This document shows, piece by piece, positions 1-64,000 of a stretch of 64,000 nucleotides of DNA. Within the stretch, counting starts at the first letter, position 1. Each line of letters opens with the position of its first letter. The notes under the pieces were generated by a model. That model did no database searches, was not told the DNA's origin, and was given only the letters and a program-made list of their open reading frames with translations. Where the stretch lies: sequence record PV467748.1. One strand, 5' to 3'. Made by a program: the position numbers and the translations under genes. The DNA is from a phage.

Positions 1-2210
1 TAAGCCGCTTCCACGGCTTTCATGAATTTAACGATTTGAGCTACAGAAGCCTCGGTAATGGATGTTCCACGACGATACATGTAGTCCGAAACTAAATGGT
101 AATCAGATTCAAACTGTAGAGTCATTTTATCATTGTTACTTGAAGCATTATTGGTTAACGTATTGAACGTCGTGTTACAGATTTTCTTGATAACAGAAAG
201 TTTGTCATCAGTGATATACCCATGGAAATTCATATAACGGAATATATCATAGAAATTGCTCAGACGAGTATATGCTTCAGATACCGGCTTGTCACTGAAA
301 TACTTAGTCATGAAACCAAGCTCAGGGAACTTAGCGATGATTTCAAGATAATATCTTGCACGGGTATTGCTACCAATGTAGCCATCAATATCTACCGCAT
401 CCAATGCTTCGGCATAAGCTTCTAATGTAGCTTCCATCAAGCATTCGCATTGGCCTAACTTTTTAATCTTTTTGGCAATCTGAGGGCGGATGACATGGAA
501 TTCAGTAGCACCAATCAAATTAGCCATACGACACATGGTAGTGGTGTTGATGTCAAAGATACCATAAGCTTCGTCCATTCCCATGATATCAGAACGATTG
601 CCAAACAGAACATAACCTGTAATTTCTTCTGCTTCAGCGGCAGTTAAGTACAGGGTTTCATTAGCCCAACGCCCGTTTTTAATGAACCAACGATAAGCAC
701 TTGGTGATTTAGGACGCGGTTCTGACGAACGAACAGTAACCGGAATCCATGGCTTAACAATTTTATTCAGTTCAGAGACTTTATAAAAATGAATTGTGTC
801 GCCTTTAAAAAGTTCTTTAACCTTTTCAAGTTGCTGCATTTGCAACATTGAATTTGGGTCGACGAAAATAAGGTCTGTTCCGTATTTAGGAATATTGTGC
901 TCTTTAACAATTTTCTTGGCTGAAGCGCTGTTGTCCATTGCCAGGGCCCAAAGTCCTCGAACCAGAGGTACACGGCCCTTTTCATCATCATAAACAACAT
1001 GGATTTCTTTCTTATTAATGCCTAATAAATTACTAAGTCCTGCTACCGAAGAAGTATTACCGCTCGGCTTAATTCGTTTCAAACGCGGGTCTGAAATGAT
1101 TTCGTAAACCACACCTAAATTAATAAGGTCGTTTTGAAGGGTATAACGCTGGTATAATTTCTCATATGTCAATTTTTCTGTAGTAAACAGGCTAGTTCCA
1201 CCTTTTTTGGTAAGATAGTCACGAGCACTGTAACCAAGGTTAGAAAGGTCACGATAAACATGGCGTGGATTATCAGATTCAACCCATTCCTTCGTATCAT
1301 TTTTAAAGACCACTGCATCTAGTGCTTCAATACGGGTTGCAATATTTTCCATCGTACGTTTATCAAGAGACAACACTTCACGAGACGGAGCAATATCCAG
1401 TGAACCCATAGGGAACTTAATATAAACTACATCATGGCGAGTACGCATCCATGTGCCTTTATTATAAGCAGAATCCAATGGATAAACAATACCACCATAA
1501 ACTGCATAAAGCCCTGAACGTTCGAAGCTGCCATAATTTGTAGTGGTTACAGGATGATAATCGTCAAATTCAGGGAAATAATCAACTTCAACGCCATCAA
1601 CATCACCGAGTCCAATGAAAGGCCGCATGATATAACGAACTTCAGTTTCGAACTTACGGAAGTCTTCTTCGTCCACAGGAACTGTGATTTCGATGCCTGT
1701 TTTATCACCTGGCTGCATAGGTTCTACGAAAGTAGGTTTAATCTGTGGCCCATCACCATCCATATATGCTACATAACCACGAACTTCACCATTATGCCAT
1801 GAAGTGATATTAAACGTTTCGGTATAACTGAACGGAGATTTTGAACCAAGGCCAAAGCCACCGATGAAATCGTTAGAAGCGGTTTTGGATGATGCGAAAT
1901 AAGAGTTATACAACCCGGTTTCGTTTTCATCACCACGAATCTGGAAATCACTCATACCCGGACCGAAGTCACGGCACACAAAGCGAGGGTCCAGTTTACC
2001 AGGAACCTGTACTTTCCAACGTTCTTTATTACCATTCAGAATATGAGCGTCAATCATGTTAGTAATTAGTTCACGTACTACAGCACGTACTTTATTACTA
2101 TAAAGGTCTGATGACAAAATTTTAAAGACCTTAGGCGATGCCTGGATAGTAAAGCCTGTGGACTTAGCACCATTACCAATGATTTGTTCTTTTTCGGTTT
2201 CAATAATCAT
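1..2210 (-). CDS. rIIA: rIIA protein, N-terminal part (gene runs off the left edge of the window)
   Basis: ATG at 2210; translation MIIETEKEQIIGNGAKSTGFTIQASPKVFKILSSDLY... matches remembered T4 rIIA N-terminus; frame open to position 1; synteny with rIIA.1 and gene 39. Confidence 0.85.
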   Translation of the reverse strand, partial: MIIETEKEQIIGNGAKSTGFTIQASPKVFKILSSDLYSNKVRAVVRELITNMIDAHILNGNKERWKVQVPGKLDPRFVCRDFGPGMSDFQIRGDENETGLYNSYFASSKTASNDFIGGFGLGSKSPFSYTETFNITSWHNGEVRGYVAYMDGDGPQIKPTFVEPMQPGDKTGIEITVPVDEEDFRKFETEVRYIMRPFIGLGDVDGVEVDYFPEFDDYHPVTTTNYGSFERSGLYAVYGGIVYPLDSAYNKGTWMRTRHDVVYIKFPMGSLDIAPSREVLSLDKRTMENIATRIEALDAVVFKNDTKEWVESDNPRHVYRDLSNLGYSARDYLTKKGGTSLFTTEKLTYEKLYQRYTLQNDLINLGVVYEIISDPRLKRIKPSGNTSSVAGLSNLLGINKKEIHVVYDDEKGRVPLVRGLWALAMDNSASAKKIVKEHNIPKYGTDLIFVDPNSMLQMQQLEKVKELFKGDTIHFYKVSELNKIVKPWIPVTVRSSEPRPKSPSAYRWFIKNGRWANETLYLTAAEAEEITGYVLFGNRSDIMGMDEAYGIFDINTTTMCRMANLIGATEFHVIRPQIAKKIKKLGQCECLMEATLEAYAEALDAVDIDGYIGSNTRARYYLEIIAKFPELGFMTKYFSDKPVSEAYTRLSNFYDIFRYMNFHGYITDDKLSVIKKICNTTFNTLTNNASSNNDKMTLQFESDYHLVSDYMYRRGTSITEASVAQIVKFMKAVEAA

Positions 2211-2217
2211 ATTTTTC

Positions 2218-2421
2218 TCAATTCAGGTTACGTTTAAAAAGGTCTGCCACTTCAAGGAGCTCGTCCTTAGTAGCGATGTCGTTAAGTATTTTATATCTGA
2301 TTTCTTTAAAGCGTTCTTTAAAATCCTCAGCCGCATTGATATCAAAAAATCTCTGGATTAACCGGAATTCTTTATGGACGGCTTTATCAAACAAATCAAT
2401 ATTCACTTTAAAGTTTGTCAT
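2218..2421 (-). CDS. small protein in rIIA.1 position (67 aa)
   Basis: ORF immediately upstream of rIIA as in T4; no motif recognised. Confidence 0.5.
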   Translation of the reverse strand: MTNFKVNIDLFDKAVHKEFRLIQRFFDINAAEDFKERFKEIRYKILNDIATKDELLEVADLFKRNLN

Positions 2422-2731
2422 TTTTAACTACCTCATGTTGAGCATATTCTCTGGTAGAACCTAGTTCAGCCAGAATTCTTCTCATAGAACCCATTGTACT
2501 TTTGTGCTCTCTGTGGCGATACATTATCTCTAAAACCTTTTCCTGGACAACAGGAGAGAGCGCCTGGTTATCTTTAATCTTTAAGGCAATAGATTTTACA
2601 GCCTTAAGGTATTCAAGTCCCTTACCGCTTGTAGTCACTACTCCTTCGTCCTTACAGTTACGAATGGCTGTTTCCATAAAGGATAAAGCCAGGTTGTCAG
2701 TGTTCACTATACTGTTATCTTGCATAATCAT
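2408..2731 (-). CDS. hypothetical protein (107 aa)
   Basis: ORF between gene 39 and rIIA.1; not gene 60 (topoisomerase subunit is contiguous here). Confidence 0.45.
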   Translation of the reverse strand: MIMQDNSIVNTDNLALSFMETAIRNCKDEGVVTTSGKGLEYLKAVKSIALKIKDNQALSPVVQEKVLEIMYRHREHKSTMGSMRRILAELGSTREYAQHEVVKNDKL

Positions 2732-2779
2732 ATTCTCACCTCTTAGAGAATCGTATCATACTTTTAATCAGTTGTAAAC

Positions 2780-2805
2780 CCCGAAAAGGGCCCGAAGGCC
2801 CTTAT
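2780..2805 (-). terminator. hairpin with UUCG tetraloop on the minus-strand RNA
   Basis: aagggcc-cgaa-ggccctt inverted repeat on plus strand; reads GGGCC-UUCG-GGCCC on the transcript. Confidence 0.5.
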
Positions 2806-3023
2806 TAGTTACTTGAATCGACCTTATAGACCTGTCCGCGGGTTTGGTAAACTTCGCCGTCCCATGTTTCAACTGTGATAGTAACGTACTCTGCAAAAAG
2901 AGGACGTGTATCTGTCCAGAGATAACCATATTCACCTGTGACGAGCGTAACCCAGTACTTTCTCATAAAGTCTCCTTTTGTATGGCACCAATTAGTACCA
3001 TACGTATTTATTACGACATCCAA
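2805..3023 (-). CDS. hypothetical protein (72 aa)
   Basis: ORF only. Confidence 0.35.
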   Translation of the reverse strand: MDVVINTYGTNWCHTKGDFMRKYWVTLVTGEYGYLWTDTRPLFAEYVTITVETWDGEVYQTRGQVYKVDSSN

Positions 3024-4828
3024 GCCTTACGGAGTTGAGGGTCATTACCAAGGAGCATTTCGAACTGTTCTTTCCAATCTTCAGGTAATTGGACAACATC
3101 AAATTTAGGGTCTTGAATCATTCGTCGGTATTCGGCTTTCTCAAGAGAACCGAGACCTTTAATATAACGAATAGAATGTTTTGGTAGAGAGTCCTTAGCT
3201 TTGGTATAACTAGGTACATCATAGAACCATTCCTGTTCTTTACCAACCTGAGCAATGATTACAGGAGTCTTACAGAAACGAATTCGTCCCTGTTCAAACA
3301 ATTCCGGCCACTGACTAAAGAAAGCTAATAACGAAGGATAAATCGAACCAGTACCATCCACATCGGCGTCAGTCATGATAGCAATATTACGATAGTTGGT
3401 TTTATCTGCAGGCTCACCAATAACCAGTCCAGTGATTGCACAGATATCAAACAATTCTTTGTTCTTCATGATATCGGCAGCGGTCATACCCCAGGTATTC
3501 ATAACCTTTCCGCGTAACGGATAACCGCCTTGGAGGTCTTTATTACGAACTTCAATGAAAGGACCCATTGCAGAATCACCTTCCGTAAGGAATAAAGTCG
3601 TATCAGCATCTTTGCCATACATATTGGCTTTAATATGCTTATGGACCTTGGCTTTCAAAGCTTTCTTAGCAGCTTTTGTTTCGGCGGCTTTTTCAGCAGC
3701 GAGTTTACGTGCTAAAGCTGCTTCGACAATAGGCATAATCAACCCATCGACCTTAAGAATAGCCGTTGCAATTTTCTTAGCATCGATTTGGATATGGTTA
3801 CGAATCTCACCAAACGGAGAGGTTAATCGCTCTTTAGTCTGTGAATCAAAACGCATATTGCTCATATCACGAATGAACATGACCATCGTAAGGCATTCTT
3901 TAACACGAGCCTTAGTTACTTCTATTCCTTTATATTTCTTTTTAATACCAGGCAGAAGGTGCTCACAGATATCATCGAACACACATTCAACGTGGTGGCC
4001 ACCATTCTTAGTATGGATATTGTTTACATACGTCAGTTGACGGAACCCGTCCGGAGAAGGAGTAAATGCCATCGAAACATTATCAGTTTCTTGGATTACA
4101 AAGTCTTCACCAAATTGTTTAGCATACTTTTTAAAGTTGCCATCTACTTTTTTACCATTAAAAGTAAATTGAATATCAGGATAAATTACGGCCAGTGTTT
4201 GAAGACGGTCTAATGTAATATCCAGATAAATTTGGGACAGGCTATTTTCTTCGAAATGGTTAAAGTCTGGGGTGAATATAACCGAAGTACCCTTACCTTT
4301 AGATTTCTTAGTAGACCAACCTTTGTTTTCCATTCCATTGGAACAGTTAACAGTAATCTCATTCTCGCCATCAGAGGTGATGCCTGTGAACAAAACAGAG
4401 AAGATATTAGTTAAACTACTACCAACACCGTTCATACCACCTGTCTTACGCTCAGCGTCATCTCCAAAGTTACCACCGGCCTTTGGAATAGTCCATGCAG
4501 CTACAGGACCTGGAATCTGTTCACCGTTTTGGTCAGTAACCATTGCTTGAGGAATACCACGGCCATTATCAGAAACTGAAACCTGATTATTCTTAATTTG
4601 AACATCAATTTTATTTGCGAATTTAAAATTGGTACGAATAGCTTCATCGACAGAGTTATCAATGATTTCGTCAATTAATTTAACCAGTCCAGGAACATAG
4701 TTCACCTGGGTAAAATTACCAAACAGGAATCGACCGTGAGCTTCATTAGCACTTGAGCCAATATACATCCCACTACGTTTTTTGATATGTTCAATGTCGG
4801 ACAGTACTTTAATTTCATTCTTAATCAT
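3011..4828 (-). CDS. 39: DNA topoisomerase II large subunit (GyrB-like ATPase), contiguous 605-aa form
   Basis: MIKNEIKVLSDIEHIKKRSGMYIGS... GHKL ATPase and TOPRIM-like motifs; size matches the fused gp39+gp60 form of T2-type phages. Confidence 0.9.
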   Translation of the reverse strand: MIKNEIKVLSDIEHIKKRSGMYIGSSANEAHGRFLFGNFTQVNYVPGLVKLIDEIIDNSVDEAIRTNFKFANKIDVQIKNNQVSVSDNGRGIPQAMVTDQNGEQIPGPVAAWTIPKAGGNFGDDAERKTGGMNGVGSSLTNIFSVLFTGITSDGENEITVNCSNGMENKGWSTKKSKGKGTSVIFTPDFNHFEENSLSQIYLDITLDRLQTLAVIYPDIQFTFNGKKVDGNFKKYAKQFGEDFVIQETDNVSMAFTPSPDGFRQLTYVNNIHTKNGGHHVECVFDDICEHLLPGIKKKYKGIEVTKARVKECLTMVMFIRDMSNMRFDSQTKERLTSPFGEIRNHIQIDAKKIATAILKVDGLIMPIVEAALARKLAAEKAAETKAAKKALKAKVHKHIKANMYGKDADTTLFLTEGDSAMGPFIEVRNKDLQGGYPLRGKVMNTWGMTAADIMKNKELFDICAITGLVIGEPADKTNYRNIAIMTDADVDGTGSIYPSLLAFFSQWPELFEQGRIRFCKTPVIIAQVGKEQEWFYDVPSYTKAKDSLPKHSIRYIKGLGSLEKAEYRRMIQDPKFDVVQLPEDWKEQFEMLLGNDPQLRKAWMS

Positions 4829-4839
4829 GTTATTTCCTC

Positions 4840-4882
4840 ATGTAGTAGGAGAATATTATCCCATTTCACTTAAAGCATAAAA
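4840..4882 (-). promoter_or_regulatory. candidate MotA-dependent middle promoter upstream of gene 39
   Basis: minus-strand TTATGCTTTA (MotA-box-like) followed ~12 nt later by TAATAT; lies directly after the terminator hairpin. Confidence 0.35.
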
Positions 4883-4897
4883 GGGCCGAAGCCCTTA
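4875..4897 (-). terminator. UUCG-tetraloop hairpin
   Basis: aagggc-cgaa-gccctt; downstream of the lipoprotein gene. Confidence 0.5.
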
Positions 4898-5155
4898 ATC
4901 AAATCGAATGGTCGACTTTTTAAAGAATAATCCAGAACAAACCGTTCCTTCAACCCTTTTACCTGTCGGACCTACAGCAATAAAGCCTGTACGTTGGAAA
5001 TCATCTTCAGAACAACCGAATAGGTTATATCCTGTGATTTGGATTTGTTCGTAGCCATTTGCATCTAATACACGGGTAGCATTATCGGCATCAGTACAAC
5101 CAACCAACGAAACTGCTAGTACAAGAGCTGCAATAGAACGATTAACATATTTCAT
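4895..5155 (-). CDS. predicted lipoprotein (86 aa)
   Basis: N-terminal signal peptide with lipobox LVGC. Confidence 0.5.
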   Translation of the reverse strand: MKYVNRSIAALVLAVSLVGCTDADNATRVLDANGYEQIQITGYNLFGCSEDDFQRTGFIAVGPTGKRVEGTVCSGLFFKKSTIRFD

Positions 5156-5161
5156 AATTTC

Positions 5162-5338
5162 TCACTTAGTTAGTAGGTCGTAAAACCCGCCGTTAACATG
5201 TTTAGGAGCCGAGACTAACCGAACAGCCAGCCGATGGCAATCAGGGCAAACATCATTATCTCTTTCAGAGATTTTCTTGATTTTTTCGTATTCTTTTGCA
5301 CAGTCTTCGGATTGGCATTTGTAATCATAAAGTGGCAT
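5162..5338 (-). CDS. small zinc-ribbon protein (58 aa), not in the ORF track
   Basis: MPLYDYKCQSEDCAKEYEKIKKISERDNDVCPDCHRL...; two CxxC pairs; SD AAGGAA before ATG at 5338. Confidence 0.4.
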   Translation of the reverse strand: MPLYDYKCQSEDCAKEYEKIKKISERDNDVCPDCHRLAVRLVSAPKHVNGGFYDLLTK

Positions 5339-5339
5339 A

Positions 5340-5726
5340 TTATTCCTTAAAGTGGGCTTTCAACATCTGGTAAACGGTCCAGGCTTCAGAATTATTGGAG
5401 ATAGTGATTTTGGTCAAAGGGAATTCGCTTGGCTCAGATGGAGCTGCGTCTTCAGACTGGTCTTCGTCTTCACTGTCAACTTCAACCATTTCTGTAAAGA
5501 ATTTACGCTCACTAGCGTATATAACCATATCTTTATTATCGCCGTAAACCAGGTCGAAGTTGATTACGCATCCGTTTGAAATTTTAACCGGGGAAAAACC
5601 TTCACCTTCAATAATAACATCGGCTACAATATTATTGATATCTCTACGACGGAATTCAGCTTCTGCCGCATCATCTTTAAAATAGTACCATTTACCTTTT
5701 TCAAATTCGAGTTCTTGATTAAGCAT
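5340..5726 (-). CDS. hypothetical acidic protein (128 aa; start refined to MLNQELEFEK)
   Basis: ATG at 5726 with SD; start overlaps the stop of the upstream ORF (ATGCTTAA). Confidence 0.45.
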   Translation of the reverse strand: MLNQELEFEKGKWYYFKDDAAEAEFRRRDINNIVADVIIEGEGFSPVKISNGCVINFDLVYGDNKDMVIYASERKFFTEMVEVDSEDEDQSEDAAPSEPSEFPLTKITISNNSEAWTVYQMLKAHFKE

Positions 5727-5937
5727 TGTAAGTTTCCTTCCAGAAGTCGGTGCCTTCAGCAGTGATTTCACGGAACACTGCATAGATAGGGTTTTTATCA
5801 CCTTGATTTTCGTATACATAAACCGACGATAAATGAGAAAACGCATCAGAATGTTCCTTTTGAACCACGATTAAATCAGGGTTGAACAGAACATCTTCAA
5901 ATTCTTCACGAGTCGAGTTCACCGTAACTTTAGCCAT
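5719..5937 (-). CDS. hypothetical protein (72 aa)
   Basis: ORF preceded by an early-promoter-like element at 5941-6000. Confidence 0.45.
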   Translation of the reverse strand: MAKVTVNSTREEFEDVLFNPDLIVVQKEHSDAFSHLSSVYVYENQGDKNPIYAVFREITAEGTDFWKETYNA

Positions 5938-6011
5938 TTTATTTTCCTCTCATTTGTTGATAGGGTAATCTTATCACTACCCTATCTTGTTGTACACTAC
6001 TTTTTTAAATT

Positions 6012-6578
6012 TTATGCAAAATGAATATCAGCATACTCAACGATAAAGCTTTCAGGGACTACTTTAAAGGTTCCAAGGAACACAATATTATACAGTTTAA
6101 CCCCTTCTTCAACCCATTGGTCTGTGATATAACCGGACATGCTAGTAGTTTCATAAGTCGGGCCATACTCGCAATTGTATTCAAACGGTTTAGGTGAAAC
6201 AAAAAAGACACCTTTGCCTAATTTCCATTTAAAATCAACACCAACATGAGATTGGTCAATAGTTTCAACGTCTTGAGCTACTACGCCACGGATATCATTG
6301 CTTTCACATACATACCCATCATGGGATTCAACTTCTTCAACTACAGGAGCGATGTATCCGGTAAATTCAGTAGATTCCAAGAATTTAGCACGCACATAAG
6401 CGAATTGGGTTTCAGTTTGACCATTTTTAGGAATGATACGCACTTTTACTTCAGAATTTTCTACACTGACACCTTCTTTAAGTTGGATGCTAACAACTTC
6501 AACTAAACAGCCTGCGGCTTTTGAACGAGACTTTTTGGATACACGAACAATACCGCCGATATCGGAAATAGTAATCAT
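6012..6578 (-). CDS. hypothetical protein (188 aa), paralog of 6652..7200
   Basis: shares C-terminal TDQWVEEGVKLYNIV... motif with the neighbouring ORF. Confidence 0.5.
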   Translation of the reverse strand: MITISDIGGIVRVSKKSRSKAAGCLVEVVSIQLKEGVSVENSEVKVRIIPKNGQTETQFAYVRAKFLESTEFTGYIAPVVEEVESHDGYVCESNDIRGVVAQDVETIDQSHVGVDFKWKLGKGVFFVSPKPFEYNCEYGPTYETTSMSGYITDQWVEEGVKLYNIVFLGTFKVVPESFIVEYADIHFA

Positions 6579-6651
6579 AATTTTTCTCTCTTGGTTAAAG
6601 GTTTATTCTCCATGAGAGCCATTATAACATGGCCCTCGATAAAGTAAACTA

Positions 6652-7200
6652 TTAATTCAATACATTAACCACTGCACTACGAGGTACTACACTAAAATCA
6701 CCAGCATGTACAACGTTCAGAAGCTCAACACCGTCTTCAACCCACTGGTCTGTTACCCATCCACAGATAGGATTATCAAAAGGACGACGGATAGACACAG
6801 CACGAGTTAGAAGGTCGGTAGGGTCTTGTTCTTCAACTTCTTGGAACAGGATGAACTCATCTTCATAAACCAGGGTTTTCTCAATTTTGTTATTGTCTAA
6901 ACGACGGCCGTGGAGAATATAGGCTTTAGAGAACCACTCACTTTTGGCAAATTCTTCAACAATAAATTCGCCTTTACCAAAAACATCAGTCAGGGTTTTA
7001 TGGCCGGAAATCAAGGCCTTAGTTTTAATTTCAGGTTCAACCGGTTTGTAGGTTTTGCCGATTTCGATAGTCTGAGTAGTCATAGTGGTTTCCTTAATTT
7101 CCAGTGGTTTAACAGGGCATACATAAGTGCTTAAAACATCAAAATCAATCAGTTTAGCTGCAGGATTTGGTGTATATTCAGGGTTATAATTAAATTTCAT
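6652..7200 (-). CDS. hypothetical protein (182 aa), paralog of 6012..6578
   Basis: C-terminal TDQWVEDGVELLNVV... motif. Confidence 0.5.
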   Translation of the reverse strand: MKFNYNPEYTPNPAAKLIDFDVLSTYVCPVKPLEIKETTMTTQTIEIGKTYKPVEPEIKTKALISGHKTLTDVFGKGEFIVEEFAKSEWFSKAYILHGRRLDNNKIEKTLVYEDEFILFQEVEEQDPTDLLTRAVSIRRPFDNPICGWVTDQWVEDGVELLNVVHAGDFSVVPRSAVVNVLN

Positions 7201-7706
7201 AATTTTCTCATTTCAATAAAATCTACGAGTTCGGCATAGGATTTGCGGAACATTAATTGACGGCTACCAATGACAACCTCATCTTCAGGGATTTCGTAAA
7301 CAGCAAGATAGAATCCTTTAGAAGATAATTCTTCACGCTCTTCACGAGTGAACCAGCGCATCATATCATACTCGCTGGCAAAAGCAAAATGGTAGAGATT
7401 AACAAACCAACCTGGAATATAATCATCACAGCCTTCATAATCAGGCTGGTTCCACTTAGTTCTAATGCTTTTATTAGAATTTTCCACCAACAACTTGTCT
7501 TGACCGGGTAGCGGAATATTTTTATTATTGGTATGGTGGTGCCTAAAATTGGGTCTGTCGAAACCTACTTCCAATAACCAGCCTTCACTCCATTCGTCAA
7601 ATGAGCCTCTATATGGTGTTAATTGGCGGCACTGTTGGTGAGTGATTGCTATGACATCGCTGTTATCTAAGATACTGAACGATGACTCAACTCGATAAAT
7701 TTTCAT
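7197..7706 (-). CDS. hypothetical protein (169 aa)
   Basis: ORF with upstream early-promoter element (7718-7766). Confidence 0.45.
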   Translation of the reverse strand: MKIYRVESSFSILDNSDVIAITHQQCRQLTPYRGSFDEWSEGWLLEVGFDRPNFRHHHTNNKNIPLPGQDKLLVENSNKSIRTKWNQPDYEGCDDYIPGWFVNLYHFAFASEYDMMRWFTREEREELSSKGFYLAVYEIPEDEVVIGSRQLMFRKSYAELVDFIEMRKL

Positions 7707-7766
7707 TTTGTTCTCCTCATGTTGATAGGGTAGATAATATCATGTCATGAGGAGAAGTAAACACTT

Positions 7767-8441
7767 TTATCGATTTTTTACACTTAACGGGTCCGGATTC
7801 TCAGGGACATCTTCCAGGCCCAAGGCATAACGTTGAGCATATTTCAGCATCAAGATGTCCTTGGCACAGTCATGGATAGAGTCATGAGCAACAAAGCCAT
7901 TCAATGTTCCGTTAGGCAGAGGACACATGCTCAATCCGCGAGTCAGTGAATAGGCTTCGATAGCCGTACGGATATCACGTTGGTTCCAGAATTTAACCGG
8001 TTCTAATTTACTGGTATCAATTTCATTCTCAGGAACACCTTCAGAACGATAAGCATCGCGAATAAGGTCGACTAAGATAGGAAAGTCAAATGACATTCCA
8101 CGACACCACATCTGTGATTTCCACTGGTCCACTTCGTTTTTACGGCAGTATTCCAGGAAATTACCGAGACCGATAGAAGTGCTCACATCAATTTCAGATG
8201 GCGCCAGGTTTTTACGTGCTTCAGGCCCTTGCTCCTTCCACCACTGCAACGTGCTTTTAGAAAACAGTCGTTTATCACGTTGAGAAGCGAGGTCAAATTT
8301 AATACGAAGGCCGCGTTGAGTAAGCTCTTCAAACGATTCTACTACCTCTGGATTAGGGTCATAAGCAATTACGGCGAGGTCAATAACCGCTGCATTTTGG
8401 GTAGTGGCAAAGGTTTCAAAGTCAATAATTATATCTTTCAT
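7767..8441 (-). CDS. dexA: exonuclease A (DEDD-type 3'-5' exonuclease)
   Basis: IIIDFET (Exo I) and HDSIHDC (Exo III) motifs; 224 aa; position upstream of dda as in T4. Confidence 0.75.
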   Translation of the reverse strand: MKDIIIDFETFATTQNAAVIDLAVIAYDPNPEVVESFEELTQRGLRIKFDLASQRDKRLFSKSTLQWWKEQGPEARKNLAPSEIDVSTSIGLGNFLEYCRKNEVDQWKSQMWCRGMSFDFPILVDLIRDAYRSEGVPENEIDTSKLEPVKFWNQRDIRTAIEAYSLTRGLSMCPLPNGTLNGFVAHDSIHDCAKDILMLKYAQRYALGLEDVPENPDPLSVKNR

Positions 8442-8677
8442 TTAACGTACCTCATAAGGTCTCGGATTTGGCCGACCGTATAGTCTTCAATATAAACCGA
8501 AGAGATATTGTCGTCCATCAGTTTTTGCACCGCAATAAAATCACTTTCAATCTCTTTAAGAGAGTTCAGGACAGTATGGGCCTTTTGCCTAATGCCGATA
8601 TTATTTTGGTTGACTTTAATAATATATTCCGTCTCGAATTTCAACTTATAAAACTGGTCTTTAGTTACTTTAATCAT
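8438..8677 (-). CDS. hypothetical protein (dexA.1 position)
   Basis: ATG at 8677 with SD GAGGAAAAT. Confidence 0.4.
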   Translation of the reverse strand: MIKVTKDQFYKLKFETEYIIKVNQNNIGIRQKAHTVLNSLKEIESDFIAVQKLMDDNISSVYIEDYTVGQIRDLMRYVK

Positions 8678-8684
8678 ATTTTCC

Positions 8685-10016
8685 TCAAACATAATAGGCA
8701 TCAGTACGAGCACGGGTAATACTAACATAAGCCAGCTGTGAAGCTAAATTGGCATCTGCCATGTGCATGCACGGAGTATAGATGAAACTGTTTTGGACAG
8801 TAAGGCCCTGTGATTTATGAACGGTGCTCACCGGAAGAGCTCGAACCTTAGTGAACATTCTCTTAGCTTTCCAGAAATCAGCCCACTTAGGCTTCTTACC
8901 ACTACCACGCATGGCTTTGTACTCTGTAGCCACCTTAGCCAAGAAATAATGGAACTTCTCAACTGAAGCCTCATCGATAACCTTTAAATGCTCTACGTAG
9001 TACTCATCGTCTTCATCAACAGATTCAACCTGGAGGTCCCAGTAATTAATCATTTGACGAGTGCCTACATCCTTAGCAGACAAAAACAATGAGGTATGGT
9101 TCACATCCAGAATACGAACCATTTGCCCGTTGTTAAAAATGGTTTCAGAGAATTTCTTACCATCGTATTCAAGTTCCTTCATAAAAGGCTCTTGCATCAC
9201 TAGGATTTCACCCTTGATATAAGGTGCATCAGTTTCATAAAGCTTTTTACGAATAATGCTATTCAGCTTTTCAACCGATTTATTTGTATAAGCAAACATC
9301 CTATTTTCAAATAAGGCATCCGCGTCTTTTACGATGGAAAAATAATTCATCATAAAATCTTTTAAAGCCGTTTGAGATTTAAAACCATGGACCCCGTGAC
9401 CTTCAAATATACAATCTCTGAACCATCCACCGTTACGGATTTCAGTAGCAACCTCAATGATAGGAGCATTACTACGCATCACTTCAGTCAAATGTAATTG
9501 TTTGATTTTTGGATGTGTAAAGAATGGAGACAACTGAGGGCTACCATCACTTCCAGGTTCCACTGGCTGTAGCTGAGCTCTGTCGCCAATCCCTAATACA
9601 GTACACCATGGTGGCACGGAGGATTCAATAATCTTAAACAGCTTACCGTCAATCATCGAGCCTTCGTCAACAACTAGAACATTACATTTGCTCAAGTCAG
9701 GAGCTTCGCGTTGTTCAAAGATGTCCTGGTCTTCGTACGTAGTAGGGTTAATTTTTAGAATTCTATGAATTGTTGATGCTTCTTGACCTGCGAGTTTCGA
9801 CAATACCTTTTTGGCCGCATGAGTAGGCGCAGTCAAAATAACTCCGAGTTCACCATTCTTGACTAGATGGTCAAGAATAAATTTGGTAAGGGTTGTTTTA
9901 CCTGTACCAGCAGGACCGTTCAATGTAATCCATTCACCCTTACGTCGTTTAATAGCTTCAATGATTTCTTTAAAGGCAGTCCGTTGCCCAATATTCAAGT
10001 CTTCAAATGTAATCAT
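8685..10016 (-). CDS. dda: Dda DNA helicase (SF1)
   Basis: NGPAGTGKTT Walker A, VVDEGSM Walker B; near-collinear with remembered T4 Dda. Confidence 0.9.
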   Translation of the reverse strand: MITFEDLNIGQRTAFKEIIEAIKRRKGEWITLNGPAGTGKTTLTKFILDHLVKNGELGVILTAPTHAAKKVLSKLAGQEASTIHRILKINPTTYEDQDIFEQREAPDLSKCNVLVVDEGSMIDGKLFKIIESSVPPWCTVLGIGDRAQLQPVEPGSDGSPQLSPFFTHPKIKQLHLTEVMRSNAPIIEVATEIRNGGWFRDCIFEGHGVHGFKSQTALKDFMMNYFSIVKDADALFENRMFAYTNKSVEKLNSIIRKKLYETDAPYIKGEILVMQEPFMKELEYDGKKFSETIFNNGQMVRILDVNHTSLFLSAKDVGTRQMINYWDLQVESVDEDDEYYVEHLKVIDEASVEKFHYFLAKVATEYKAMRGSGKKPKWADFWKAKRMFTKVRALPVSTVHKSQGLTVQNSFIYTPCMHMADANLASQLAYVSITRARTDAYYV

Positions 10017-10312
10017 GCCAATTTTACTCGCTTAACATATAAAGTGTCTAAAACTAATTTCAATTCTCGGGCCCGTTCTTTGGTAGGAAAAACAGTTTTT
10101 GTTTCCCACTTATCAAACCACCATTTTCTTGGCGTGCACACTGTTTCAAGGCGTCCAAGCCGAAGATATCTTTTTGTTGAGATTTCATAAGCCTCTAAAG
10201 CAGTGTCGGCTCCAATCTTTGACGAATACAAAGTCACTTCACCGGCATCTTCTAATGGAATTTCATACCCGTCTTTGTCCTTGTGAACTAATACATATGC
10301 ATAGTACATCAC
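10013..10312 (-). CDS. hypothetical protein (dda.1 position)
   Basis: ORF only. Confidence 0.45.
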   Translation of the reverse strand: MMYYAYVLVHKDKDGYEIPLEDAGEVTLYSSKIGADTALEAYEISTKRYLRLGRLETVCTPRKWWFDKWETKTVFPTKERARELKLVLDTLYVKRVKLA

Positions 10313-10313
10313 G

Positions 10314-11048
10314 TTAACCTCTAATCAGTGAAAAAATTGAAGCATTCAGCGGGAGACCTTTTTTCAACTTCAATTTGTCAATAAAAGAAAGGTGTTCTAA
10401 ACGCTCCAGACCTTGGATAATTTTATCATACATATCGTAACGCGTTTCTGCTTCAGACAATTTAAACTTGACGCGCCAATCGGGTCCACCAATTAAAGAT
10501 TTAAGGCCTTTTTCCATAGTACCGATTGAAGCGTTAGAACCATGGATACGAGCCTTAACCGCGATGACAGAAGGGGTCTTATCAGTAGCTCCTGATTTAA
10601 TAAGGTCCTTAAGACGTTTTTCACGCTTTTTAAGGCCTCTTTGAGTATCTTTAATATTTTTAACTATTTTACGAATTTTATAATAGTTATCGGGGGTTAC
10701 TTTAAAACTATTAGGCATTTTAGAACTACCTGAAATACGGACCGCTAAACGGGTTTGTGCGCGTTTCAATTCGTCTAGAGACAAATCGGCACGTAAGCTG
10801 TTGTACTTAACTTTAACCGGGATTACATTACCTTCAATATAACCGATATCATTATTAAAACGTTCAAATGAAATCTTATCACTAACTGAATTCTCATCAA
10901 AGCTCTCGCCTGAATAAGCACACACTTTTTGTTCGAGAAGTCTACGAACATACTTACTAGACAGATTGAAGTCCTTACCACGTTTTTTGGCGGAAGCTTT
11001 AGTGTGTTCGCGACGTTTATAAACCTTTAATTCAAATTCAGGGGTCAT
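10314..11048 (-). CDS. srd: Srd-like protein (244 aa)
   Basis: size and position between dda.1 and modA as in T4; sequence not verified from memory. Confidence 0.45.
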   Translation of the reverse strand: MTPEFELKVYKRREHTKASAKKRGKDFNLSSKYVRRLLEQKVCAYSGESFDENSVSDKISFERFNNDIGYIEGNVIPVKVKYNSLRADLSLDELKRAQTRLAVRISGSSKMPNSFKVTPDNYYKIRKIVKNIKDTQRGLKKREKRLKDLIKSGATDKTPSVIAVKARIHGSNASIGTMEKGLKSLIGGPDWRVKFKLSEAETRYDMYDKIIQGLERLEHLSFIDKLKLKKGLPLNASIFSLIRG

Positions 11049-11082
11049 GATATTTTTCTCATCTTACGGACGATTAGTTGAT

Positions 11083-11125
11083 ATGTCTATAGTATCACGG
11101 TACTCGATAAAGTAAACACTTTTTT
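11083..11125 (-). promoter_or_regulatory. T4-type early promoter upstream of srd
   Basis: minus-strand GTTTAC-N17-TACTAT (plus: gtctatagtatcacggtactcgataaagtaaacac). Confidence 0.55.
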
Positions 11126-11186
11126 GCTTTAAATTTTCGACGGTATAATGAATCAAGGACTTTGCCTTTCAATTAAACCGGGTGGT

Positions 11187-11801
11187 TCAGTAAGAAAGAA
11201 CGGAAAGATTCCAAATGGTGTAATTATTCCATTTAGGATTTCTCTCAATAGAGTCTACGCGCAGCGTAGTTCCCGCAGGGAACATCATCTCATCTTCATC
11301 ATTGATTAATTGTAAGTTTGCTACACGGGTAGATTCAGGAAATGCACCTGGGAACTCTTCAGGGGGTGCAGCACATAACATTTTAAAGATTTCTTCCTGA
11401 TAATTGTATACAAATGGTGCATCATTAATACAAAAGATATTAAATGTTCCATAGAAGTTATAAGATGCAAAATTCCTTGCCACGTTGAAGTCTTTAGAGA
11501 AGCTCATTACTCGGTCGAATTCAATTACGGCACCTACACACATTGTGGACTCTAGATACTTCATAGTCTTTTTAGATATGCCGCGATAGAGCTTATCAGG
11601 CACTACAGAAGTCAGGTTCTTACGAATAATTTTGTTCAGAGTTTCTTGGATGCAATCCGGTTTATTTTCCATACACTGCCAGAGGGTACTCTGTTCTAAA
11701 TCAGAATACACCTCATCAATTTCTATCTGAGTATTCTCACGGAAATCATCGCATTTAGCGTTGTTGATAAATTCTGCTAATTTATGGCTTGGATATAACA
11801 T
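11187..11801 (-). CDS. modA: ADP-ribosyltransferase ModA-like
   Basis: paralog of the next gene; conserved YRGI...SFS...Q/E core; synteny. Confidence 0.5.
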   Translation of the reverse strand: MLYPSHKLAEFINNAKCDDFRENTQIEIDEVYSDLEQSTLWQCMENKPDCIQETLNKIIRKNLTSVVPDKLYRGISKKTMKYLESTMCVGAVIEFDRVMSFSKDFNVARNFASYNFYGTFNIFCINDAPFVYNYQEEIFKMLCAAPPEEFPGAFPESTRVANLQLINDEDEMMFPAGTTLRVDSIERNPKWNNYTIWNLSVLSY

Positions 11802-11855
11802 ATTATTCTCCTCAGTCGATAGAAAGATAGTACCACAAGCTTCCTTGCCTGTAAA

Positions 11856-12425
11856 CTAAAAATCCAACATTTTTAAATGAATTGTTTTATACTCGATTTC
11901 ATACGGGTCTCTTTTGACGGTTTCGATTGCAACAATCTCAAACCGCGATTGGCTGGAGACCATGAACTCACATTCAGTTTCAACCATATCATAGAGGTCA
12001 ATACGGGTTTCATCAATTTCAAGTTCATCTACATTCCCTGCAAGAACAAGGTCGATAGCATGATTGTAGTAGTCGAAAATGAACGGTGCATTCCTGAGAC
12101 TTAAAATGGTTTTGGTTCCATATTCCCATGCCCCTGCGAACTGACGAGCCTGAGAGTATTGTGTACTAAAAGAAGTAACGCGACCAGGAGACCATTGACA
12201 ACCTACTGAAAGGAGCTCTAATTGCTCAAGTTCTCTGGTGGTAATCCCGCGATAAAGCTCTACAGGAACGGCCGAAGTAACATGCTTACGAACCAGTTTA
12301 TCGAGGTCGTAATGAAAGTTAGGGTCCTTTTTAGCATCCAGACATTTCTCTAACAAGGCTTGTTCAGATTTTGAAAATTTGGAATTGATTCGGTCTTGAT
12401 AAAGACATTTTCGTTCGATATTCAT
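11856..12425 (-). CDS. modB: ADP-ribosyltransferase ModB-like
   Basis: paralog of modA (YRGITTRE...SFSTQYSQARQF); promoter with TATAAT at 12438-12478. Confidence 0.5.
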   Translation of the reverse strand: MNIERKCLYQDRINSKFSKSEQALLEKCLDAKKDPNFHYDLDKLVRKHVTSAVPVELYRGITTRELEQLELLSVGCQWSPGRVTSFSTQYSQARQFAGAWEYGTKTILSLRNAPFIFDYYNHAIDLVLAGNVDELEIDETRIDLYDMVETECEFMVSSQSRFEIVAIETVKRDPYEIEYKTIHLKMLDF

Positions 12426-12480
12426 ATGACCTCCAGTGATTTAGAGGTCATTATAACATGAAGGGAGGAGGTGTAAAACT

Positions 12481-12669
12481 TTATTTTACCCAAGGAGCCC
12501 AAGGTGGAGGGTCTAAGTAATAAGAAGCTAGGTCACTAAGGACCTCTTTAGGCAACTTAAAACCATGCTTCTGTATAATCATATCAAGCTCATTGACGAG
12601 GTCAACAGGCGGCTCCTGAGTTGTTTCAGGCTCAGGGTCTGGGATGACGAACATATCAAATAAGTCCAT
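12481..12669 (-). CDS. hypothetical protein (62 aa)
   Basis: ORF only. Confidence 0.35.
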   Translation of the reverse strand: MDLFDMFVIPDPEPETTQEPPVDLVNELDMIIQKHGFKLPKEVLSDLASYYLDPPPWAPWVK

Positions 12670-13160
12670 TAGTAACCACCAATAGGGCCGTACTCGTACA
12701 TACGAGCTCGCACCTTAGCATCACGAATAGCGTCTTCAGTCATGGTAAAGCGCAATCCAATATCAAAGTGCTTCCAAATCTGACGTTCAACTTCAGTAAG
12801 GTCTTCGATAGTAGAAATCAAATACGTACGGCCTTTAAGACGTTCATTGGACATTCTATCAGTATCTTTATAGAAAATATCCATGGTTCCTTCGGCATAC
12901 GGGTCTGCCGGATAACGATAACCCTTGATATGCAATGCTTCAGCCAGGCTAAAAGGACAATCTTCAGCAACATCAACATTTTTGTTATGGTAAGCCTTCA
13001 TCATAATATTTTCAGGCAGCTTAATATCTTTTAATCGTGTTTCTAACTGGGTTATAGAATTCATACCATTGTCAACAAAGATAAGACACACTGTAGCATC
13101 ATAAGGACGCGTTTGTCCGGCAGAATCACGAACAAAGAATTCTAGTTCATAAACTTTCAT
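12669..13160 (-). CDS. hypothetical protein (163 aa; mrh position)
   Basis: ORF only. Confidence 0.45.
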
Positions 13161-13314
13161 TATGTTTTCCTCTTCTTAGTTTACCTACTAAAGGGCCATC
13201 CGGAATATTATTTTCTCGAATGTATTTCTCGTTTTCTTCCATCATTTTACTACCAATTTTAAGAAGCAAATCCAATGCCTCTTTAGCTTGTTTTTCGGCC
13301 TCTTCAGTAGTCAT
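13147..13314 (-). CDS. small protein (55 aa), not in the ORF track
   Basis: ATGA start/stop overlap with upstream ORF; [17 protein letters not shown]... Confidence 0.3.
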
Positions 13315-13511
13315 GATTTATCCCCATAGATGTCACGCATAATTCTAAGAGCTTCGCGTTCTAATTTCTTTTCGCGTTCTTCACGGATACCTTTAAGAAT
13401 CCATTCTTCGGAGTCGCGTTTCATTTCTGCATTGGCTTGGTCTAACCACCCGTCATCAAGATAATCGCCAGGACGGTCTAGCCAATCTTTAAGCCATGAT
13501 AAAGGTTTCAT
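13311..13511 (-). CDS. hypothetical protein (66 aa)
   Basis: ORF only. Confidence 0.35.
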
Positions 13512-13846
13512 TAATCACACGAGCCGGACGATGAGTCACAGCTTCCTGAGTCATAAGACGAATAAGAAGAATCACCAGTCCAAGAACTGACAGCCGCCGC
13601 AACCATAATAGGAGTGGTATCAATATGGCTTGTGCGACGAGCTTCTAGATGTTCTTTTAACTTTTTAGAATTCAATGGAAGAGCGCCAGGCCCCACATTA
13701 CCTGCTTTTTCAGGTTGACGGATAACTTCTTCCATCATACCATCGCCTACATAAACATATTCCCTTAACTTAACGTCTGATGGACTAATAGGAACCGGAC
13801 CTTCGCCTGGGGTAATTTTGAATAAATTCTTAAGCCACTGAATCAT
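13511..13846 (-). CDS. hypothetical protein (111 aa)
   Basis: ORF only. Confidence 0.4.
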   Translation of the reverse strand: MIQWLKNLFKITPGEGPVPISPSDVKLREYVYVGDGMMEEVIRQPEKAGNVGPGALPLNSKKLKEHLEARRTSHIDTTPIMVAAAVSSWTGDSSYSSYDSGSCDSSSGSCD

Positions 13847-14076
13847 AGGAAACCTCTCACAAATTTTACATCGCCATTGTCTAAGCGGATTTCTGCATTA
13901 AATTCTACAGAATTATCTTCATACATCATAAAAGAATGCGTAATAACATCGTCATGATACCCTAACCCGTATTTAAGCGAAACTTCTTGAGCAATCAAAG
14001 CACCTACTGCATTATTAGGTTTAATCCAACGATTTAACATAGTGTTCTCCTCTATAAGATAAGACCATCTTAACAC
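13843..14076 (-). CDS. hypothetical protein (77 aa)
   Basis: ORF only. Confidence 0.4.
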   Translation of the reverse strand: MLRWSYLIEENTMLNRWIKPNNAVGALIAQEVSLKYGLGYHDDVITHSFMMYEDNSVEFNAEIRLDNGDVKFVRGFL

Positions 14077-14095
14077 GGCCTTCCTAGAAAGTAAA

Positions 14096-14130
14096 CCCTT
14101 AAAACCAAAAAAGGAACCCGAAGGTTCCTT
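14096..14130 (-). terminator. intrinsic terminator downstream of soc
   Basis: aaggaacc-cgaa-ggttcctt hairpin followed on the transcript by UUUUUGGUUUU. Confidence 0.65.
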
Positions 14131-14134
14131 ATAA

Positions 14135-14368
14135 TTAAACTACTGGGGTTGGCGTGAACATTGCTGCGTTCTTAGTTCGCCAATCGGCTGCATCAGTCAC
14201 TACAGTAGTATAGGCTGCAACGGCCGAAGGGAAAGTCTGATAATGAGAGTCTGCAATACGGTGCTCGTTTGAATAAATCTCAAACGGGACCGAAACCTCA
14301 GTACCTTTAACTTCTTTACCTTCACCAGCTGGATGTGTAAAGGTTTTGATATTAACGAAACCACCCAT
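14135..14368 (-). CDS. soc: small outer capsid protein Soc
   Basis: GFVNIKTF...HYQTFPS..AAY matches remembered T4 Soc; 77 aa. Confidence 0.8.
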   Translation of the reverse strand: MGGFVNIKTFTHPAGEGKEVKGTEVSVPFEIYSNEHRIADSHYQTFPSAVAAYTTVVTDAADWRTKNAAMFTPTPVV

Positions 14369-14397
14369 AATTAACTCCTTTGTTGTTTAATTACAGG

Positions 14398-14410
14398 TGT
14401 ATTTATAACT
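14398..14410 (-). promoter_or_regulatory. late promoter (TATAAATA) for soc
   Basis: plus tatttata at 14400-14407, ~32 nt upstream of the soc ATG; soc is a late gene in T4. Confidence 0.55.
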
Positions 14411-14413
14411 TAA

Positions 14414-14929
14414 TTAATAGCCATTATCCTGACGCTCAAAGTTAGCTTTATTTTTCAGATAATAAAGTTTGAACAATTCTTCAGCGGACATATTAAGGCC
14501 GATAGCCATGTTTAATACAAAATGGATTATATCCACAAGTTCAAATTTAATTTCAAGCTGGTCTTCAGGAGACATTTCTGAAATAGGTTTAGCTTGTGCT
14601 TCTTGATAACGAGCTTTCCATTTTTTCCAGACGGCAGATGCATCTTTTTCACCTTTAGACATTTCACCAAGTGAAGTTAAAAGTTCACGGAATTCATCAT
14701 CAATACAGTCTTTCTGCTCACGCATCCAGGCAACAACATCGCCTGCAGTGGCCAGTTTATCCGGGTGGTAACAATAATCGCGGTCATTAGCCAGACGAAC
14801 CTGCAATGATTTCTGCATATCAAGCATAACTTGCAGTGGGTCGGTGCCTTTGATAATTGCGTTATCATAAGCCAGAGCAGCTTTATCAACACCTGCAATA
14901 AGTTGTGAGCATTCGTTAAAGTGTGCCAT
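14414..14929 (-). CDS. 56: dCTP pyrophosphatase (dCTPase/dUTPase, MazG-like)
   Basis: position after soc and before primase; ATG at 14929 with SD AAGGAAAAA; track start is an upstream TTG. Confidence 0.65.
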   Translation of the reverse strand: MAHFNECSQLIAGVDKAALAYDNAIIKGTDPLQVMLDMQKSLQVRLANDRDYCYHPDKLATAGDVVAWMREQKDCIDDEFRELLTSLGEMSKGEKDASAVWKKWKARYQEAQAKPISEMSPEDQLEIKFELVDIIHFVLNMAIGLNMSAEELFKLYYLKNKANFERQDNGY

Positions 14930-15019
14930 TATATTTTTCCTTTTCAATTCATTAGTAAGTTAGATAATTATAAACTGTTAGATTAAAGCGAATAAATATT
15001 AATTTAACAGGAGGATAAC

Positions 15020-15220
15020 ATGGGTAGTATTTTTTACCAAATCTGGAAATTGGCCGAAAAGAAAGACAAGAAAATGATGATAGGTTTTCTTGCGCTAGAC
15101 GTATTCCTTTGGAATCTTTTAGTAGTCCCTGTAGCCGCTAGCCAAGGGATAATTTTACCAGCGGTTACAATGGAACACGTATTAAGCATAATTGGATTCT
15201 TTAGCGGAGTTCCTGCCTAA
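15020..15220 (+). CDS. small hydrophobic protein (66 aa) on the opposite strand
   Basis: strong SD ACAGGAGGATAACATG; one predicted TM segment; convergent with gene 61. Confidence 0.35.
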   Translation: MGSIFYQIWKLAEKKDKKMMIGFLALDVFLWNLLVVPVAASQGIILPAVTMEHVLSIIGFFSGVPA

Positions 15221-16245
15221 ATTTTAGAATATTTTGAAAGTCTCATTTTTGCCATTAAACCTTGGGCTATATTAGCTTTCATATATGCCAGTACATCATT
15301 TATATCAGCTTTATCTTTCATAATCATATCATTTATATCTTTAGAAGGCCATGGAGCCTTGTCCCAGAATAGAACCCTTTCGCCAGCATCAACTAATCGT
15401 TGCATACGCTTAATTGTGTCAGGATGGCGGGGTTCATTGTCCATCACCCAGGCACGAGTTTCTTTACATGGAACCATAGCCAAGTCCAACGACCCGCCAG
15501 TAATTGCTATTGCATTCGGAACAAACAAAGAGTCAATAGGGCCTTCCATTACCCACACCAATTGACGTTCGTCAACTGTATCCATTCCATATATTTTTGT
15601 AGCTTGGTCATGAGCTTTTATTGTAATATATTTTTGTGGAGCGTCTTTACGTAAGGCTCGACCCTGAAAACTTTCAATTTGTTTATTCTTATTGAAAATA
15701 GGAATAACCAAACGAGGCTCAGGCCTTTCTTTAGAATAGGTCCCTGGATTGACAGAGTTCACCAATGCAGGCCATTCTTTAGTAAACCATAAGCGATTCC
15801 ATTTGTTTTCAGGAATGCAACGCATTGTCACATATTTGATAATAGGATGGTCCTTCGGCATTCTATCTAATCGTTCACAGAAATTAAGCTTTTCGATGAC
15901 AGGCATCTTAGCTTTAATTTTTTCAGATATCTCCACCTTAGGTGCAGCTTGTCTCCCGAACGATTGCTCTTTATGTTTCTCAAGAATATATTCTCGATAT
16001 AAATCCGGCTCATATTCGTATAGATACTTCTTAATTCCTGCTGAATAGTCGCAGTTAAAACAGTGCAGCATTACAGAGCCATCATTAGCCGGATAGGCCC
16101 AAAAACGAGCTTTGTTCTCATCTTTTTGGGAGTCGCCACATACACGACAACGACAGTTTAATTTAAAATCACTACCAGTTACTTGTCTGAATTTAGGTTG
16201 GTAATTCAAGGCACGTACAGCAAATTCTCTATCGACATATGACAT
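15217..16245 (-). CDS. 61: DNA primase
   Basis: 342 aa; zinc-ribbon CRCRVCGD...CFNC and TOPRIM-like core. Confidence 0.85.
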   Translation of the reverse strand: MSYVDREFAVRALNYQPKFRQVTGSDFKLNCRCRVCGDSQKDENKARFWAYPANDGSVMLHCFNCDYSAGIKKYLYEYEPDLYREYILEKHKEQSFGRQAAPKVEISEKIKAKMPVIEKLNFCERLDRMPKDHPIIKYVTMRCIPENKWNRLWFTKEWPALVNSVNPGTYSKERPEPRLVIPIFNKNKQIESFQGRALRKDAPQKYITIKAHDQATKIYGMDTVDERQLVWVMEGPIDSLFVPNAIAITGGSLDLAMVPCKETRAWVMDNEPRHPDTIKRMQRLVDAGERVLFWDKAPWPSKDINDMIMKDKADINDVLAYMKANIAQGLMAKMRLSKYSKI

Positions 16246-16283
16246 TATTTTTCCTTGGGCCCTAAATTAATAGAGCCATTATA

Positions 16284-16445
16284 TCATTCGTTTTCGGATT
16301 TTTCTTTACGCTTTTTAGATGGGATTTGTTCAGGCCCTTTATTGACGACCGCACCTGAGGTAGTTCCGGAGGCAATAGCAGTAGGATTACCACCTGCATC
16401 GCCTGCGACCATATCTTCGTTCATAACTTCTTTAAAAGATTTCAT
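16284..16445 (-). CDS. small protein (53 aa; 61.1 position), not in the ORF track
   Basis: MKSFKEVMNEDMVAGDAGGNPTAIASGTTSGAVVNKGPEQIPSKKRKEKSENE; SD AGGAG 4 nt before ATG. Confidence 0.35.
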   Translation of the reverse strand: MKSFKEVMNEDMVAGDAGGNPTAIASGTTSGAVVNKGPEQIPSKKRKEKSENE

Positions 16446-16461
16446 AGGCTCCTGGCCTTAT

Positions 16462-16653
16462 TTATATTACGAAAATAGCTTTATCACCATTTGCATCAGT
16501 GACTTCATAGGTATCTTCGTGGTAAAGTGGAATAATCCAAGTCACACCATCATCAGCAATAATATGGATAGCTTCTTGGTCTTTTGATATGATTTCATAT
16601 TCTTCGAATAACTCGAATACAGAAATCTTAGAGCCCGTACACATTGCACTCAT
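16462..16653 (-). CDS. hypothetical protein (~63 aa)
   Basis: ATG at 16653; track start is an upstream TTG. Confidence 0.35.
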   Translation of the reverse strand: MSAMCTGSKISVFELFEEYEIISKDQEAIHIIADDGVTWIIPLYHEDTYEVTDANGDKAIFVI

Positions 16654-16849
16654 ATTGTTCCCTTCTTTCAATCAGTTGGCGATGGGCCTTTTTAAGTTTA
16701 CGAAGCTGGCGCTTAGTCGGCCGTGCAACATAAGCTTGAGTAGTTACTCGTCCAAAAACACCGTACTTAGGTGAAGGAGAATCGATAAAGACTTCCCACT
16801 GGCAGGAGTAACCATATACCGCTTTAGAGAATTGAGTTAAAACAAACAT
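16628..16849 (-). CDS. small basic protein with RPTKRQLRKLKK motif (family member 1)
   Basis: shares xPTKxQxR motif with 17637..17876, 41607..41792 and 48462..48686. Confidence 0.45.
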   Translation of the reverse strand: MFVLTQFSKAVYGYSCQWEVFIDSPSPKYGVFGRVTTQAYVARPTKRQLRKLKKAHRQLIERREQYECNVYGL

Positions 16850-16850
16850 A

Positions 16851-17291
16851 TTAACCTCGATTCATAAAGGCATTAAAAATCTGGTCGTCGATTGAATAAA
16901 CCGGAGCTTCCAGAATTTTCAACAGACTGTTTTTGATATACTTGCTAGGGATATCCATATTAACGAGGTCGTTCAATTCGTTGTCCGGGTGGATATCTTT
17001 AAATTCAAACCCATCAAACTCAACCTTGTCAGGAATACCATCGGCGAAAAAATAAACCAATTGGTGCATTGTATTGCATGAAAATAATTTAGACCTCACC
17101 GCAATAAGTTCTTGCCAATGGTTTAATTCTCTGTTAAGAAGTTTATGAGCCATTGTAATTCGATCATCGCTATCAACAAGAAAATAACCTAGGTATTGGT
17201 GGTCGTCGCTCCAAAACATCCTGTATGCTTGTGCATTTGGATTTTTACAACGAAGCTTTTTGATAACTAAATTCCTGTTAATCTTATTCAC
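16851..17291 (-). CDS. hypothetical protein (146 aa)
   Basis: ORF only. Confidence 0.45.
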   Translation of the reverse strand: MNKINRNLVIKKLRCKNPNAQAYRMFWSDDHQYLGYFLVDSDDRITMAHKLLNRELNHWQELIAVRSKLFSCNTMHQLVYFFADGIPDKVEFDGFEFKDIHPDNELNDLVNMDIPSKYIKNSLLKILEAPVYSIDDQIFNAFMNRG

Positions 17292-17577
17292 CTGTCACCT
17301 CTTTAACGATATTTTTGTTATCGAAATTAGCATCACAGTACAGAACATAGTTATACTGCATAACACCACTAGAAGCCAATTGGTCAGATACTTCTTTAAC
17401 CATATCAGGACGGTCGCGTTTAGTGATGTTCATGATATCAGCATAAATCTGATGCTCAACCGCTTCTTGATCGGCAGTCATAGACCATTCACAAAGGTCT
17501 TTATCCAATCCGGCAGTTACCGGAGCCGTGCCACATGATGCTACTGTAAGGATTGCTGCGATTAATAACTTTTTCAT
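17284..17577 (-). CDS. sp: Spackle periplasmic superinfection-exclusion protein
   Basis: 97 aa; signal peptide; DKDLCEWSMTADQ...VMQYNYVLYCD matches remembered T4 Sp. Confidence 0.85.
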   Translation of the reverse strand: MKKLLIAAILTVASCGTAPVTAGLDKDLCEWSMTADQEAVEHQIYADIMNITKRDRPDMVKEVSDQLASSGVMQYNYVLYCDANFDNKNIVKEVTGE

Positions 17578-17597
17578 TTTTAACTCCTCATTAGTGG

Positions 17598-17640
17598 ATA
17601 GGTCTATAGTATCACTACCATAGACTGATGTAAACTTTAT
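17598..17640 (-). promoter_or_regulatory. T4-type early promoter upstream of sp
   Basis: minus GTTTACATCAGTCTATGGTAGTGATACTATAGACC; SD GAGGAG before the sp ATG. Confidence 0.6.
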
Positions 17641-17876
17641 TTTAACGAATCTTCCAAATAAATTTTACGGAATTTACGTTTGGTCTGACGAATCTGACGC
17701 TTAGTAGGCTTCACAGGAAATTCGAAGAACTCTACATATTCCTGTTCGTAATCATTATGACCTACCGAAAGAACTAGTTCCCAGTTGTTTACATTTCGTT
17801 GGATAAACATCTTATGCTTACCAAAAGATTTATTCCAAAAAGAACTAGGAGTTGGCTTCATTAATACAATATTCAT
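17637..17876 (-). CDS. small basic protein with KPTKRQIRQTKRK motif (family member 2)
   Basis: motif shared with three other small ORFs. Confidence 0.45.
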   Translation of the reverse strand: MNIVLMKPTPSSFWNKSFGKHKMFIQRNVNNWELVLSVGHNDYEQEYVEFFEFPVKPTKRQIRQTKRKFRKIYLEDSLK

Positions 17877-18017
17877 TTATTCCTCGTCTTCATGTTTATG
17901 AGCAATTTCTTCGAATTCATGGTCACAATCTAAACAGGTTGCGTTGTCCCAAGCATCAAATACTGCCTGGTCTTCACATACCGAACAACCACATACTACA
18001 CATTCAACCTCTTCCAT
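17877..18017 (-). CDS. small Cys-rich protein (46 aa), not in the ORF track
   Basis: MEEVECVVCGCSVCEDQAVFDAWDNATCLDCDHEFEE...; TAAATG junctions on both sides; SD GAGGA. Confidence 0.35.
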   Translation of the reverse strand: MEEVECVVCGCSVCEDQAVFDAWDNATCLDCDHEFEEIAHKHEDEE

Positions 18018-18221
18018 TTAGATTTCCTCAATGCGGGCATCATATTCAAAAACTTTATTATCATTAACAAAGGCTTTCACTAGTGCATTATTCACTTCTG
18101 CATACTGCACTGTAACCCATTCAATCATTTTTTGGTCACTAACATCCAGCGCAGTTTCTTTGGTAAACATATTACCATTTTCAAACCAACCAATAAACAC
18201 TACGTTCTCTAATTTATACAT
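18018..18221 (-). CDS. dmd: Dmd-like antitoxin (copy 1)
   Basis: VVFIGWFENGNMFTKE...VQYAEVNNALVKAFV matches remembered T4 Dmd. Confidence 0.75.
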   Translation of the reverse strand: MYKLENVVFIGWFENGNMFTKETALDVSDQKMIEWVTVQYAEVNNALVKAFVNDNKVFEYDARIEEI

Positions 18222-18416
18222 TTAGATTTCCTCAATACGGGCATCATGTTCATAAACTTCTACGTCGTCGACATACGCCTTAACCAAAATACTATTGACT
18301 TCAGCGAATTGGGTAGTCACCCACACGATATCGTTTTCACGCACTGAAGCTTCTTTGGTAGAGGTGTCGCCGTTATTAAAACAGCATACAAATTTTACCT
18401 TAACCAATTTAGTCAT
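18222..18416 (-). CDS. dmd: Dmd-like antitoxin (copy 2, diverged paralog)
   Basis: VKFVCCFNNGDTSTKE...TTQFAEVNSILVKAYV; both copies end ...DARIEEI. Confidence 0.7.
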   Translation of the reverse strand: MTKLVKVKFVCCFNNGDTSTKEASVRENDIVWVTTQFAEVNSILVKAYVDDVEVYEHDARIEEI

Positions 18417-18746
18417 TTAGATTTCCTCGCAGAAGGCCCATTCAGCATGATAAACCGTAGCACCTTTAGTATCATTTAAACAAACCACATCTACCGGAGC
18501 AATTACACGATAAAGACGGGGTTCTCCTCCCACTGAACGAGCTGCACGTCCAGCATAAATCTTAGCCAAACCGATATCTTCAGTAAAGAACACTCGATTC
18601 AGGTTTTTCTTACGACCGGTTTCAGACAAAACTCCTGTTTCCTCAGGAGGACAAAGCATATTACCGATATTAGCAACACTACAACTTCCATGGTAATACA
18701 CTTTATATTCTGCTTTACAGTCGATGGTTTTCATTTTGTTCTCCAA
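18417..18746 (-). CDS. hypothetical protein (109 aa) with YYHGS motif
   Basis: own promoter at 18752-18790; T4 has no gene between 41 and dmd as far as I recall. Confidence 0.45.
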   Translation of the reverse strand: MENKMKTIDCKAEYKVYYHGSCSVANIGNMLCPPEETGVLSETGRKKNLNRVFFTEDIGLAKIYAGRAARSVGGEPRLYRVIAPVDVVCLNDTKGATVYHAEWAFCEEI

Positions 18747-18751
18747 GTTGA

Positions 18752-18790
18752 TAGGTCTATAGTATCATGCCTACAGGAGATGTAAACCCT
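18752..18790 (-). promoter_or_regulatory. T4-type early promoter
   Basis: minus GTTTACATCTCCTGTAGGCATGATACTATAGACC. Confidence 0.6.
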
Positions 18791-18816
18791 TAAAACAAAA
18801 AGGAGCCGAAGCTCCT
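18788..18816 (-). terminator. intrinsic terminator downstream of gene 41
   Basis: aggagc-cgaa-gctcct hairpin followed by a U-rich tract. Confidence 0.55.
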
Positions 18817-20255
18817 TAAAATTTGATAGATGCTGCTAAATCGTCCAAATCACTTCTATTAACACGCGTCTGTCTATTGACCTCGGCTTGACGATTCATC
18901 TCACCTGTAGCCTCACGTACGGTGTTCACTGGGCCTGGGTTGGAATCGTCTTCAACTTCGTACCAACGTTGATTTCCTTTCTTAACACCAATCTTAAATT
19001 TGTTGTAGTAGCTCTTATCACCATAACGAGATTTAAGCTGCTTAACCATCTGCATACCCATCTGAGCAAATTCTTCTGTCTCGACCACACCTAACATGAA
19101 GTCTGCAGTGTGTGCAATACCAAAGGATTCAGCGATATCAGCCATATCGATTTCGGCTGCAACGTTCGCGCCACGAGTAGTCTGGGCCGCAGTCCACAGC
19201 AATAATTTCTTCTCTACTGCAAGGCCACGTAGTTCTTCGGCAACCATCTTAATCAATCCGTAACTGTTTTCAGAGAAAACTTTCGTACGAGACGATGCAC
19301 AGATGGCCAAGTAGTCAACGATAACGACCTGTGGGACAAAGTTTTGTTTGAGCTTGTATTCGTTTAATAATGCACGGAATGTATCGGCATTCGCACCGCC
19401 GGTAGGATACTGTTTAATCTTTAAACGACCTAAGGTAGCAGTTGAACGCCATTTATCCATCTTAGCTTTATATTCGGGCCACGAGACATGACCATCATCG
19501 ATATCATCCAGTGATACGTCCAGAAGGTTGGCATCAATACGCTTAGCACATACTTCCTCTGCCATCTCCATGGAGATATAAAGAACATCGTAACCGGATT
19601 GAAGGTAATCAGCAGCCAATGAACAAAGACCAAGAGACTTACCTACGTTTGTTCCTGCCAACAATACGTTTTCAGTACCAAACTCGGCACCGCCCTTGGT
19701 AATCTTATTCAGAATATTAAGTCGGAATGGAACTTTACGTGCTTTATCGGAATAACTTTTGAATCGTTCTTCATAGTCATCCATCCAGTCATGACCTAAT
19801 TCAGAATCGAAACAAATCGATAATGCATCACGCATGATATCTGGAATAGCACCAATACCTGGAAGTTTTCTATTTTGTTGCTCAACCGGAAGGTCGGCAT
19901 TAGTTTGGATTTCAATGATTTTTGAAGTTGCATTATACATCGCTGCTTTCTGAACGTATTTCTCCGTCTCTTTAACCAACCATTCTTGGTCTTCAGGTCC
20001 GGCATTCAGCGAACTTAAAAGCTCTTTAGCGCCTTGGTGTTCAACTTCTGAAAGCGTACTGTTATCTAATGCAATGCTCAATGCGTTCTTAGAAGGCACT
20101 GCATTATATTCATTGACGTGTTTTTTAATTTCTTTGAAAAGGGTCTTTGCAGGACCCTGGTCAAAATAAGAATCATTCATATAAGGCCAGACCTTAGTGA
20201 AATAATCACTATTGCCTAACAGTTGAGCCAAAATAGTTTCTACCACTTCCACCAC
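18816..20255 (-). CDS. 41: replicative DNA helicase (DnaB-like)
   Basis: 479 aa; collinear with remembered T4 gp41 (KVWPYM...GPAK, LLAGTNVGKSLGL). Confidence 0.9.
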   Translation of the reverse strand: MVEVVETILAQLLGNSDYFTKVWPYMNDSYFDQGPAKTLFKEIKKHVNEYNAVPSKNALSIALDNSTLSEVEHQGAKELLSSLNAGPEDQEWLVKETEKYVQKAAMYNATSKIIEIQTNADLPVEQQNRKLPGIGAIPDIMRDALSICFDSELGHDWMDDYEERFKSYSDKARKVPFRLNILNKITKGGAEFGTENVLLAGTNVGKSLGLCSLAADYLQSGYDVLYISMEMAEEVCAKRIDANLLDVSLDDIDDGHVSWPEYKAKMDKWRSTATLGRLKIKQYPTGGANADTFRALLNEYKLKQNFVPQVVIVDYLAICASSRTKVFSENSYGLIKMVAEELRGLAVEKKLLLWTAAQTTRGANVAAEIDMADIAESFGIAHTADFMLGVVETEEFAQMGMQMVKQLKSRYGDKSYYNKFKIGVKKGNQRWYEVEDDSNPGPVNTVREATGEMNRQAEVNRQTRVNRSDLDDLAASIKF

Positions 20256-20569
20256 CTCTTAGATTTAATTTTATCCAGTTCTTCTTGTATTTGCATTGTA
20301 ACACATTTTTCTACATGAAGCGCTAGCTCTTCTTTTCGGTCTTCGGAAGGTGTTCCGAAATCAACCGACACTTTTCCATCTTTCTCAATAACAATATTCA
20401 TCACATAAACGATGTGAGCAGTGCCATCAGGTAATGTAAGCATAATTTCCTGCTTAACAGAACCCATTGACTTACGGATTATATCTAATGATTTCTCATA
20501 ATAACGAGGGTCACTAGGACCCTCTTCGGTATCTTTAACAAAATTATCTAAATCAGATAAATCAGTCAT
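20240..20569 (-). CDS. 40: gp40-like protein (109 aa)
   Basis: position between 41 and uvsX as in T4; sequence not verified. Confidence 0.45.
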   Translation of the reverse strand: MTDLSDLDNFVKDTEEGPSDPRYYEKSLDIIRKSMGSVKQEIMLTLPDGTAHIVYVMNIVIEKDGKVSVDFGTPSEDRKEELALHVEKCVTMQIQEELDKIKSKRWWKW

Positions 20570-21743
20570 GGTCGCTCACAAAATTCATATTTTCTAAATC
20601 GTTTTCGATATCAGCTGCGCTTTGAGTGTCGCCACTCAATTTAACTGCAACGTTCTTAGAGACACGAGAGTTAATAAGGTCGTTCACCGCATCATCGACT
20701 TCTTTAATAGAATTAATTGCACCAAGCTTATACTTATTCTCGATTGCTTCACGGAACGGGGCATGTTTAAACAGTGGTCCCCAGAACTCGACACAATCGG
20801 TAGCTTTAGCACGCCATGATTTTTCTTCTTGAACCATTTCACCTGTGGTTTCGTCAAGGAATGCACGATTATACCAACCAGCTTTAGGTTTCACAACAAA
20901 GCCAATATCAGTAGCCATTTCAAGCAATCCACTGAATGGGTCGATACCACCTTCAAAGTTCACAGTAATTGGGAACGTTGATTTCTCTTTAACAGTACGA
21001 GATTTTTCGGCCTTCAGGGTGAAGTCATAACCAGTGAGCTCGGTGCCATCTTTAACCTGACGTTTAGAGATAAAGAATACGGTAGAAGCAGAGTACAGAA
21101 TACCGGTACCGCCACCCATAATCTCTTTAGGATACATTCCACCAATTTCCATAGCCGTATGGTTAATTGCTACACAAGGGATATCCTTGATGGTCAGATA
21201 AGGTGTTACGATACGGAACAGAGATTTCAGTGACTTAGCACGGGTCATATCACCTACAACTTTCTCGTTCAAAGCATCTTCGGTTTCTTTCTTAGAAGCG
21301 GTGTTACCGATGGAGTCGATAAAGATAATAACCTTTTCGCCACGAGTAATTTCTTCTAATTGGTTGGTCATATCAACTTTAAGCTGTTCGACTGACTGGA
21401 TTGGAGTATGGACTACTCGTTCCAAATCAACACCCATCGAACGGAAATAAGATTCTGAAGCACCAAACTCAGAGTCATAGAACAAACAAATTGCGTCTGG
21501 ATATTTCTTCATATATGCCGCAACCATGGTAAGTCCAAACAACGTTTTAAAGTGTTTAGATGGAGCAGCAAAGATTGTCAAACCTGATTGTAAGCCTGCA
21601 TTCAACGCACCGCCTAATGCAATATTCAGCATAGGGATACGAGTAGGAACTTCGTCACGACCATTAAACAATTTAGATTTGGTCAGGTCGGCAGTCATTT
21701 TAGAAGTAGAAGCTTTAATCAAACGGGATTTTAAATCAGACAT
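20562..21743 (-). CDS. uvsX: UvsX recombinase (RecA/Rad51-like)
   Basis: 393 aa; near-collinear with remembered T4 UvsX. Confidence 0.9.
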   Translation of the reverse strand: MSDLKSRLIKASTSKMTADLTKSKLFNGRDEVPTRIPMLNIALGGALNAGLQSGLTIFAAPSKHFKTLFGLTMVAAYMKKYPDAICLFYDSEFGASESYFRSMGVDLERVVHTPIQSVEQLKVDMTNQLEEITRGEKVIIFIDSIGNTASKKETEDALNEKVVGDMTRAKSLKSLFRIVTPYLTIKDIPCVAINHTAMEIGGMYPKEIMGGGTGILYSASTVFFISKRQVKDGTELTGYDFTLKAEKSRTVKEKSTFPITVNFEGGIDPFSGLLEMATDIGFVVKPKAGWYNRAFLDETTGEMVQEEKSWRAKATDCVEFWGPLFKHAPFREAIENKYKLGAINSIKEVDDAVNDLINSRVSKNVAVKLSGDTQSAADIENDLENMNFVSDHD

Positions 21744-21820
21744 TATATTTTTCCATAGGCATCATTATATTTTACTCACGTTTTAAGATAGGGTAATTAT
21801 ATCACTTCACATTTACAGCG

Positions 21821-22714
21821 TTAAAGGACCACGTCCTCATAACTTGGCATTTCGTGCTCAGAATGGATATGGGCACCGAAATAAATGAATTCAGCTAGAC
21901 CAGGATGGAATACTAAACCAGGATTCTCATGATAAATGATATGAGGTCTTGATTTCAGAATCTGATAATATTCAACCTTACTCGGTTTGAATTTAATAAT
22001 CTCTACATCAGGACGATAGTCTTCACGTTTAAATGAATCATTCGGATCGGTGATATAAAGACGAGCACCTTCAGCTGCAGCTTGGTCTACAACTCTTTCG
22101 AATTGATAGCACTTATCTGAAATACGGAATGGGTGGAAAATACCATCAATTTTAATAGGCGCTAGACCATCAGAGTAACGCTCAATTACTGCAGGATTAA
22201 TTACCTTTTGGTCTACAAAAATCTTATCAGAGGACGCACCTCGTGACACCAGGACGTCTTTCTGGCATTGGTTCAAGACCGTAGTATAAATCGAACGTTC
22301 AACTGAAGACACGTCGGTATCAATAAACTCATCGATGTAATAACGAGGAACTTCAGGGTCCATTGTAATGTTAAAGTTGAATTGTACAGTATGGGCACCA
22401 TCATAACCAGTGATATCGGTTACTAAGCCTGAGCAGTCATAGTATTCTATTAACGAATCAACAACGAACTCATTTTCGGACCAAAAATGTTTACGGGTTT
22501 CATAAGCATTTTCTTTATACCAAAGTGGTACGAAATTCAGTTCTGGGAATAATTCAATGCATTCTTTGATATCGCTCGAATTTCTAGGATAAGCCAGATA
22601 ATCACCTGGGCAAGCACGGTTTAAATGGAGTTGGAAATTACCGTCCTTAAGGACGGCATATTCACCTGTTTCGTAACTACGCATACTGAAAATAGGAACG
22701 ATAAACAAACTCAT
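21821..22714 (-). CDS. hypothetical protein (297 aa) in the beta-glucosyltransferase slot; candidate DNA glycosyl/modification transferase
   Basis: sits between uvsX and 42 where T4 has beta-gt, but does not resemble remembered T4 beta-gt. Confidence 0.3.
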   Translation of the reverse strand: MSLFIVPIFSMRSYETGEYAVLKDGNFQLHLNRACPGDYLAYPRNSSDIKECIELFPELNFVPLWYKENAYETRKHFWSENEFVVDSLIEYYDCSGLVTDITGYDGAHTVQFNFNITMDPEVPRYYIDEFIDTDVSSVERSIYTTVLNQCQKDVLVSRGASSDKIFVDQKVINPAVIERYSDGLAPIKIDGIFHPFRISDKCYQFERVVDQAAAEGARLYITDPNDSFKREDYRPDVEIIKFKPSKVEYYQILKSRPHIIYHENPGLVFHPGLAEFIYFGAHIHSEHEMPSYEDVVL

Positions 22715-23409
22715 TTCAGGAAACCTCGGACGTAGTCAAAATCACGTTCAAACACGTGTGCACTTACCATGGTGTGGGAATATGTACCTAAACCGACACC
22801 ACACTGTTCAGCAATAAAGGCCATCAGTTTACCCTGCAGATAGAAATCCAGCTGCATAACAATAGCACAGTTCTGTGAACGCATATGGGTATGTGCATAA
22901 AGACGTCCATCACGAATATAATATGTTACCGAATCGGTACATGGATATTCTAAGGATTCGTCAGAATCAAGGAGGGCTTGGTCTTGTTCTTGGAGAATCT
23001 GGAACACAACGCGTCTTGAGTTAGGTTTCTCTTTAAGCTCTTTAAGTAGGGCTGGGAGTTGGGCCACAATTCGGGGTCCATAGAAAGTGTTGAAGTTTGC
23101 AGGCAATACGTCACTTTTCGGCTTATCAATGAACTTAGCAACATTAGGATATTCCTTAAATGCTTCGGCGGCGTCAGTACCACCGGAAATCATAAACTTC
23201 CAGAAAGATTCGGCATAATCATAGTTGATACGATTAATACGAGGGTCGGTGAACTTGAATGTGCTTGCATCCAGTACTTCAACTGAAGCAGAACCAATTT
23301 CATAACAACGGCCGATACGAGAATCAACTGCAAACTGTGGAGCTTCCAGGATTTCTTCGTTCATTTGCTTAAACGCGTTTTCAAAACTAACAGCGGTAAT
23401 GTGTTTCAT
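22711..23409 (-). CDS. 42: dCMP hydroxymethylase (thymidylate-synthase fold)
   Basis: EYPCTDSVTYYIRDGRLYAHTHMRSQN aligns with remembered gp42 catalytic-Cys region; NSRRVVFQIL. Confidence 0.7.
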   Translation of the reverse strand: MKHITAVSFENAFKQMNEEILEAPQFAVDSRIGRCYEIGSASVEVLDASTFKFTDPRINRINYDYAESFWKFMISGGTDAAEAFKEYPNVAKFIDKPKSDVLPANFNTFYGPRIVAQLPALLKELKEKPNSRRVVFQILQEQDQALLDSDESLEYPCTDSVTYYIRDGRLYAHTHMRSQNCAIVMQLDFYLQGKLMAFIAEQCGVGLGTYSHTMVSAHVFERDFDYVRGFLK

Positions 23410-23948
23410 TTATTCACCTTATTTTCAATATATTCATTCAGACGTTTTAATTCTACCATATCGACGTTAAGCAAGTTATTATAACCGTCGTGATTTAAGA
23501 TTTTAAACACGTTTTCAAAACATGTTTCATATTGGCGGATAGTTAGGTTGAACTCATCTTTGGTTAATTTAATAAGGTCATCTTCAAAGTCTTTATCCAG
23601 TGGATTACGGGTTAAAATAACCTCAATAATATTGAATTCAGATTTAAACCTTTTCCAATCTTCCAGTTCTACATAAGGGTCCATTTCACCACGAAGGAAT
23701 CCCGAGTAAACAATATTACTTGGATAACCACGGTCAAGGATGTAAACGAAATTAGGGTCTAAAAACTTATACAACGTCTCGACTAAAGCCTTGTCATTAT
23801 CGGTCCCTAATGAAATGCATTTGCCATTAATCTTTTTAGGGAAATCAATAAGACGATATTTCTTATCAGAATCAGATAAAAGCGATTCAATTAAAGTAGA
23901 CTTCCCGGAATTATCCGGGCCGTCGATAACAATGATTTTTGGTTTCAC
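23406..23948 (-). CDS. P-loop nucleotide kinase, thymidylate-kinase-like
   Basis: Walker A IIVIDGPDNSGKSTLI; Tmk-like LDRGYPSNIVYSG motif; no counterpart at this position in T4. Confidence 0.6.
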   Translation of the reverse strand: MKPKIIVIDGPDNSGKSTLIESLLSDSDKKYRLIDFPKKINGKCISLGTDNDKALVETLYKFLDPNFVYILDRGYPSNIVYSGFLRGEMDPYVELEDWKRFKSEFNIIEVILTRNPLDKDFEDDLIKLTKDEFNLTIRQYETCFENVFKILNHDGYNNLLNVDMVELKRLNEYIENKVNK

Positions 23949-24319
23949 GGATGATATGCCTTATAGGTTTCAAGAGTTCCTTCACGAACCATTTCTTTAA
24001 AGTGGTCAGGACGGATTGCTCGGTCATCGATGATAAAAGTATAACTTGGTTTATGCGTAAGCAAATTATGATATTTCAAACCAATCTTTTCAAGGTTCTT
24101 AACCAATGCGGGAACTACTTCAACTAAGATTCGACCCGGGCCGCATGAAGTCATGCCACGAGCAGTGAACAACGTAATCTCGTGGCCTTCATCATAAAGC
24201 TTATTAATCATGGACACCATTTCGGTGTCAGGTTTAAAGTTTTCGTAATCACGATTAGAGTCCCAGACCGTGATTGTGTTATCGATATCAAAACACAGAT
24301 GCATTAAATTTTCTTCCAT
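23945..24319 (-). CDS. HAD-superfamily phosphatase (small, capless)
   Basis: motif I CFDIDNTIT (DxDxT), motif II LFTAR, motif IV IIDD. Confidence 0.6.
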   Translation of the reverse strand: MEENLMHLCFDIDNTITVWDSNRDYENFKPDTEMVSMINKLYDEGHEITLFTARGMTSCGPGRILVEVVPALVKNLEKIGLKYHNLLTHKPSYTFIIDDRAIRPDHFKEMVREGTLETYKAYHP

Positions 24320-26007
24320 TGTTTGTGGAGTTCAGTAGAACCTGTAGGTTTATATTTTACACCGGTTTCCTGGTCAAGCAAAACCCACTTATCAGGACAA
24401 CGAGTGATAATTTGAGCCGTGATAGGGCCACGAACTTCATCGACAAATTCACCTGTAATAAGCTTACGCTTACGAGGATGCCGCTTCAGCAGCACACTCA
24501 GTTGGTATAGACCGTTGTAATAAGCACCCAGAGCTTTCAGAGGATTATTCTTAAAGTAACCTGCCAGTGCCATCCAAATAACGGCAATCCAGAGCTTGTG
24601 CTTAAATGTACACATCGGAATATCATCTAAAGACATAACCTTTTCAATATCAACGAATACACGAGTTCCGTTACGAGTTAATCCGCCCCATAGAGGGTCA
24701 GAGTTAAATTTGTCATAGCCATCGATAGAATAAAGCACCTTAGCTTCGTCATAAATCGCAGGGCCTTTAGAACTATTACCAAAATAACCACGTGGGTCGA
24801 TGATTTTAATATCACCTTCGTCCGACAACATAATATTACTGTAGTGCGGGTCACCATGAATAAGTTGGTATGGTTCTTTATGTTCAGACAGAATTTCTAG
24901 TGCATGGCGAAGAAGTTTTTCAGGGTCGCCTACCTTAAAGTCGTTAACATGGGTAATACCCTGTGGGGCAAAGCCTTCAATCAATCCGGCAATAGAAGCA
25001 TTACGAATCAGGACCTTGTCCAATACTTCTTTCTTAACATCAGAATACCATTGCTCATCGGACGGATTATCGATAGTTCCACCGAATGAACGTAATGCAC
25101 TAATGACCTTATAAACCATGAGGACTTTAGTTTCTTTAGACATAAACCGATAGGCATCTGCCATGGTGCGACCAAAGATACGTTCCATTTTAATGAATTC
25201 GCCTGGAGCAAAGTCTACAATGCTCGGAACAAATTCAGAATCAATAGAATTATACCAATTGATTTCTTTAGATTGGATTTCTTTACCTAATTCGTTGGTA
25301 GGTACTTTAATAGCCAGATTCTCAGTGAACTCTAATTTATTAAATTCACGGTTAATTTCAGAATCTTCATGGGCCCTAGCCAGTTTCAATTTGTCACCGA
25401 CATCAACCACAAAGTCCAGCTTACGTTCAGTCAAATGGACCATCGAATCCAGGTTGTCTGCAAGGTCTTCGCCATAATTAGAACGGTCGAAACCTGTCCA
25501 ATTAGCCACCTGATACAAACCAACCACACCACCGCCAGTACCAATTTCACGCAAGTACGGTTCTTCAAATGTAAAACGACAGTCGGTCCCATAGGTATAA
25601 CAGTAGTCGTTATCCCACTCAACTTTATGACCTTCAGGAATAATATCACACCAGTTAAACAAGACATTATGCCCGATGATATCTTCGGCAATGCAATCGA
25701 TAGCATGAGCTGAACCATTGGCGACGTCTACGTTACGAATAGTGAATTTAGGCTTATCACTGGTAATCATGTTAATGGATTTAATGTAACCCTTAACGAG
25801 GTCATTAAATTTGCTGTGAATAACCAGAATAATTTCATCTGATTGGTTACTATACAAATCATACAAATGTTTTAGTACTGTATGCTGTTTGTAGTTAACC
25901 AATACCTTCGGGATTTCGTTAGTAATTGGATACAACCGTGAGCCAAGACCCGCTCCTAAAATAACAACCTTTTTCATTATCTGTTCCTCAAGTGAATGTA
26001 GGTACAT
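24304..26007 (-). CDS. bifunctional nucleotidyltransferase (N-term) / small-molecule kinase (C-term) fusion, 567 aa
   Basis: N-term VVILGAGLGSRLYPITNEIPKVLV (sugar- or choline-phosphate nucleotidyltransferase signature); C-term HGDPHYSNIML...IKIIDP (APH/choline-kinase-like catalytic loop). Confidence 0.65.
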   Translation of the reverse strand: MYLHSLEEQIMKKVVILGAGLGSRLYPITNEIPKVLVNYKQHTVLKHLYDLYSNQSDEIILVIHSKFNDLVKGYIKSINMITSDKPKFTIRNVDVANGSAHAIDCIAEDIIGHNVLFNWCDIIPEGHKVEWDNDYCYTYGTDCRFTFEEPYLREIGTGGGVVGLYQVANWTGFDRSNYGEDLADNLDSMVHLTERKLDFVVDVGDKLKLARAHEDSEINREFNKLEFTENLAIKVPTNELGKEIQSKEINWYNSIDSEFVPSIVDFAPGEFIKMERIFGRTMADAYRFMSKETKVLMVYKVISALRSFGGTIDNPSDEQWYSDVKKEVLDKVLIRNASIAGLIEGFAPQGITHVNDFKVGDPEKLLRHALEILSEHKEPYQLIHGDPHYSNIMLSDEGDIKIIDPRGYFGNSSKGPAIYDEAKVLYSIDGYDKFNSDPLWGGLTRNGTRVFVDIEKVMSLDDIPMCTFKHKLWIAVIWMALAGYFKNNPLKALGAYYNGLYQLSVLLKRHPRKRKLITGEFVDEVRGPITAQIITRCPDKWVLLDQETGVKYKPTGSTELHKQWKKI

Positions 26008-26037
26008 TATACACTATTTTTAATAAATTGGTATTGC

Positions 26038-26538
26038 TTAAATCTTATCTTTACCGATTTCAATACACTGTTCTATTGCCGCCGGTACTTTGGTCTTGAG
26101 CTTATCGATTTGTTTCTTATAATCACGAGCTTTACCGAAGCTCTCGGTTTCGAGCATTTCGTAATAACGAGCCTCGTGGATGGAAATCTGTAGATTGATA
26201 TGATTTACACACATCGCATACAGTTTCTGCTTTTTGTACAAATCATCTTGACGCTTCATTTCTGCCTGGTGTTTGGCTAGTACCGCTTCACGCTTAGACT
26301 CTTGTTCACGTTGGAATTCGATTTCCCTTTGAGCATATTTTGCACAGTTATTACCGCATTGATTATTAGCTCGGGTATACACAAGTCCGGAACCAGCACG
26401 GAATTTCATTTCACCGTCATATTGTTTCTGTTCAGCTGCGATACGAGCTTTACCAACTTCATCAGCCGAAACTGCATCGCCATATTGGACCGCGCAACCT
26501 GATAGGAGCATACTCATTGCGATAATTAACTTTTTCAT
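26038..26538 (-). CDS. predicted lipoprotein (166 aa)
   Basis: signal peptide with lipobox LSGC; helical, charged remainder. Confidence 0.5.
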   Translation of the reverse strand: MKKLIIAMSMLLSGCAVQYGDAVSADEVGKARIAAEQKQYDGEMKFRAGSGLVYTRANNQCGNNCAKYAQREIEFQREQESKREAVLAKHQAEMKRQDDLYKKQKLYAMCVNHINLQISIHEARYYEMLETESFGKARDYKKQIDKLKTKVPAAIEQCIEIGKDKI

Positions 26539-26545
26539 AATATCC

Positions 26546-26683
26546 TCAATTAAAACAGTTATACTTAATTTGTGCTATAAGAATAATCCATCCAATGATG
26601 AGTGTCGGAATCATTGGCGGAATTGCCACTGCCCAGTAAATGGTAAAGGCAGACATTATAAGAAATAAAATAATTATTTTCAT
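26546..26683 (-). CDS. small membrane peptide (45 aa), not in the ORF track
   Basis: MKIIILFLIMSAFTIYWAVAIPPMIPTLIIGWIIL...; ATGA overlap with the imm stop. Confidence 0.3.
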   Translation of the reverse strand: MKIIILFLIMSAFTIYWAVAIPPMIPTLIIGWIILIAQIKYNCFN

Positions 26684-26916
26684 TGCTTGACAATAATGAT
26701 TTGTGCATTTGATTTACGTTCAGCGACGATGGCCCAGATTAAAGCCACTACCCAACCAATCATCGTCCAACCCAACAGGAGGTTTAGGAAGAAAATTCCG
26801 ACATTACTACGAGTGCCTCGCAGAAGAGCCAGAATCCATGGTAAAAAGTAACCGATGAACATAATAACCAGAGAACCGAATCCTAAAACACCAGCACTAA
26901 CGATTAAAGCTTCCAT
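26680..26916 (-). CDS. imm: superinfection immunity protein Imm
   Basis: 78-aa two-TM protein with LNLLLGWTMIGWVVALIWA motif; position between 43 and 42. Confidence 0.65.
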   Translation of the reverse strand: MEALIVSAGVLGFGSLVIMFIGYFLPWILALLRGTRSNVGIFFLNLLLGWTMIGWVVALIWAIVAERKSNAQIIIVKQ

Positions 26917-26935
26917 TGTAATTTCCTCATGTAGT

Positions 26936-26978
26936 TGATAGGAAGGATATTACCACGTTCCTTGTGGTATGTAAACAC
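26936..26978 (-). promoter_or_regulatory. T4-type early promoter upstream of imm
   Basis: minus GTTTACATACCACAAGGAACGTGGTAATATCC. Confidence 0.5.
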
Positions 26979-29690
26979 TTAAAAGTCGAACATATCAAAT
27001 AATGTTGCTTTTTTCTCGTAGTCGATTTTAGCAGACTCAGTAAAACCGGTCAGAGGCTTGATAAAGGTCTTTTGGAACAGTACGTTGTAGTCCATCCAAC
27101 GGAGGACCTGGTCGCGAATCTGAACCGGGAGTTCAATACCTGACGGCCATGCCATACAAGCTTCACCGAACGGGTTGCCTTCTTTAAGCGGCAGTACATA
27201 TACCTTTTCACCATCAACGATACGAGGCATAGTCAAATCACCCGCAGAAGCACGCATGTAAGCTAAGCAACCTTTGATGTGGTATGGGCATTTAGAACCA
27301 GGGAATCCGCCTTCATTATATTTCTCGATGTTGTTAGCACTGGATACTGCTGCAATGCTTACATAATCGAGTTCGTTAAATTCCTTATTAAACTGTTTGA
27401 AATATTCTTGCAAAGATGCCTCGCCTTCCTGAAGCATACGACGGATACATTCCTTCAGAGCTTTCTGAACTGCTTTAGGTGTACTTGATTTCTGAGTTTC
27501 GAGACCCATGATTTTCAAGTGTGGTTCAGCATAACGAGTACCTTCCATGTCCCAAACGTTAAGTGCATAACGTTTCTTGCCTGTCCAGAATCCACCAAGG
27601 CCTTTAGAACCAAGTGGAGGACCTGCGATAGCTTCTCGGTCCATGAACATCAAGTGTTGTTTGTTGTTCATGTACTCGCACATCTCACGGAAGCCTGCAT
27701 CAATAGCCGGTTCCATACGTTCGCGTGCAAATTTATCTAAGAAGTCAACCCAGTGGTTAGTATCACGGAATTTATCTTCGCCTACTTTATTGATGATTGC
27801 ATCCGCCTTAACATAAATGGAGTCAGTATCACCATAGAGCACGAACTTCTGATTTTCAGTCTTACACACGCTATTCAGATATTCGTTAACCTTACGTTCA
27901 ATCCATTGGAGGGCCATTTGACCAAACAGTGTGATTGCAGTTGCGTTCCTGAGGTCATAATAACGGAACCATACGTTACCAAGTGCACCATAAAGGGAGT
28001 TGATAAGCAACTTACGGTTAATCTGAGCAGTGTTACCTGCAACTTCAGTGAGCTCGGCTTTCTTCAACATTTCTCTTAAAGAAGGCGCTGACAGTGCTTT
28101 AATCTGGGCTTTGATTTCGTCAGAGAAGTCAAAACGATAATCGATATCCAGTGGACTATCAACTGAGAGATTAGGATTTTCCAATGCTTCTTTAATTAAC
28201 TCGCCATTACGTTGAGCTGCAAGCATGTAACCTTTATGTTCTTTACGCTGTAAGAACACCTTCGTGATTTCTGTCGGAATCACACCTTCACGGTCTTTAT
28301 AATACATCATACCGTTAGGAGAGCAACTGTAGGTGTCGCTAGGACGCTGAGCAGTTCCGGCAATATATTCATGTATCGGCGCGTTGGCGAATGTCCCTGC
28401 GATGGTCTCTGGGCTTATATTCACTTGTCGAATGATACTCGGGTACAGAGATGTAAGGTCGAAACTCATTACATATTTGTAAGCGTTAGGAATCGGTTCC
28501 TTAACGAAAGCACCAGGATAAGGTTGGACCACGTGTGAACGAGCTTGTGGAATTACCTTGCCTTGTTCTTTAAGGCTATTAAAGATAATAGCGTCCCAAG
28601 TCTTAATTGGACTAAACACCGACTGAATCTGCATCTTGGCATAATAACCCATGTCCAAACTCAGAAGAATGAACTGACGCTTCATATCAATCTGCACTAC
28701 ACGATATACGTCGATAATGTTATAGGAAATATATCGTTGGTGGTTCGTCTCACGTAACTTAGAGATTGGACCATCATATTTCAACTTACCCACTTTCAAT
28801 TCATATTCAGAAACATAATCCAGAGAATAAGAAGGCTGGTTGGTGAAGCTGAATTTTTTATAGAGGTCGATATAATCCAGAACAGAGATACCGAACAATG
28901 TAATGATTTCACGAGCACCGTACATGTTCTCAATAACTTTAACACGAGTTTTACGATGTGGGCTTAATCGCTTAGCAGTGTTCTCACCGAACAGATTTTT
29001 CAGACGGTTATAAACGTACGGTACGTCAAACGACTCAACGTTCCATCCAGTCAAAATCACAGGAGTTTTCTGTTGCCAGAAATTCAAGTACTCAAGCATC
29101 ATTTCTTCTTCAGAATTAAACGGAAGATAAACGATTTTGTCAATGATTTCCTGTGGAACTTCGTCACCACCTTCGTCTTGGAGTTTCTCAGCGATTTTAA
29201 TCGACCACTCTTCAACAGTACCATAAGGCGAAACTAAAAGGTCGAATACATAGAATTTATCGTCAATCGAGTCGTAGTGGGTAATGGCATCGATAGGATG
29301 TTTAGCCTGAGCTGGTTCAGGGAATCCATCAGGAGATGTTACCTCGATGTCGAAGTTAGCAATACGAATCTTAGAAGAATCATATTTGATTTCTTTACGA
29401 TAGGTATCAGACAAATAGGCTAATTTATAGTCGTCCATACCCAGGGCTTCGAGACCCATATCATCCATACGTTTCATCCATTGGGATGCATCACGCATAG
29501 AATCGAATTCTTTCTTAACACAACCCTTACCATAGATATCAATGTATTTTACGGCTTGCTCTGGATTAGCATGCATAAACATTGTAGGCTTGTATGGAAC
29601 TTCACGACTACGTTCGTTACCATTTTTATCGATGTAACGTTCGAGAATATTATCACCGATTTGTTCGACTGTCAAATAGAATTCTTGCAT
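26979..29690 (-). CDS. 43: DNA polymerase (family B), start refined to MQEFYLTVEQIG
   Basis: 903 codons; FDIEVT exonuclease motif, YGDTDS polymerase motif; collinear with remembered RB69/T4 gp43. Confidence 0.95.
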   Translation of the reverse strand: MQEFYLTVEQIGDNILERYIDKNGNERSREVPYKPTMFMHANPEQAVKYIDIYGKGCVKKEFDSMRDASQWMKRMDDMGLEALGMDDYKLAYLSDTYRKEIKYDSSKIRIANFDIEVTSPDGFPEPAQAKHPIDAITHYDSIDDKFYVFDLLVSPYGTVEEWSIKIAEKLQDEGGDEVPQEIIDKIVYLPFNSEEEMMLEYLNFWQQKTPVILTGWNVESFDVPYVYNRLKNLFGENTAKRLSPHRKTRVKVIENMYGAREIITLFGISVLDYIDLYKKFSFTNQPSYSLDYVSEYELKVGKLKYDGPISKLRETNHQRYISYNIIDVYRVVQIDMKRQFILLSLDMGYYAKMQIQSVFSPIKTWDAIIFNSLKEQGKVIPQARSHVVQPYPGAFVKEPIPNAYKYVMSFDLTSLYPSIIRQVNISPETIAGTFANAPIHEYIAGTAQRPSDTYSCSPNGMMYYKDREGVIPTEITKVFLQRKEHKGYMLAAQRNGELIKEALENPNLSVDSPLDIDYRFDFSDEIKAQIKALSAPSLREMLKKAELTEVAGNTAQINRKLLINSLYGALGNVWFRYYDLRNATAITLFGQMALQWIERKVNEYLNSVCKTENQKFVLYGDTDSIYVKADAIINKVGEDKFRDTNHWVDFLDKFARERMEPAIDAGFREMCEYMNNKQHLMFMDREAIAGPPLGSKGLGGFWTGKKRYALNVWDMEGTRYAEPHLKIMGLETQKSSTPKAVQKALKECIRRMLQEGEASLQEYFKQFNKEFNELDYVSIAAVSSANNIEKYNEGGFPGSKCPYHIKGCLAYMRASAGDLTMPRIVDGEKVYVLPLKEGNPFGEACMAWPSGIELPVQIRDQVLRWMDYNVLFQKTFIKPLTGFTESAKIDYEKKATLFDMFDF

Positions 29691-29747
29691 TTCATTTCCT
29701 TTATAGACGAGTGATTGTCTTTTGTTTGTTGATGAATCATTATACTC

Positions 29748-29772
29748 CAAAAGGGACCGAAGTCCCTTTGCT
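29748..29772 (-). terminator. UUCG-tetraloop hairpin upstream of gene 43 (terminator and/or translational operator region)
   Basis: aagggac-cgaa-gtccctt; followed on the transcript by TATAAT. Confidence 0.45.
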
Positions 29773-29987
29773 TAAATTTCTATTGTCTGACGTTTAATAG
29801 TTGAATTACCATCTTCGTCTTTAGTTTTAATCATAGCCTGGAAGACTTGCTGGCCAGGATGTAGTAACTTTTGGAGGTCCTTTTGAAATTCTATTTGGAG
29901 CTCTTCGGAAAGGTCAAAAATCGTTTGAGTTGGAGAAAGTCCGTATACCTCTTTAAGACGTTCACACGTTTCAATTTCAAGAATCAT
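29772..29987 (-). CDS. hypothetical protein (71 aa)
   Basis: ATG at 29987 directly after the regA stop. Confidence 0.35.
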   Translation of the reverse strand: MILEIETCERLKEVYGLSPTQTIFDLSEELQIEFQKDLQKLLHPGQQVFQAMIKTKDEDGNSTIKRQTIEI

Positions 29988-29988
29988 A

Positions 29989-30351
29989 TTAATTACCAAT
30001 GGTATACTTAGACAGTAGTTCCCAGTCATTTTTCTGCTTAAAGGAAATGACACGGAAATTATTAGTGATTTCGAACAGCTCAGAGTCGTCTACTATATCA
30101 ATCAGTCCCCACTCCTTAAGAAGCTGGGCAATTGAATCACGACGTTGGTAGTCTTCACCATCGATATCAACTTGGCGGCCATCCATACGTAACATCTCTT
30201 TAAAGTGGACGATATAATATAGCCCTTGCTTTTGCAGAATGTGGCAGGATTGATATAGTTTCTTTTCTTTATTATTAGCGATACCCATACGAGTTAGGGT
30301 CTCTTTCACTTTCAAGAAGTCTTCAGGTTGTTTCAGAGTAATTTCAATCAT
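29989..30351 (-). CDS. regA: RegA translational repressor
   Basis: MIEITLKQPEDFLKVKETLTRMGIANNKEKKLYQSCHILQK... near-identical to remembered T4 RegA. Confidence 0.9.
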   Translation of the reverse strand: MIEITLKQPEDFLKVKETLTRMGIANNKEKKLYQSCHILQKQGLYYIVHFKEMLRMDGRQVDIDGEDYQRRDSIAQLLKEWGLIDIVDDSELFEITNNFRVISFKQKNDWELLSKYTIGN

Positions 30352-30357
30352 TTTAAT

Positions 30358-30930
30358 TTACCATTCCAATGCTTTCTTTTTCAAGTCTTTTTGTTCTTTA
30401 ACATTTTTGGTTACGGATTTCAGGAACTCGTCCGTAACCAACCCTTTCATCTTCTTAAGCATCGCCGGAAGATGGCCTTTAATTTTATAAGTCTCGAGAT
30501 AACGATAAGCGTCATCATTATTAATTGAATGGTATTTCATCAATAAACGAGTAATAAAAACTACACTAACTTCATCATCATGGGCCTTAGCCCATTTACC
30601 AAATCTCTTACCCTTAGGAACCGCGTGTAAAAGATAGTTAAAATGACTTTGGTCATCAAGTTTCAAACAGTTAACCATTGCAGCTTGCATAATGCAATCC
30701 ACATGTTGGCTCAAACTATTATCGAGCCAAAATTGATTGTAGTTTTCCGACTGAGCCAAGTTACGTTGGTTCTTACCATATGTGATATCGTTCATAATGG
30801 CGAACAATTCGTTTTCAGCCTTTTCTTTAAATGAATCGGCCAAGGCTTGAATTGCCGCGTCATTACGTGATTTCCAAGCAACTTCATGTTCGTTCAGTTC
30901 GACGTCATCATCAAAAAGACTTATAGCCAT
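30358..30930 (-). CDS. 62: clamp loader small subunit
   Basis: 190 aa; position between 44 and regA. Confidence 0.7.
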   Translation of the reverse strand: MAISLFDDDVELNEHEVAWKSRNDAAIQALADSFKEKAENELFAIMNDITYGKNQRNLAQSENYNQFWLDNSLSQHVDCIMQAAMVNCLKLDDQSHFNYLLHAVPKGKRFGKWAKAHDDEVSVVFITRLLMKYHSINNDDAYRYLETYKIKGHLPAMLKKMKGLVTDEFLKSVTKNVKEQKDLKKKALEW

Positions 30931-31880
30931 TGGAGCTCCAGAGCAAGTTGGATGAACAGATAAGTCATGTGAATTTCTGGGTTAGCCGCAATACCGTGGT
31001 ATTGGTTATTTTCACCGACAATTTCATACATTCTAACAATGCTTGGCCCAGGCAATTTACCATAGAGTTCGTTAGCCAGTGACATAATAAAGTTGGAATA
31101 GTCATTGACATGGCGTGGAGCTAATGCACGGAGTTCTTTAAAGTTTTTATCTTTAAGTGCAGCCACTACTTCATCGATAGGCGAATTGGTATTCATTACA
31201 ATACTCAAAATGCCTGAATCGATTTTACCGCCGGACGAGTAACGGTCCAGTTGGTTAACTGTTTTACGGAAGTCAGGAAAGTTTTGTTTAACTAAAGCAG
31301 CAATAACTTTAAGGTCTTCGACTTCGATATTTTCGTTTTTACAGATTGCTACAGCACGATGAATCATTTCTTTCATCATGTTCGTTTGGTCAGTCGGAGT
31401 GGCTTCACCAAATTTAATAACACGACAGCGGGATTGAAGCGGGCTGATAATACCATCAATATTGTTTGCTGTAATAATTACAGAACAGTTTGAGGAATAG
31501 GCTTCTAAGAACGAACGAAGGTGACGTTGAGCTTCAGCAACACCAGCGCGGTCGAATTCGTCGATAACAATTACCTTACGTTTACCTTCGATAGATTTGG
31601 AAGATGCAAAACGAGTAAGTTCATTACGAACGAAATCAATACGGCAGTCAGAACCGTTAACAAACAGCATGTCTGAATTTGTATCAGCACACAATGCTTT
31701 AGCTACGGTAGTTTTACCTGTACCTGGTGAAGAAGAGACTAGGATAATGTTAGGGATTAAGCCCTTATTAACAATGGCTTGGAGGGTTTCTTTATCATGC
31801 GCAGGCAGAATACACTCAGATAAAGTACCTGGACGATATTTCTGTTCGAACATGAATTCATTATTGTTTACTGTAAGCAT
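30921..31880 (-). CDS. 44: clamp loader large subunit (AAA+)
   Basis: 319 aa; Walker A SSPGTGKTT, Walker B VIVIDEFD. Confidence 0.9.
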   Translation of the reverse strand: MLTVNNNEFMFEQKYRPGTLSECILPAHDKETLQAIVNKGLIPNIILVSSSPGTGKTTVAKALCADTNSDMLFVNGSDCRIDFVRNELTRFASSKSIEGKRKVIVIDEFDRAGVAEAQRHLRSFLEAYSSNCSVIITANNIDGIISPLQSRCRVIKFGEATPTDQTNMMKEMIHRAVAICKNENIEVEDLKVIAALVKQNFPDFRKTVNQLDRYSSGGKIDSGILSIVMNTNSPIDEVVAALKDKNFKELRALAPRHVNDYSNFIMSLANELYGKLPGPSIVRMYEIVGENNQYHGIAANPEIHMTYLFIQLALELQWL

Positions 31881-31942
31881 ATTAATTTCCTCAGGTTTGT
31901 TTTTACATTATACTCCAAGGGAGGAATATTCCTCCCTATGCT

Positions 31943-32641
31943 TTAGAACGAGTGGCTTGAGCCTGCTTCCATAGCCAATACATAAGAAGCTTGTGAACCT
32001 TCAAACTTGGCTGCGAAACGAGCGTCCTGACCTTCACCACGAGCCCATAACAGTACATGGTAATCGGCAGGCATCATTTTCATATTAGTTTTGTTGATAA
32101 TGAATTTGAATTCAGGGCCATCATGGTCTGCAACCACTAAGGAATACAATGGACGTGCCAGGTCCTTATCATCAACTTGTTTGTAGCCATTGATTACAAT
32201 TTTACCATTGTCTACAGTAATAGCAAATGTATCAATACTCAGTCCAGAGGACACACGCATCAACTGTTGGTAATCTTCGGCTTTAAGGTCAAAAATAACT
32301 TCAGCCACCGGGAACGGAATAGCTTTGCTTGGGAATGCAATTGTACTTGGGTCGGCAATAGGCCACTTAATAGTTGAACGTTGGTCTTTAATAATTAGAG
32401 TGGTTTGGTCTTCACTTACCGAAACTTCAGCGCTATCAGATACCAATGACAGAATACTTAAGAAGCCGTTCAAATCATAGATTGCGGCTTCGATATCAAA
32501 GGTATCACTTACAGTAGCTTCACCATAACTTGCACCCGTTACTGAACGAGTTAGAATAGTGTTACCAGGCTTAAGCATGATACCTGGGTTAATACTGGAG
32601 AAGTTTTTCAGAATGGTCAGAGTTTCTTTAGAGAATTTCAT
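31943..32641 (-). CDS. 45: sliding clamp
   Basis: collinear with remembered T4 gp45 (ITVDNGKIVINGY, KFEGSQASYVLAMEA). Confidence 0.9.
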   Translation of the reverse strand: MKFSKETLTILKNFSSINPGIMLKPGNTILTRSVTGASYGEATVSDTFDIEAAIYDLNGFLSILSLVSDSAEVSVSEDQTTLIIKDQRSTIKWPIADPSTIAFPSKAIPFPVAEVIFDLKAEDYQQLMRVSSGLSIDTFAITVDNGKIVINGYKQVDDKDLARPLYSLVVADHDGPEFKFIINKTNMKMMPADYHVLLWARGEGQDARFAAKFEGSQASYVLAMEAGSSHSF

Positions 32642-32665
32642 AATGTTTCCTTATCAAGTCAAAAA

Positions 32666-33079
32666 TTAAGCAATAACGATCATTTGTTTACGAATGGATT
32701 CAGGCAGAGATTTAATATACTCTGGAATCTGGGAAGCAACAATAGCACCGGCTTCAAGCAGTTGTTCGTCAAAATCTACGCAATAATCATCTTCGAGACG
32801 TTCAGAACCATCACGGTCGATAACCAGTTTAGCACCTGCGGCCAATGAATCATTATAATGGCGACGCATAATTTCTACCCACTTATCAGATACGTCGTTA
32901 TCAATGATACCGTAGAGCATGAACTTAGTTTCTTGTGGAAGAGACTGCAATCGACGTGCAGAGTCGGTATCAATATTCAGTACCCATGATTTACGGATAC
33001 GGTTTTGATTGTGTGGGTTGGAGTCAGTACGAATGGTTTTAACTTGGATATCTTTAACAGTAATAGCGTTAGCAAACAT
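32666..33079 (-). CDS. rpbA: RNA polymerase-binding protein RpbA-like
   Basis: position between 45 and 46; ATG at 33079 with SD. Confidence 0.45.
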   Translation of the reverse strand: MFANAITVKDIQVKTIRTDSNPHNQNRIRKSWVLNIDTDSARRLQSLPQETKFMLYGIIDNDVSDKWVEIMRRHYNDSLAAGAKLVIDRDGSERLEDDYCVDFDEQLLEAGAIVASQIPEYIKSLPESIRKQMIVIA

Positions 33080-33134
33080 AATATTTTCTCTCATTTGGTT
33101 GGTAGATGTATTATAAATCAATATTTTAAAGCAC

Positions 33135-33332
33135 TTAACGTTTAATCAAGTATTCATAAACGAACCAGGCAGGGTTCCTGTTCGACATGATTCTATCATA
33201 CTCTGACTTAAAAGCATTTCGGAGATAATCTTCAGTAACAAGATGTTCGTCTCCAGAGAAGTTGTTAACTAAAACATACCGCTTTAGTTCAGGAACGGCC
33301 AACAAATGCTGGCCTGTTATAAAATCACTCAT
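33135..33332 (-). CDS. hypothetical protein (65 aa)
   Basis: ORF only. Confidence 0.4.
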   Translation of the reverse strand: MSDFITGQHLLAVPELKRYVLVNNFSGDEHLVTEDYLRNAFKSEYDRIMSNRNPAWFVYEYLIKR

Positions 33333-35011
33333 TCCATCACCGTGAATCGTCCAACTTTCTTCATTTGAAGATGTTGGCCATAAGCTTGTGGGTCATGGTC
33401 TCGGTGAGAGATAATGAACACGTTCGTATCTTCAAGGCTATTCAAGATGGTTGCAATGCTCTTAACACCCTCGGCGTCAGTAGCACTGTCAAAAACTTCA
33501 TCAAGAATTAATGTGCTGATATTAACACCGGATACCTTTGAAGCAATATCACGCCAGGTAAAAAGTAGTGCGATATCAATACGTGCTTTCTCACCCTGTG
33601 AAAATGAAGCATAACTAAAGTCTTCACGTCCACGTGATTTAATCGTCTCATTGAATTCTTCGTCTAGGGTAAAGACGTAGTCGGCTTCCATAATCTTCAA
33701 ATAAGAATTTATCTGCTTATTAAAGATAGGAATGTATTTCTTAATAATGGAACCTTTAATACCGGTATCCTTCAACATTTCTGTTAGAATTCCACGATGA
33801 TATTTTTCCATTACCAATGTGGATTTGGTAGAGACGATTTTATCAAGCTCTGCTTGAAGCGTGGCAATCTCTTCGGCATTACTTACAAACTCTGCAGCTG
33901 CTTGGTCTATTAATACTTTAACCTTTTTAGCCTTCTCAACAGCAGTAACAGCTTGTTGCTTATGAGTAGCTATCTGGGATTTAATAGCCAGCGCTTTATT
34001 ACGTTGCTCAGTTACTTGGTCTTTAATAAGTTTGAGCTCTTGGTATTGCTCATTAATCTTATCCAAAGATTTTTGAAGCTCAAAGTTTTTATCCTTAATT
34101 TTAGTAAGGATATTACCATGCTCTTCTAACCCTTGCATACACGTAGGACAGCTGCCACCAGTTTCGTATAATTTCACGACCTTAGTAAAGGTTGCCATAT
34201 CATTCTTGATTGCAAACCCTTTATTGCTCAGGTCACTCATGGAGTCGCTAGGGTCATCGTCGACAATGACATTGAGTAATTCATCAGTTAGTTTTTCTAT
34301 ATTGCCCTTCGCAGTCCTGGCTTCTTTAACGAGCTCATCATACATTAATTGTAGTCGTGCCGCGTTCTCGCCGGATAATTTACGCTGACGCTCTTCGTTG
34401 TCATTATAAATTTTAATCTGTTGGGTAATAGAATCCTGTTTAACGTCTATTACCTGGATTTGGCTATTAGTCTCACGAATCAGAGATTTGTTCAACTTAT
34501 CCATATCCGCTAATACAGAAACCTCTAAAAGGTCTTCCACCAGCTTTCGACGCGCTGGGGTTGACAAACCCATGAAGGGGGTATACCCTGCCGTGCCAAG
34601 AACGACAATCTGTTTGAAGCTTGCATAGGACATTCCGATAAGCTGTTCAAATTCTGCTTGGAAGTCTTTACTGCTGGCAGATTCATCAAGACGTTCACCG
34701 CCACAAGAGATTTCAAAAACGTTCGGTTTTTGCCCACGTTTGATGTAGTATTCTTTGTCGTCATATTCCATCCACAGTTCGACCAAAAGGTCTTTCTTGT
34801 TACTTGAGTTAATTAATTGCCCTTTCTTAACATCACGAAAAGGCTTACCGAACAGAGCAAATGTAACAGCTTCAAGGAACGTAGATTTCCCTGCACCATT
34901 TTTACCTGTGACTAAGGTCTTTTGGACCTTATCAAGTTGGATTGTAATAGGCTGCTGGCCTACTGACATGATATTTTTATACGTTACTTTCTTTAACTTA
35001 AAAGTCTTCAT
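33329..35011 (-). CDS. 46: recombination endonuclease subunit (Rad50/SbcC-like ATPase)
   Basis: 560 aa; Walker A TGKNGAGKST, central coiled coil, C-terminal signature region. Confidence 0.9.
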   Translation of the reverse strand: MKTFKLKKVTYKNIMSVGQQPITIQLDKVQKTLVTGKNGAGKSTFLEAVTFALFGKPFRDVKKGQLINSSNKKDLLVELWMEYDDKEYYIKRGQKPNVFEISCGGERLDESASSKDFQAEFEQLIGMSYASFKQIVVLGTAGYTPFMGLSTPARRKLVEDLLEVSVLADMDKLNKSLIRETNSQIQVIDVKQDSITQQIKIYNDNEERQRKLSGENAARLQLMYDELVKEARTAKGNIEKLTDELLNVIVDDDPSDSMSDLSNKGFAIKNDMATFTKVVKLYETGGSCPTCMQGLEEHGNILTKIKDKNFELQKSLDKINEQYQELKLIKDQVTEQRNKALAIKSQIATHKQQAVTAVEKAKKVKVLIDQAAAEFVSNAEEIATLQAELDKIVSTKSTLVMEKYHRGILTEMLKDTGIKGSIIKKYIPIFNKQINSYLKIMEADYVFTLDEEFNETIKSRGREDFSYASFSQGEKARIDIALLFTWRDIASKVSGVNISTLILDEVFDSATDAEGVKSIATILNSLEDTNVFIISHRDHDPQAYGQHLQMKKVGRFTVME

Positions 35012-35232
35012 GTATTGTTCTCACGAATTGTTTGTTCGGCATATTCTAGCATTTCTTCGGAAGAAGCAAACACGTCGTCAAGTTCCATGGCCCATGAAAC
35101 ACCTTCAGAATATTCAGAAGTGACATACATAGTTCCGGTATACCAAGAACCATCCACGTCCCATTCTACATTACCAAACCAGCCATCGCCAATATGAAAA
35201 TCATGTTTATACATTTTCATCATTATAAGCAT
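35008..35232 (-). CDS. hypothetical protein (74 aa)
   Basis: ORF only. Confidence 0.35.
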   Translation of the reverse strand: MLIMMKMYKHDFHIGDGWFGNVEWDVDGSWYTGTMYVTSEYSEGVSWAMELDDVFASSEEMLEYAEQTIRENNT

Positions 35233-35470
35233 CCTTGATGCATGATTCAGCCATATGAATTAATGTTTCTGGAGTATCATCTACCATTACATTAAAGCTA
35301 AATTCTACAGCCCAATCAGTGGCAACATAAACTTTAATAAGCTCGTTGGTATCACGAGTGCTCACGGCTTCAAACCAGAACTTAATAATACTCGTTTGTC
35401 CATCGTCATCAATAACTGTGCAGTCATGCTCCAGTTCAAGTCCTGATTTTTTGAATTCATCTAAAGTCAT
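35207..35470 (-). CDS. hypothetical protein (87 aa)
   Basis: ORF only. Confidence 0.4.
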   Translation of the reverse strand: MTLDEFKKSGLELEHDCTVIDDDGQTSIIKFWFEAVSTRDTNELIKVYVATDWAVEFSFNVMVDDTPETLIHMAESCIKDAYNDENV

Positions 35471-36489
35471 CGTGTAACCTCATTATAAAGTTGTGCAGCC
35501 ATAGTCTTAAGGGCTTTAACATCGTCTTCGGTGTGACCATCAGGAAGGGCATCGATATAATCATACATCATATCCAAGAGGGACTTAACTTCATCTTCCT
35601 CTTCAGAATCATCGATATCAACGCTGTTATCTACCTTAGACACAATACGTAAAGAGTGAACAACCTTTTCAAGTTCAGATTCGAACTTGGTAAGCCCGTC
35701 ATCAATTTTATCGACTATAACACGAACCGCAATATTTGTAAAATCTTTGTAATCGATAGTCGCATTCGGGTAATGAATCTTACGATGCCAACAGGTTTCA
35801 TTGATGATGAAATCCATTTTATGCGTTTCTGTATCGAAAATCCAGAAGCCACGAGGGTCGTTCTCATCACCGGCAGTTAGGGTCCATGGCGTACCAATAT
35901 ACTTAACGTTTGCCGCATCAGAAATGGTGTGGAAGTGGCCAGACCATACTTGCTTATACTTCTTAAGGAAATCAGGTTCTAAACCATGTGATTTCATTCC
36001 TTTATAGAAATAGAAACCATTTAATTCCCAGTGGCCAATACAGAAATCTGCTGTAGTATTTTTGATATGGTCCATGATATCGGTCGTGTTTTCTTCACAC
36101 ATCCATGGAATCAAATCAATTTCGGTGCCATCAAAGTTAACCGTAGTAGGTTTTTCAATAACCTTGATATGGTCGTATTTACCCAGAACTTCAGAAGCCG
36201 CGTTCGGCGTCAGGGTGTTTTTGTAGTGCATATCATGGTTGCCAACGATAGTATACATGGTAATGCCGTTGGCTTTAAGCAAATCAGAGATTTCGCGAGC
36301 GAATTCCATACACTTATGGGTAATTGCTTTACGAACGTCAAAGATATCACCGTATTGAATCCATACAGTAATGCCATTTGCTTTAGAATAATTAATAGCG
36401 TCTTGGATACCTTGACGTTGGATATTTTGTACCCACACATCATCGGCCTTCACTCCAAGGTGCCAGTCACCTGTGTTTAATATTTTCAT
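35467..36489 (-). CDS. 47: recombination endonuclease subunit (Mre11/SbcD-like phosphoesterase), start refined to MKILNTGDWHLG
   Basis: GDWHLG, GNHD, GHFH phosphoesterase motifs. Confidence 0.9.
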   Translation of the reverse strand: MKILNTGDWHLGVKADDVWVQNIQRQGIQDAINYSKANGITVWIQYGDIFDVRKAITHKCMEFAREISDLLKANGITMYTIVGNHDMHYKNTLTPNAASEVLGKYDHIKVIEKPTTVNFDGTEIDLIPWMCEENTTDIMDHIKNTTADFCIGHWELNGFYFYKGMKSHGLEPDFLKKYKQVWSGHFHTISDAANVKYIGTPWTLTAGDENDPRGFWIFDTETHKMDFIINETCWHRKIHYPNATIDYKDFTNIAVRVIVDKIDDGLTKFESELEKVVHSLRIVSKVDNSVDIDDSEEEDEVKSLLDMMYDYIDALPDGHTEDDVKALKTMAAQLYNEVTR

Positions 36490-36629
36490 AAGCCAAGCAC
36501 CGTTATTGCAATGCAAAATAAAATTATTGAAATGACCCCGTCAGGAGTGGAAAAGAATCCTATCCAACAAGCTCGTGTGAATGTGTAGAATGCCATGAAT
36601 AACACGACATATCCTAAAAGTAGTTCCAT
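36486..36629 (-). CDS. small hydrophobic peptide (47 aa), not in the ORF track
   Basis: SD GAGGAG before ATG at 36629; stop overlaps gene 47 start (ATGA). Confidence 0.35.
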   Translation of the reverse strand: MELLLGYVVLFMAFYTFTRACWIGFFSTPDGVISIILFCIAITVLGL

Positions 36630-36639
36630 ATGTTCTCCT

Positions 36640-36678
36640 CAGTTGGTTCATTTTATCATCCGAATATAAAGCAAAAAA
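36640..36678 (-). promoter_or_regulatory. candidate MotA-dependent middle promoter
   Basis: minus TTTGCTTTAT followed ~12 nt later by TAAAAT; directly after the terminator hairpin. Confidence 0.35.
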
Positions 36679-36696
36679 GGAGCCTAAGCTCCTTTA
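36672..36696 (-). terminator. hairpin aggagc-ctaa-gctcct
   Basis: inverted repeat with U-run on the transcript. Confidence 0.45.
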
Positions 36697-36915
36697 CCAA
36701 CTAATACACCATACAGAGGTTCATGAGAAGACCTGAACTTAATAGGCTTATATGTAATAGTACCTTCGTTTTCTGCTTTAATACGAGCGGCTTCAAATTT
36801 AAGAATCATCTCGTTTTTGTCAGATTTAATCTTATCAAAATCCATCGAATTCGTCATTCATACGACCTCTTAAACTTTTTCGTATTCGTCATTCATTAGC
36901 CTGCAGTCCATGTTA

Positions 36916-37116
36916 TCATCGCTGCCACCATTTCTTAAGTTGATGCGAATCTACCCAAACCTTGGCTACGGGCTCAATCCGAAAAATTCCATCGGAATAC
37001 TGGCCGACCATTTTGTATTCGGTTTCGGACTGCTTAATACAGATATTACCGTATGAGCGAAGTCTAAAGGCGGCTCCAATAAGAAGCCGTTTAAAGGGTT
37101 TATTTACTAGAGCCAT
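36916..37116 (-). CDS. hypothetical protein (66 aa)
   Basis: ORF only. Confidence 0.35.
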   Translation of the reverse strand: MALVNKPFKRLLIGAAFRLRSYGNICIKQSETEYKMVGQYSDGIFRIEPVAKVWVDSHQLKKWWQR

Positions 37117-37411
37117 TGACGATTTCCCAAATTTGTTTGCGGGTAGATTCCCACATCAATTGAACAAGTTCATCAGTAACAGGTTGACGGTAAATACCAC
37201 GTAATTTAATTAAAGCGTACTTATATGCTTCAAAGTTGTTTTCAAGTACAGCGCCTTGGGCATGGAGATTTAAACGACGGATTTCACGAGCATTCTTCTT
37301 AAGAATCTTAGCCGCTTGCGAATTAGCTTCTTTAATATTGTGCTCTTCTAAACGTTGCTGGGCTTCTTCAATTTGCTCATCAGTCAATTGAGAAATGTCA
37401 TGGCTTTGCAT
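37100..37411 (-). CDS. hypothetical protein (103 aa)
   Basis: ORF only. Confidence 0.4.
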   Translation of the reverse strand: MQSHDISQLTDEQIEEAQQRLEEHNIKEANSQAAKILKKNAREIRRLNLHAQGAVLENNFEAYKYALIKLRGIYRQPVTDELVQLMWESTRKQIWEIVNGSSK

Positions 37412-37412
37412 A

Positions 37413-37643
37413 TTAATCCTTTGGAGTCAATTCAATAGTGAAGTAGAAATTAGCGTTCTCAACATGATAACGATAATCTACGTTATTGTCAGGAGAAGTG
37501 AATTCAATATTCCTGACGTTAAGTGGGTCAATATCAATAGGAAGACCTTTAACATCCCGTAATATCAATTTAATAAAATAAGGGAGTGCTTCGAAGTCTT
37601 CCATTCCATCTAAAAGTGGAGTGATATTAATCTGATGTTCCAT
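37413..37643 (-). CDS. hypothetical protein (~76 aa), start uncertain
   Basis: overlaps the 3' end of gene 55; no clear SD. Confidence 0.3.
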
Positions 37644-38184
37644 ATAAAAAATCCAGTTCACCAACTTTAGGTTCGGCACTCTTATCAGACCCTGGTGCTT
37701 TAGTTAAAGAGGTTTCATACTGTGTCATTTTATCGTAGATATCTTGGATAAAGGTTTCATCTGCAATACCTACCATATCGTCATCATTACTGTCGTAGAC
37801 ATTATGGACGAAGTAGCTATATTTCTTTGCCATTTCTTTACGTTCTTTTTTGATACGCTGAACGAAGGCATTAAAACAAGCCATAGTGATATATGCATGT
37901 GGGTTGTCGTATTTTGTTTCGTCGAAGTTGTGAAGACCTTTAATAGAAGCTTCGATTCCATCAGAAATCATTTCTTGCTTCCAGGATTGGGTATATCCTG
38001 AGAAGTTGAAACGTTTACTTAGTCCTTCAGCAATGAGCATAATAGCCAAGCCTATAACGTCGTTCTGACGAACTATTTTATTTGGATCGGTATTTTCTCT
38101 GAGCTCTGTTTTCCATTGGGTAATAGCTTTCAGAAGCTCCTTATTATTTACATAATTATTTTTAGTCAGTTTAATTTCGGTCAT
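37627..38184 (-). CDS. 55: late-transcription sigma factor
   Basis: 185 aa; NYVNNKELL...[34 protein letters not shown] near-identical to remembered T4 gp55. Confidence 0.95.
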
Positions 38185-38250
38185 TGTTACCTCAGATAAC
38201 TCAAATCATAGGTCTATTATATCATGGTATTTGAAGACCCGTTTAAAGCA

Positions 38251-38514
38251 TCAACGGAGTAAGCAATAAGCCTGAAATACGGTTTCAAGGATTTGTATGA
38301 ACTCGGAATAAGAAATTGTATCAGTACATCCATGTTCAGACATATATCCACAAAATTCTTTAAAAAGACCTGGATATTCACGATGGTTGTATTTGGAAAT
38401 ATGAGACTTCCATACTAAAGAAGTCTCACCACAAACAAACTCAACATCCATACAGTTATCTATTAAGAAAAATCCGAGACCTTCATAAGCGAGGGTGGTG
38501 GATACGGGTTTCAT
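38251..38514 (-). CDS. hypothetical protein (87 aa)
   Basis: ORF only. Confidence 0.4.
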   Translation of the reverse strand: MKPVSTTLAYEGLGFFLIDNCMDVEFVCGETSLVWKSHISKYNHREYPGLFKEFCGYMSEHGCTDTISYSEFIQILETVFQAYCLLR

Positions 38515-38777
38515 TGTAGGAATCGAGCTCCTTCTAATGCATCATCAAGATTATCAAACTCATCGACGTAATCAATACCGCCAACTTCATCTTTAGCGTA
38601 TAGCCAGTACCGTTTAAATTCATATTCGATAATAAAGTGGGCACCTTCAATCTGGAGAACCCCATCACCATTAAATTGGACTGCATAACCTGTAAAGCGG
38701 ACATCATCCAGGAGTTCTTCTTTCATAGCAATCATTTCCAAGTTTTTATCGTAATTAGAGAGTTTTATTTTAATCAT
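38511..38777 (-). CDS. hypothetical protein (88 aa)
   Basis: ORF only. Confidence 0.4.
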   Translation of the reverse strand: MIKIKLSNYDKNLEMIAMKEELLDDVRFTGYAVQFNGDGVLQIEGAHFIIEYEFKRYWLYAKDEVGGIDYVDEFDNLDDALEGARFLQ

Positions 38778-39103
38778 TTCGCAGCCTTAACAATTTTCAG
38801 GTCAACGAATTTTTTCTTACGTTGGTTTTTCATGCGGCGGATAGTTTTATCCGTAATTTCACCTGGCTGCCAAGCTTTAGATTCAACACCAAAGGCGGCC
38901 ACATCAAACTCGTCGAGAATATATTGAACCAGGATTTCACGAATACCATTCTTACCAATTTTCTGGTCTTTAGAATGCATAATTGGTAACAGTTCAGCAA
39001 CCCATTGGTCGAGAATTTCAGGAGTCACAAAACCTGTATTCATCAGTTCGTTTACTTTATCGAAAGCGAAAGAGTTCAGTACGTTTTTGATTGCTTGTGA
39101 CAT
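38774..39103 (-). CDS. hypothetical protein (109 aa; start refined)
   Basis: ATG at 39103 with SD GAGGAAA; consensus promoter just upstream. Confidence 0.45.
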   Translation of the reverse strand: MSQAIKNVLNSFAFDKVNELMNTGFVTPEILDQWVAELLPIMHSKDQKIGKNGIREILVQYILDEFDVAAFGVESKAWQPGEITDKTIRRMKNQRKKKFVDLKIVKAAK

Positions 39104-39139
39104 AATAATTTCCTCAGTTTTAAATTTATAATCCGTAGG

Positions 39140-39175
39140 ACCATTATACTCTGGTCCCAAGAGTTTGTAAACTAT
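39140..39175 (-). promoter_or_regulatory. early promoter with consensus hexamers
   Basis: minus GTTTACAAACTCTTGGGACCAGAGTATAATGG (17-nt spacer). Confidence 0.6.
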
Positions 39176-39372
39176 TTTTGTGCTTTGGCGCCTTTCCAAC
39201 CTTCGTACATCATTGCTGCGGAAATTAACAAAGCACCTGAGCAACTTGAATATTTGTGATTCCAAAACCAGTTCAGAAAAACTTCGTCATCAATACCTTG
39301 GGCTATCATATTTTCAAAGAACTGACGACGAGATTCGGCGATTCGCTGTGATAATTTAGATTCAGGATTCAT
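39172..39372 (-). CDS. hypothetical protein (66 aa; start refined)
   Basis: ATG at 39372 with SD GAGGAAA. Confidence 0.35.
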   Translation of the reverse strand: MNPESKLSQRIAESRRQFFENMIAQGIDDEVFLNWFWNHKYSSCSGALLISAAMMYEGWKGAKAQK

Positions 39373-39379
39373 ATTTTCC

Positions 39380-39673
39380 TCAGCTATATCGATAACACTC
39401 GTTTGATTTACGTTTTGCAACTTGATGAGAAGTATTGTAATCAGGTTCATCGTCGTTGTAAACATCTTTTTTCAGCTTTCTCACTTCTTTACGAAGCTGG
39501 CGATTCATTTCATTCTTAACTTCAGAATCAACACCGCGCATACGTTTCCACTTGTCAGAACGGAAGATATTTTCTTCAACTCGTTCCTGACTTACGCCGT
39601 CAGGCGCTTTACGGCGTCCGGAATAATAAAAATCTTTTACAGACAATTCTTTACGACGAATAGTTTTACCCAT
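39380..39673 (-). CDS. hypothetical basic protein (97 aa)
   Basis: ORF only. Confidence 0.4.
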   Translation of the reverse strand: MGKTIRRKELSVKDFYYSGRRKAPDGVSQERVEENIFRSDKWKRMRGVDSEVKNEMNRQLRKEVRKLKKDVYNDDEPDYNTSHQVAKRKSNECYRYS

Positions 39674-39675
39674 AG

Positions 39676-39930
39676 TTACCTCAGCAGTTTGTATCCAATA
39701 AGATGTTTAATGTACTGGATATCTTTGATATCCAAATCCAACTTAAGGTCTTTCAGACGGTCGGCCAGGGTCAAAAAGGTTACATGCTTCCAATTCTTAA
39801 CAGGACAGCAATAAGTTTTAGGGCCGTTGGCGATTTCAATATTCTTATCAGTGACGGTGAGAAAAATCAGGCGCTCATCATCCAGATTAAGGGTGACGAC
39901 ATTTTTCATTGAATGTAATTTCAGGCTCAT
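39676..39930 (-). CDS. hypothetical protein (84 aa)
   Basis: ORF only. Confidence 0.4.
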   Translation of the reverse strand: MSLKLHSMKNVVTLNLDDERLIFLTVTDKNIEIANGPKTYCCPVKNWKHVTFLTLADRLKDLKLDLDIKDIQYIKHLIGYKLLR

Positions 39931-40109
39931 AATTTGATTTCCTTAGCTATTGAACAAAACACGCTACGGTCACATACCATCATTGGAATATTTCTATGGT
40001 CCAGTACACGATACCATACGTCTGAATCGCTAGCAGCAATTACACGAACCGCACGCCCATTTACCAAATAATACTGGTCGGCTTTAATTTCTTTATCTTG
40101 GATAGTCAT
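39927..40109 (-). CDS. hypothetical protein (60 aa)
   Basis: early-promoter element at 40115-40165. Confidence 0.35.
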   Translation of the reverse strand: MTIQDKEIKADQYYLVNGRAVRVIAASDSDVWYRVLDHRNIPMMVCDRSVFCSIAKEIKL

Positions 40110-40168
40110 AATGTTCTCCTCATGTGTTGATAGGATAGACTATAACACGTGAGGAGAGGAAGTAAACA

Positions 40169-40486
40169 CTAATCTTCAATTAAATCTTGGTCATAACCAA
40201 GTTCAATCAAAAGTGACTTAAAGGCAGGAATATTTTCTATTTTCTTATTATCGACAAATATGACAGGATAGCGTATCGCTAAGCTCTTGAAGCCTGCACG
40301 TTTGGCCAATGATACTATAAGAGGCTTGTCATATACTGCGCCTGACAGCGTCTGGTTAATCACAGGATAGAAAGTATGTGGGATAGAAAGGGAATTTAGG
40401 AGCGATAGAACAGCAATGCACCCTGGACAGCGCATGACTGTCTCAGGGATACCGTAAATCTCAATTTTAGTTAACTTTTGGTCCAC
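40169..40486 (-). CDS. thioredoxin-fold redoxin (NrdH/glutaredoxin-like)
   Basis: CPGC active-site motif; 105 aa; T4 has nrdH in this region. Confidence 0.45.
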   Translation of the reverse strand: MDQKLTKIEIYGIPETVMRCPGCIAVLSLLNSLSIPHTFYPVINQTLSGAVYDKPLIVSLAKRAGFKSLAIRYPVIFVDNKKIENIPAFKSLLIELGYDQDLIED

Positions 40487-40763
40487 AGGAAATAACTCCT
40501 TGGTAGTCCCAGGTTTTTAGAACTTCGTCTTCATTAGTTCCGTACGGAACGTAAATCTGGATAAGGAACCCGGTATCATCAAAAGAGAAGTAGACAGTAG
40601 GTTTAATACCATGAATCTCTGACAGAGCATAGATGTCCTTGAGGTCTTCTTCCTTATCTTTAAAGAATTCTTGGTTCAGGTCACAGTCATGGAAGTACCA
40701 ATCATCACCAAACTTGTCCCATGCGGCCCAATTCAAAGCTACATATTCTTCAAAACGTTTCAT
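40467..40763 (-). CDS. hypothetical protein (98 aa)
   Basis: ORF only. Confidence 0.4.
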   Translation of the reverse strand: MKRFEEYVALNWAAWDKFGDDWYFHDCDLNQEFFKDKEEDLKDIYALSEIHGIKPTVYFSFDDTGFLIQIYVPYGTNEDEVLKTWDYQGVISCGPKVN

Positions 40764-40987
40764 TCTTTCACCTTCATCATTTTTACTATAACACTATGAA
40801 CAGCCTGGATTCGTTTGTTGAACTCAGACCCTTCAAGACCCTTTTCAGTACTCAGAGCACCAATAATCACGAACAGCAATCCAAACGGAATAGCCAGGAT
40901 TAAAAGGCACACGATAAACAGAACCAATGTAATATTGGCCAGGATATCAGAAACAGCATTACGAAATTTATTCATTAAAGAACCCAC
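40760..40987 (-). CDS. small membrane protein (75 aa)
   Basis: two hydrophobic segments. Confidence 0.4.
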   Translation of the reverse strand: MGSLMNKFRNAVSDILANITLVLFIVCLLILAIPFGLLFVIIGALSTEKGLEGSEFNKRIQAVHSVIVKMMKVKE

Positions 40988-41096
40988 ATATTAGTTACAA
41001 CAAATAACCATTGGGCAGGATACTCAACACCCATAATACGCACTGCATCGTTCAGAGATTCGGCTAAAGCATAAAATGTGTAGCCATAAAAATTAA

Positions 41097-41570
41097 TCAT
41101 TTAAGCGATTTCCTCAGTTGTTTTTTAAATGAACCGACCATTTGTTTCTTTGTGTCAGATTCATTATAAGTCATTCCATGTGAAAGCATTTCAGCAATCA
41201 TTTCTTCCTTACCTAATCTACTGAACTCTTTGGTTTTATCAGTTACAAAGGTAGGGTGAATAGGATTCTTGGAGCAATCATTCTCGAGGTACGCAACTAG
41301 ATTTTTAAGACACTCGAGGTAGTCGTTGCCACGACCTTTAAGACCAGAGCGTACAAATTGGTGTCTGCTGCGTCCTTCCCAGGCGTTACAAAGATTACAG
41401 AGCAACCCACGAACTCGTCCGGCTTGTGGCCCTTCTAAATCATGAGAGTGGTCTAAGTGGTTACTTTGAACATCCGTATTTAGATGTTGTTTACATACTA
41501 AACACAAGCCCTGTTGGTCTTTGTACATCTGTTCTTTTTGTTCTTTATAAAGCTTGCCAGTCAACAACAT
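41097..41570 (-). CDS. 49: endonuclease VII (Holliday junction resolvase)
   Basis: 157 aa; MLLTGKLYKE...HLDHSHDLEGPQAGRVRGLLCNLCNA near-identical to remembered T4 endo VII. Confidence 0.95.
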   Translation of the reverse strand: MLLTGKLYKEQKEQMYKDQQGLCLVCKQHLNTDVQSNHLDHSHDLEGPQAGRVRGLLCNLCNAWEGRSRHQFVRSGLKGRGNDYLECLKNLVAYLENDCSKNPIHPTFVTDKTKEFSRLGKEEMIAEMLSHGMTYNESDTKKQMVGSFKKQLRKSLK

Positions 41571-41606
41571 AATAAAACCCTTACCATTATTAGATAAGGG
41601 TATTTA

Positions 41607-41792
41607 TTATTTTTCGAATGTACTATAAAACGAGCGATGTAATCGTTTAAATTGACGCATCATCTTTTTGGTAGGTCGAGTGTATAACCCTACACAGGTG
41701 GCCATAAACTGGTCAGTAGGACTTCCTTTGATAAGAAGTTTCCAGAACTTTGCGCCATTTAATTTTTCAGTATAAATCAGTTCAGTTTTCAT
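41607..41792 (-). CDS. small basic protein with RPTKKMMRQFKR motif (family member 3)
   Basis: shared motif. Confidence 0.4.
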   Translation of the reverse strand: MKTELIYTEKLNGAKFWKLLIKGSPTDQFMATCVGLYTRPTKKMMRQFKRLHRSFYSTFEK

Positions 41793-41983
41793 CAGAACGG
41801 CCTATCAGCAAAGCGAAGTTGGGCTTCAAGCCAATGGATATAATCAGCTGCAGCTTTAATCAAGCCGGATTCTTCATCAGGTAACTTACGAGAATCTGAC
41901 AATTCATAAAGTGAATGTTCAATCAGACGGCCTTTATGACGGCCAATTTCAATTTTGGTACTCATAGCCATATTCCATATCAA
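41792..41983 (-). CDS. hypothetical protein (63 aa)
   Basis: ORF only. Confidence 0.35.
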   Translation of the reverse strand: MIWNMAMSTKIEIGRHKGRLIEHSLYELSDSRKLPDEESGLIKAAADYIHWLEAQLRFADRPF

Positions 41984-42191
41984 TTAAATCATTGTTTGAA
42001 GGTTCATTATACTCTATTTCGGAATTGTTGTAAACAGGTTCCTCTGGCTCGGTAGGTTCTATCGTATCCCACCGAGCGACATACCATGGCTTAACGGTCA
42101 CACCACCAACTTGACACTTCAAAATCAGGCTCGCCGTTTTCCCAATACCAAGGGCCAACTGGATGCCAATCGCCATGCTCATCTTCTTCAA
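41949..42191 (-). CDS. hypothetical acidic protein (start uncertain; overlaps upstream ORF by ~100 nt)
   Basis: track start is TTG; in-frame ATGs at 42182 and 42176. Confidence 0.3.
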   Translation of the reverse strand: MKKMSMAIGIQLALGIGKTASLILKCQVGGVTVKPWYVARWDTIEPTEPEEPVYNNSEIEYNEPSNNDLIDMEYGYEYQN

Positions 42192-42399
42192 ATTCTTCAG
42201 ATTCTAGCCCAACGTATTGCCATTGGACTTCATAAGCAGTGCCACCGATTACAACAGTATTCTCACCATACGGATTAGCCACAACAAAATCAATACCTTC
42301 TGCTTTAGCCAACCAAACCATGTATTCATAAAGTTTATATTCTAGGTCGTCTTCAGTACCATCACCTAGAAAAATGGTCTGTTCGTTTAATCCAATCAT
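42091..42399 (-). CDS. hypothetical acidic Trp-rich protein (102 aa)
   Basis: ATG at 42399 overlaps the stop of the upstream peptide (ATGA). Confidence 0.45.
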   Translation of the reverse strand: MIGLNEQTIFLGDGTEDDLEYKLYEYMVWLAKAEGIDFVVANPYGENTVVIGGTAYEVQWQYVGLESEEFEEDEHGDWHPVGPWYWENGEPDFEVSSWWCDR

Positions 42400-42557
42400 T
42401 TAAAGTTCCAGAATGAAGCACCAACCAGAAATAAAGGCCAACAAATCATAGACGTCAGCCACCAACAAAAGTCACCGGAATCATCTAATTTAGCTAGAGT
42501 CTTAGCATAACCAATACCGATGATAAGATACAAAACAACCAACGATAATTCAATCAT
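42396..42557 (-). CDS. small membrane peptide (53 aa), not in the ORF track
   Basis: MIELSLVVLYLIIGIGYAK...; ATGA overlaps at both ends. Confidence 0.3.
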   Translation of the reverse strand: MIELSLVVLYLIIGIGYAKTLAKLDDSGDFCWWLTSMICWPLFLVGASFWNFK

Positions 42558-42817
42558 TTGAAATATGCTCGCAGTTGGTCAAAGCCGCCAATAGAAGTTC
42601 CATCAGGAGCAAATACCTGAGGCATAGTCAAACCTACTTGAGATTCACGACCAAGAGCAGCCAGGAGTTCAGAAATCTTCTCGTCATCAAATACGCCTTT
42701 TTCCGGCATCACGTTAATGAATTCGTAAGGTTGCTTCTTAACATCAAGTAGACGTTTGGCATTATCACAGAAAACACAGCGGTGAATATTTGAATCATAA
42801 CCATAAACTTTAAACAT
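42554..42817 (-). CDS. nrdC: thioredoxin/glutaredoxin NrdC
   Basis: MFKVYGYDSNIHRCVFCDNAKRLL...MPQVFAPDGTSIGGFDQLRAYFK near-identical to remembered T4 NrdC. Confidence 0.9.
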   Translation of the reverse strand: MFKVYGYDSNIHRCVFCDNAKRLLDVKKQPYEFINVMPEKGVFDDEKISELLAALGRESQVGLTMPQVFAPDGTSIGGFDQLRAYFK

Positions 42818-42818
42818 T

Positions 42819-43070
42819 TTAAATTCCTAATACTTGTTTGAATGCTTCAGAACGGTCAAGTTCTGTTCCATATTTTTCGAGGTGTTCGTATTTTAAATCA
42901 TACACATCAGATAGTATATTATTATACGAACGAGTTAAAGCAGATTTCAATACTGAATAACTGTCCGGAAATTTACCGTGCTCTTTATAATAAGCTAGAG
43001 TAAGTTCACGAACCGCCTTATCGGCGGCCTCTACATATTCTTTACGCTTTGCCATTTTCGTCTCGCTCAA
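42819..43070 (-). CDS. hypothetical protein (83 aa)
   Basis: ORF only. Confidence 0.4.
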
Positions 43071-43263
43071 ATTTGTGCTTACAATGACGGCATTTATACT
43101 GAAGAGGGTTATGACGCCAATAAGTCAATTGGACCTGTTCAGTTCCACATTCAGGACAATTTGGAACATTCTTAGAAGCTCGTTCGCGACGTTCTACAAT
43201 TTTAATAATTTGATTCCAATCAGGAATACTTTGGTCGATATCATCGGCTAATTGGTATTTCAT
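43042..43263 (-). CDS. zinc-ribbon protein (73 aa)
   Basis: CPECG...CRHCKH. Confidence 0.4.
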
Positions 43264-44270
43264 TTCAACAGCTCCAGAGCTTGTTCAAGACGGTCTAAAC
43301 GATTGGTAGACTCTTCCCAAAGTTTCTTGGCAGCGGTATATTGGCCAGCCAGTTTTTTGTTAATAGCAAGGGCATCTTTATACGCTTTTTCTAAGGCAAC
43401 GATTTCCGGTAACTTGGATTTAGTAATTGGTGTAGGAGCCATGATAGGGCTGTTCAAGTCGTTAATCAAGTCTTCTAATGTAGCAGGCTCTTTATCAGTA
43501 TTCACAATTTCCTCACATTTTTCTTGGTAAATTTCGGCGTCAGTTTTTGGAACAGGGCATTTGATTTCGCGAACTGTTACCAAAACTTCATATCCTTTCC
43601 AGCCTAAGTGGTGTTTAACTTCTTGGGTCTCATATTTCTCTACGGTATCCATCAAAGCTAAGGCTTGTTCGATAGTATTCAAGGTATCGTAAGCAATATC
43701 TTGATACTTTACAACTTCCGCATCATCTTTAGGTTTCCTATTAGGTGACCAAATAACAGAAATAATAGCTTTTCCTTTATAACTATTTGTTTTAATCATG
43801 CAATTAGCCATCGGGTGAATAGTACGGCAATCACCGGAAACTATAGTTTTAGAGGCCGCTTTGAGAATTAATGCAGAGTTAGCCTTGAATTCGCTAACCC
43901 AACGTTGCGGAAATAAACTACTAGGGTCCATACCTTTAATTTTGATATAACTATTTATGGTATCACCAAACCATTTGTAGCTAACAACACGGTTGGAACC
44001 TGGGTGTTTCTCTTTGCCAAACTCTGAAAGGATGTCCTTATTGACCAGTCGCGAAAGCAGTCGAGAACCTTTAAATGTTTTAATGATATCATGAATGCAC
44101 AAACGGCCTGCAATCTTTTCGATTTCAGCTTTGAAACAGCGCGATAATGCATCATCAATTTGGTCGACCCATTTATTGATATTAGAAACTATTACCACAT
44201 ATGGGGTTAATGGAGGGGTATTGGCAGTGATATACGTAGTAAAGGCATTGATGTATTCGGTACGGGTCAT
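43260..44270 (-). CDS. hypothetical protein (336 aa; start refined) with C-terminal coiled coil
   Basis: ATG at 44270 with SD GGAG; promoter element at 44285-44335. Confidence 0.5.
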   Translation of the reverse strand: MTRTEYINAFTTYITANTPPLTPYVVIVSNINKWVDQIDDALSRCFKAEIEKIAGRLCIHDIIKTFKGSRLLSRLVNKDILSEFGKEKHPGSNRVVSYKWFGDTINSYIKIKGMDPSSLFPQRWVSEFKANSALILKAASKTIVSGDCRTIHPMANCMIKTNSYKGKAIISVIWSPNRKPKDDAEVVKYQDIAYDTLNTIEQALALMDTVEKYETQEVKHHLGWKGYEVLVTVREIKCPVPKTDAEIYQEKCEEIVNTDKEPATLEDLINDLNSPIMAPTPITKSKLPEIVALEKAYKDALAINKKLAGQYTAAKKLWEESTNRLDRLEQALELLK

Positions 44271-44329
44271 GATATTCTCCTCAGTAGTTGATAAAAGGAT
44301 TATACTCCATCCGTCCTTGGATGTAAACA

Positions 44330-45199
44330 TTATTTTAGAGCTAATAGTGCCGCGCGAAGCTTGTCACGTTGGGCTTCCATATTCTTGATGCTATTCAGAA
44401 CGTCTTGAATACTCTTTTTCTCATCTTCAATCTGACCATTTAAACGGTGGATTGATTCCTGAATGCTATCTGCATAATAGGTCTCAATAGGTTTCATCGT
44501 AGGGTTAGTAACAACCAAAGAATTATCAGGTTTAATTTTCCAATGATACGGTTCTGAATTGAATGGCCTCGGCACAGCAGTGGTTTTGAATTTGTCATAA
44601 GTAGCATACTGACCTACAGGCCCATATGACGCAGTGGAGATTCGACGTTCCATTTGTGGTTCCTTTTGTTGGGATTGATAAGGGGCATAAGACAAAAGAT
44701 ATTCACGAGTTAGTTTAACATTAAAATACACCGCATCAGGCCGTCCGGAACAATCAGCATATTCATCGGTTGTAACCTTATATGATTCTACGGCCTTAAT
44801 ACGAGTCATTGCTTCTCTGAATAAGGTTTCGAATGCTTCACGAAGGGCCTTATTGCCTTTTGAGGTAGGACGGAAACGAACTTGGATACCGTCAGCCAGA
44901 ATATTAATGACTAGGTTACGAGCCGTAAAATTAATATTCTTGATATTGACAGGAACCGTAGAAATACGTCCTGCAGTAGCCAAGAGGTCTTTAATATTAG
45001 CTCGTAATGTCGCGCCAAATAAATGAGCTGGGCTACGGCAATAATCGTTCAAAGAACTAATATAAGTTCCTTTACGGCCTACGCCGTAAGTGTAGTTACC
45101 ATTACGAATCTGGCCGAAGTCGGCCAGCCGATCGATAGCGATACGACGTGTGGTATCAAAATCATATCGGGAATATTCTTTACGCGTTTTAATGTTCAT
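44330..45199 (-). CDS. hypothetical protein (~289 aa) with C-terminal coiled coil
   Basis: start uncertain (45199 or 45223). Confidence 0.4.
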   Translation of the reverse strand: MNIKTRKEYSRYDFDTTRRIAIDRLADFGQIRNGNYTYGVGRKGTYISSLNDYCRSPAHLFGATLRANIKDLLATAGRISTVPVNIKNINFTARNLVINILADGIQVRFRPTSKGNKALREAFETLFREAMTRIKAVESYKVTTDEYADCSGRPDAVYFNVKLTREYLLSYAPYQSQQKEPQMERRISTASYGPVGQYATYDKFKTTAVPRPFNSEPYHWKIKPDNSLVVTNPTMKPIETYYADSIQESIHRLNGQIEDEKKSIQDVLNSIKNMEAQRDKLRAALLALK

Positions 45200-45200
45200 A

Positions 45201-45401
45201 TTAAAGTCCAAATAATTTTTCATAGAATTTAGCTAAAGGCCAAGTCACAATAGAAACTATTCCAAATAAAGCAAGCACTGGCCAAATAAAGGTAGCGAAT
45301 ACTGCTTCGCCACCTGAGCTAATTTCCATATGTTTGCGGCCAATCAGAACAGTAATGAATCCTAATGCAAGGTACAGAAGAATAAAACCTGCGATTTCCA
45401 T
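45201..45401 (-). CDS. small membrane protein (66 aa)
   Basis: two hydrophobic segments. Confidence 0.4.
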   Translation of the reverse strand: MEIAGFILLYLALGFITVLIGRKHMEISSGGEAVFATFIWPVLALFGIVSIVTWPLAKFYEKLFGL

Positions 45402-45403
45402 AA

Positions 45404-46376
45404 TTAATCCTTAAGAAGATTTAAGATATCGATATATTTCTGGCGTTCAGCCTTAGCTTTGGCATTCAGACCAGAGAGTCGGAAAATCTCATCATCTTGT
45501 TGTTGAATTGTAACATTCAAGCAAGTAAGCAAATTGCTAAAATACTCGATTTGAGCTTGATGCTTCTCATTGCTGCGCACCGGTACAGGTTCTGGTTTAG
45601 GAGCTTGTTCTGAATGCTCCTCAGCCTGGTCTTTAATTTTATAAAGTTTAATACGCTGACCCACTCCAGTTTCGGCATCACCAAAACTAAGAACACCGCG
45701 CTGTTCTAATACAGACAGGGCCAATCGGAGATGGAACTTCCAGTTGTCATATTGACAACCACTAAAAGTTGAAATGGTATACTCATTTTCATTTCCGGGG
45801 TGGTTAACAATATTAAAGATAATCCGATCACCTGAACCATTAGTCTTAAAGGTCATTTGTTTATCTTGACCTTTTGCAAGTCGAGCACCAAGAGCCAGTA
45901 GACGTCGTTGGTTGGCATGAAGGTCTTGAACAACTTCGTCAAATGACATCGTCATCACCTGAACCATTAGTCTTAAAGGTCATTTGTTTATCTTGACCTT
46001 TTGCAAGTCGAGCACCAAGAGCCAGTAGACGTCGTTGGTTGGCATGAAGGTCTTGAACAACTTCGTCAAATGACATCGTCGGGATTAAACGTCCGTAGAG
46101 GTCATAGCCTTTGTTATAATTTTTAAGAATAATTTTGGCATTAGCACGAGACAACATACCCGTTTTACGAAGAGTTTTCATGACTCGGTCTTCTAACGTA
46201 AACGAACCTTTAGTCTTGTCAAAGATTTTAGTGAAGTCATCTTTAACAGTACAAACGTTGAACTTGTCCCACATCATATATAGAACCTTTTCAACTACTT
46301 CTTTAGTACTCGGAATACGACCAAATTTAATAACTTTTTTAACTTCAGAACGAATTTGATTAATTGCCTGTGACAT
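45404..46376 (-). pseudogene. gene disrupted by a 127-bp tandem duplication (two overlapping ORFs; removing one copy restores a 281-codon frame)
   Basis: track ORFs 45404..45967 and 45939..46376 both contain MSFDEVVQDLHANQRRLLALGARLAKGQDKQMTFKTNGSGD; 973 nt minus 127 = 846 = 282 codons. Confidence 0.6.
45827..46080. repeat. perfect tandem direct repeat, 2 x 127 bp
   Basis: 45827-45953 is identical to 45954-46080 by direct reading. Confidence 0.85.
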
Positions 46377-46439
46377 AATAATTTCCTCAGTAAGTAATTA
46401 AGAACCTAGAACCATTATACCATCCTTGGTATAAAGCGT

Positions 46440-46964
46440 TTATGCGAGAACCGTCTTTAAACGCTCTTCAAATTTCTGAAGCAGAGCTTGGCGTTCAACT
46501 CGTTGTGATTTGTACTGCTCGATACGACCTGAAGTGAGGGCGTACTGTTCGTTTACTGATTCCCGCATGAATTCAGGAATCTCTTTACAAGCTTTGATTT
46601 CGTCAAACTTATCAATAACAGCTTGTTGTTCGGCAATCAGATTATCGAAATAAGCGATATCAGATTTAACGTTTGCCAGGTCGGATTCAGTAGGCATTAA
46701 ACGTTTGTTACGTTCAGCTTGATAAGCTTGATTGTTTTCACGACTCCAGTGAAGAGTACGTTTTTTGTTAGTGTTTTTATAGAGCTCTACAATACCAACT
46801 GAATCGATGACTGCAATCCAGTTCCAACGGCTTTTGTAAATCTCTCCTCCAGATACGGTAATCTCATTACCACAAGCAACGTCGTTAAAGAACTTGCTTT
46901 GTTTTTCAGATTTGAAATTACCATTGTTAAAATTAATCAGTGAAAAAATATCTTTAGCGTTCAT
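46440..46964 (-). CDS. hypothetical protein (174 aa)
   Basis: SD GGAGG; early promoter at 46975-47018. Confidence 0.45.
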   Translation of the reverse strand: MNAKDIFSLINFNNGNFKSEKQSKFFNDVACGNEITVSGGEIYKSRWNWIAVIDSVGIVELYKNTNKKRTLHWSRENNQAYQAERNKRLMPTESDLANVKSDIAYFDNLIAEQQAVIDKFDEIKACKEIPEFMRESVNEQYALTSGRIEQYKSQRVERQALLQKFEERLKTVLA

Positions 46965-46974
46965 GATAACCTCC

Positions 46975-47018
46975 AGTAGTTGATAGGTCTATAGTATCAT
47001 TTCTACTGGAGATGTAAA
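46975..47018 (-). promoter_or_regulatory. T4-type early promoter
   Basis: minus GTTTACATCTCCAGTAGAAATGATACTATAGACC. Confidence 0.6.
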
Positions 47019-47021
47019 CAA

Positions 47022-47363
47022 CTAATAGAAACTTTTTTCACCTGCTTGACCACTAAACCATGCGGATTGAGTGTTCTCTTTCCGTTGGTGTTTAATACGA
47101 ATAAGGTATTCGTTCCTGATGGCGCAGAGTTCATCTCTGAAGTCGACTGCCAACTTAACCTGCTTACGGTCTAGATTTATTAAGGCCTGGGTCTTCGCGG
47201 CCAAGGCCAGTCTCTTGTAGTCTCCTTCTTCACAATCGGTTTTGTAAACCTTCTCGGCGAATTGGTGTTTAAATTCATTATCATAGTCTTCAATAGACTG
47301 TTTCATGGCATTAGAGTATTTCAACTCTGCTTTTATAAGGTCATAACTAAATTGTTCGAACAT
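47022..47363 (-). CDS. hypothetical protein (113 aa)
   Basis: ORF only. Confidence 0.4.
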   Translation of the reverse strand: MFEQFSYDLIKAELKYSNAMKQSIEDYDNEFKHQFAEKVYKTDCEEGDYKRLALAAKTQALINLDRKQVKLAVDFRDELCAIRNEYLIRIKHQRKENTQSAWFSGQAGEKSFY

Positions 47364-47373
47364 AATTTCACCT

Positions 47374-48354
47374 TTATTTCAGAAGTGTAACTTCAGCGAT
47401 TTCGCTCCAGTCATTTTTATCGGTGGCAATGAAGTCCGCCAGATAAAGAGCCGTACGTAATGATACGTTACGAAGACGAGATACATTGGCCTTCATCCAT
47501 GCTAGAGCTTGATAAGTCTCAGCATCAGTCAGACCTCGGTTTTGCATCATATCAGTGGACAGGATAACGTCTTCAACACGAACCATAATCTCTTCATTCG
47601 AGTGAACTCCGAGGTCTAAGTAAACTGAACGAGATACTAAAGCCTGGAGGTGTGGAGCAAGTTTAGTGCCGCGTTCTAATTCACGGTCAATATCAACGTT
47701 GGTGATGAACACGATGGTGCCTTCATATTCGAATTCTTTATCGATATTTTTATCATCGAGGTAAGAACTTGAAGTGCTCCAGCACACCTTACGTTTTTCA
47801 CCGGTATCCAATGCCGCTTTTAACAGGTTCAGGATATCCATATCAGAGAATACATCGACATCATCGATAAGAAGAACACTATTAGGGCCGCGGTTATTCC
47901 AAAGCTGCTCGTAAAGACCGATTCCACTAATCTTTCCGTTGATTGATTTATATTCGATAGTTTCATTTTCGTGGGCATTCTGTAATGCTTTATCCAAAGA
48001 ATACGTTTTACCAATACCTGCGGCACCAGAGATGATAAGGGAACGAATTTTACCATCGATGATTCCGTTAGTCATCATGTTCATTACTTTAAAACGTTTG
48101 TTGATGCGGTGTTTCATTTCTTCAGCGGATTCAGTAACCACTACAGGAGCTTCAGCACCTTCCATTTCAACATCACATTTGAACACCCATATACCACGTT
48201 CAACACCATCAATCTGTACGAATACCTTGCCATCACCGAGGTGAGCTTCGGATTCATGAATTTTATTAGGGAACCAGGTTTTACCTGAACTCATGAACGT
48301 ACCAGAGATTTCATTACCGCGATAGATACCTTTGTTGATTTTGATAGTTAACAT
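47374..48354 (-). CDS. AAA+/P-loop ATPase (326 aa; start refined)
   Basis: Walker A ISGAAGIGKTYSL, Walker B VLLIDDVD. Confidence 0.55.
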   Translation of the reverse strand: MLTIKINKGIYRGNEISGTFMSSGKTWFPNKIHESEAHLGDGKVFVQIDGVERGIWVFKCDVEMEGAEAPVVVTESAEEMKHRINKRFKVMNMMTNGIIDGKIRSLIISGAAGIGKTYSLDKALQNAHENETIEYKSINGKISGIGLYEQLWNNRGPNSVLLIDDVDVFSDMDILNLLKAALDTGEKRKVCWSTSSSYLDDKNIDKEFEYEGTIVFITNVDIDRELERGTKLAPHLQALVSRSVYLDLGVHSNEEIMVRVEDVILSTDMMQNRGLTDAETYQALAWMKANVSRLRNVSLRTALYLADFIATDKNDWSEIAEVTLLK

Positions 48355-48444
48355 TATATTCTCCGTTTCACTCAGTAGATTTGATAGGTCCATAATAACA
48401 TGCTCTACGAGGTTGTAAACACTTTTTTGCACTAAACCCAAAAA

Positions 48445-48468
48445 AAGGACCCCGAAGGGTCCTAAATT
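48445..48468 (-). terminator. UUCG-tetraloop hairpin
   Basis: aggaccc-cgaa-gggtcct preceded by an A-run (U-run on the transcript). Confidence 0.5.
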
Positions 48469-48686
48469 GCGCTCCAATAATTATGGAAGCGGATATTATT
48501 GATAGCCCAGTTAATACAACGTCTTATCTGCTTAGTCGTAGGCTTGCATACGTACTTGAAATTGATTCTTCTACCGGTTTCTCTACAAACTACTTCAAGA
48601 TACCAACGACAGGTTTTATGAGGTCTTCCATATGACAGGAAAACCTTGATTTCTTCTTTAACGGTAATAAGAGTTGTGGTTGTCAA
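48462..48686 (-). CDS. small basic protein with KPTTKQIRR motif (family member 4)
   Basis: shared motif. Confidence 0.4.
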   Translation of the reverse strand: MTTTTLITVKEEIKVFLSYGRPHKTCRWYLEVVCRETGRRINFKYVCKPTTKQIRRCINWAINNIRFHNYWSAI

Positions 48687-49698
48687 GATACACCTCTTCG
48701 ACGAACTTGTCCCAGAACTTCATGTCTACCTTCTCAGGCATACCGTTCTTAGCAGCCTGGATGGCTAGGACTTCAACCAAATCAACAGTATCTTCAAGAA
48801 GTTCTTGAACTTCTTTAAATGGTAATTCACCGGCTTTAATCAGCTTAATGATAGAGGCTTCACGCAATGGGAACACCAGGTCGCCTGTTTGGTAGATTTC
48901 CAACAATTGATACCCTGCGCGATAAGCATGGCTCAGAGCTTTCCAGTCAATACCTTCGTTAGCTTCAGCTTTACGGGCCCGTTCACCATATTCCGCATCG
49001 AGCTTATTCAGAGATTGCTTGAGCTCGATTAAAGATAAAGTAGTTTGGTACTTACGTCCAAGAACAGTATAGAACGTTTGAGGGCCTGTTTTCTCATGGT
49101 TATGGAATACCCATTCACAGAATTCGTTTTCAGGGAGTCGATGTTTGATATCTTCTACCTTAGTGCGACGTTGCTTAGTAGAACCATCTTCTTGATAATC
49201 AACCCACTGTTCAGGAATCTGGTTGACTATTGCCAGTACACCACGCAGAGCAGCCAGACGAGAACCTTTAACACCATATTTAGAAGCTTGCTTACGGACA
49301 TACCCTAAATAGGCTTTCATGTTGGTTGTATAGAACCGAGAACGGTTGTCTTGGATAAATTTCCATACATCAGGTAAATCAGATTTAACCACCATTTCAG
49401 GCGGAGTGTGGAGCATATCCAGAGCAACGGTTTCGCCATCAGCAGCCAGTTTAAAGAAATATTTCAGGCTATAAAGCTCATGGTCAACATCATCTTTAGT
49501 GTTTTTGGAAGCAGTGTTATTCGTGTTCAGGTTGGTATGGTTCATAGCCGTACCTAACAGAATATCACGCGGATGCGGAACAAAGATTTCTTTAAAATCG
49601 ATATCAGATTCCGGAGTACTTGTTCCATAAAGGTGGCTACCGAAGTAGCCCTTCATAATTGTTCTCATTCTTTGTTCTCGAAGTGGATTACAGGACAC
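48658..49698 (-). CDS. pol-beta-superfamily nucleotidyltransferase domain protein (346 aa)
   Basis: YFGSHLYGTSTPESDIDF matches the GS-x10-DxD minimal nucleotidyltransferase signature. Confidence 0.5.
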   Translation of the reverse strand: MSCNPLREQRMRTIMKGYFGSHLYGTSTPESDIDFKEIFVPHPRDILLGTAMNHTNLNTNNTASKNTKDDVDHELYSLKYFFKLAADGETVALDMLHTPPEMVVKSDLPDVWKFIQDNRSRFYTTNMKAYLGYVRKQASKYGVKGSRLAALRGVLAIVNQIPEQWVDYQEDGSTKQRRTKVEDIKHRLPENEFCEWVFHNHEKTGPQTFYTVLGRKYQTTLSLIELKQSLNKLDAEYGERARKAEANEGIDWKALSHAYRAGYQLLEIYQTGDLVFPLREASIIKLIKAGELPFKEVQELLEDTVDLVEVLAIQAAKNGMPEKVDMKFWDKFVEEVYLDNHNSYYR

Positions 49699-50117
49699 AT
49701 CTTAGATTTACGAGCTTTAATGTATTGAATAACGATATTTTCTTTAGTTTCTCGGCCTTCACGCTCAGCTTGAATACGTTGCCATTCCTTTTCTTCTCTA
49801 CGGGCATCATACCATGCGTGTAAATTCATCGCACCAAATGCCAAACCGATGGATAGTGCAATAATAAGAGCTATTGTAATCAACCCTAAAGCAAACCCTA
49901 GACTCAACAGAACAGGAGTACTTAATACAAAGAAATGCTCTAATACCCCAGCGCCTGCAACAGTTAATCCAAAAAGCGTACTACCTGCAACAACAGCACA
50001 AGCAAAACAAGCCCAAACCATTTTCCAGAAATAAGCACACAAAGAGTGTGGTCGAGAATGACGGTCATAAAAACGGTCGTGTAATTTAACGTGCCAAGAG
50101 TTTGTGTTGATAATCAT
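49665..50117 (-). CDS. membrane protein (150 aa)
   Basis: several hydrophobic segments. Confidence 0.45.
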   Translation of the reverse strand: MIINTNSWHVKLHDRFYDRHSRPHSLCAYFWKMVWACFACAVVAGSTLFGLTVAGAGVLEHFFVLSTPVLLSLGFALGLITIALIIALSIGLAFGAMNLHAWYDARREEKEWQRIQAEREGRETKENIVIQYIKARKSKMCPVIHFENKE

Positions 50118-50127
50118 AATATTTTCC

Positions 50128-50688
50128 TTAAGAGTTCATAGTTGGGATAACAGAGTTCAGATAAGAGACTAAAGCCTTGAGCTCGTCTTTAGTAAATACC
50201 ACTTCACTTTCACCATCGTGTCTTTGGGTCAAGGATAGCAAATCACGACCCTGATATTGATACACGGTTAATTCAGTATCATAATCCAGTTCTTCTTCGT
50301 CGCCTTCAAAGGTTTCACTAGAGCGAATTACAGCATCTTGACCAGGCACTTTCCATTCGACTTCTGGCTTGCATTCTTCCTGGAACAGTTTGAAAATACA
50401 ATCAAAGAATTTATCAGAATCGCTGATGCTCAGACATTCAATACCATTTTCCAGATTAAACCCAGTTTCATTTTTATAGATATAGGCAAACACATCATCA
50501 TTGATATCGATAGGAGCACTATGTCGACCGTTAAGATAATCGTGTCTATCTAAAACCATTAAATCATAAAGCGGTTTAATATCAGCGATAGTCAGTACGA
50601 TTTTATCGTCTTCTTGTGAAAGCTCAATTGCGTTATTAACTACTTCAGCGGACAGTTCGCCAAACAATTCAGTTGTTTCAATAATCAT
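50128..50688 (-). CDS. hypothetical acidic protein (186 aa)
   Basis: ORF only. Confidence 0.45.
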   Translation of the reverse strand: MIIETTELFGELSAEVVNNAIELSQEDDKIVLTIADIKPLYDLMVLDRHDYLNGRHSAPIDINDDVFAYIYKNETGFNLENGIECLSISDSDKFFDCIFKLFQEECKPEVEWKVPGQDAVIRSSETFEGDEEELDYDTELTVYQYQGRDLLSLTQRHDGESEVVFTKDELKALVSYLNSVIPTMNS

Positions 50689-50698
50689 TTTCTATTCC

Positions 50699-50896
50699 TC
50701 AACGGTTATGTTTTAAAATACTATAAAGCTCTTCGACTTGGTCTGCATTCAGACAAATCATATCATTTTCTTGTTGGAGCGTAATTCCACCTTTTTCTTC
50801 CCAATCTTTAACAAAGACGTCATCGTCAGATTCTTCAACATCTGCTAAAAGGGCAATCACACCATCTTCAGAACAACCATTTGGATCGTATAACAT
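50699..50896 (-). CDS. hypothetical protein (65 aa)
   Basis: ORF only. Confidence 0.35.
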   Translation of the reverse strand: MLYDPNGCSEDGVIALLADVEESDDDVFVKDWEEKGGITLQQENDMICLNADQVEELYSILKHNR

Positions 50897-51016
50897 TTAC
50901 AATTTCCTCGCTAACCATGAAAAGAATAAACCGATTAAAATAGGGCCTATAATCATTGTTGACCAAGCCCAGGGTTCTAAGTAATAAATCATCTCATACT
51001 CCTGTGCCAATAGCCA

Positions 51017-51199
51017 TTATGCTTTCAACTCATTAAGATACTCAACCAATGCCGCTTTAGAGTTATCCAAATCTCGTTTACACTGCTCTATTGCGGAATA
51101 TGAATAGCCTTCACAATGTTCTACTGCACTATCATAAGAATCACGTTCAATAGCAGTAGCCAGTTTAAGGATTTGTTCAATCTGTTCAGTAGTTAACAT
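51017..51199 (-). CDS. hypothetical protein (60 aa)
   Basis: ORF only. Confidence 0.35.
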   Translation of the reverse strand: MLTTEQIEQILKLATAIERDSYDSAVEHCEGYSYSAIEQCKRDLDNSKAALVEYLNELKA

Positions 51200-51203
51200 A
51201 TTA

Positions 51204-51440
51204 TCACCAGTATTTGTTGATGGTAGAAATCAATTCTTGGGCTTGAGTAGTCTTCAGCTTACACCCACAACCCTTTAATGTATCTTTAAGGAGCCATGGT
51301 TCCTTGAGCTCGTCCTTTTCTAGGCGAATTCTGTATCCTCGATAATCGACAAAGATGCTTTGGTCGTCGAATATCTTAACCTCAAGAAGGCGGTTATTAA
51401 TTTCATATTCTAATGAAACCGTAGTACTTGTAAGTTTCAT
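51204..51440 (-). CDS. hypothetical protein (78 aa)
   Basis: early promoter at 51455-51498. Confidence 0.4.
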   Translation of the reverse strand: MKLTSTTVSLEYEINNRLLEVKIFDDQSIFVDYRGYRIRLEKDELKEPWLLKDTLKGCGCKLKTTQAQELISTINKYW

Positions 51441-51537
51441 TTTGTTCTCCTCATTAGTTGATAGGTCTATAGTATCACGTTCCTAGAGGATGTAAACACC
51501 TAAACGAAAAAAGGTCCCACCGAAGTGAGACCTTTGA

Positions 51538-51921
51538 TTATTCTAACGTTAACAAATATTTAGTCTGGTAAAAGACACCAGTGATATCGTCCAAAGTCGA
51601 CTGGATGGCCTTAGGAAGTGTATCATAGATTTTATCAGATGCTTTAAGAAGCTCGTCAAGAAAATCTACCGGGTCCTTAGGCAAGTCTGAAGCAGACGGT
51701 AATGATGCTTTATATTCTTTGCCACTGAATCCGAGATATTGCTCACTAAATTGGTCCAGTGGTCCTTGAACTTCTACATAATAGAAGTCATACGCTTTGT
51801 GTCTTGCATAGCTTTTGGTTTCTAAATGGGCTGACTTAAAATAGGCTAAAGAAACCAGTAGCCAACCAATATAAGAATCCACTTCAGACCCTCGACCGGG
51901 TACGAAATCATTGAACTTCAT
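51538..51921 (-). CDS. hypothetical protein (127 aa; rI.1 position)
   Basis: ORF only. Confidence 0.4.
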   Translation of the reverse strand: MKFNDFVPGRGSEVDSYIGWLLVSLAYFKSAHLETKSYARHKAYDFYYVEVQGPLDQFSEQYLGFSGKEYKASLPSASDLPKDPVDFLDELLKASDKIYDTLPKAIQSTLDDITGVFYQTKYLLTLE

Positions 51922-52201
51922 CTTCCACCTTCATTAGTTTTGCATAACGCTCTCCGATGGCACGACCTTCAATTGAGCATGTTTCTACAGTCTGACAACT
52001 TGAAATCTTCCAGGAAGCCGTAACATAGGCCCAATAGTCTTCGGAGGCCTTTACGCTAGGTCTACTCATTTGCGCATAAACAGGCATCGCACTACTAGCA
52101 AATGCATCCATCAATTTATCATGAGTATTATTTGCTAGTGAAACTGTAGGGCTTAAACATCCCGCCATAAGGATACAAGCCGCTGTACGGAAAATATCCA
52201 T
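51908..52201 (-). CDS. rI: lysis-inhibition regulator rI-like protein
   Basis: N-terminal signal anchor; C-terminal SSCQTVETCSIEGRAIGERYAKLMKV resembles remembered T4 RI; adjacent to tk. Confidence 0.55.
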   Translation of the reverse strand: MDIFRTAACILMAGCLSPTVSLANNTHDKLMDAFASSAMPVYAQMSRPSVKASEDYWAYVTASWKISSCQTVETCSIEGRAIGERYAKLMKVEDEVQ

Positions 52202-52287
52202 ACAAAAGTCCTTTGTTGTTTTATACTATTTGCCTTTCGGCCTTAACCGATAGCGATTACCAAAAGCTAAAGCTCTACGGTTAGTAT

Positions 52288-52300
52288 TATTATTTATAGC
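52288..52300 (-). promoter_or_regulatory. possible late promoter (TATAAATA) upstream of rI
   Basis: plus tatttata at 52291-52298; ~90 nt from the rI ATG, could be chance. Confidence 0.25.
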
Positions 52301-52572
52301 TTTTTAAGCTTACGACAATAAGAATAGAACACGTCGTTAAAATTATGCTCAGCCCAATTCCTCTGTATAGGCGAGGTAATGGAAAGCATATAATGGGCTT
52401 TAATTAAGTCCATCCCATTTTTATTAGGACATTCTTTATTATTAGCATTATACGTCGCCGCTACAACCTCTATCTCTCTTTTGTAAGCCACCTCATCCAT
52501 GATAGGCGAAAGAACAATATAAGAAATAGCCACAGCGAACGCTAGAATTAAAATCTTTGAATTTAGGTCCAT
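52294..52572 (-). CDS. membrane-anchored small protein (92 aa)
   Basis: N-terminal hydrophobic segment. Confidence 0.4.
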   Translation of the reverse strand: MDLNSKILILAFAVAISYIVLSPIMDEVAYKREIEVVAATYNANNKECPNKNGMDLIKAHYMLSITSPIQRNWAEHNFNDVFYSYCRKLKKL

Positions 52573-52579
52573 AGTACCC

Positions 52580-53152
52580 TCAACTCGTTATTTCTATCCA
52601 GTGCTTCCTGCACAATGACACGTAAGAATCGTTGCCACCTATAGAAACTTGGGCTCCGTCCTTAATTGCGACACCATCTTGGACCCTAGCAGTCATAGTA
52701 GCTTTACGGCCGCAATGGCACACACCTTTGTACTCAACGAGTTTATCTGCCGTAGCGAGTAATTCAGCAGAACCAGGAAACAGTTTACCCTGAAAATCAG
52801 TTCTTAGCCCATAGCACATAACTGGAACATTATAATTGTCTACTATCTTTGCCAGTTGTTTTATCTGTGCAGGTTCTAAGAACTGTGCTTCATCCACAAA
52901 CACACAGTGGATATCTTTTTGAGATTCAGCCCAACGATAGAACTCGTATAGGTCCATATCCGGAGTCACTGCATTAGCCTCTTGACTAATCCCTATACGA
53001 GACGAAATGGTATGGCTTGATTCTCTATTGTCTATCGCAGGCTTTAAAAGGAGCACGCCCATACCACGTTCTTTGTAGTTATGAGCTGCCGTTAGCAATG
53101 AAGCGGTCTTACCTGAGTTCATTGCCGCATAGTGAAACATCAAACTTGCCAT
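52580..53152 (-). CDS. tk: thymidine kinase
   Basis: MASLMFHYAAMNSGKTASLL...VFVDEAQF...CHCGRKA collinear with remembered T4 Tk. Confidence 0.95.
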   Translation of the reverse strand: MASLMFHYAAMNSGKTASLLTAAHNYKERGMGVLLLKPAIDNRESSHTISSRIGISQEANAVTPDMDLYEFYRWAESQKDIHCVFVDEAQFLEPAQIKQLAKIVDNYNVPVMCYGLRTDFQGKLFPGSAELLATADKLVEYKGVCHCGRKATMTARVQDGVAIKDGAQVSIGGNDSYVSLCRKHWIEITS

Positions 53153-53877
53153 TTAGATACAATTCCTCTATAAGAACAATCAGGATAACCTTTATTCAGG
53201 GCTATCTTTTTAAACATATATGCCGAGGGCTTATTAGATTCTTCCCATAGCATTTTCAATTCGTCATAATATTTCCAAGCCTCATTTCTAATAGGAGAAG
53301 GTTTTCCTTTCATTGCACCTTGTTTACCAAACATAGGATTCTTTTCACCCTTTTTAGAATCACTCATGTTTTTAATAGTAGCACATGAATGCTTAAAGCC
53401 TTTTAATTTTTTAGAGGCTTGCCCTATTTTAGCTTTATGTTCGTCTGTAAACCCTATTCTATTTGAATAGTGGTTCTGGCCTTTATTAGAAGTAGTGTGT
53501 TTAGAAGCTTCTATCCTCGCGTCGCTCCATTTAACTCCTTTTTTAGACCTAGACATTTTATATTTGGTCAATAAAGATAACTTGGACCCTTTCTTTTTAC
53601 CACGTCCGCCATCAGCAAAATTTAAGGAATGTTTTCCATATTTTAATTTAGCTTTTTCTACTAAAGGAACTTCAGCGTCGTAAGCTTCATCCTCAGTTTC
53701 AAAGAATTTTAATATACGGGTTTTATAAGGGTGTTTTTTGCAAATATTTTTAACAACAGTACCACTTCCAAAATACCCATCAGAAAGATTATCGGTAGAA
53801 TGTTTTCCTACGTAATAATAGTTGGCCTTGAGGGTTTTTATTACAGTTAAATAATTATAATGGAATTCCTTTACCAT
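53140..53877 (-). mobile_element. free-standing GIY-YIG-type homing endonuclease-like gene (Seg-like)
   Basis: N-terminal YYYVGKHST...YFGSGT; basic C-terminal half with repeated NUMOD-like KKG...NPMFGK elements; overlaps tk start. Confidence 0.45.
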
Positions 53878-53886
53878 ATTACCTTC

Positions 53887-54081
53887 TTAAAGACTATTCA
53901 CATAAGCAATTAATTCATTTTCTTTTTTAGAAAACTCATCTTCTTCATCACCATACGCATCCCAAGGAAGAGAGTTATCTAATTCACATTCTGTATTGAG
54001 TTCCATAAGCTCATGGATAAGCTCAAACAATTTATCTTTCTGTTCTTTACTCAGACTCATAACCATTGCACCTTTAAGCAA
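53887..54081 (-). CDS. hypothetical protein (64 aa)
   Basis: ORF only. Confidence 0.35.
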   Translation of the reverse strand: MLKGAMVMSLSKEQKDKLFELIHELMELNTECELDNSLPWDAYGDEEDEFSKKENELIAYVNSL

Positions 54082-54269
54082 TATTCTTCTACATGCTGTT
54101 TACGTTTATTTTTATCTATAAAAGTATATTCAACATATTCACCGATATACCATTTATCAGTATTGTGTTGACTTTTTATAGGGCATTTAGTTACTCGTGT
54201 TTCGGTCCAGTGCCGAATAATTTCCGCTTTGTTTTTAGGGTCAAATGGATGCGGGTAATGTGCTTTCAT
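54057..54269 (-). CDS. hypothetical protein (70 aa)
   Basis: ORF only. Confidence 0.35.
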   Translation of the reverse strand: MKAHYPHPFDPKNKAEIIRHWTETRVTKCPIKSQHNTDKWYIGEYVEYTFIDKNKRKQHVEEYCLKVQWL

Positions 54270-54720
54270 AATCCACCACTATTAAATCAATATCAGGAGT
54301 AAACATGTCGATTAATTTAGAAACCTTGTCCCAATCACCGCCAGCAATACCACAACCTATACGAGGAATATAAATTCTTGGTTTAAACAAAAGGTCATTT
54401 GCTTGTAGATTTAATTCTATCATACAGTTTACTAAAGCACCGTAATCAAGATTAGGGCCTGGTTCGTATTGGGTATATAAATTATAGCACATTGCAAATC
54501 CATTAGGCTTATGTTTAAAAACAATAGACATATCACCTAATTTATCTCGAGAGCCGTATTCGGTAGTAGTCTTATCAATTTCTAAAATTTTAGGATAAGC
54601 TCTTGCTAATTGACCTGCTACACCTGAACCCATAGTGTGAAAACAGTTGCACCCATGTGCAATAATATTACCTTGGAGAAACAGGGCGACGATATCGCCC
54701 TTAATATAATTAATAATCAT
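54241..54720 (-). CDS. macro-domain-like protein (ADP-ribose binding/processing)
   Basis: GDIVALFLQGNIIAHGCNC...MGSGVAGQLA resembles the GDI...N-A-AN...GGGV-GAI macro signature. Confidence 0.45.
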   Translation of the reverse strand: MIINYIKGDIVALFLQGNIIAHGCNCFHTMGSGVAGQLARAYPKILEIDKTTTEYGSRDKLGDMSIVFKHKPNGFAMCYNLYTQYEPGPNLDYGALVNCMIELNLQANDLLFKPRIYIPRIGCGIAGGDWDKVSKLIDMFTPDIDLIVVDYESTLPASI

Positions 54721-55073
54721 TTAGAGTTTAGTCCTCGGTTGTAAGAGTCAACGAGTCTGTCTACCATAGACGCGCACATTTCTTTGTACTTTTTATCAGA
54801 TGGAACACATTCAGTAACGTTTAGACGTTGCTCGTATCTTTTAGAAAGAGTTTTCTCTTTCATTCGGCGATGCTCGACGTCGTTCTGTCCATCTTTAAAA
54901 GCAGCTGTTATTTTTGAACTGAATTCAATAACACATTCAGTATTACTAGGATGACAATAATCTTTTGCTGTACGGGTAGCATACTCGACAATTGAATTAT
55001 TACTATCACCAACTTGTGACGCTAATACTCCCGGAGCAATCAACATAAGCGCTATAGTCATCTGTTTAATCAT
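54717..55073 (-). CDS. secreted protein (118 aa) with signal peptide
   Basis: MIKQMTIALMLIAPGVLASQ signal sequence. Confidence 0.45.
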   Translation of the reverse strand: MIKQMTIALMLIAPGVLASQVGDSNNSIVEYATRTAKDYCHPSNTECVIEFSSKITAAFKDGQNDVEHRRMKEKTLSKRYEQRLNVTECVPSDKKYKEMCASMVDRLVDSYNRGLNSK

Positions 55074-55613
55074 TTAATATACCGCCTCAAACATCTTTTT
55101 AGATTTTAGGTAATTGGCCTTTTCTAGAACTTCGGAAGCATATTTACTGCCTGCTTTGACGTCCCAGCCCGCATTATAAGAAGCAATCGCTTTTCTCAGG
55201 TCACCTTTGTGAACATCAATCCAATAAGACAGTTCAATGTAGGCCCAAGAGGCACTGTTCTGTCGTTTTTGGACCATACGAATTATTTCTTTATCAGACA
55301 TCTTCCAACCTACCTGTTGAACACGACTTCTTAACGTAGGCAAGTAATTTTGGAACATGCCATAAGCATGGTGCTTATCTTTATTTAAACCCTGATTAAT
55401 TCCGGCGGATGATTCCTGCCATAGTAATCCGGCCATGATATATCCTAATCCTTTTTGATTAGGGTTTTCTTTGAACTTTCCCGACTTTTGGTATTGTTCA
55501 CCGAAAGCATACGCATAATGTAAATTGTCGAGCTGCTCACTGTTGAAAGTAGGCTCTACGCTATAGGCAGACATACTAACTGTCAATAGTAAAGTGGCTA
55601 ATACTTTTTTCAT
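55074..55613 (-). CDS. secreted lytic transglycosylase (SLT domain)
   Basis: signal peptide; LWQESSAG (catalytic Glu-Ser), GMFQ, SYNAGW motifs. Confidence 0.6.
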   Translation of the reverse strand: MKKVLATLLLTVSMSAYSVEPTFNSEQLDNLHYAYAFGEQYQKSGKFKENPNQKGLGYIMAGLLWQESSAGINQGLNKDKHHAYGMFQNYLPTLRSRVQQVGWKMSDKEIIRMVQKRQNSASWAYIELSYWIDVHKGDLRKAIASYNAGWDVKAGSKYASEVLEKANYLKSKKMFEAVY

Positions 55614-55625
55614 GAGTCCTCATTA

Positions 55626-56084
55626 TTAAAGATAGATTACTTTCGTGCTGGTTTTACCTTCTAAACGTTTAGAGTTAACAAATGCCATACGACATTTTAA
55701 TGAATATCCTTTATCAGGATGTTTACGATCTACGGTCATACCCAACCATAAGGTTTTATCGGTAATCTCGAGACGCAGTGGGCGATACACTTTACCAGGG
55801 ACAATTTCAGATTCTATGTCAGGAAGAGGCTCCTGGATTAAAAATTCATGGATTTCTTTAACATGATTGTGGAGCTTCTTGAACAAAGAGAAAACGTATT
55901 TTTCGTCAATTTCACGTTGGATAGCACGGTCCAACAGGTGATTAGAGTACTTAATAAAGAAAGCTGGGACCCCGCTCTTGATGGCGGCTTTTTTGATGGA
56001 CGCGTTAAGTTCACGAAATTCGGTTTCGAACTGACGACGTAATTTGTTGCGGCGGATGAATACTTCTGAATTAATTTCTGACAT
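55626..56084 (-). CDS. regB: RegB endoribonuclease
   Basis: VFIRRNKLRR...KYSNHLLDRAIQREIDE collinear with remembered T4 RegB; 152 aa. Confidence 0.85.
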   Translation of the reverse strand: MSEINSEVFIRRNKLRRQFETEFRELNASIKKAAIKSGVPAFFIKYSNHLLDRAIQREIDEKYVFSLFKKLHNHVKEIHEFLIQEPLPDIESEIVPGKVYRPLRLEITDKTLWLGMTVDRKHPDKGYSLKCRMAFVNSKRLEGKTSTKVIYL

Positions 56085-56099
56085 TTTGTAATCTCCTGT

Positions 56100-56142
56100 A
56101 GTTGATAGGTCTATAGTACCACGTCTACAGGAGATGTAAACT
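56100..56142 (-). promoter_or_regulatory. T4-type early promoter upstream of regB
   Basis: minus GTTTACATCTCCTGTAGACGTGGTACTATAGACC. Confidence 0.6.
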
Positions 56143-56145
56143 GCT

Positions 56146-56397
56146 TTATTCTTGGAATGGGGTAAGTTTTCCGACAGCAGAACAAATTTCTACCAGCACC
56201 GGATAAAACTCTTTCACCTGTTCAAGGCGCTGGGCTGCGTACTGCAATTCACCTTCTTCAATACAAGCCGTTTGGTCGTCAAGCAAGTATTTGTGGTAGC
56301 CGGTACAGGCTTCACCGATGATGCGTTGGAATTCTTGCAAACTTTCGATTTTCATTAGTATTTCTCTTCCGGTTGGAAAACGGAACGACAGGCCCAC
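56146..56397 (-). CDS. hypothetical protein (83 aa)
   Basis: ORF only. Confidence 0.4.
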   Translation of the reverse strand: MGLSFRFPTGREILMKIESLQEFQRIIGEACTGYHKYLLDDQTACIEEGELQYAAQRLEQVKEFYPVLVEICSAVGKLTPFQE

Positions 56398-56633
56398 ATA
56401 CTAGCTTCTTTAAGACGGTCAATTGCATTACGAATCTGGGTAATGCGTTCATGAGCCTGGTCTAGTTCTTGTTCAGAAACCTCTTCGGCATCTAAGTTCA
56501 TATAATAGGTAACATGTTCTTCTTCTAATGCTTTAAAGATTAAGCCTAATCGAACTTCGGCATCTTTAATAGCATTCACTTTACTGATTTTGTCATCGGT
56601 ATGTGGCTTATAACCTTTGATATCTTCAATCAT
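56355..56633 (-). CDS. hypothetical protein (92 aa)
   Basis: ORF only. Confidence 0.4.
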   Translation of the reverse strand: MIEDIKGYKPHTDDKISKVNAIKDAEVRLGLIFKALEEEHVTYYMNLDAEEVSEQELDQAHERITQIRNAIDRLKEASMWACRSVFQPEEKY

Positions 56634-56848
56634 TTCACTTCCTCACCTGTTCCAATATCATATTCTACCAAACGAAGGCCGTCAGTCCAGCCTTGCACCG
56701 AGATATACGTAGTCGGGTAAATCACTTCTTTACCATTCCACTGACCGCCGTCCCAGACTTCCAGAAAGTCTTGTTCACCCGGCCCATTAAACCATTCAAC
56801 AAATCTCTTCAGAGCTTCATCAGAGCCTTCAATTGTCAATTTAGACAT
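56630..56848 (-). CDS. hypothetical protein (72 aa)
   Basis: ORF only. Confidence 0.4.
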   Translation of the reverse strand: MSKLTIEGSDEALKRFVEWFNGPGEQDFLEVWDGGQWNGKEVIYPTTYISVQGWTDGLRLVEYDIGTGEEVK

Positions 56849-57137
56849 ATTTTTTCCAGTCAGAAATCATATGAATCTCTTGGTCATACGTCAAGAGACT
56901 GCGAGTAATAATACCCTTACACGGCCCAGAGATGAACTCGAGAGTGAAGTAAGGAACCTGTTTCATTAATCGGATGCTTGGGGCATGACATCTAAAACGA
57001 GAGCCCTTAAAGGGCCCTGACATGAATACATATTCTAATGGATAGAAATAAGCATATTCGAAATTTGCAGTAAGGTCCTCTCTTCGAACCTTACGTGAGA
57101 AATAACAGAACTCAAAAAGTTCTTCATCAGTCATCAT
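56841..57137 (-). CDS. hypothetical protein (98 aa)
   Basis: ORF only. Confidence 0.4.
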   Translation of the reverse strand: MMTDEELFEFCYFSRKVRREDLTANFEYAYFYPLEYVFMSGPFKGSRFRCHAPSIRLMKQVPYFTLEFISGPCKGIITRSLLTYDQEIHMISDWKKYV

Positions 57138-57661
57138 TGCATTCCTATCACAAAGAACAGCGGCAGAGGTTTAGAACCCTGGCACATAAATTTGTTAATC
57201 ATTACCTGGTAAGCTTCATAGAACTTATCCATCGATGGAAGGCGCATTGGCTCTTCGATAATAATCAATAATCGAGTAACTGATAGACCACGATACTTAT
57301 GGAAGTTATCTTCGTCTAAAAATGATCGCACGGTATCATATACAATAAACCCAGGACCTTCTACTTGAAGATGTGGATGAGCCTTAGAAACCCTTTTTAT
57401 TACATTACAGATTTCGCGTGACCGGTGCGAAGAACTCGACATAACAATCACATCATTACCCTTGGAAACCCAATCAGCTGCGAACTGGGCAAGGGCACTT
57501 GTTTTACCTGTTTGGCGTCCACCGTCAAGTCGAAGAGTACCAAACTCTTGCATTCTTGAAGTAGGTTCGTACCAGGTGTATTGGTTTGAGTCTAAACGTT
57601 CAATGGCGCGTTCAGCGAAGGCGTGCATTAAGGTTAGATAAATGGGAGTTAAAAATTTCAT
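57134..57661 (-). CDS. P-loop NTPase (175 aa)
   Basis: Walker A GGRQTGKTSA, Walker B LLIIIEEP. Confidence 0.5.
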   Translation of the reverse strand: MKFLTPIYLTLMHAFAERAIERLDSNQYTWYEPTSRMQEFGTLRLDGGRQTGKTSALAQFAADWVSKGNDVIVMSSSSHRSREICNVIKRVSKAHPHLQVEGPGFIVYDTVRSFLDEDNFHKYRGLSVTRLLIIIEEPMRLPSMDKFYEAYQVMINKFMCQGSKPLPLFFVIGMQ

Positions 57662-57810
57662 AGTGGTCTCTTAGTTGTGGGGCCATTCCTTGGCACATAA
57701 TTCATCCCTTTCTGCATTTACCCATTACCGCACTTGGGCTCGACCTTATTACAGGTTGGCGGGAGTCCCTCACAGAATTGTGAGGTCCAGGTTGCTCCCA
57801 TTTTTAAAGA
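57662..57810 (-). other. GC-rich structured intergenic element (possible small RNA or regulatory structure)
   Basis: nested inverted repeats (cctcaca-gaat-tgtgagg flanked by gggag/ctccc and ccgc/gcgg); GC content well above neighbours; no promoter cassette. Confidence 0.25.
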
Positions 57811-58170
57811 TTAAAGATGGTCGAGTGCCGGGTTATGAGGCTTTTCTGCTTTAGCAGTATTTTTGTGCCAATCTGATTTAGAAACACGAATTGCATCCGC
57901 ACCGTAAGAGCTCTTAAGGAGGCCCTTTTTATTGTAAACACTTATAGAAGTAAGGGTGTCACCATTCCAAGTAGCATGGACGAAGTTGGATTTAGATTTA
58001 AGTTCTTTAGCCAGGCTCTGGTTGGTAGCCATGGAAGCAAAGTCTTTACCTGTAACTTTAAAAACTTCAGATGGGTTCAGCCCTTCTTTAGCCTTAGCCA
58101 ATTGTTCAGGAGACATAGCTTCGTTAATGCGCTGAGTAGATTCAGTAATAAATTGTTGGTAAGTTTTCAT
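57811..58170 (-). CDS. internal (capsid-targeted) protein
   Basis: N-terminal MKTYQQFITE matches the T4 internal-protein capsid-targeting sequence. Confidence 0.6.
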   Translation of the reverse strand: MKTYQQFITESTQRINEAMSPEQLAKAKEGLNPSEVFKVTGKDFASMATNQSLAKELKSKSNFVHATWNGDTLTSISVYNKKGLLKSSYGADAIRVSKSDWHKNTAKAEKPHNPALDHL

Positions 58171-58212
58171 ATTATTCCTTAAGTTGATAGAAGTATTCTA
58201 TCACGGATTTAA

Positions 58213-58629
58213 TTAAGCGTAAATAGCCTTGCCGTAATGTTTGTACCAGGTAGGACGCTGTGCAATTTTTTCGTCCAAACGAGCTTGTGAAATGGCGATA
58301 GAAGCTTCGTGAGGAACATAATCACCACGGAATTCCTGAGGAATGTCACTAATGTCCTGGACCGTAGTATCCTTGATATTAAAGCCACGTTTTAAACATT
58401 CAGCTATAAGCTCAATTTGACGCTTACGTAAAAATTCAAGCTTATCATAAAAGAATGTAACGTGGCCTGTACCAAGGATAAAAGTAGGACTGATTTTAAA
58501 ATCACGAACACGTTTACCGTTAGCAACATGCTTACGAACTGCACCGAAAACACGTGGTAATTCACGATATTCGGCCATTAAGTGTTGGTCAGCCAATTCA
58601 GATACTAAGGTAAGGTTGATACGAGTCAT
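58213..58629 (-). CDS. denV: endonuclease V (pyrimidine-dimer DNA glycosylase)
   Basis: 138 aa, near-identical to remembered T4 DenV ([31 protein letters not shown]...). Confidence 0.95.
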
Positions 58630-58680
58630 TTTTAATCTCCTGTAGTTGATAGGTCTATAGTATCATGCCTACAGGAGATG
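58630..58680 (-). promoter_or_regulatory. T4-type early promoter upstream of denV
   Basis: minus GTGTACATCTCCTGTAGGCATGATACTATAGACC with flanking dyad CTCCTGTAG/CTACAGGAG. Confidence 0.55.
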
Positions 58681-58711
58681 TACACTGCTTTTTATCTATA
58701 AGAGGGCTTTA

Positions 58712-59308
58712 TTAATTACCACGGGCTGCATTAGCAACGGCGTAAGCGTACTGAACATTAGCGTCTTTAAACGTACCTTTAGAGGTATCTATTTCTGCCT
58801 TAAAGCCACCTTTAGCCATAACATCAGCAAATTCTTTACGGAAAGCCATTGCATCAAGACCTTTCCATGTTGATTTGTGCTTGGCAAATTCAAGACCGGC
58901 GAAGTTGACAGCCTTAGCCAATTTATTATCAATAGTCCATTTACCTGCTTTAGGTACAACTACCGGGCCTTTCTGTTTAGAGAACAGTTTTAAATTCCAG
59001 CGACGAAGGTCGCCGTCAGCTTTAACAAAAGCTGCGTCCAAGTTACTAGCAACAACATCCTGAATATGGCCAAATTTAAGCCCATCAGCTTCAATATTTA
59101 GGTCGTTACGCCAGCGAAGTCCTTCCCAGGCGAAAGCTTTAAAGTCAGAAGCTTTTGTAGCTAAGTACCGTTCAATAGGAGCTGTTTTAGCATCAAAACC
59201 GTTTCCTGGGCGATCAACGCCGTTTCCTCGGTAAGTCCACTCATCTTTATTAATGCCTTGGACCTTTCCTACAGAAGCTTCGGCGATAAATTCTTTATAC
59301 GTTTTCAT
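58712..59308 (-). CDS. internal (capsid-targeted) protein, 198 aa
   Basis: N-terminal MKTYKEFIAE targeting sequence; early promoter and SD AAGGAA upstream. Confidence 0.6.
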   Translation of the reverse strand: MKTYKEFIAEASVGKVQGINKDEWTYRGNGVDRPGNGFDAKTAPIERYLATKASDFKAFAWEGLRWRNDLNIEADGLKFGHIQDVVASNLDAAFVKADGDLRRWNLKLFSKQKGPVVVPKAGKWTIDNKLAKAVNFAGLEFAKHKSTWKGLDAMAFRKEFADVMAKGGFKAEIDTSKGTFKDANVQYAYAVANAARGN

Positions 59309-59390
59309 ACGGGTTCCTTAAAGGTAAATATTTTAATTGGTCTGTTCAAGTAACTGTATATATACTATCACAATTCTAGGAGATGTAAAC

Positions 59391-59789
59391 TTATTTGTAA
59401 GTTTTCATCCAATTCTTGAACAAAGCCGCGACGTCTTTCTCTTTAACGTTCAGTTTAACGTCCAGCATTTTGCCACCAGCGGCACGTGTCTGACGAATCT
59501 TAGCCGTACCGGTTTCGCCGTTCCACTCAACATAATACTGTCCGGTGTTCATAGCGATACCATCGCCATAGTCTTCATTTTTAGAAGTGGTGAATGCCAG
59601 CTTCATAGTCTTAGATACACGAGCCTGCATGCCTGACTGTAGAGCGTTACGAACGCGAATAACCTGAGGAGTGGCCTGGGTCAGGTTCTCGTTCAGTTCT
59701 TCGGTGAACTCTTCGGATTCGAACATCGCCAAAAGTTCTTTAGATGCAGGAACTACATTCTCTGCGATAAATTCATTATAAGTTTTCAT
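59391..59789 (-). CDS. internal (capsid-targeted) protein, 132 aa
   Basis: N-terminal [10 protein letters not shown]; C-terminus ends ...NWMKTYK. Confidence 0.6.
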
Positions 59790-60270
59790 ATGCTTTCCAA
59801 GTACCTGTTTTAAATGTTGAAATCACGCGCTTAGCACGGTTAGGAGTTTGCTTGTACCAACGAGATTGAGCCAGGTTAACTGCCGCATCGTTCCAACGTT
59901 TCTGTTGGAGCATACGTAAAGAGTTAGTGAACCCTGCTACACCTGCTTCACCCATTTGGAAGACCATATTAATCAATGCGCAACGACGAACTTCGTCCAA
60001 CACATCATAAACCGGTTTCAATTTAGGATTACGCATTATAGCTCTACGAGCATTTTCCACTGAACGATTAAAGAGTTGTTCGGCTTCAGCCATAGTAATA
60101 CGACCATTACAAACTCGACCCATAAGCTTATCAAGTTCAGCGCGGGCAACATCTTTAGATGGGTTCTTGGTAACTAACTGGCCAATACCAATAGTCCAAT
60201 AACCTTCAGTGTCTTTATAAAGATTTAAATCAAGACCTTCGTCTTGACGTAACATATCAAAAATATCCAT
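59776..60270 (-). CDS. e: lysozyme (endolysin, T4 e type)
   Basis: 164 aa; [23 protein letters not shown]...[29 protein letters not shown] collinear with remembered T4 lysozyme. Confidence 0.95.
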
Positions 60271-60300
60271 AATACCTCCTGAGTATAGGAGGTATTTATA
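60271..60300 (-). promoter_or_regulatory. late promoter TATAAATA plus SD-sequestering hairpin for e
   Basis: plus tatttata at 60293-60300; inverted repeat cctcct-gagtat-aggagg at 60275-60292 pairs the SD with an upstream anti-SD. Confidence 0.6.
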
Positions 60301-60750
60301 TCAAAAGAGCGAATCTAAAACCTTAAACATCGACGGGCCCATGACATATTTCCATTGTGGACGTTTAATCAAGGCAAAGGCATCGAATTCAGGAATCGTA
60401 CGACCATCAGGGAACGTATGGTAAGCTGTACATTTGCAATTCTTGAACTGCTCGTGTTCCACAGGCACAGTATATAAGAACAGGTGTAGATTCTTATTGC
60501 TTGAATATTTGAACTCGCCTAGGTCTTTCAGGAATGCAGGATCGTATGCCGTGAATCCAATCTCTTCTTCGGTTTCACGCATTGCGGCTTGAATAGGCTC
60601 TTCGCCTGGTTCTACATGACCTTTAGGAATGTCCCATTTATGACGCATGTTCTCTGGATTACGAGAGCCTGTTACACGACCCATAACTAGTTCTTTATCA
60701 ACGGTCATGAACAAAATACCGGCAGATAGTTCTTTCACTTTCTTACTCAT
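60301..60750 (-). CDS. nudE: Nudix hydrolase
   Basis: Nudix box GHVEPGEEPIQAAMRETEEEIGF; position upstream of e; ATG at 60750. Confidence 0.8.
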   Translation of the reverse strand: MSKKVKELSAGILFMTVDKELVMGRVTGSRNPENMRHKWDIPKGHVEPGEEPIQAAMRETEEEIGFTAYDPAFLKDLGEFKYSSNKNLHLFLYTVPVEHEQFKNCKCTAYHTFPDGRTIPEFDAFALIKRPQWKYVMGPSMFKVLDSLF

Positions 60751-60979
60751 CGTCTCGTTTCCATGATTGGTTAAAAATATCTTGCATAATAATTTGAAGT
60801 CTATTTTCTGATGATGGACTTTCACTATCAGACACTTGAAGCATATAGTCACCAATAGGACAGAACATATTCATATCGCTTTCTAAATCTTCTTTGATTT
60901 TCTCTTCTGACGTTCCGGTATCATAGGAATACAGATAAGAATCACATGACTCAGATTTAATATAAATTGCAATACTCAT
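60743..60979 (-). CDS. hypothetical acidic protein (78 aa)
   Basis: ORF only. Confidence 0.4.
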   Translation of the reverse strand: MSIAIYIKSESCDSYLYSYDTGTSEEKIKEDLESDMNMFCPIGDYMLQVSDSESPSSENRLQIIMQDIFNQSWKRDDE

Positions 60980-61569
60980 TTACGGCATTCCTTAATAAAC
61001 TCATTTAAATTATGTTTGTTTTTACCTTCGTCGTAAAGACGTTGTTGACGACGTAAACGCCATGGCATTTCAATAGCCAAGCACCAAATACTTAAAGCAG
61101 CGCCAGCTGTGAAAAGATTCATTAATCCGGCGCCAATAATAGTTCGTTCTAGCGCATCATTCCAGTTAGCATCGATTAAAAATGAACTCAACACTAACAT
61201 TGGAAGTAAAGTAATAAAATACGCTACAACATATCGTCCGAACGTAAGCCATTCAGTATCGATGAGCTTAGCCTTTCCATCTTGGAGACAAATATACTTA
61301 TCGTCAGTGCGGGTGATTTTCTTTACCGGTTGCCAACCATTTACGATATAACCCATTCTGAACTCCTCAATTAAAAGCTGTTTCATTTCGGCAGTACAAC
61401 CTGACCAATCTATTGTACTGGCTGAAATTCCTTCATCACCGTCATCGATATTTCGCCAGGACTTTTTAATAATCATAGTCTCACCACTTGGGATAATAAT
61501 TCCGGCATTTTCCGACCGACGGATGAAGTTTGTATCAATACCCATACAACCAGGTTCATAAAGGGCCAT
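60976..61569 (-). CDS. membrane protein (197 aa)
   Basis: C-terminal hydrophobic segments. Confidence 0.45.
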   Translation of the reverse strand: MALYEPGCMGIDTNFIRRSENAGIIIPSGETMIIKKSWRNIDDGDEGISASTIDWSGCTAEMKQLLIEEFRMGYIVNGWQPVKKITRTDDKYICLQDGKAKLIDTEWLTFGRYVVAYFITLLPMLVLSSFLIDANWNDALERTIIGAGLMNLFTAGAALSIWCLAIEMPWRLRRQQRLYDEGKNKHNLNEFIKECRK

Positions 61570-62255
61570 TACCAGCCCTCCATAGGAAATTCCAGATATA
61601 CTTGAGCATTAACGCGGATTTCATTTGTAATCTTTTTAACACGGTCGGTATTACGAGACACACGACCAAACCAGCGCCACCCGTTACTTACTGCACGAGA
61701 ACCTGTATGCCATGTTTGCCAATCAAACTGGAGTAACGTGCGGTCAGGAGCATCCCACTTGGTTAATTCATTGGACTCAATTTTTTCCAGAACTTCTTTA
61801 TGCCACTGGCGATAGATAAGTTCGCCTTCAGGAATCTGACTGAACCAGGCAGTTCCGGTTGCAAAATGAGTAGGACACACATCAGCGTTAACAAGACCAA
61901 GAATATGTTCAGAATGGTATCGAGGATTATCATAATCAGGTTGGCCTGCGGTAATAAAGTGTTGACCCACCGGAATATCCGGGCGTGGTACATCATCATG
62001 GTGATAACCTGGGATAGCAGGATACCAACCAGGCATCAGCATATGAACCCGAGAATCAAATACGCATTCAACGGCTTTCCACTCATCAGGGAGATTAGTA
62101 ATAAAGCTACGAGTAATAGGACCACCATTTTGTGCAGCAAAATTCAAATCGCAGTTAAAGAACATAGGCTCGTTTTTAATATCATCATTAGAAATATGAC
62201 CTGCAAAACCACCTACTGCACGAGCTTTAGAATTAAAAGTTTTTGGACCGTTCAT
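61569..62255 (-). CDS. hypothetical protein (228 aa)
   Basis: ORF only; His/Asp-rich stretches. Confidence 0.45.
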   Translation of the reverse strand: MNGPKTFNSKARAVGGFAGHISNDDIKNEPMFFNCDLNFAAQNGGPITRSFITNLPDEWKAVECVFDSRVHMLMPGWYPAIPGYHHDDVPRPDIPVGQHFITAGQPDYDNPRYHSEHILGLVNADVCPTHFATGTAWFSQIPEGELIYRQWHKEVLEKIESNELTKWDAPDRTLLQFDWQTWHTGSRAVSNGWRWFGRVSRNTDRVKKITNEIRVNAQVYLEFPMEGW

Positions 62256-62269
62256 AATATTTTCCTCAC

Positions 62270-62482
62270 TTACTTTTTGTTGAAAAAGTACATTTTACCT
62301 TTAGGAGATAAGGATACACGAAGGGCGTTACCAATACCAACTGAACATTTAACCAGGTCAGCAGATTTCAATTCACCAAATGCTTGACGAAGGTCTCCAT
62401 CACGGGTGTTAACCATCAGGCATTTAGCACCAGCTGCACGAACTTCGTTTAACATGTTGATTGCTTGGTTAGAAAGTTTCAT
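62270..62482 (-). CDS. hypothetical protein (70 aa; start refined)
   Basis: SD GGAG before ATG at 62482; early promoter at 62505-62550. Confidence 0.4.
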   Translation of the reverse strand: MKLSNQAINMLNEVRAAGAKCLMVNTRDGDLRQAFGELKSADLVKCSVGIGNALRVSLSPKGKMYFFNKK

Positions 62483-62560
62483 TTTATTCTCCATTTCACT
62501 CTGTTGTTTTGATAGGTCTATAGTATCACACCTATAGACCTTGTACACTGTTTTGTGCAA

Positions 62561-63520
62561 TTATTTTTCGAAAGGACGAATTAAATGATGGTTATCTTGG
62601 AAACGCTTGATGTAGTCGTTTTCACCTAAAGTCTTATACATATTCACTACAGCTTGGTAGTTTTCCCAGGCGTACTCGCGGAACCAACCTGAAGTGATTG
62701 AGGTACACACTTTCTCAAGAGCCATATAAAAACTTAATGATGGTGAAATATTGAAATCATTAGGAACCTGTGAACGTTCTAGTGCCAGGACACAAGTTTC
62801 TTCATATACACCAGCCAGTTTAATAGCTTCAGGCAAAGCCTCGAACTTCTCACGAGAGGTCATGACTTCAGAACCTTCCTTCATATAAAAGGTATATGCA
62901 GGGCGTCCAGCCAATGCTACTGCTTCATGAATAGAGTCATGGTCCAGCGTATAAATGGTATCATTAAAGAACGATGATTTGTTTACGTCCAATTTAGGGT
63001 GAGAATAGCTCAACGTTTCTTTTTGACGTTGCAACATAATTTCCTGGAGTTCTTCGTTCAGGGTGATACCTTTATTACGAAGGTATTTGATGTGGGACAT
63101 AGTTTTCAAGAAGAACGGATTATTCTTCAGGAAACGATGAGAGGTTTTGATAGCCAGACAGATATCAGGGGTTGCCCAATAGAAACCAGTAAGACGGTCC
63201 TTTTTAATATGATTTTCAGCATATTTCAGGAGACGATAGCTTGAAGTGAAATCTTCGTCTTGAAGCTCACCGGTAATTTCTCGTACGTTAGTCAGGGCAC
63301 GAACGATATAAGCTTCAAAATAGGTTTCTTTACCGTTGTACATGCATTTAAAAGCCTGGACATCAGGGTTATCCACAGGAACATGAGCGCCGAACATACG
63401 TGCTTTAAAGTGATTCCATGAGCCTTGGTCGGCAATGAAATCCCAATCAGAATTTTCGATATGCTTACTTTCAATCAGACCTGCGTGGTGCAGTGCACGA
63501 GAACCAATAACTAGCATCAT
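62561..63520 (-). CDS. hypothetical protein (319 aa)
   Basis: SD GAGGAAA; loose GS...DWD nucleotidyltransferase-like pattern, not convincing. Confidence 0.45.
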   Translation of the reverse strand: MMLVIGSRALHHAGLIESKHIENSDWDFIADQGSWNHFKARMFGAHVPVDNPDVQAFKCMYNGKETYFEAYIVRALTNVREITGELQDEDFTSSYRLLKYAENHIKKDRLTGFYWATPDICLAIKTSHRFLKNNPFFLKTMSHIKYLRNKGITLNEELQEIMLQRQKETLSYSHPKLDVNKSSFFNDTIYTLDHDSIHEAVALAGRPAYTFYMKEGSEVMTSREKFEALPEAIKLAGVYEETCVLALERSQVPNDFNISPSLSFYMALEKVCTSITSGWFREYAWENYQAVVNMYKTLGENDYIKRFQDNHHLIRPFEK

Positions 63521-63547
63521 AATATTTTCCTCATTAATAAAGACGAG

Positions 63548-63700
63548 TTACTTCATATTTACCCAGTTCAGATTTTTTGCTTCAATACGCGTTGCGGCTA
63601 GATTAGCAGCCTCTAGTGAAGAAAATTGGACCACTTGGGAAGTATTCTGCCTTACGCCACCTTGTGGGTGAGTAACAAAAACAATAAGAACATTATACAT
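63548..63700 (-). CDS. small protein (50 aa), not in the ORF track
   Basis: SD GAGGAAA before ATG at 63700. Confidence 0.3.
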   Translation of the reverse strand: MYNVLIVFVTHPQGGVRQNTSQVVQFSSLEAANLAATRIEAKNLNWVNMK

Positions 63701-63721
63701 AATATTTTCCTCAGAGTAAAC

Positions 63722-63961
63722 TTAAATTTCAGCAACGTAATCGTTATGCAATTCCCACATATCATCAGAATTATTCTTAATGATAGGAATTATCTCATTA
63801 GAGATTTCTTCTGCATAAGGGTCATTGATACAGTGAGCATCTTCAAAACTAACACCGTAATCAGACTTCTTATAGGCAAAGCCATAAATCTTTTTAAACT
63901 TGACACGACTAATTCGTACCGGCTCATCAGACTTATCAGACAATGGAGAGTAATACCACAT
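63722..63961 (-). CDS. hypothetical protein (79 aa)
   Basis: ORF with SD. Confidence 0.4.
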   Translation of the reverse strand: MWYYSPLSDKSDEPVRISRVKFKKIYGFAYKKSDYGVSFEDAHCINDPYAEEISNEIIPIIKNNSDDMWELHNDYVAEI

Positions 63962-64000
63962 ATGTTCTCCTCGTTTGTGTAGGGTAATAGTAACATGATT

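What the first reader, a model, noticed from the sequence alone, without database searches (positions are those of the whole stretch)
54241..55613. Macro-domain-like protein followed by two signal-peptide proteins, one a lytic transglycosylase
A 159-aa protein with macro-domain hallmarks precedes two secreted proteins, the second with the catalytic ES, GMFQ and YNAG motifs of SLT-family lytic transglycosylases. None is among the T4 genes I can place in the tk-regB interval. A macro domain could reverse or read ADP-ribosylation, which is notable in a phage with ADP-ribosyltransferases; a periplasmic transglycosylase distinct from the endolysin could act at entry or in superinfection exclusion.
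Basis: partly seen in the sequence, partly recalled or inferred. Interest (0 to 1): 0.55.

Follow-up and report, generated by a model that had tools for sequence, protein, structure and literature searches.

The report
Known T4 genes vs.1, vs, tk.4
The three genes are the JS98-type copies of the long-catalogued phage T4 genes vs.1, vs and tk.4: an exported cell-wall-cutting enzyme, a small exported-looking protein annotated as a valyl-tRNA synthetase modifier, and a macrodomain shown in T4 in 2025 to defeat the bacterial DarTG2 defence. The finding is therefore mostly ordinary, with one loose end.

Summary
Three tightly packed minus-strand ORFs fill 54241-55613 exactly. The claim that they are not T4 genes is wrong. 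They are the Dhakavirus (JS98-like) orthologues of T4 vs.1 (65% identity), vs (45%) and tk.4 (56%), in the T4 order regB-vs.1-vs-tk.4.

- **Tk.4** is a real macrodomain of the ALC1/TARG1-like class. A 2025 preprint names the T4 orthologue AdfM and shows it is needed against DarTG2. Its active site is of the SCO6735 type: an invariant Gln stands where DarG and TARG1 have the catalytic Lys.
- **Vs**, the middle protein, is annotated as the "valyl-tRNA synthetase modifier".

The loose end is Vs. Every homologue has a Sec-type signal peptide and four invariant cysteines, and the gene always sits directly after vs.1. These features fit a periplasmic partner of Vs.1 better than a cytoplasmic synthetase binder.

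Verdict: already known, low interest. One testable annotation conflict is worth a specialist's attention.

The parts
55074..55613 (-). vs.1: exported GH23 (SLT / goose-type-lysozyme-like) muralytic protein, 179 aa. Signal peptide is about residues 1-18 and the catalytic Glu is E67.
55560..55613 (-). Predicted Sec signal peptide of Vs.1 (MKKVLATLLLTVSMSAYS)
   Evidence: n/h/c layout with -3/-1 rule sites. The same layout is present in 37/37 homologues. This part of the model has low pLDDT.
54717..55073 (-). vs: 118-aa protein annotated 'valyl-tRNA synthetase modifier'. It has a predicted signal peptide (1-19), a four-helix bundle (23-115) and four invariant Cys (40, 47, 89, 100).
   Evidence: 45% identical to T4 Vs and a member of PHROG 1256. 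The alignment is A3. The AF2 model has pLDDT 77. No PDB fold or sequence match was found. Only 8 relatives turn up among 1.84 billion representative proteins. The gene always abuts vs.1.
54241..54720 (-). tk.4 (adfM orthologue): stand-alone 159-aa ALC1/TARG1-like macrodomain of the SCO6735 type, with Gln84 at the catalytic position
   Evidence: Pfam Macro scores 33.8 bits against a cut-off of 22. It is 56% identical to T4 Tk.4. PDB sequence hits are Poa1p, BT1257, SCO6735, DarG and TARG1. Q84 lies in the column of TARG1 K84 and DarG K80, which equals SCO6735 Gln85. The T4 knockout phenotype is reported.
55626..56084 (-). regB (context): the endoribonuclease gene directly upstream, probably the first gene of the same early transcript
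   Evidence: Pfam REGB_T4 at 2e-69. A promoter-like site lies at 56140..56113 on the minus strand, and no terminator-like site separates the genes on that strand.

Best explanation
The region is the conserved early gene block vs.1-vs-tk.4 of T4-type phages, here in a JS98-like Dhakavirus. It is probably co-transcribed with regB, and the three genes are translationally coupled.

**(1) Tk.4.** It is the orthologue of T4 AdfM, a stand-alone macrodomain of the SCO6735 type. By inference it binds the ADP-ribose that the host toxin DarT2 places on thymidines in single-stranded phage DNA and hydrolyses it off, and it may also block DarT2 directly. Replication can then proceed in DarTG2-carrying hosts. 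Catalysis would use the invariant Gln84 to position the distal ribose and a water molecule, as shown for SCO6735, not the Lys used by DarG and TARG1.

**(2) Vs.1.** It is made early, exported by the Sec pathway and released into the periplasm. There its GH23 lysozyme-like domain, with Glu67 as the acid catalyst, cuts the MurNAc-GlcNAc bond of peptidoglycan.

**(3) Vs.** It is the orthologue of the ORF that T4 annotation calls the valyl-tRNA synthetase modifier. Its sequence predicts an exported, disulfide-stapled four-helix protein made in step with Vs.1.

**Shown here:** gene identity, synteny, folds and conserved residues.
**Taken from the literature:** the anti-DarTG2 phenotype in T4 and the Gln mechanism in SCO6735.
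**Inferred:** export, enzymatic activities and any Vs.1-Vs interplay.
For: **Identity and synteny**
- The DNA is 97% identical to JS98 over the whole region, with the genes annotated tk.4, vs, vs.1 and regB.
- T4 has the same order, with protein identities of 56%, 45% and 65%.
- 42 of 74 viral loci holding a vs.1 relative show regB-vs.1-vs-tk.4.

**Tk.4**
- It passes Pfam Macro. Weak but specific hits to DarG come from NCBIfam (1.2e-6) and PADLOC (2.6e-7).
- Its PDB relatives all belong to the ALC1-like class.
- Q84 is invariant in 16 family members and lies in the column of TARG1 K84 and DarG K80. That position is SCO6735 Gln85. Mutating it to alanine kills the enzyme, which removes DarT-made thymidine-ADP-ribose from DNA (PMC9411070).
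- The T4 tk.4 knockout becomes sensitive to DarTG2, and tk.4 was the single hit in the transposon screen (bioRxiv 10.1101/2025.11.20.689424).

**Vs.1**
- hhalign against goose lysozyme aligns all four motifs and the catalytic Glu.
- The invariant residues are listed, and signal peptides occur in 37/37 homologues.
- Distant relatives sit directly upstream of Rz-like spanin pairs, which is a lysis-cassette context.

**Vs**
- Searches give its identity, family, model and gene position.
Against: - No activity was measured for any of the three proteins of this phage.
- Function is transferred from T4 at only 45-65% identity.
- The T4 evidence for AdfM is genetic and comes from a preprint. Hydrolysis of ADP-ribosylated DNA by AdfM has not been shown, and the family lacks the Lys that DarG needs.
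- Vs.1 misses the Pfam SLT cut-off (15.0 bits against 21.3). It has no significant sequence match in the PDB, either alone or as a profile. Foldseek E-values are only about 0.05.
- The signal peptides are predicted only by a simple heuristic.
- An early, freely exported muramidase would be expected to harm the cell, so its activity may be weak, regulated or absent.
- The predicted export of Vs conflicts with its annotated cytoplasmic role.
Confidence: 0.8

Rival explanations
1. Vs is an exported, disulfide-bonded periplasmic partner of Vs.1, acting as an inhibitor, regulator or chaperone of the muramidase. In that case the 'valyl-tRNA synthetase modifier' label on this ORF is a mis-assignment or only part of the story.
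For: - Sec-type signal peptides occur in 26/27 close homologues (the exception is N-terminally truncated) and 13/13 of an extended set that includes the window and T4 proteins. One homologue has a lipobox instead.
- Four Cys are invariant even at about 20% identity. They flank the two helix-hairpin loops of the model.
- A Vs-type ORF abuts or overlaps the vs.1 stop codon in every T4-type locus examined. This holds where tk.4 or regB is missing and where the HMM missed the ORF.
- Full-length His-tagged T4 Vs was insoluble in the cytoplasm (PMC8076793).
- In T4 transposon data, insertions in vs and vs.1 are both about 10-fold rarer than in the flanking genes. Mean counts are 26.6 and 22.6, against 179-767 for the neighbours. 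Both drop further in minimal medium (log2FC -2.19 and -0.87), while tk.4 does not.
Against: - From my own knowledge, not checked here: classical work (Neidhardt, Marchin and colleagues, 1966-1980) showed that a roughly 10-kDa T4 factor binds cytoplasmic valyl-tRNA synthetase. It also showed that vs mutants lack the modification in vivo.
- The Vs model matches neither T4 Spackle nor any known lysozyme inhibitor.
- No interaction test could be run.
- The vs.1 effect in minimal medium is not significant after correction (adjusted p 0.155). The shared low counts could reflect polarity of vs.1 insertions on vs.
Confidence: 0.3
2. Vs is exactly what the annotation says, a cytoplasmic binder of host valyl-tRNA synthetase. 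Its hydrophobic N-terminus and cysteines serve that role, and its adjacency to vs.1 is only conserved gene order.
For: - The annotation is used in T4 and in all relatives and in PHROG 1256.
- The T4 vs knockout has a nutrient-dependent defect, which fits a role in translation.
- The mature size of about 11 kDa is close to the reported size of about 10 kDa for the factor (the reported size is from memory).
- Gene order is generally conserved in T4-type phages.
Against: - The N-terminus varies in sequence but always keeps the layout of a signal peptide.
- One homologue carries a lipoprotein signal.
- Four invariant Cys in CX6C and CX10C spacing do not form a usual cytoplasmic metal site.
- I could not find or read the evidence that links this particular ORF to the genetic vs locus.
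Confidence: 0.4
3. The macrodomain serves the phage's own ADP-ribosylation programme (Alt, ModA, ModB). It would read or erase ADP-ribose or RNAylation marks on host proteins, not counter a host defence.
For: - SCO6735, the closest characterised type, also removes ADP-ribose from proteins.
- T4-type phages do encode three ADP-ribosyltransferases.
- tk.4 is widely conserved even though DarTG2 is sporadic in hosts.
Against: - T4 tk.4 is dispensable on E. coli K-12 in both LB and minimal medium (insertion index 0.98; log2FC -0.07).
- It becomes important only when DarTG2 is present.
- tk.4 is not linked to alt, modA or modB in the genome.
Confidence: 0.12
4. Vs.1 is a hydrolytic goose-type lysozyme, or a non-catalytic peptidoglycan binder, and not a lytic transglycosylase.
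For: - At the sequence level the best aligned known protein is goose lysozyme, not Slt70.
- GH23 contains both chemistries, and the fold alone cannot separate them.
Against: - The positions of the auxiliary Asp residues of goose lysozyme (D86 and D97, numbering from memory) are not acidic in Vs.1. By my reading of the alignment, Tyr90 occupies the D97 position. This fits transglycosylases better.
- The invariant Glu67 argues against a mere binder.
Confidence: 0.3

Closest known systems
T4 Tk.4 = AdfM (anti-DarT factor Macrodomain; bioRxiv 10.1101/2025.11.20.689424)
   Same: 56% identity over the full length, the same size, and the same position after vs. Both have the same YTQ[YF] and PRIG[CA]GI motifs.
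   Different: It comes from a different genus (Dhakavirus, not Tequatrovirus). Anti-DarTG2 activity has not been tested for this copy.
Streptomyces coelicolor SCO6735 (PDB 5e3b), an ALC1-like macrodomain that removes thymidine-linked ADP-ribose from DNA
   Same: Both are stand-alone macrodomains. Gln occupies the position of the DarG/TARG1 catalytic Lys, and both carry the motif PRIGCG[IL]AGGxW.
   Different: Sequence similarity is remote (E 3e-8). Tk.4 lacks the five-residue-longer mobile loop, and SCO6735 Val25 corresponds to Gly23 here. SCO6735 is a bacterial, DNA-damage-induced gene rather than a phage counter-defence gene.
DarG antitoxin macrodomain (PDB 5m3i, 5m31) and human TARG1 (4j5r)
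   Same: They share the macrodomain class and fold, and both act on ADP-ribosylated thymidine in DNA.
   Different: Tk.4 has no catalytic Lys (Q84) and no TARG1 Asp125 (A126). It has no C-terminal DarT-binding domain. It scores 28 bits against a 250-bit NCBIfam cut-off.
T4 Vs.1 / PHROG 600; GH23 enzymes (E. coli Slt70, P. aeruginosa Slt/MltF, goose-type lysozyme)
   Same: It is the orthologue of T4 Vs.1 (65% identity). It has the lysozyme-like fold and the ES, G-x-x-Q and AYNAG-type motifs with the catalytic Glu. The SLT resemblance was already noted in 2006 (PMC1524935).
   Different: It is below the Pfam SLT threshold. It is a single small domain behind a cleavable signal peptide, and it has no known role. 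The T4 endolysin is gp e (GH24), and the virion lysozyme is gp5.
T4 Vs (valyl-tRNA synthetase modifier; PHROG 1256, PF26829)
   Same: 45% identity, the same length and the same position. The C-terminus SMVDRLVDSYNRGL is identical.
   Different: Nothing structural differs. The difference lies between the annotation (a cytoplasmic binder) and what the sequence predicts (an exported protein with two disulfides).
Periplasmic muramidase-inhibitor pairs (T4 gp5 lysozyme-Spackle; T6SS Tse3-Tsi3; g-type lysozyme-PliG). This is an analogy only.
   Same: In each pair a small exported protein is encoded with, or acts on, a lysozyme-fold enzyme in the periplasm. Tse3-Tsi3 and PliG complexes appear among the structural neighbours of Vs.1.
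   Different: Vs has no sequence or fold similarity to Spackle, Tsi3, PliG, Ivy or MliC. No interaction has been shown.

Membership tests
Macro domain (Pfam PF01661) | Score above the curated gathering threshold over the whole domain | tested here: met
   33.8 bits against a cut-off of 22. Residues 22-136 match profile positions 2-117 of 118.
ALC1/TARG1-like macrodomain class | The closest solved relatives belong to this class (Poa1p, BT1257, SCO6735, DarG, TARG1) | tested here: met
   phmmer against the PDB gives 6lfu 3.5e-10, 2afc 4e-10, 5e3b 3e-8, 5m3i 7e-6 and 4j5r 5e-3. No MacroD-type hit was found.
TARG1 / DarG type hydrolase | Catalytic Lys (TARG1 K84, DarG K80), plus Asp125 in TARG1 | tested here: not met
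   The Lys column is Gln in all 16 Tk.4-family sequences. The Asp125 column is Ala or Gly. The reference sequences were verified against PDB entries.
DarG antitoxin (NCBIfam NF048014) | Two-domain protein (macrodomain plus C-terminal DarT-binding domain) that scores above the equivalog cut-off | tested here: not met
   28.1 bits against a cut-off of 250. Only profile positions 1-142 of 338 are matched, and the protein is only 159 aa.
SCO6735-type macrodomain | Gln at the catalytic position (Gln85) and the PRIGCGLAGG loop | tested here: met
   Window Q84 lies in the same column as the Gln of family member P0208 in alignment A4. That Gln aligns with SCO6735 Q in NMIGQHG, chain residue 105, which is Gln85 after the tag. 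The loop reads PRIGCGIAGGDW here and PRIGCGLAGGTW in SCO6735. The role of Gln85 is taken from PMC9411070.
AdfM (anti-DarTG2 factor) | Orthology to T4 tk.4 | tested here: met
   56% identity over 155 aa with no gaps and the same neighbours.
AdfM (anti-DarTG2 factor) | Protects the phage from DarTG2 and removes or prevents thymidine ADP-ribosylation | not testable with these tools
   Only the T4 knockout phenotype from the literature is available.
GH23 / SLT lytic transglycosylase (Pfam PF01464) | Score above the Pfam gathering threshold | tested here: not met
   15.0 bits against 21.3, E 0.018. About a quarter of the homologues carry a precomputed PF01464 hit.
GH23 / SLT lytic transglycosylase (Pfam PF01464) | Catalytic Glu in an E-S motif, plus the G-[LM]-[MF]-Q and A/S-Y-N-x-G motifs | tested here: met
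   E67, S69, G85, Q88, Y146, N147 and G149 are invariant in 37 sequences. hhalign aligns them with goose lysozyme E73, GLMQ and AYNAG.
GH23 / SLT lytic transglycosylase (Pfam PF01464) | Lysozyme-like alpha-helical fold | tested here: met
GH23 / SLT lytic transglycosylase (Pfam PF01464) | Forms 1,6-anhydro-MurNAc products (transglycosylase rather than hydrolase chemistry) | not testable with these tools
   This needs muropeptide analysis.
Sec-exported protein (Vs.1 and Vs) | N-terminal n/h/c signal peptide with a -3/-1 cleavage site | tested here: met
   A heuristic scan finds it in 37/37 Vs.1, 26/27 Vs and 13/13 extended-set Vs sequences (window and T4 included), against 0/18 macrodomain controls. 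No dedicated predictor or experiment was available.
T4 Vs, valyl-tRNA synthetase modifier (PHROG 1256) | Sequence membership | tested here: met
   PHROG 1256 at 3e-34 over the full length. 45% identity to T4 Vs.
T4 Vs, valyl-tRNA synthetase modifier (PHROG 1256) | Binds and modifies host valyl-tRNA synthetase in the cytoplasm | tested here: inconclusive
   Binding cannot be tested here. The sequence features point to export (signal peptide, 4 invariant Cys, coupling to an exported enzyme). This is hard to reconcile with the annotated role but does not disprove it.

The most novel reading that the evidence does not exclude
The ORF that T4-type genomes call 'vs, valyl-tRNA synthetase modifier' encodes an exported, disulfide-stapled four-helix protein. 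It works in the periplasm with the adjacent exported GH23 enzyme Vs.1, for example by holding back an early-expressed muramidase. The sixty-year-old synthetase-modifier label on this ORF would then be mis-assigned or incomplete. vs.1-vs would be a new phage-encoded two-gene envelope module.
Probability: 0.3. Interest if true: 0.55.

Novelty: already known. Interest (0 to 1): 0.2.

Why it matters
As filed, it matters little. These are catalogued T4-family genes. The macrodomain's anti-DarTG2 role and the SLT resemblance of Vs.1 are both in the literature.

Two points add some value.
- **Tk.4/AdfM active site.** The whole family carries the SCO6735-type Gln instead of the DarG/TARG1 Lys. This predicts which catalytic mechanism to test and which point mutant (Q84A) to make.
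- **The Vs conflict.** The annotated "valyl-tRNA synthetase modifier" has every sequence feature of a periplasmic protein and is locked to an exported muramidase gene across distant T4-type phages. Resolving this would either correct a very old annotation or reveal how an exported-looking protein reaches a cytoplasmic enzyme. It would also give a first function to vs.1.

Tried and rejected
- **PDB sequence search with Vs.1.** The single sequence found nothing. The 37-sequence profile gave only insignificant hits, though g-type lysozymes were among them.
Goose lysozyme worked instead.
- **Fold search with the Vs model.** It returned only generic helical bundles (best E 0.86, probability 0.21). 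There was no Spackle, Ivy, PliG/MliC or Tsi3 hit. I therefore dropped the idea that Vs belongs to a known inhibitor family.
- **Exhaustive profile search for Vs relatives.** It found 8 hits, mostly close family members or fragments and none an obvious cellular homologue (the library carries no annotation). One was a probably spurious 3,694-aa repeat protein.
- **PADLOC.** It gave nothing for Vs or Vs.1.
- **The ORF-to-gene assignment for vs.** I could not read the T4 genome review (PMC150520 is not held). Literature searches found no paper that discusses a signal peptide in Vs. The original basis for the assignment remains unchecked.
- **Structure prediction.** The macrodomain was therefore judged from sequence only, and no Vs.1-Vs complex could be modelled.
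- **Membership as a DarG or TARG1 orthologue.** I rejected it because the catalytic Lys and the second domain are missing.
Full report
**What is there**

Three ORFs fill 54241-55613 on the minus strand:
- 55613..55074, 179 aa
- 55073..54717, 118 aa
- 54720..54241, 159 aa

They are transcribed in that order, so the macrodomain gene is the last of the three. The vs.1 stop codon is followed at once by the start of the next gene (TAAATG). The last two genes overlap by ATGA. RegB is encoded directly upstream at 56084..55626 (Pfam REGB_T4, 2e-69), with a promoter-like site at 56140..56113. No terminator-like site separates the genes on that strand.

**Where it comes from**

The 1.9-kb region matches 504 phage records. 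The best matches, at 94-97% identity, are JS98-type phages of the genus Dhakavirus. JS98 annotates the three genes as vs.1, vs and tk.4, flanked by regB and tk.3. T4 has the same order, regB-vs.1-vs-tk.4-tk.3-tk.2-tk.1-tk. The window proteins are 65%, 45% and 56% identical to T4 Vs.1, Vs and Tk.4.

The sequence features it described are right.

**Tk.4, the macrodomain**

- It passes Pfam Macro (33.8 bits against 22) and belongs to PHROG 335.
- Its solved relatives are yeast Poa1p, Bacteroides BT1257, Streptomyces SCO6735, DarG and human TARG1, which make up the ALC1/TARG1-like class.
- NCBIfam and PADLOC both return DarG as the best hit, but far below membership level (28 bits against 250).
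- A 2025 preprint (bioRxiv 10.1101/2025.11.20.689424) reports that tk.4 was the single T4 gene depleted in a transposon screen on a DarTG2 host. A clean knockout became DarTG2-sensitive, and the authors renamed the gene adfM.

I checked the catalytic residues. In an alignment with 16 Tk.4-family members, the column of TARG1 K84 and DarG K80 is Gln in every family member (Q84 here). The TARG1 D125 column is Ala or Gly.

That Gln corresponds to SCO6735 Gln85. Published work (PMC9411070) shows that SCO6735 removes DarT-made thymidine-ADP-ribose from DNA, that Q85A is inactive, and that the inactive protein still inhibits DarT.

So the phage protein is not a DarG or TARG1 orthologue. It is a stand-alone macrodomain of the SCO6735 type, and its most likely mechanism follows that enzyme.

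In T4 the gene is neutral without DarTG2.

**Vs.1, the exported muramidase-like protein**

Sequence methods alone are weak:
- Pfam SLT scores 15.0 bits, below the 21.3 cut-off.
- PDB sequence searches found nothing significant.

The family evidence is stronger:
- An alignment of 37 relatives has W65, E67, S69, G85, Q88, N89, Y146, N147, G149 and Y158 invariant.
- hhalign against goose lysozyme aligns E67 with the catalytic E73. It also aligns GMFQ with GLMQ, SYNAG with AYNAG, and the C-terminal helix.
- All 37 homologues have a signal-peptide-like N-terminus.
- Relatives at about 30% identity in other large phages sit directly upstream of Rz-like i-spanin and o-spanin genes, which is a lysis-cassette context.

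The SLT resemblance of vs.1 was published in 2006 (PMC1524935). Whether the enzyme is a transglycosylase or a hydrolase cannot be decided here.

**Vs, the middle protein**

It is the orthologue of the T4 ORF annotated as valyl-tRNA synthetase modifier (PHROG 1256). Its sequence predicts something different from a cytoplasmic binder:
- It has a canonical signal peptide.
- Four cysteines are invariant.
- The model is a four-helix bundle in which the cysteine pairs flank the two hairpin loops.
- No fold or sequence relative exists in the PDB.
- Only 8 relatives turn up among 1.84 billion representative proteins.

Gene context points the same way. In 74 viral loci holding a vs.1 relative, an HMM finds a Vs-type ORF abutting vs.1 in 46. 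Inspection of the T4-type loci without an HMM hit finds it too: an ORF of 99-119 aa with a signal peptide and the same pattern, FCx5-6C...Cx9-10C...GL. One homologue has a lipoprotein signal instead. The pair persists where tk.4 or regB is absent.

Published observations fit this picture but do not prove it:
- Full-length His-tagged T4 Vs was insoluble in the cytoplasm (PMC8076793).
- In the T4 transposon data, insertions in vs and vs.1 have mean counts of 26.6 and 22.6. The flanking genes tk.4, tk.3, vs.3 and regB have 290, 767, 652 and 179.
- In minimal medium, vs drops with log2FC -2.19 (adjusted p 0). vs.1 drops with -0.87 (p 0.0055, adjusted p 0.155). tk.4 is unchanged.
- Polarity of vs.1 insertions on vs could explain the shared effect.

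Against the periplasmic reading stands the classical evidence that a roughly 10-kDa T4 factor binds valyl-tRNA synthetase and that vs mutants lack the modification. I know this from memory and could not read the papers that tie the genetic locus to this ORF. I leave the conflict open and give the periplasmic-partner reading about 30%.

**Verdict**

- Observation: confirmed.
- Interpretation: partly supported.
- Novelty: already known, since these are T4-family genes with published annotation and, for tk.4, a published function.

The additions from this work are the Gln-type (SCO6735-like) active site of the Tk.4/AdfM family, the structural confirmation of Vs.1 as a GH23 enzyme with a lysis-cassette ancestry, and the conserved vs.1-vs pairing of two exported-looking proteins that conflicts with the Vs annotation.

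Noticed in passing
window 53140-53877 (- strand): A 245-aa seg-like homing endonuclease ORF (NUMOD3 motif, GIY-YIG-like N-terminus) sits between tk and the tk.2-like ORF and overlaps the tk start by 13 bases. Among 50,697 phage records only vB_EcoM-VR5 has it at this site (89% identity). JS98 lacks it.
   Followed up: partly
L055 2965-4147 and L056 2965-4239: Distant Vs.1 relatives (PHROG 600, about 30% identity, with signal peptides) are followed directly by Rz-like i-spanin (phrog_739) and o-spanin (phrog_812) genes. In those phages the family probably supplies the secreted endolysin.
   Followed up: partly
L052 3833-4246, L053 3815-4234, L013 3869-4303 (and others): Many T4-type relatives carry a third signal-peptide ORF of about 140 aa (PHROG 4957, function unknown) between vs and tk.4. 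This makes a run of three exported proteins. It is absent from this window and from T4.
   Followed up: no
L029 3549-3875: This Vs homologue has a lipoprotein signal (…VVVALSGC…) in place of the usual AxA cleavage site. That is an independent hint that the family is targeted to the envelope.
   Followed up: no
L047 3974-4429: This Tk.4 homologue reads YTKF where all 16 aligned family members read YTQ[YF]. It therefore has a Lys at the catalytic position used by DarG and TARG1. This could be a natural switch between the two active-site types.
   Followed up: no
T4 genes vs and vs.1 (HIDEN-SEQ Data S8, bioRxiv 10.1101/2025.11.20.689424): Transposon insertions in both vs and vs.1 are about 10-fold rarer than in the flanking non-essential genes, even in LB. 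The paper does not comment on this, and it highlights only vs for the minimal-medium defect.
   Followed up: partly
window 53887-54081 and 54057-54269 (- strand): The two small ORFs downstream of tk.4 match DUF7438 and DUF7202 (tk.3). The second overlaps the end of tk.4 by 29 bases. The DNA match to JS98 starts only at window position 54056, within the first ORF, so this small-ORF stretch is a variable spot.
   Followed up: no

Follow-up and report, generated by a model that had tools for sequence, protein, structure and literature searches.

Alignment of homologous loci showed that the intergenic region at positions 57662–57810 of the phage DNA analysed here (a stretch of 64,000 nucleotides, below called the window) encodes, on the sense strand of its flanking genes, a predicted pseudoknotted three-way-junction RNA of 88 nt that is conserved. 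Its pairing is kept with compensatory changes both in homologous regions and in unrelated phages. Such strong conservation supports a functional structured RNA; the initial annotation had proposed a small stable RNA, a processing site or a protein-binding structure here. We rate the element as an RNA family new to Rfam 15, of a general kind that is known, namely phage structured RNAs near tRNA genes.

Gene setting and predicted fold

The source phage is a Dhakavirus, T4-type, of the JS98/JS10/WG01 group, and a 1,151-nt query around the intergenic element matched WG01, PSD9 and JS10 at 93–95%. The minus strand carries every gene near 57662–57810, and the element is thus to be read on this strand. 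The locus comprises the following features.

59776–60270, minus strand: lysozyme gene e, near the element
Between e and denV, minus strand: two internal-protein genes
58213–58629, minus strand: denV
57811–58170, minus strand: internal-protein-like gene upstream of the element (PHROG 3966; the product starts MKTYQQFI)
57662–57810: intergenic region, which holds the RNA element
57682–57693, minus strand: hairpin GCCA-AGGAA-UGGC, past the element and ahead of the vs.8 ribosome-binding site
57134–57661, minus strand: vs.8, encoding a P-loop protein of 175 aa, downstream of the element (PHROG 1488)
Downstream of vs.8, minus strand: vs.7

The region had been described as lying between an internal-protein gene and a P-loop protein gene, and its limits coincide with the stop of the gene at 57811–58170 and the start of vs.8. 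Homologues of the former are annotated as internal head or virion proteins. Residues 1–175 of Vs.8 cover positions 1–177 of the PHROG 1488 profile from end to end, and the name vs.8 is given to the homologue in the JS10, WG01, CC31 and PEi20 records. The region is also GC-rich, as had been noted: its GC content of 48.3% ranks within the top 2% of 149-nt windows of the same sequence (39.4 ± 4.2%), and the 88-nt element reaches 54.5%. In agreement with the claim that a promoter cassette is lacking, no sigma-70-like promoter was found inside the element, nor was an intrinsic terminator. The nearest promoter-like site precedes the internal-protein-like gene (58195–58223, minus strand; TTTACG and TAGAAT spaced by 17 nt, with an upstream TG) and is likely to be the source of the element-bearing transcript.

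In T4-like loci the hairpin at 57682–57693 is kept as GCCA(N)GGAA(N)GGC, and members outside the T4-likes lack it. It probably belongs to the vs.8 leader rather than to the RNA family. The GGA in its loop is reminiscent of CsrA-type binding hairpins. A 15-codon upstream open reading frame (MNYVPRNGPTTKRPL) spans 57658–57705 (minus strand), and its terminal AUGA overlaps the vs.8 start codon. The T4 counterpart has 16 codons and likewise ends in AUGA, but it crosses the hairpin in another frame, which leaves the peptide unconserved. The arrangement could reflect translational coupling or chance.

The RNA itself is composed of the following parts, listed in 5′ to 3′ order.

57712–57799, minus strand: whole structured RNA element, 88 nt, with its 5′ end at 57799; bounded by the 5′ strand of Pa and the 3′ strand of the pseudoknot
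57795–57799, minus strand: Pa 5′ strand GGGAG, pairing with CUCCC at 57761–57765
57786–57794, minus strand: internal loop J5′ (CAACCUGGA), whose CUG at 57788–57790 is the 5′ strand of the pseudoknot
57768–57785, minus strand: Pb hairpin CCUCACA-AUUC-UGUGAGG, recovered by minimum free energy (MFE) folding
57761–57765, minus strand: Pa 3′ strand CUCCC, pairing with GGGAG at 57795–57799
57757–57760, minus strand: P1 5′ strand GCCA, pairing with U57724 and GGU at 57720–57722, with G57723 bulged
57743–57756, minus strand: P2 hairpin ACCU-GUAAUA-AGGU, 100% paired
57725–57742, minus strand: junction core, consisting of C-G-A, P3 (GC/GC, loop CCAAGU) and GGUAA; centre of the covariance-model hit
57720–57724, minus strand: P1 3′ strand U(G)GGU, pairing with GCCA at 57757–57760
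57712–57719, minus strand: linker AAAUG and pseudoknot 3′ strand CAG (57712–57714), the subject of the tail-swap test, with lineage-specific helices

In this fold Pa encloses Pb and is followed by a three-way junction of P1 with its bulged G, P2 and P3, which is enclosed in turn by an H-type pseudoknot between the internal loop of Pa and the 3′ tail. The core, ACCUGUrrnAAGGUC.AG.C...GCGGUAA, is nearly invariant, as are the junction strands C-N-A-G and GGUAA. Among the 59 aligned core sequences G, CC and GCGGUAA show almost no variation or none, and about 20 unpaired nucleotides of the element do not vary. The initial annotation had listed the inverted repeats cctcaca/tgtgagg and gggag/ctccc, both of which are present and correspond to Pb and Pa; the most conserved part, the three-way junction with the pseudoknot, had escaped it.

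The core segment 57725–57752 (minus strand) contains GUAA(c/u)AAGGU followed a little further on by GCGGU, a combination that also occurs at the 3′ end of E. coli 16S rRNA (AAGUCGUAACAAGGUAACCGUAGGGGAACCUGCGGUUGG). The pairings predicted for the two are not the same, and members vary in their P2 loop; the likeness is possibly a coincidence.

Covariation and strand

Two alignments were used, one of 59 distinct core sequences (A1) for P1, P2 and P3 and one of 31 T4-like sequences (A2) for Pa. Across P1, P2 and P3, 90.4% of the cells in A1 were paired, compared with 76.2% in shuffled alignments and at most 42% when the partners were slid, and the covariation score was 0.374 as against 0.104 in the shuffles. 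The three inner pairs of P1 appear as two to five pair types each and are never unpaired in the 59 sequences. The first varied pair is AU in 30, UA in 10, CG in 7, GC in 6 and UG in 6, the second is CG in 34, GC in 14, UA in 7, AU in 3 and GU in 1, and the third is CG in 47 and GC in 12. The bulged base, which follows the first pair, is a purine. P2 is closed by A-U in 56 sequences and by G-C in the other three, reads ACCA/UGGU in Vibrio phage 1.012.O and always carries a GUrrnA loop; the varied pair of P3 is CG in 55 of the 59 sequences and UA in three. Two other pairing schemes were tried and rejected: P1 without the bulge was clearly worse than the bulged model, and a CC/GG version of P3 was worse than the one adopted.

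Within the T4-like phages all five pairs of Pa are changed on both sides (5/5 among the 31 sequences of A2; one pair is GC in 12, CG in 9 and AU in 7), so that the gggag/ctccc pairing proposed earlier is conserved. Pb is held in the equivalent place by CCUCAUG...UAUGAGG in T4 and is swapped for a longer hairpin in other T4-like lineages. A third helix of the initial annotation, ccgc/gcgg, did not hold up: it can be drawn in the sequence but does not differ from shuffled controls across the 59 homologues and has no double-sided change. Altogether, compensatory changes were found in Pa, P1, P2, P3 and the pseudoknot, several of them stemming from tandem duplicate copies.

The pseudoknot was assessed by a tail-swap test over 12 T4-like lineages with one representative each. 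Complementarity of the loop to its own tail was 4.33, compared with 3.25 ± 0.21 for swapped tails, and none of 20,000 permutations reached 4.33. While the helix is CUG/CAG in the window and in T4, other T4-like lineages carry CCG/CGG, CCGA/UCGG, UCGCCGA/UCGGUGA, AAACCG/CGGUUU, ACAC/GUGU and CACAC/GUGUG, and CCUGG/UCAGG, ACCA/UGGU, CCAG/UUGG and CUCGA/UCGAG also occur. By inspection, the loop–tail pairing covaries in Ivi-like phages (CUCCGG/CCGGAG versus UUCCGG/CCGGAA), and an equivalent pairing, CGGA/UCCG, recurs in phages of 46 kb. An automated search for Pa and the pseudoknot in all lineages was noisy (3.95 versus 3.64), and the tail-swap test within the T4-likes was used in its place.

G-U pairs, for example the 18 at one position of P1, fit the gene-sense strand only, which identifies the minus strand as the RNA strand. 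The folding energy, in contrast to the covariation, is ordinary, with MFE z-scores of −0.01 for the 149-nt region in gene-sense orientation, −0.35 for its opposite strand and −0.90 for the 88-nt core. The case for structure is thus made by covariation and not by stability, and the earlier description of the region as highly structured stands in the former sense and finds no support in the latter.

Distribution and genomic contexts

A covariance model built from A1 gave a single strong hit in the window, at 57714–57765 on the minus strand (67.7 bits, E ~1e-22). By BLAST the 149-nt region matched 1,069 phage records, and the 52-nt core matched 1,090 of 50,697. Nucleotide identity between the window and T4 is 90.9% for the element, compared with 91.8% for denV, 73.6% for e, 66% for the linker to the vs.8 start, 56.7% for vs.8 and 53.4% for vs.7. 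The T4 copy occupies 64.83–64.92 kb of its genome. A 32-nt core is found in unrelated phages as well: rV5-like Vequintavirus, the 44.9-kb phage Ivi, the 46-kb IMG/VR phages and other contigs, the Pseudomonas phages pf16 and KIL4, Vibrio phages of three genome sizes and Shewanella phage KASIA. A metagenome scan added few further lineages. In the BLAST summary 18 records named Campylobacter phage match the 52-nt core; a scan of the complete Campylobacter phage NCTC12673 with the covariance model gave no copy.

Tandem copies are present in PEi20-type phages (L033 1495–1650; also L020, L024 and L243) and in L180 (828–964). The second PEi20-type copy has diverged (P2 GCCU/AGGC, P3 GU/AC) with its fold intact.

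No match was obtained in 5,426 complete E. coli genomes by blastn, so that at this level the element is neither prophage-borne nor a mimic of host sequence. The pattern AAGGTCGAGCCNAAGNGCGG, run against GTDB with one genome per bacterial species, returned 93 hits, all of which were coding noise (IKVEPKGG in CoA-transferase-like genes) and none of which had the P2 hairpin; a scan of viral contigs with GAGCCNAAGNGCGGTAA likewise returned mostly coding noise. The 4,227 families of Rfam 15 gave no hit in the window at gathering thresholds, in keeping with an uncatalogued RNA. At E ≤ 10 only chance-level matches to SAM-II (16 bits, threshold 44), mir-611 and BsrG appeared in 57600–57880; all three miss the junction core, and the mir-611 match falls across Pb on the other strand. 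Rfam scans of 14 member loci found tRNAs only, and those of the loci L183 and L013 noise only. The earlier statement that the region could not be folded into a tRNA cloverleaf was borne out: ARAGORN predicted no tRNA gene in the window, the Rfam tRNA model did not hit the element in any locus, and the fold is a three-way junction with a pseudoknot as opposed to the four-way cloverleaf. A description of the element was not found in the searchable literature; it could be among the 10,006 viral candidate RNAs catalogued in 2023.

In T4-like phages the element stands constantly just upstream of vs.8, whereas the preceding gene varies, being denV in T4 and PEi20, an internal-protein gene in HY03 and JS10 and a hypothetical gene in WG01 and CC31. 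In approximately 1,000 T4-like genomes it is fixed about 60 nt upstream of vs.8 or, rarely, of an internal-protein gene. In the T4-like contig L021 (IMG/VR 2974754850), the gene after the element starts MKTYKEFI and is of the internal-protein type, and the link to vs.8 is therefore not absolute.

Outside the T4-likes, a tRNA gene on the same strand lies within about 1.1 kb in 19 of approximately 26 lineages examined. In locus L183, Pa starts 7 nt past the CCA end of a tRNA-Ser, and an intrinsic terminator follows the element. In pf16 an acyl-carrier-protein gene carries it in its 3′ UTR, and the depositors have annotated a terminator and then a promoter behind it. In Vibrio phage 1.012.O the element comes after tRNA-Tyr, by the strand call of ARAGORN, and before a terminator-like hairpin; ARAGORN places this tRNA (L249 1007–1080; MG592397) on the strand of the motif, and in the GenBank table of MG592397 both it and the adjacent CDSs are on the other strand. 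A sigma-70-type promoter follows the element in rV5-like and Ivi-like phages, and some non-T4 copies precede a portal gene.

Long hairpins flank the motif about 100 nt to either side in the 46-kb phages (L011, L013, L022, L026, L035 and L182), and their 3′ strands end in GUGCUCUU(U), then UCGUUGUGA. This GUGCUCUU(U) ending resembles the boxA antitermination consensus. A weak tRNA-like hit of 15.6 bits was seen at L013 10652–10718.

Candidate functions and comparison with known RNAs

With moderate confidence, we favour the reading that the element is a self-contained RNA module, probably excised or stabilized as a discrete species, whose invariant junction docks a conserved partner. Its transcription would begin at the promoter-like site ahead of the internal-protein gene, as part of an early polycistronic message, and it would act as RNA. 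One and the same core, placed upstream of vs.8 in T4-likes and at tRNA clusters, 3′ UTRs and terminators elsewhere, suggests a portable module rather than a sensor dedicated to one downstream gene. The compact pseudoknotted fold might yield a discrete, nuclease-resistant RNA, cut at A/U-rich flanks from tRNA-type or early transcripts, and the invariant junction may offer a docking surface to a partner common across hosts or phages. Candidate partners are a protein or an RNA of the translation or tRNA machinery. We infer the discrete species from genomic context only: such an RNA would fit the copies that follow a tRNA directly and have a terminator behind them, and the one that a 3′ UTR holds ahead of its annotated terminator. 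The fixed place upstream of one gene and the tandem copies, which are typical of cis-acting leaders, argue against this reading, and so does the unremarkable folding energy of the 88-nt core (z = −0.9). In addition, the element may accompany tRNA genes because untranslated genes are transcribed together, with no function in common.

A switch specific to vs.8 appears less likely than the self-contained module. This alternative, that the element is a cis-regulatory leader in T4-likes which sets translation or stability of the vs.8 message as a riboswitch-like aptamer or as a protein- or tRNA-binding leader, is in our judgement rather doubtful. It would explain why the element immediately precedes vs.8 whichever gene lies before it, why a second conserved hairpin stands between element and ribosome-binding site and why two tandem copies precede vs.8 in PEi20-type phages; invariant junction nucleotides together with a pseudoknot also resemble aptamer architecture, and a conserved aptamer-like structure with covariation is indeed what was found. 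However, copies outside the T4-likes have no common downstream gene, being followed by a terminator and a new promoter (pf16, L183), a sigma-70-type promoter (rV5-like phages, Ivi) or tRNAs. Placement upstream of functionally related genes was not seen, as vs.8 follows in T4-likes only; an expression platform was not found either, inspection revealing no alternative pairing of the element with the vs.8 ribosome-binding site or with terminators, and no known function of vs.8 hints at a ligand.

Another candidate is a new class of self-cleaving ribozyme that would process polycistronic or tRNA-containing transcripts, in the way reported for HDV-like ‘theta’ ribozymes near phage tRNAs; we regard it as unlikely. 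The element shares the nested double-pseudoknot topology of HDV, with Pa in the place of P1, Pb of P3, the pseudoknot of P2 and the junction domain of P4. It is compact, has about 20 invariant unpaired nucleotides and is strongly associated with tRNA genes, starting as near as 7 nt past a tRNA 3′ end. On the other hand, the Rfam ribozyme families gave no hit, even at E ≤ 10. The G-U wobble that closes P1 at the cleavage site of HDV-like ribozymes is replaced by G-C (window, T4) or A-U (JS10, CC31, L183) in the first pair of Pa, and the linker equivalent to J4/2 has no conserved C in the place of the catalytic one, reading AAAUG in the window and AAAUA in T4. Moreover, the most conserved part of the element sits at P4, where HDV-like ribozymes vary most, and one or two copies per genome are found, which are not repeat-associated.

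Quite improbable, in our view, is a cis-acting role in transcript protection, whether by modifying RNA polymerase for read-through of terminators, in the manner of put and EAR RNAs, or as a stabilizer that blocks nucleases from neighbouring untranslated RNA. The sense orientation within transcription units, often just before intrinsic terminators or in long untranslated tRNA regions, would suit such a role, as would a core conserved over phages of several gammaproteobacterial hosts, which a conserved host machine as partner would lead one to expect. The flanking hairpins of the 46-kb phages, moreover, end in GUGCUCUUU, which resembles boxA. Against this role, Rfam scans revealed no similarity to put or EAR, T4-likes have no terminator after the element, and the promoter that follows it in rV5-like and Ivi-like phages leaves no obvious need for read-through.

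That the region is protein-coding, as an N-terminal extension of vs.8 or as a small open reading frame with incidental structure, is very hard to reconcile with the data: a 660-nt vs.8 starting inside the element in NC_000866, a ‘hypothetical protein’ under the match in several records and a 27-codon frame across the core in the window speak for it, but most records have no annotation at the match, the 27-codon frame is closed by a stop in T4 and the two phages do not share their open frames, none of the three codon positions of the core varies across families and the helices change by paired substitution, PHROG 1488 spans vs.8 from residue 1 to 175, and an in-frame TAA lies 12 nt before the conserved vs.8 start in the window. 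The same TAA (region 57662–57673), together with the coverage of the 175-aa form by PHROG 1488, makes the T4 annotation (NC_000866 64253–64912, corresponding to L186 754–1413; 219 aa) appear over-extended by 44 codons. As judged from these comparisons, the vs.8 start inside the element in T4 is most likely such an over-extension.

Few genomes have been studied as much as those of T4 and its relatives, and still the element is unannotated in nearly all 1,090 records, and the T4 reference record appears to mistake it for the N-terminus of Vs.8. Conservation above that of most neighbouring genes, the spread over phage families and host genera and the tracking of tRNA clusters point to a general RNA function in virulent phages. 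The structure and the covariance models provide an experimental target in T4 and a new family for RNA databases and phage annotation. More speculatively, and with clear reservation, the element might be the founding member in T4 of a new functional RNA class, such as a new self-cleaving ribozyme, an aptamer that senses a ligand, or an RNA that as decoy or dock captures a conserved host factor of the tRNA or translation machinery. If the last were true, it could, for example, counter a tRNA- or ribosome-targeting defence.

Several known systems invite comparison. Riboswitch aptamers built from a three-way junction and a pseudoknot are alike in their invariant junction, covarying helices, occasional tandem arrangement and, in T4-likes, 5′ leader position; they differ in that the element has no shared class of downstream genes and no expression platform was found, many copies ending transcription units instead. 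HDV-like and theta ribozymes share the nested double-pseudoknot topology, and the element, too, often lies near phage tRNAs; it is unlike them in lacking the 5′ G-U and the J4/2 C and in carrying its conserved domain where their P4 is dispensable. GOLLD and ROOL are large structured RNAs of unknown function that are carried by phages and often stand beside tRNA genes; they are Rfam families of several hundred nucleotides, to which the element with its 88 nt is unrelated. The T4 stable RNAs rnaC and rnaD (species 1 and 2), whose function is to our knowledge still unknown after decades, are phage-encoded, approximately 120–140 nt long and co-located and co-oriented with phage tRNA genes. Homology to them was considered and rejected, as no sequence or motif relation was seen and the covariance model found the denV–vs.8 copy alone in the T4 region that contains both. 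Unlike rnaC and rnaD, the T4 copy of the element lies 6 kb from the tRNA cluster.

Follow-up and report, generated by a model that had tools for sequence, protein, structure and literature searches.

The DNA analyzed here, a 64-kb stretch of a phage genome (hereafter the window), has WG01 as its best match and is ~94% identical to Dhakavirus genomes, and we describe here the main internal-protein locus of this Dhakavirus, i.e., a JS98-like T-even phage. Two internal-protein loci exist in these phages, one in the e-denV region and the other near gene 57B/ipI. The order of genes on the minus strand is e / 132 / IPIII / denV / 119 / vs.8, with three tagged ORFs placed on both sides of denV and just downstream of the lysozyme gene e (Table 1). 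Two of these ORFs (132 and 198 aa) lie between e and denV, which is the position of the internal-protein locus, and the third (119 aa) lies just past denV, a site that is used in the same way by Mosigvirus LH01 and Klebsiella phage Marfa. Located between the 198-aa and 119-aa genes, denV is a conserved gene that divides the internal-protein cluster. A scan of the 56-64 kb region against Rfam returned no matches.

Table 1. Features of the internal-protein locus, with positions counted from the first nucleotide of the window
Feature	Position	Strand	Remarks
Lysozyme gene e, 164 aa	59776..60270	-	Pfam Phage_lysozyme
132-aa candidate internal protein	59391..59789	-	phrog_15461, function unassigned; tag, variable linker, and conserved core; mature protein 13.7 kDa, pI 8.8
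Capsid-targeting sequence of 132-aa gene	59760..59789	-	I-A-E protease motif at residues 8-10
In-frame tail of 132-aa gene, ATGAAAACTTACAAATAA (MKTYK-stop)	59391..59408	-	GTTTAC directly 3′
T4-early-type promoter-like element	59362..59390	-	GTTTACA, 16-17 nt spacer, TAGTAT; upstream of ipIII
IPIII orthologue, 198 aa	58712..59308	-	phrog_5341; tag MKTYKEFIAE; mature protein 20.7 kDa, pI 9.65
Promoter and stem-loop element (PeSL-like)	58630..58711	-	GTGTAC...TACTAT, 11-bp stem AUCUCCUGUAG/CUACAGGAGAU; upstream of denV
denV (endonuclease V, pyrimidine-dimer glycosylase)	58213..58629	-	Pfam Pyr_excise
Promoter-like element	58195..58223	-	TTTACG, 17 nt spacer, TAGAAT; upstream of 119-aa gene
119-aa candidate internal protein	57811..58170	-	phrog_3966, function unassigned; tag MKTYQQFITE; mature protein 11.9 kDa, pI 9.5
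Spacer between 119-aa gene and vs.8	57662..57810	-	Holds the conserved GGGAGCAACC...CTCCC stem region

The targeting tag and the three tagged proteins

The sequence-only reading of this locus had proposed that three ORFs begin with the capsid-targeting sequence MKTY(N/K/Q)(E/Q)FI(A/T)E, and both the coordinates and the sequences bear this out. No further copy of this tag was found in the 64-kb window, even when a looser tag pattern was used, and all four occurrences of ATGAAAACNTA in the 64 kb fall within this locus. Residues Y4, F7, I8, and E10 are retained in all three tags; according to the summary of Mullaney & Black (1996) given in PMC9026906, experiments assigned Y4 and F7 to targeting and I8 and E10 to processing. 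Between the three unrelated cassettes of the window, 22 to 26 of the 30 tag-coding nucleotides are identical, and the tag is invariant across family members that have diverged by ~50%. The motif of the prohead protease gp21, (L/I)-x-E, is present as I8-x-E10 in all three tagged proteins, and additional candidate gp21 sites are seen in the 119-aa protein (I15-N-E17) and in the 132-aa family (L32-N-E34, invariant), where L32, E34, and N35 do not vary and the linker preceding them does.

Beyond the tag, the three proteins are unrelated to each other, as had been claimed, with pairwise BLASTP of the mature parts giving E-values that are all at least 1.9. The 198-aa ORF matches phrog_5341 over residues 1-198 (E = 1.3e-114) and is 87% identical to T4 IPIII, which by sequence makes it an IPIII orthologue, whereas the 119-aa and 132-aa ORFs match this family through the tag only or not at all and are annotated as “hypothetical” in relatives. 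The assignment of these ORFs as internal-protein-type genes is therefore upheld, since one is the IPIII orthologue and the determinants of the tag are kept in all three. The 132-aa family is represented in 50 phage records, from phages of E. coli, Klebsiella, Serratia, and Erwinia, and is almost always located directly after e; the 119-aa family comprises 90 records, which are mostly distant homologues.

A search of Pfam identified no domain in any of the three tagged proteins. A marginal PDB sequence match of the 132-aa protein to the target-recognition domain of M.HhaI (E = 0.008) disappeared when the family profile was used, a flagellin match obtained with that profile was just as marginal, with both taken as noise, and a match of the 119-aa protein to 9hnh was a repeat-protein artefact. 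The AF2 model of the 132-aa protein (pLDDT 53) was too poor for a structure search, and that of the 119-aa protein (pLDDT 68) had no match in the PDB and, in BFVD, matched members of its own family only. An exhaustive profile search with the 119-aa protein recovered two family clusters only, plus marginal matches. These marginal matches were to repeats in an RTX protein and to a helicase-like protein.

Overlap with e, promoters, and stem-loops

The 132-aa ORF starts within e, sharing 14 nt with the end of the lysozyme gene, and the 3′ end of e, gcaTATGAAAACTTATAA, contains the tag ATG of the 132-aa gene. Because the first codons of the tag are here read in another frame, the last residues of the lysozyme are AYENL-stop. 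The sole canonical late promoter in the locus, TATAAATA at 60300, is located upstream of e, and it is by analogy with T4 that the 198-aa and 119-aa genes are assumed to be expressed late.

On its 3′ side, the 132-aa cassette ends at the promoter-like element upstream of ipIII, and in JS98, JS10, fDHCT2, and T4 this element directly follows e. The promoter of this element is present without significant structure (z = +1.2). The stem upstream of denV includes the denV ribosome-binding site and has a fold energy of -19.1 kcal/mol (z = -2.8), and a weak hairpin (z = -2.0) is seen in the element that precedes the 119-aa gene and extends over the denV stop codon. This element past denV is conserved in relatives upstream of whichever cassette comes next. 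In T4 and VR5, the GGGAGCAACC...CTCCC stem region is found directly after the denV stop codon, and therefore defines where the insertion site past denV ends on the right.

Cassette shuffling among relatives

A comparison of this locus across related phages, which had been suggested as a check, was carried out with 15 related loci and showed that cassettes are clearly swapped among relatives. Six families of tagged cassettes occur in these loci (132, 198, 100/IPII, 119, 99/ip7, and 85 aa), in nine distinct arrangements in 11 genomes, with individual cassettes between e and vs.8 being present, absent, or reordered. For example, the order is e|198|132|denV|99 in JS98 and JS10, and e|132|denV|99 in IME281. 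WG01 and KIT01 contain members of both the 119-aa and the 132-aa family. On the 5′ side the cassettes are delimited by the tag and on the 3′ side by the T4-early-type promoter box (GTTTAC), with AAA-TAA/TAG followed by GTTTAC being the usual end of an internal-protein cassette. When the 132-aa cassette of window-type and JS98-type genomes is compared, the shared sequence runs from the exact ATG to TAAGTTTAC-TCTCCT. Not all differences between cassettes stop at the tag, as the 85/99-aa cassette, which is missing from the window, is bounded by stop-codon contexts.

We propose that each cassette has a ribosome-binding site and tag as its 5′ limit and a T4-early-type promoter (GTTTAC...) as its 3′ limit, and that the differing sets and orders would result from homologous recombination within these short conserved borders. 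It could instead be argued that exchange is driven mainly by promoter/stem-loop elements of the PeSL type, with the tag kept only for packaging. Promoter-like boxes do flank the 198-aa, denV, and 119-aa units, a strong stem-loop is present at denV, GTTTAC coincides with the 3′ borders of cassettes, the right side of the 85/99-aa difference is not tag-bounded, and PeSL-like elements at internal-protein loci are noted in PMC2839356 and PMC4122927. However, no promoter or spacer precedes the 132-aa cassette in window-type genomes, and since it starts inside e here and lies behind ipIII in JS98 and JS10, its 5′ junction must be located in the tag itself. In addition, neighboring cassettes such as 119|99 and 198|100 have no promoter between them and are separated by just 8-40 nt that hold a ribosome-binding site, and we consider it rather unlikely that promoter/stem-loop elements are the main driver.

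The idea of shuffling at internal-protein loci goes back to Repoila 1994 and Comeau 2007, as these are cited in PMC2839356 and PMC4122927. Publications on loci of this type and on their shuffling date from 1994-2010, and the conceptual framework is established.

The MKTYK tail of the 132-aa gene

As the sequence-only reading had noted, the 132-aa ORF ends ...NWMKTYK near a start-like sequence: ATGAAAACTTAC (59408..59397), in frame, has its first nucleotide 15 nt ahead of the TAA stop codon (59393..59391). The first 11 nt of this tail, ATGAAAACTTA, repeat the start of the 132-aa gene itself, the exact 12-mer is found twice in the window versus 0.024 expected, and the chance expectation of MKTY within the last 8 residues of three ORFs is ~9e-5. 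The proposal that the tail is the footprint of a swap in this genome does not stand, as the tail is present family-wide whatever gene comes downstream, which is ipIII, ipII, or denV depending on the phage. Since all copies of the 132-aa family carry the tail regardless of their neighbor, including Klebsiella phages and a Serratia-phage homologue with 53% protein identity, the tail is ancient, and on this sequence comparison it is an old, inherited part of the family and not a local event. Better evidence for tag-linked recombination is comparative, in that the 5′ homology of the cassette starts exactly at the tag ATG.

The origin of the tail has been considered in several ways. That it is the scar of a recombination involving a targeting-sequence start we regard as an evenly balanced question, with two possible routes: a single crossover at the tag-like 3′ end of e may have inserted the cassette, leaving a copy of ATGAAAACTTA on either side of the core, or a downstream cassette may have been reduced to its first four codons and its final Lys-stop. 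A scar would explain the low chance expectations given above, the direct repeat ATGAAAACTTA that flanks the 132-aa core, and the placement of the tail exactly at the 3′ border of the cassette with GTTTAC next to it, in the AAA-TAA/TAG and GTTTAC context typical of internal-protein cassette ends; it is also consistent with the natural e end of T4 (TATAAAAATCTATAA), which already resembles a tag start, and with the 15 nt TGGATGAAAACTTAC being identical in Serratia phage WSPA, where the genes are just 61% identical overall. Yet the likeness to the tag stops at residue 4-5, a search for tag starts in 11 Dhakavirus/T4 loci gave no other such remnant, and because the tail occurs throughout the family in any context, the family copies offer no parental, unrecombined form for comparison. 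Furthermore, the variation seen in the tail is that of ordinary coding sequence (MKSYK, MKTHK, MKVHK, and the synonymous ATGAAGACCTAT), and two homologues ending WLKK-stop and WLK-stop align with it at the Met and Lys positions. When viral contigs were scanned for tag starts directly before GTTTAC, those from T4-like loci among the matches listed were 132-aa family tails only, and the others were random. A derivation of the tail from a displaced original e end (Y-K-stop and GTTTAC) is a low-complexity similarity, which we keep only as a variant of the scar.

The distant W-L-K-(K)-stop endings, together with the near-invariance of W127, K129, and K132 across the 132-aa family, would suit a tail that is the native end of a C-terminal amphipathic helix, with its likeness to the tag being coincidental; the tail does lie inside a helix predicted at residues 117-130, at low model confidence, and given the amino acids MKTY the nucleotide identity adds little, with relatives using other codons. 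We view such a coincidence as possible but somewhat doubtful, as the a priori probability of a four-residue match at that position is very low, the T and Y are dispensable in two homologues, and the match is seen in precisely that family in which e and the 5′ tag are fused. It is highly improbable, in our view, that the tail and the tag start in the end of e form a maintained recombination landing site that resembles an integron attachment site. If this were true, the direct repeat ATGAAAACTTA would let tagged cassettes be captured beside the lysozyme gene, or excised from there as circles, and the same 15 nt in the Serratia-phage homologue would be explained, in a gene otherwise 61% identical. 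If the tail is a relic of recombination between cassette borders, as it may be, that recombination did not take place in this genome.

Packaging, processing, and a proposed anti-restriction role

We are confident, on balance, in reading this region as a whole as a Dhakavirus internal-protein locus in which tagged proteins, likely injected and directed against restriction, are carried in shuffled cassettes. By analogy with T4, the tag would direct the proteins to the prohead's scaffolding core and gp21 would remove it after Glu10 at the I-x-E motif, with a second cleavage probably occurring after L32-N33-E34 in the 132-aa family, and the mature proteins would be injected with the DNA. The sequences show the gene content, the conserved tag, the IPIII orthology, the polymorphism of the cassettes, and where their borders lie. 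We infer packaging, processing, injection, and an anti-restriction role for the 119-aa and 132-aa proteins, which would represent further, so far unannotated, internal-protein families. Their job is most likely to block host modification-dependent (type IV, GmrSD-like) enzymes that attack sugar-modified phage DNA.

The suggestion that these proteins are candidate injected effectors fits the situation in T4, where inhibition of a GmrSD type IV restriction enzyme was shown for Ip1, Ip2, and Ip3, with a different enzyme for each (PMC12373910, Nat Commun 2025), and the authors of that study predict the same role for other proteins of these loci. Infection of ECOR17 requires IPIII (bioRxiv 10.1101/2022.04.14.488369). 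By this analogy, the IPIII orthologue would be expected to inhibit GmrSD, and the same activity in the 119-aa and 132-aa proteins is speculative. The two new families are unrelated in sequence to the three T4 proteins from which this role is extrapolated. The window contains a gene cluster of the cytosine-arabinosylation type, its phage DNA probably carries arabinosylated 5-hydroxycytosine rather than glucosyl-hmC, and a GmrSD-family enzyme cleaves arabinosylated DNA (PMC13390438).

An alternative is that the 119-aa and 132-aa proteins have a tag-like start but are not packaged, and act in the cytoplasm of the producing cell. The promoters upstream of these genes are of the early and not the late type, neither protein has a known fold, and our literature search did not find virion proteomics for either family. 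On the other hand, T4 IPIII and IPII are also located behind similar early-type promoters, the ten tag residues alone are enough to package foreign proteins in T4 (PMC9026906), and retention of the four functional residues, with a tag that stays invariant over ~50% divergence, argues against a cytoplasmic role, which we therefore consider highly unlikely.

Packaged and injected internal proteins act as a first-response counter-defense and help to set which wild E. coli a T-even phage infects, and GmrSD targets are now known for all three of the T4 examples. The two unannotated families, as likely injected effectors, are concrete candidates for anti-restriction screens, with particular relevance for those Dhakavirus and Klebsiella phages of therapeutic interest that carry arabinose, not glucose, on their DNA. 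The gain is incremental, as the shuffling of tagged cassettes at a hot spot was already established.

Comparison with known systems

The proteins of this locus resemble T4 IPI, IPII, and IPIII in having a 10-residue tag with an I-x-E site and small, basic mature forms, and the neighborhood resembles the T4 order e - ipIII - ipII - denV. In contrast, the 132-aa and 119-aa proteins have no similarity to the T4 proteins beyond the tag, the window has a tagged gene downstream of denV where T4 has none, and e is followed in T4 by an 85-nt, promoter-bearing spacer versus a 14-nt overlap in the window. More than 30 variants of the polymorphic T-even internal-protein loci have been described (Repoila et al. 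1994; Comeau et al. 2007; as reported in PMC2839356 and PMC4122927). As far as those loci are presented there, they share with the window unrelated tagged genes that are swapped at two fixed loci with early-promoter/stem-loop elements between them, and the idea that shuffling alters host range; the 119-aa and 132-aa families are annotated as hypothetical in public records.

PeSLs are short, conserved promoter/stem-loop units in the intergenic regions next to non-essential genes, where they serve as sites of recombination (Arbiol et al. 2010; Comeau et al. 2014), and the elements of the window match the PST/T4 consensus TTTACW-N17-TAYWAT. However, several of the cassettes here have a coding 5′ border, i.e., the tag, rather than an intergenic one, and only the element upstream of denV has a strong stem. 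With regard to the GmrSD inhibitors Ip1, Ip2, and Ip3 of T4, the sugar in the window phage is probably arabinose on 5-hydroxycytosine, unlike the glucosyl-hmC of T4, and the two systems are alike in occupying the same locus, in having IPIII in common, and in belonging to phages whose sugar-modified cytosines are the substrate class of the GmrSD family.

Three tagged genes around denV

In the window, three minus-strand ORFs around denV begin with the ten-residue capsid-targeting sequence MKTY(N/K/Q)(E/Q)FI(A/T)E (the tag), and the 132-aa ORF ends NWMKTYK, as the sequence-only reading had accurately described. ATGAAAACNTA occurs four times in the 64 kb, at the three ORF starts and in frame 15 nt ahead of the 132-aa stop, and looser tag patterns applied across the window gave no further candidates. 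The proteins had been called otherwise unrelated, and we likewise found no similarity among the three after the tag. This region shares ~94% identity with genomes of Dhakavirus (JS98-like T-even phages), WG01 being its nearest match.

Genes from lysozyme to vs.8 in the window
Gene	Coordinates	Strand	N-terminus
e, lysozyme	60270..59776	minus	
132-aa ORF	59789..59391	minus	tag
198-aa ORF	59308..58712	minus	tag
denV	58629..58213	minus	
119-aa ORF	58170..57811	minus	MKTYQQFITE
vs.8	57661..57134	minus	

Identity and predicted processing of the tagged proteins

The 198-aa protein matches phrog_5341 (E=1e-114), is 87% identical to T4 IPIII and, on these matches, is IPIII. The 132-aa and 119-aa proteins match PHROG 15461 and PHROG 3966, respectively, both families of unknown function, and their counterparts in relatives are annotated "hypothetical"; a Pfam search with both proteins found no domain, and fold and domain searches were uninformative. 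Residues 43-105 of the 119-aa protein have marginal library matches (E ~3e-4 to 6e-4) to a ~50-residue repeat (W..ES.SY.VA.KKGWL...DW) located C-terminally in the helicase-like protein P0021 (841 aa) and also present in the RTX protein P0020 (2797 aa), a likeness that may be noise or a common small beta domain.

In the account of T4 IPIII mutagenesis (Mullaney & Black 1996) carried by PMC9026906, residues 4 and 7 are assigned to targeting and residues 8 and 10 to processing. All four are retained in the three window ORFs, and the mature parts of all three proteins are basic (pI 8.8-9.65). Across the 132-aa family L32-N33-E34-N35 (window 59686-59697) is invariant, with a preceding linker (residues 11-30) that varies, or is lost in distant members; the motif is probably a second cleavage site for the prohead protease gp21, and cleavage after E34 would yield a mature protein beginning at N35. 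The T4 IPI precursor is 95 residues long. Its 76-residue mature form is a precedent for a second protease site (PMC3012670).

Cassette arrangements and borders

Among 11 genomes compared, we distinguished six tagged families (132, 198/IPIII, 100/IPII, 119, 99/ip7 and 85 aa) in nine arrangements.

Order of tagged genes (lengths in aa) relative to e and denV
Genome	Order
Window	e, 132, 198, denV, 119
WG01	e, 132, 198, denV, 119 + 85
AnYang	e, 132, 198, 100, denV, 119, 99
KIT01	e, 132, 100, denV, 119, 99
QL01	e, 132, 198, denV, 99
IME281	e, 132, denV, 99
JS98 / JS10	e, 198, 132, denV, 99
fDHCT2	e, 198, 100, denV, 99
T4	e, 193, 100, denV
VR5	e, 189, 99, denV

Comparison with these relatives provides clear evidence of cassette exchange at the tag and promoter borders. 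The 132-aa cassette occupies two positions, one preceded by e coding sequence and the other by a ribosome-binding region, so that its common sequence starts precisely at the tag ATG; its 3' limit is TAAGTTTAC-TCTCCT, the -35 box of a promoter of the T4 early type. Unrelated window cassettes are identical at 22-26 of the 30 tag-coding nt, and neighbouring AnYang cassettes share up to 42 identical nt, ribosome-binding site included; T4 recombination is reported to need <50 bp of homology (PMC2839356). Promoter-like boxes also lie upstream of ipIII, denV and the 119-aa gene, that of denV enclosed in an 11-bp stem (z=-2.8), an arrangement that resembles the PeSL-like (promoter/stem-loop) elements reported for T-even internal-protein loci.

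The 119-aa gene is tagged MKTYQQFITE in the window, WG01 and KIT01 (locus extract L009, 2362-2391) and MKTYQEFITE in AnYang (L002, 2362-2391), the latter being the 99-aa cassette version (30/30 nt, plus 12 nt upstream); this could be the product of a crossover or of gene conversion where tag and core meet, or merely a more diverged allele. WG01 (85 aa) and AnYang/KIT01 (99 aa) carry a further tagged cassette after this gene that is missing from the window, and the edges of this presence/absence (window 57811 / 57662-57810 versus WG01 extract L001, 1712-1969) are two stop-codon contexts (…TTTAA and TTAA…), not the tag. Within 57662-57810, T4 and VR5 conserve the GGGAGCAACCTGGACCTCACAATTCTGTGAGGGACTCCC stem region plus the ~40 nt after it, in both cases right behind the denV stop, and phages with the 99-aa cassette carry another stem-forming sequence in place of the first part. 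Compared with the vs.8 start site of T4, that of the window gene (175 aa) lies ~65 nt downstream.

Lysozyme end and the MKTYK tail

The C-terminus of e varies with its downstream neighbour (window 59776-59789). In genomes with an overlap between e and the 132-aa gene, the lysozyme ends AYENL, from gcaTATGAAAACTTATAA, the tag start in another frame; it ends AYKNL (TATAAAAATCTATAA) in T4 and VR5, AAYR in JS98, JS10 and fDHCT2, AYI in LH01 and AYK in Cronus and WSPA. The e end native to T4, TATAAAAATCTATAA, matches the tag start at 12 of 15 positions, a likeness that may have favoured fusion there. At the other end of e (60262-60300), the canonical T4 late promoter TATAAATA is followed by a hairpin, CCTCCTATACTCAGGAGG, over the e ribosome-binding site, the same order as known for T4 e; no other exact late-promoter box occurs in the locus.

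For the tail of the 132-aa ORF, chance expectations are low: the exact 12-mer ATGAAAACTTAC was observed twice against 0.024 expected, and the chance expectation of MKTY within the final eight residues of these three ORFs is ~9e-5. The sequence-only reading saw in it the footprint of a local cassette swap, which is contradicted by its presence in every 132-aa copy whether ipIII, ipII or denV follows, and in Klebsiella phages and Serratia phage WSPA. In Klebsiella phages it is variable (MKSYK, MKTHK, MKVHK; synonymous ATGAAGACCTAT), and in Serratia phage WSPA it reads WMKTYAK, with 15 nt (TGGATGAAAACTTAC) unchanged despite only 61% gene identity. The C-termini of two further short-clade homologues read WLKK and WLK, and a neighbour-joining tree groups WSPA with one of them; the tail would therefore be ancestral and trimmed twice, or re-templated.

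We conclude from these comparisons that the tail is old, shared across the family and of uncertain origin, and not a swap footprint in the window genome. The chances are about even that it is an ancient recombination scar, left for example by a cassette that inserted where e ends in tag-like sequence; such an insertion would flank the core with ATGAAAACTTA on either side, which is what is seen. A low-confidence structure model places the tail within the C-terminal helix, and the reading that it is simply the native end of that helix is only somewhat less likely than the scar.

Distribution and predicted function

The 132-aa family comprises 50 phage records, from Dhakavirus, Marfa-like Klebsiella phages, and Serratia and Erwinia phages (~50% identity in the last two). 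Its gene nearly always directly follows e. The two overlap by 14 nt in Marfa, in two metagenomic contigs and in genomes of the window type, and by 4 nt in WSPA; in Cronus the 132-aa gene begins 8 nt past the end of e. Of the 119-aa family there are 13 close and 77 distant records (31-33% identity); in the sole distant record inspected, Mosigvirus LH01, the homologue also lies just downstream of denV, where Marfa places IPIII, and tagged genes flanking denV are therefore common outside T4.

T4 IPI inhibits the type IV restriction enzyme GmrSD, and Ip2 and Ip3 (2025) inhibit two other variants, with no cross-protection (PMC12373910; bioRxiv 10.1101/2022.04.14.488369); the T4 Ip authors proposed the same role for the remaining proteins of internal-protein loci (PMC12373910). 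Between uvsX and gene 43 (21821-26538, minus strand), the window encodes a thymidylate-synthase homologue (232 aa), a kinase-like protein and a 567-aa nucleotidyltransferase and APH-kinase fusion; in WG01, the T4 a-gt position has no annotated alpha-glucosyltransferase gene. This cluster agrees with the cytosine-arabinosylation cluster predicted for Dhakaviruses (PMC13326640) and fits the arabinosyl-5-hydroxycytosine pathway reported for RB69, so the phage DNA is probably arabinosylated, not glucosylated. Since arabinosylated DNA is cleaved by a GmrSD-family enzyme (PMC13390438), and given the cluster and the T4 Ip results, it is reasonable to infer an anti-type-IV role for the 132-aa and 119-aa families. 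Our analysis flags these two unannotated proteins as candidates for injection, within a genuine internal-protein locus of an already known kind.
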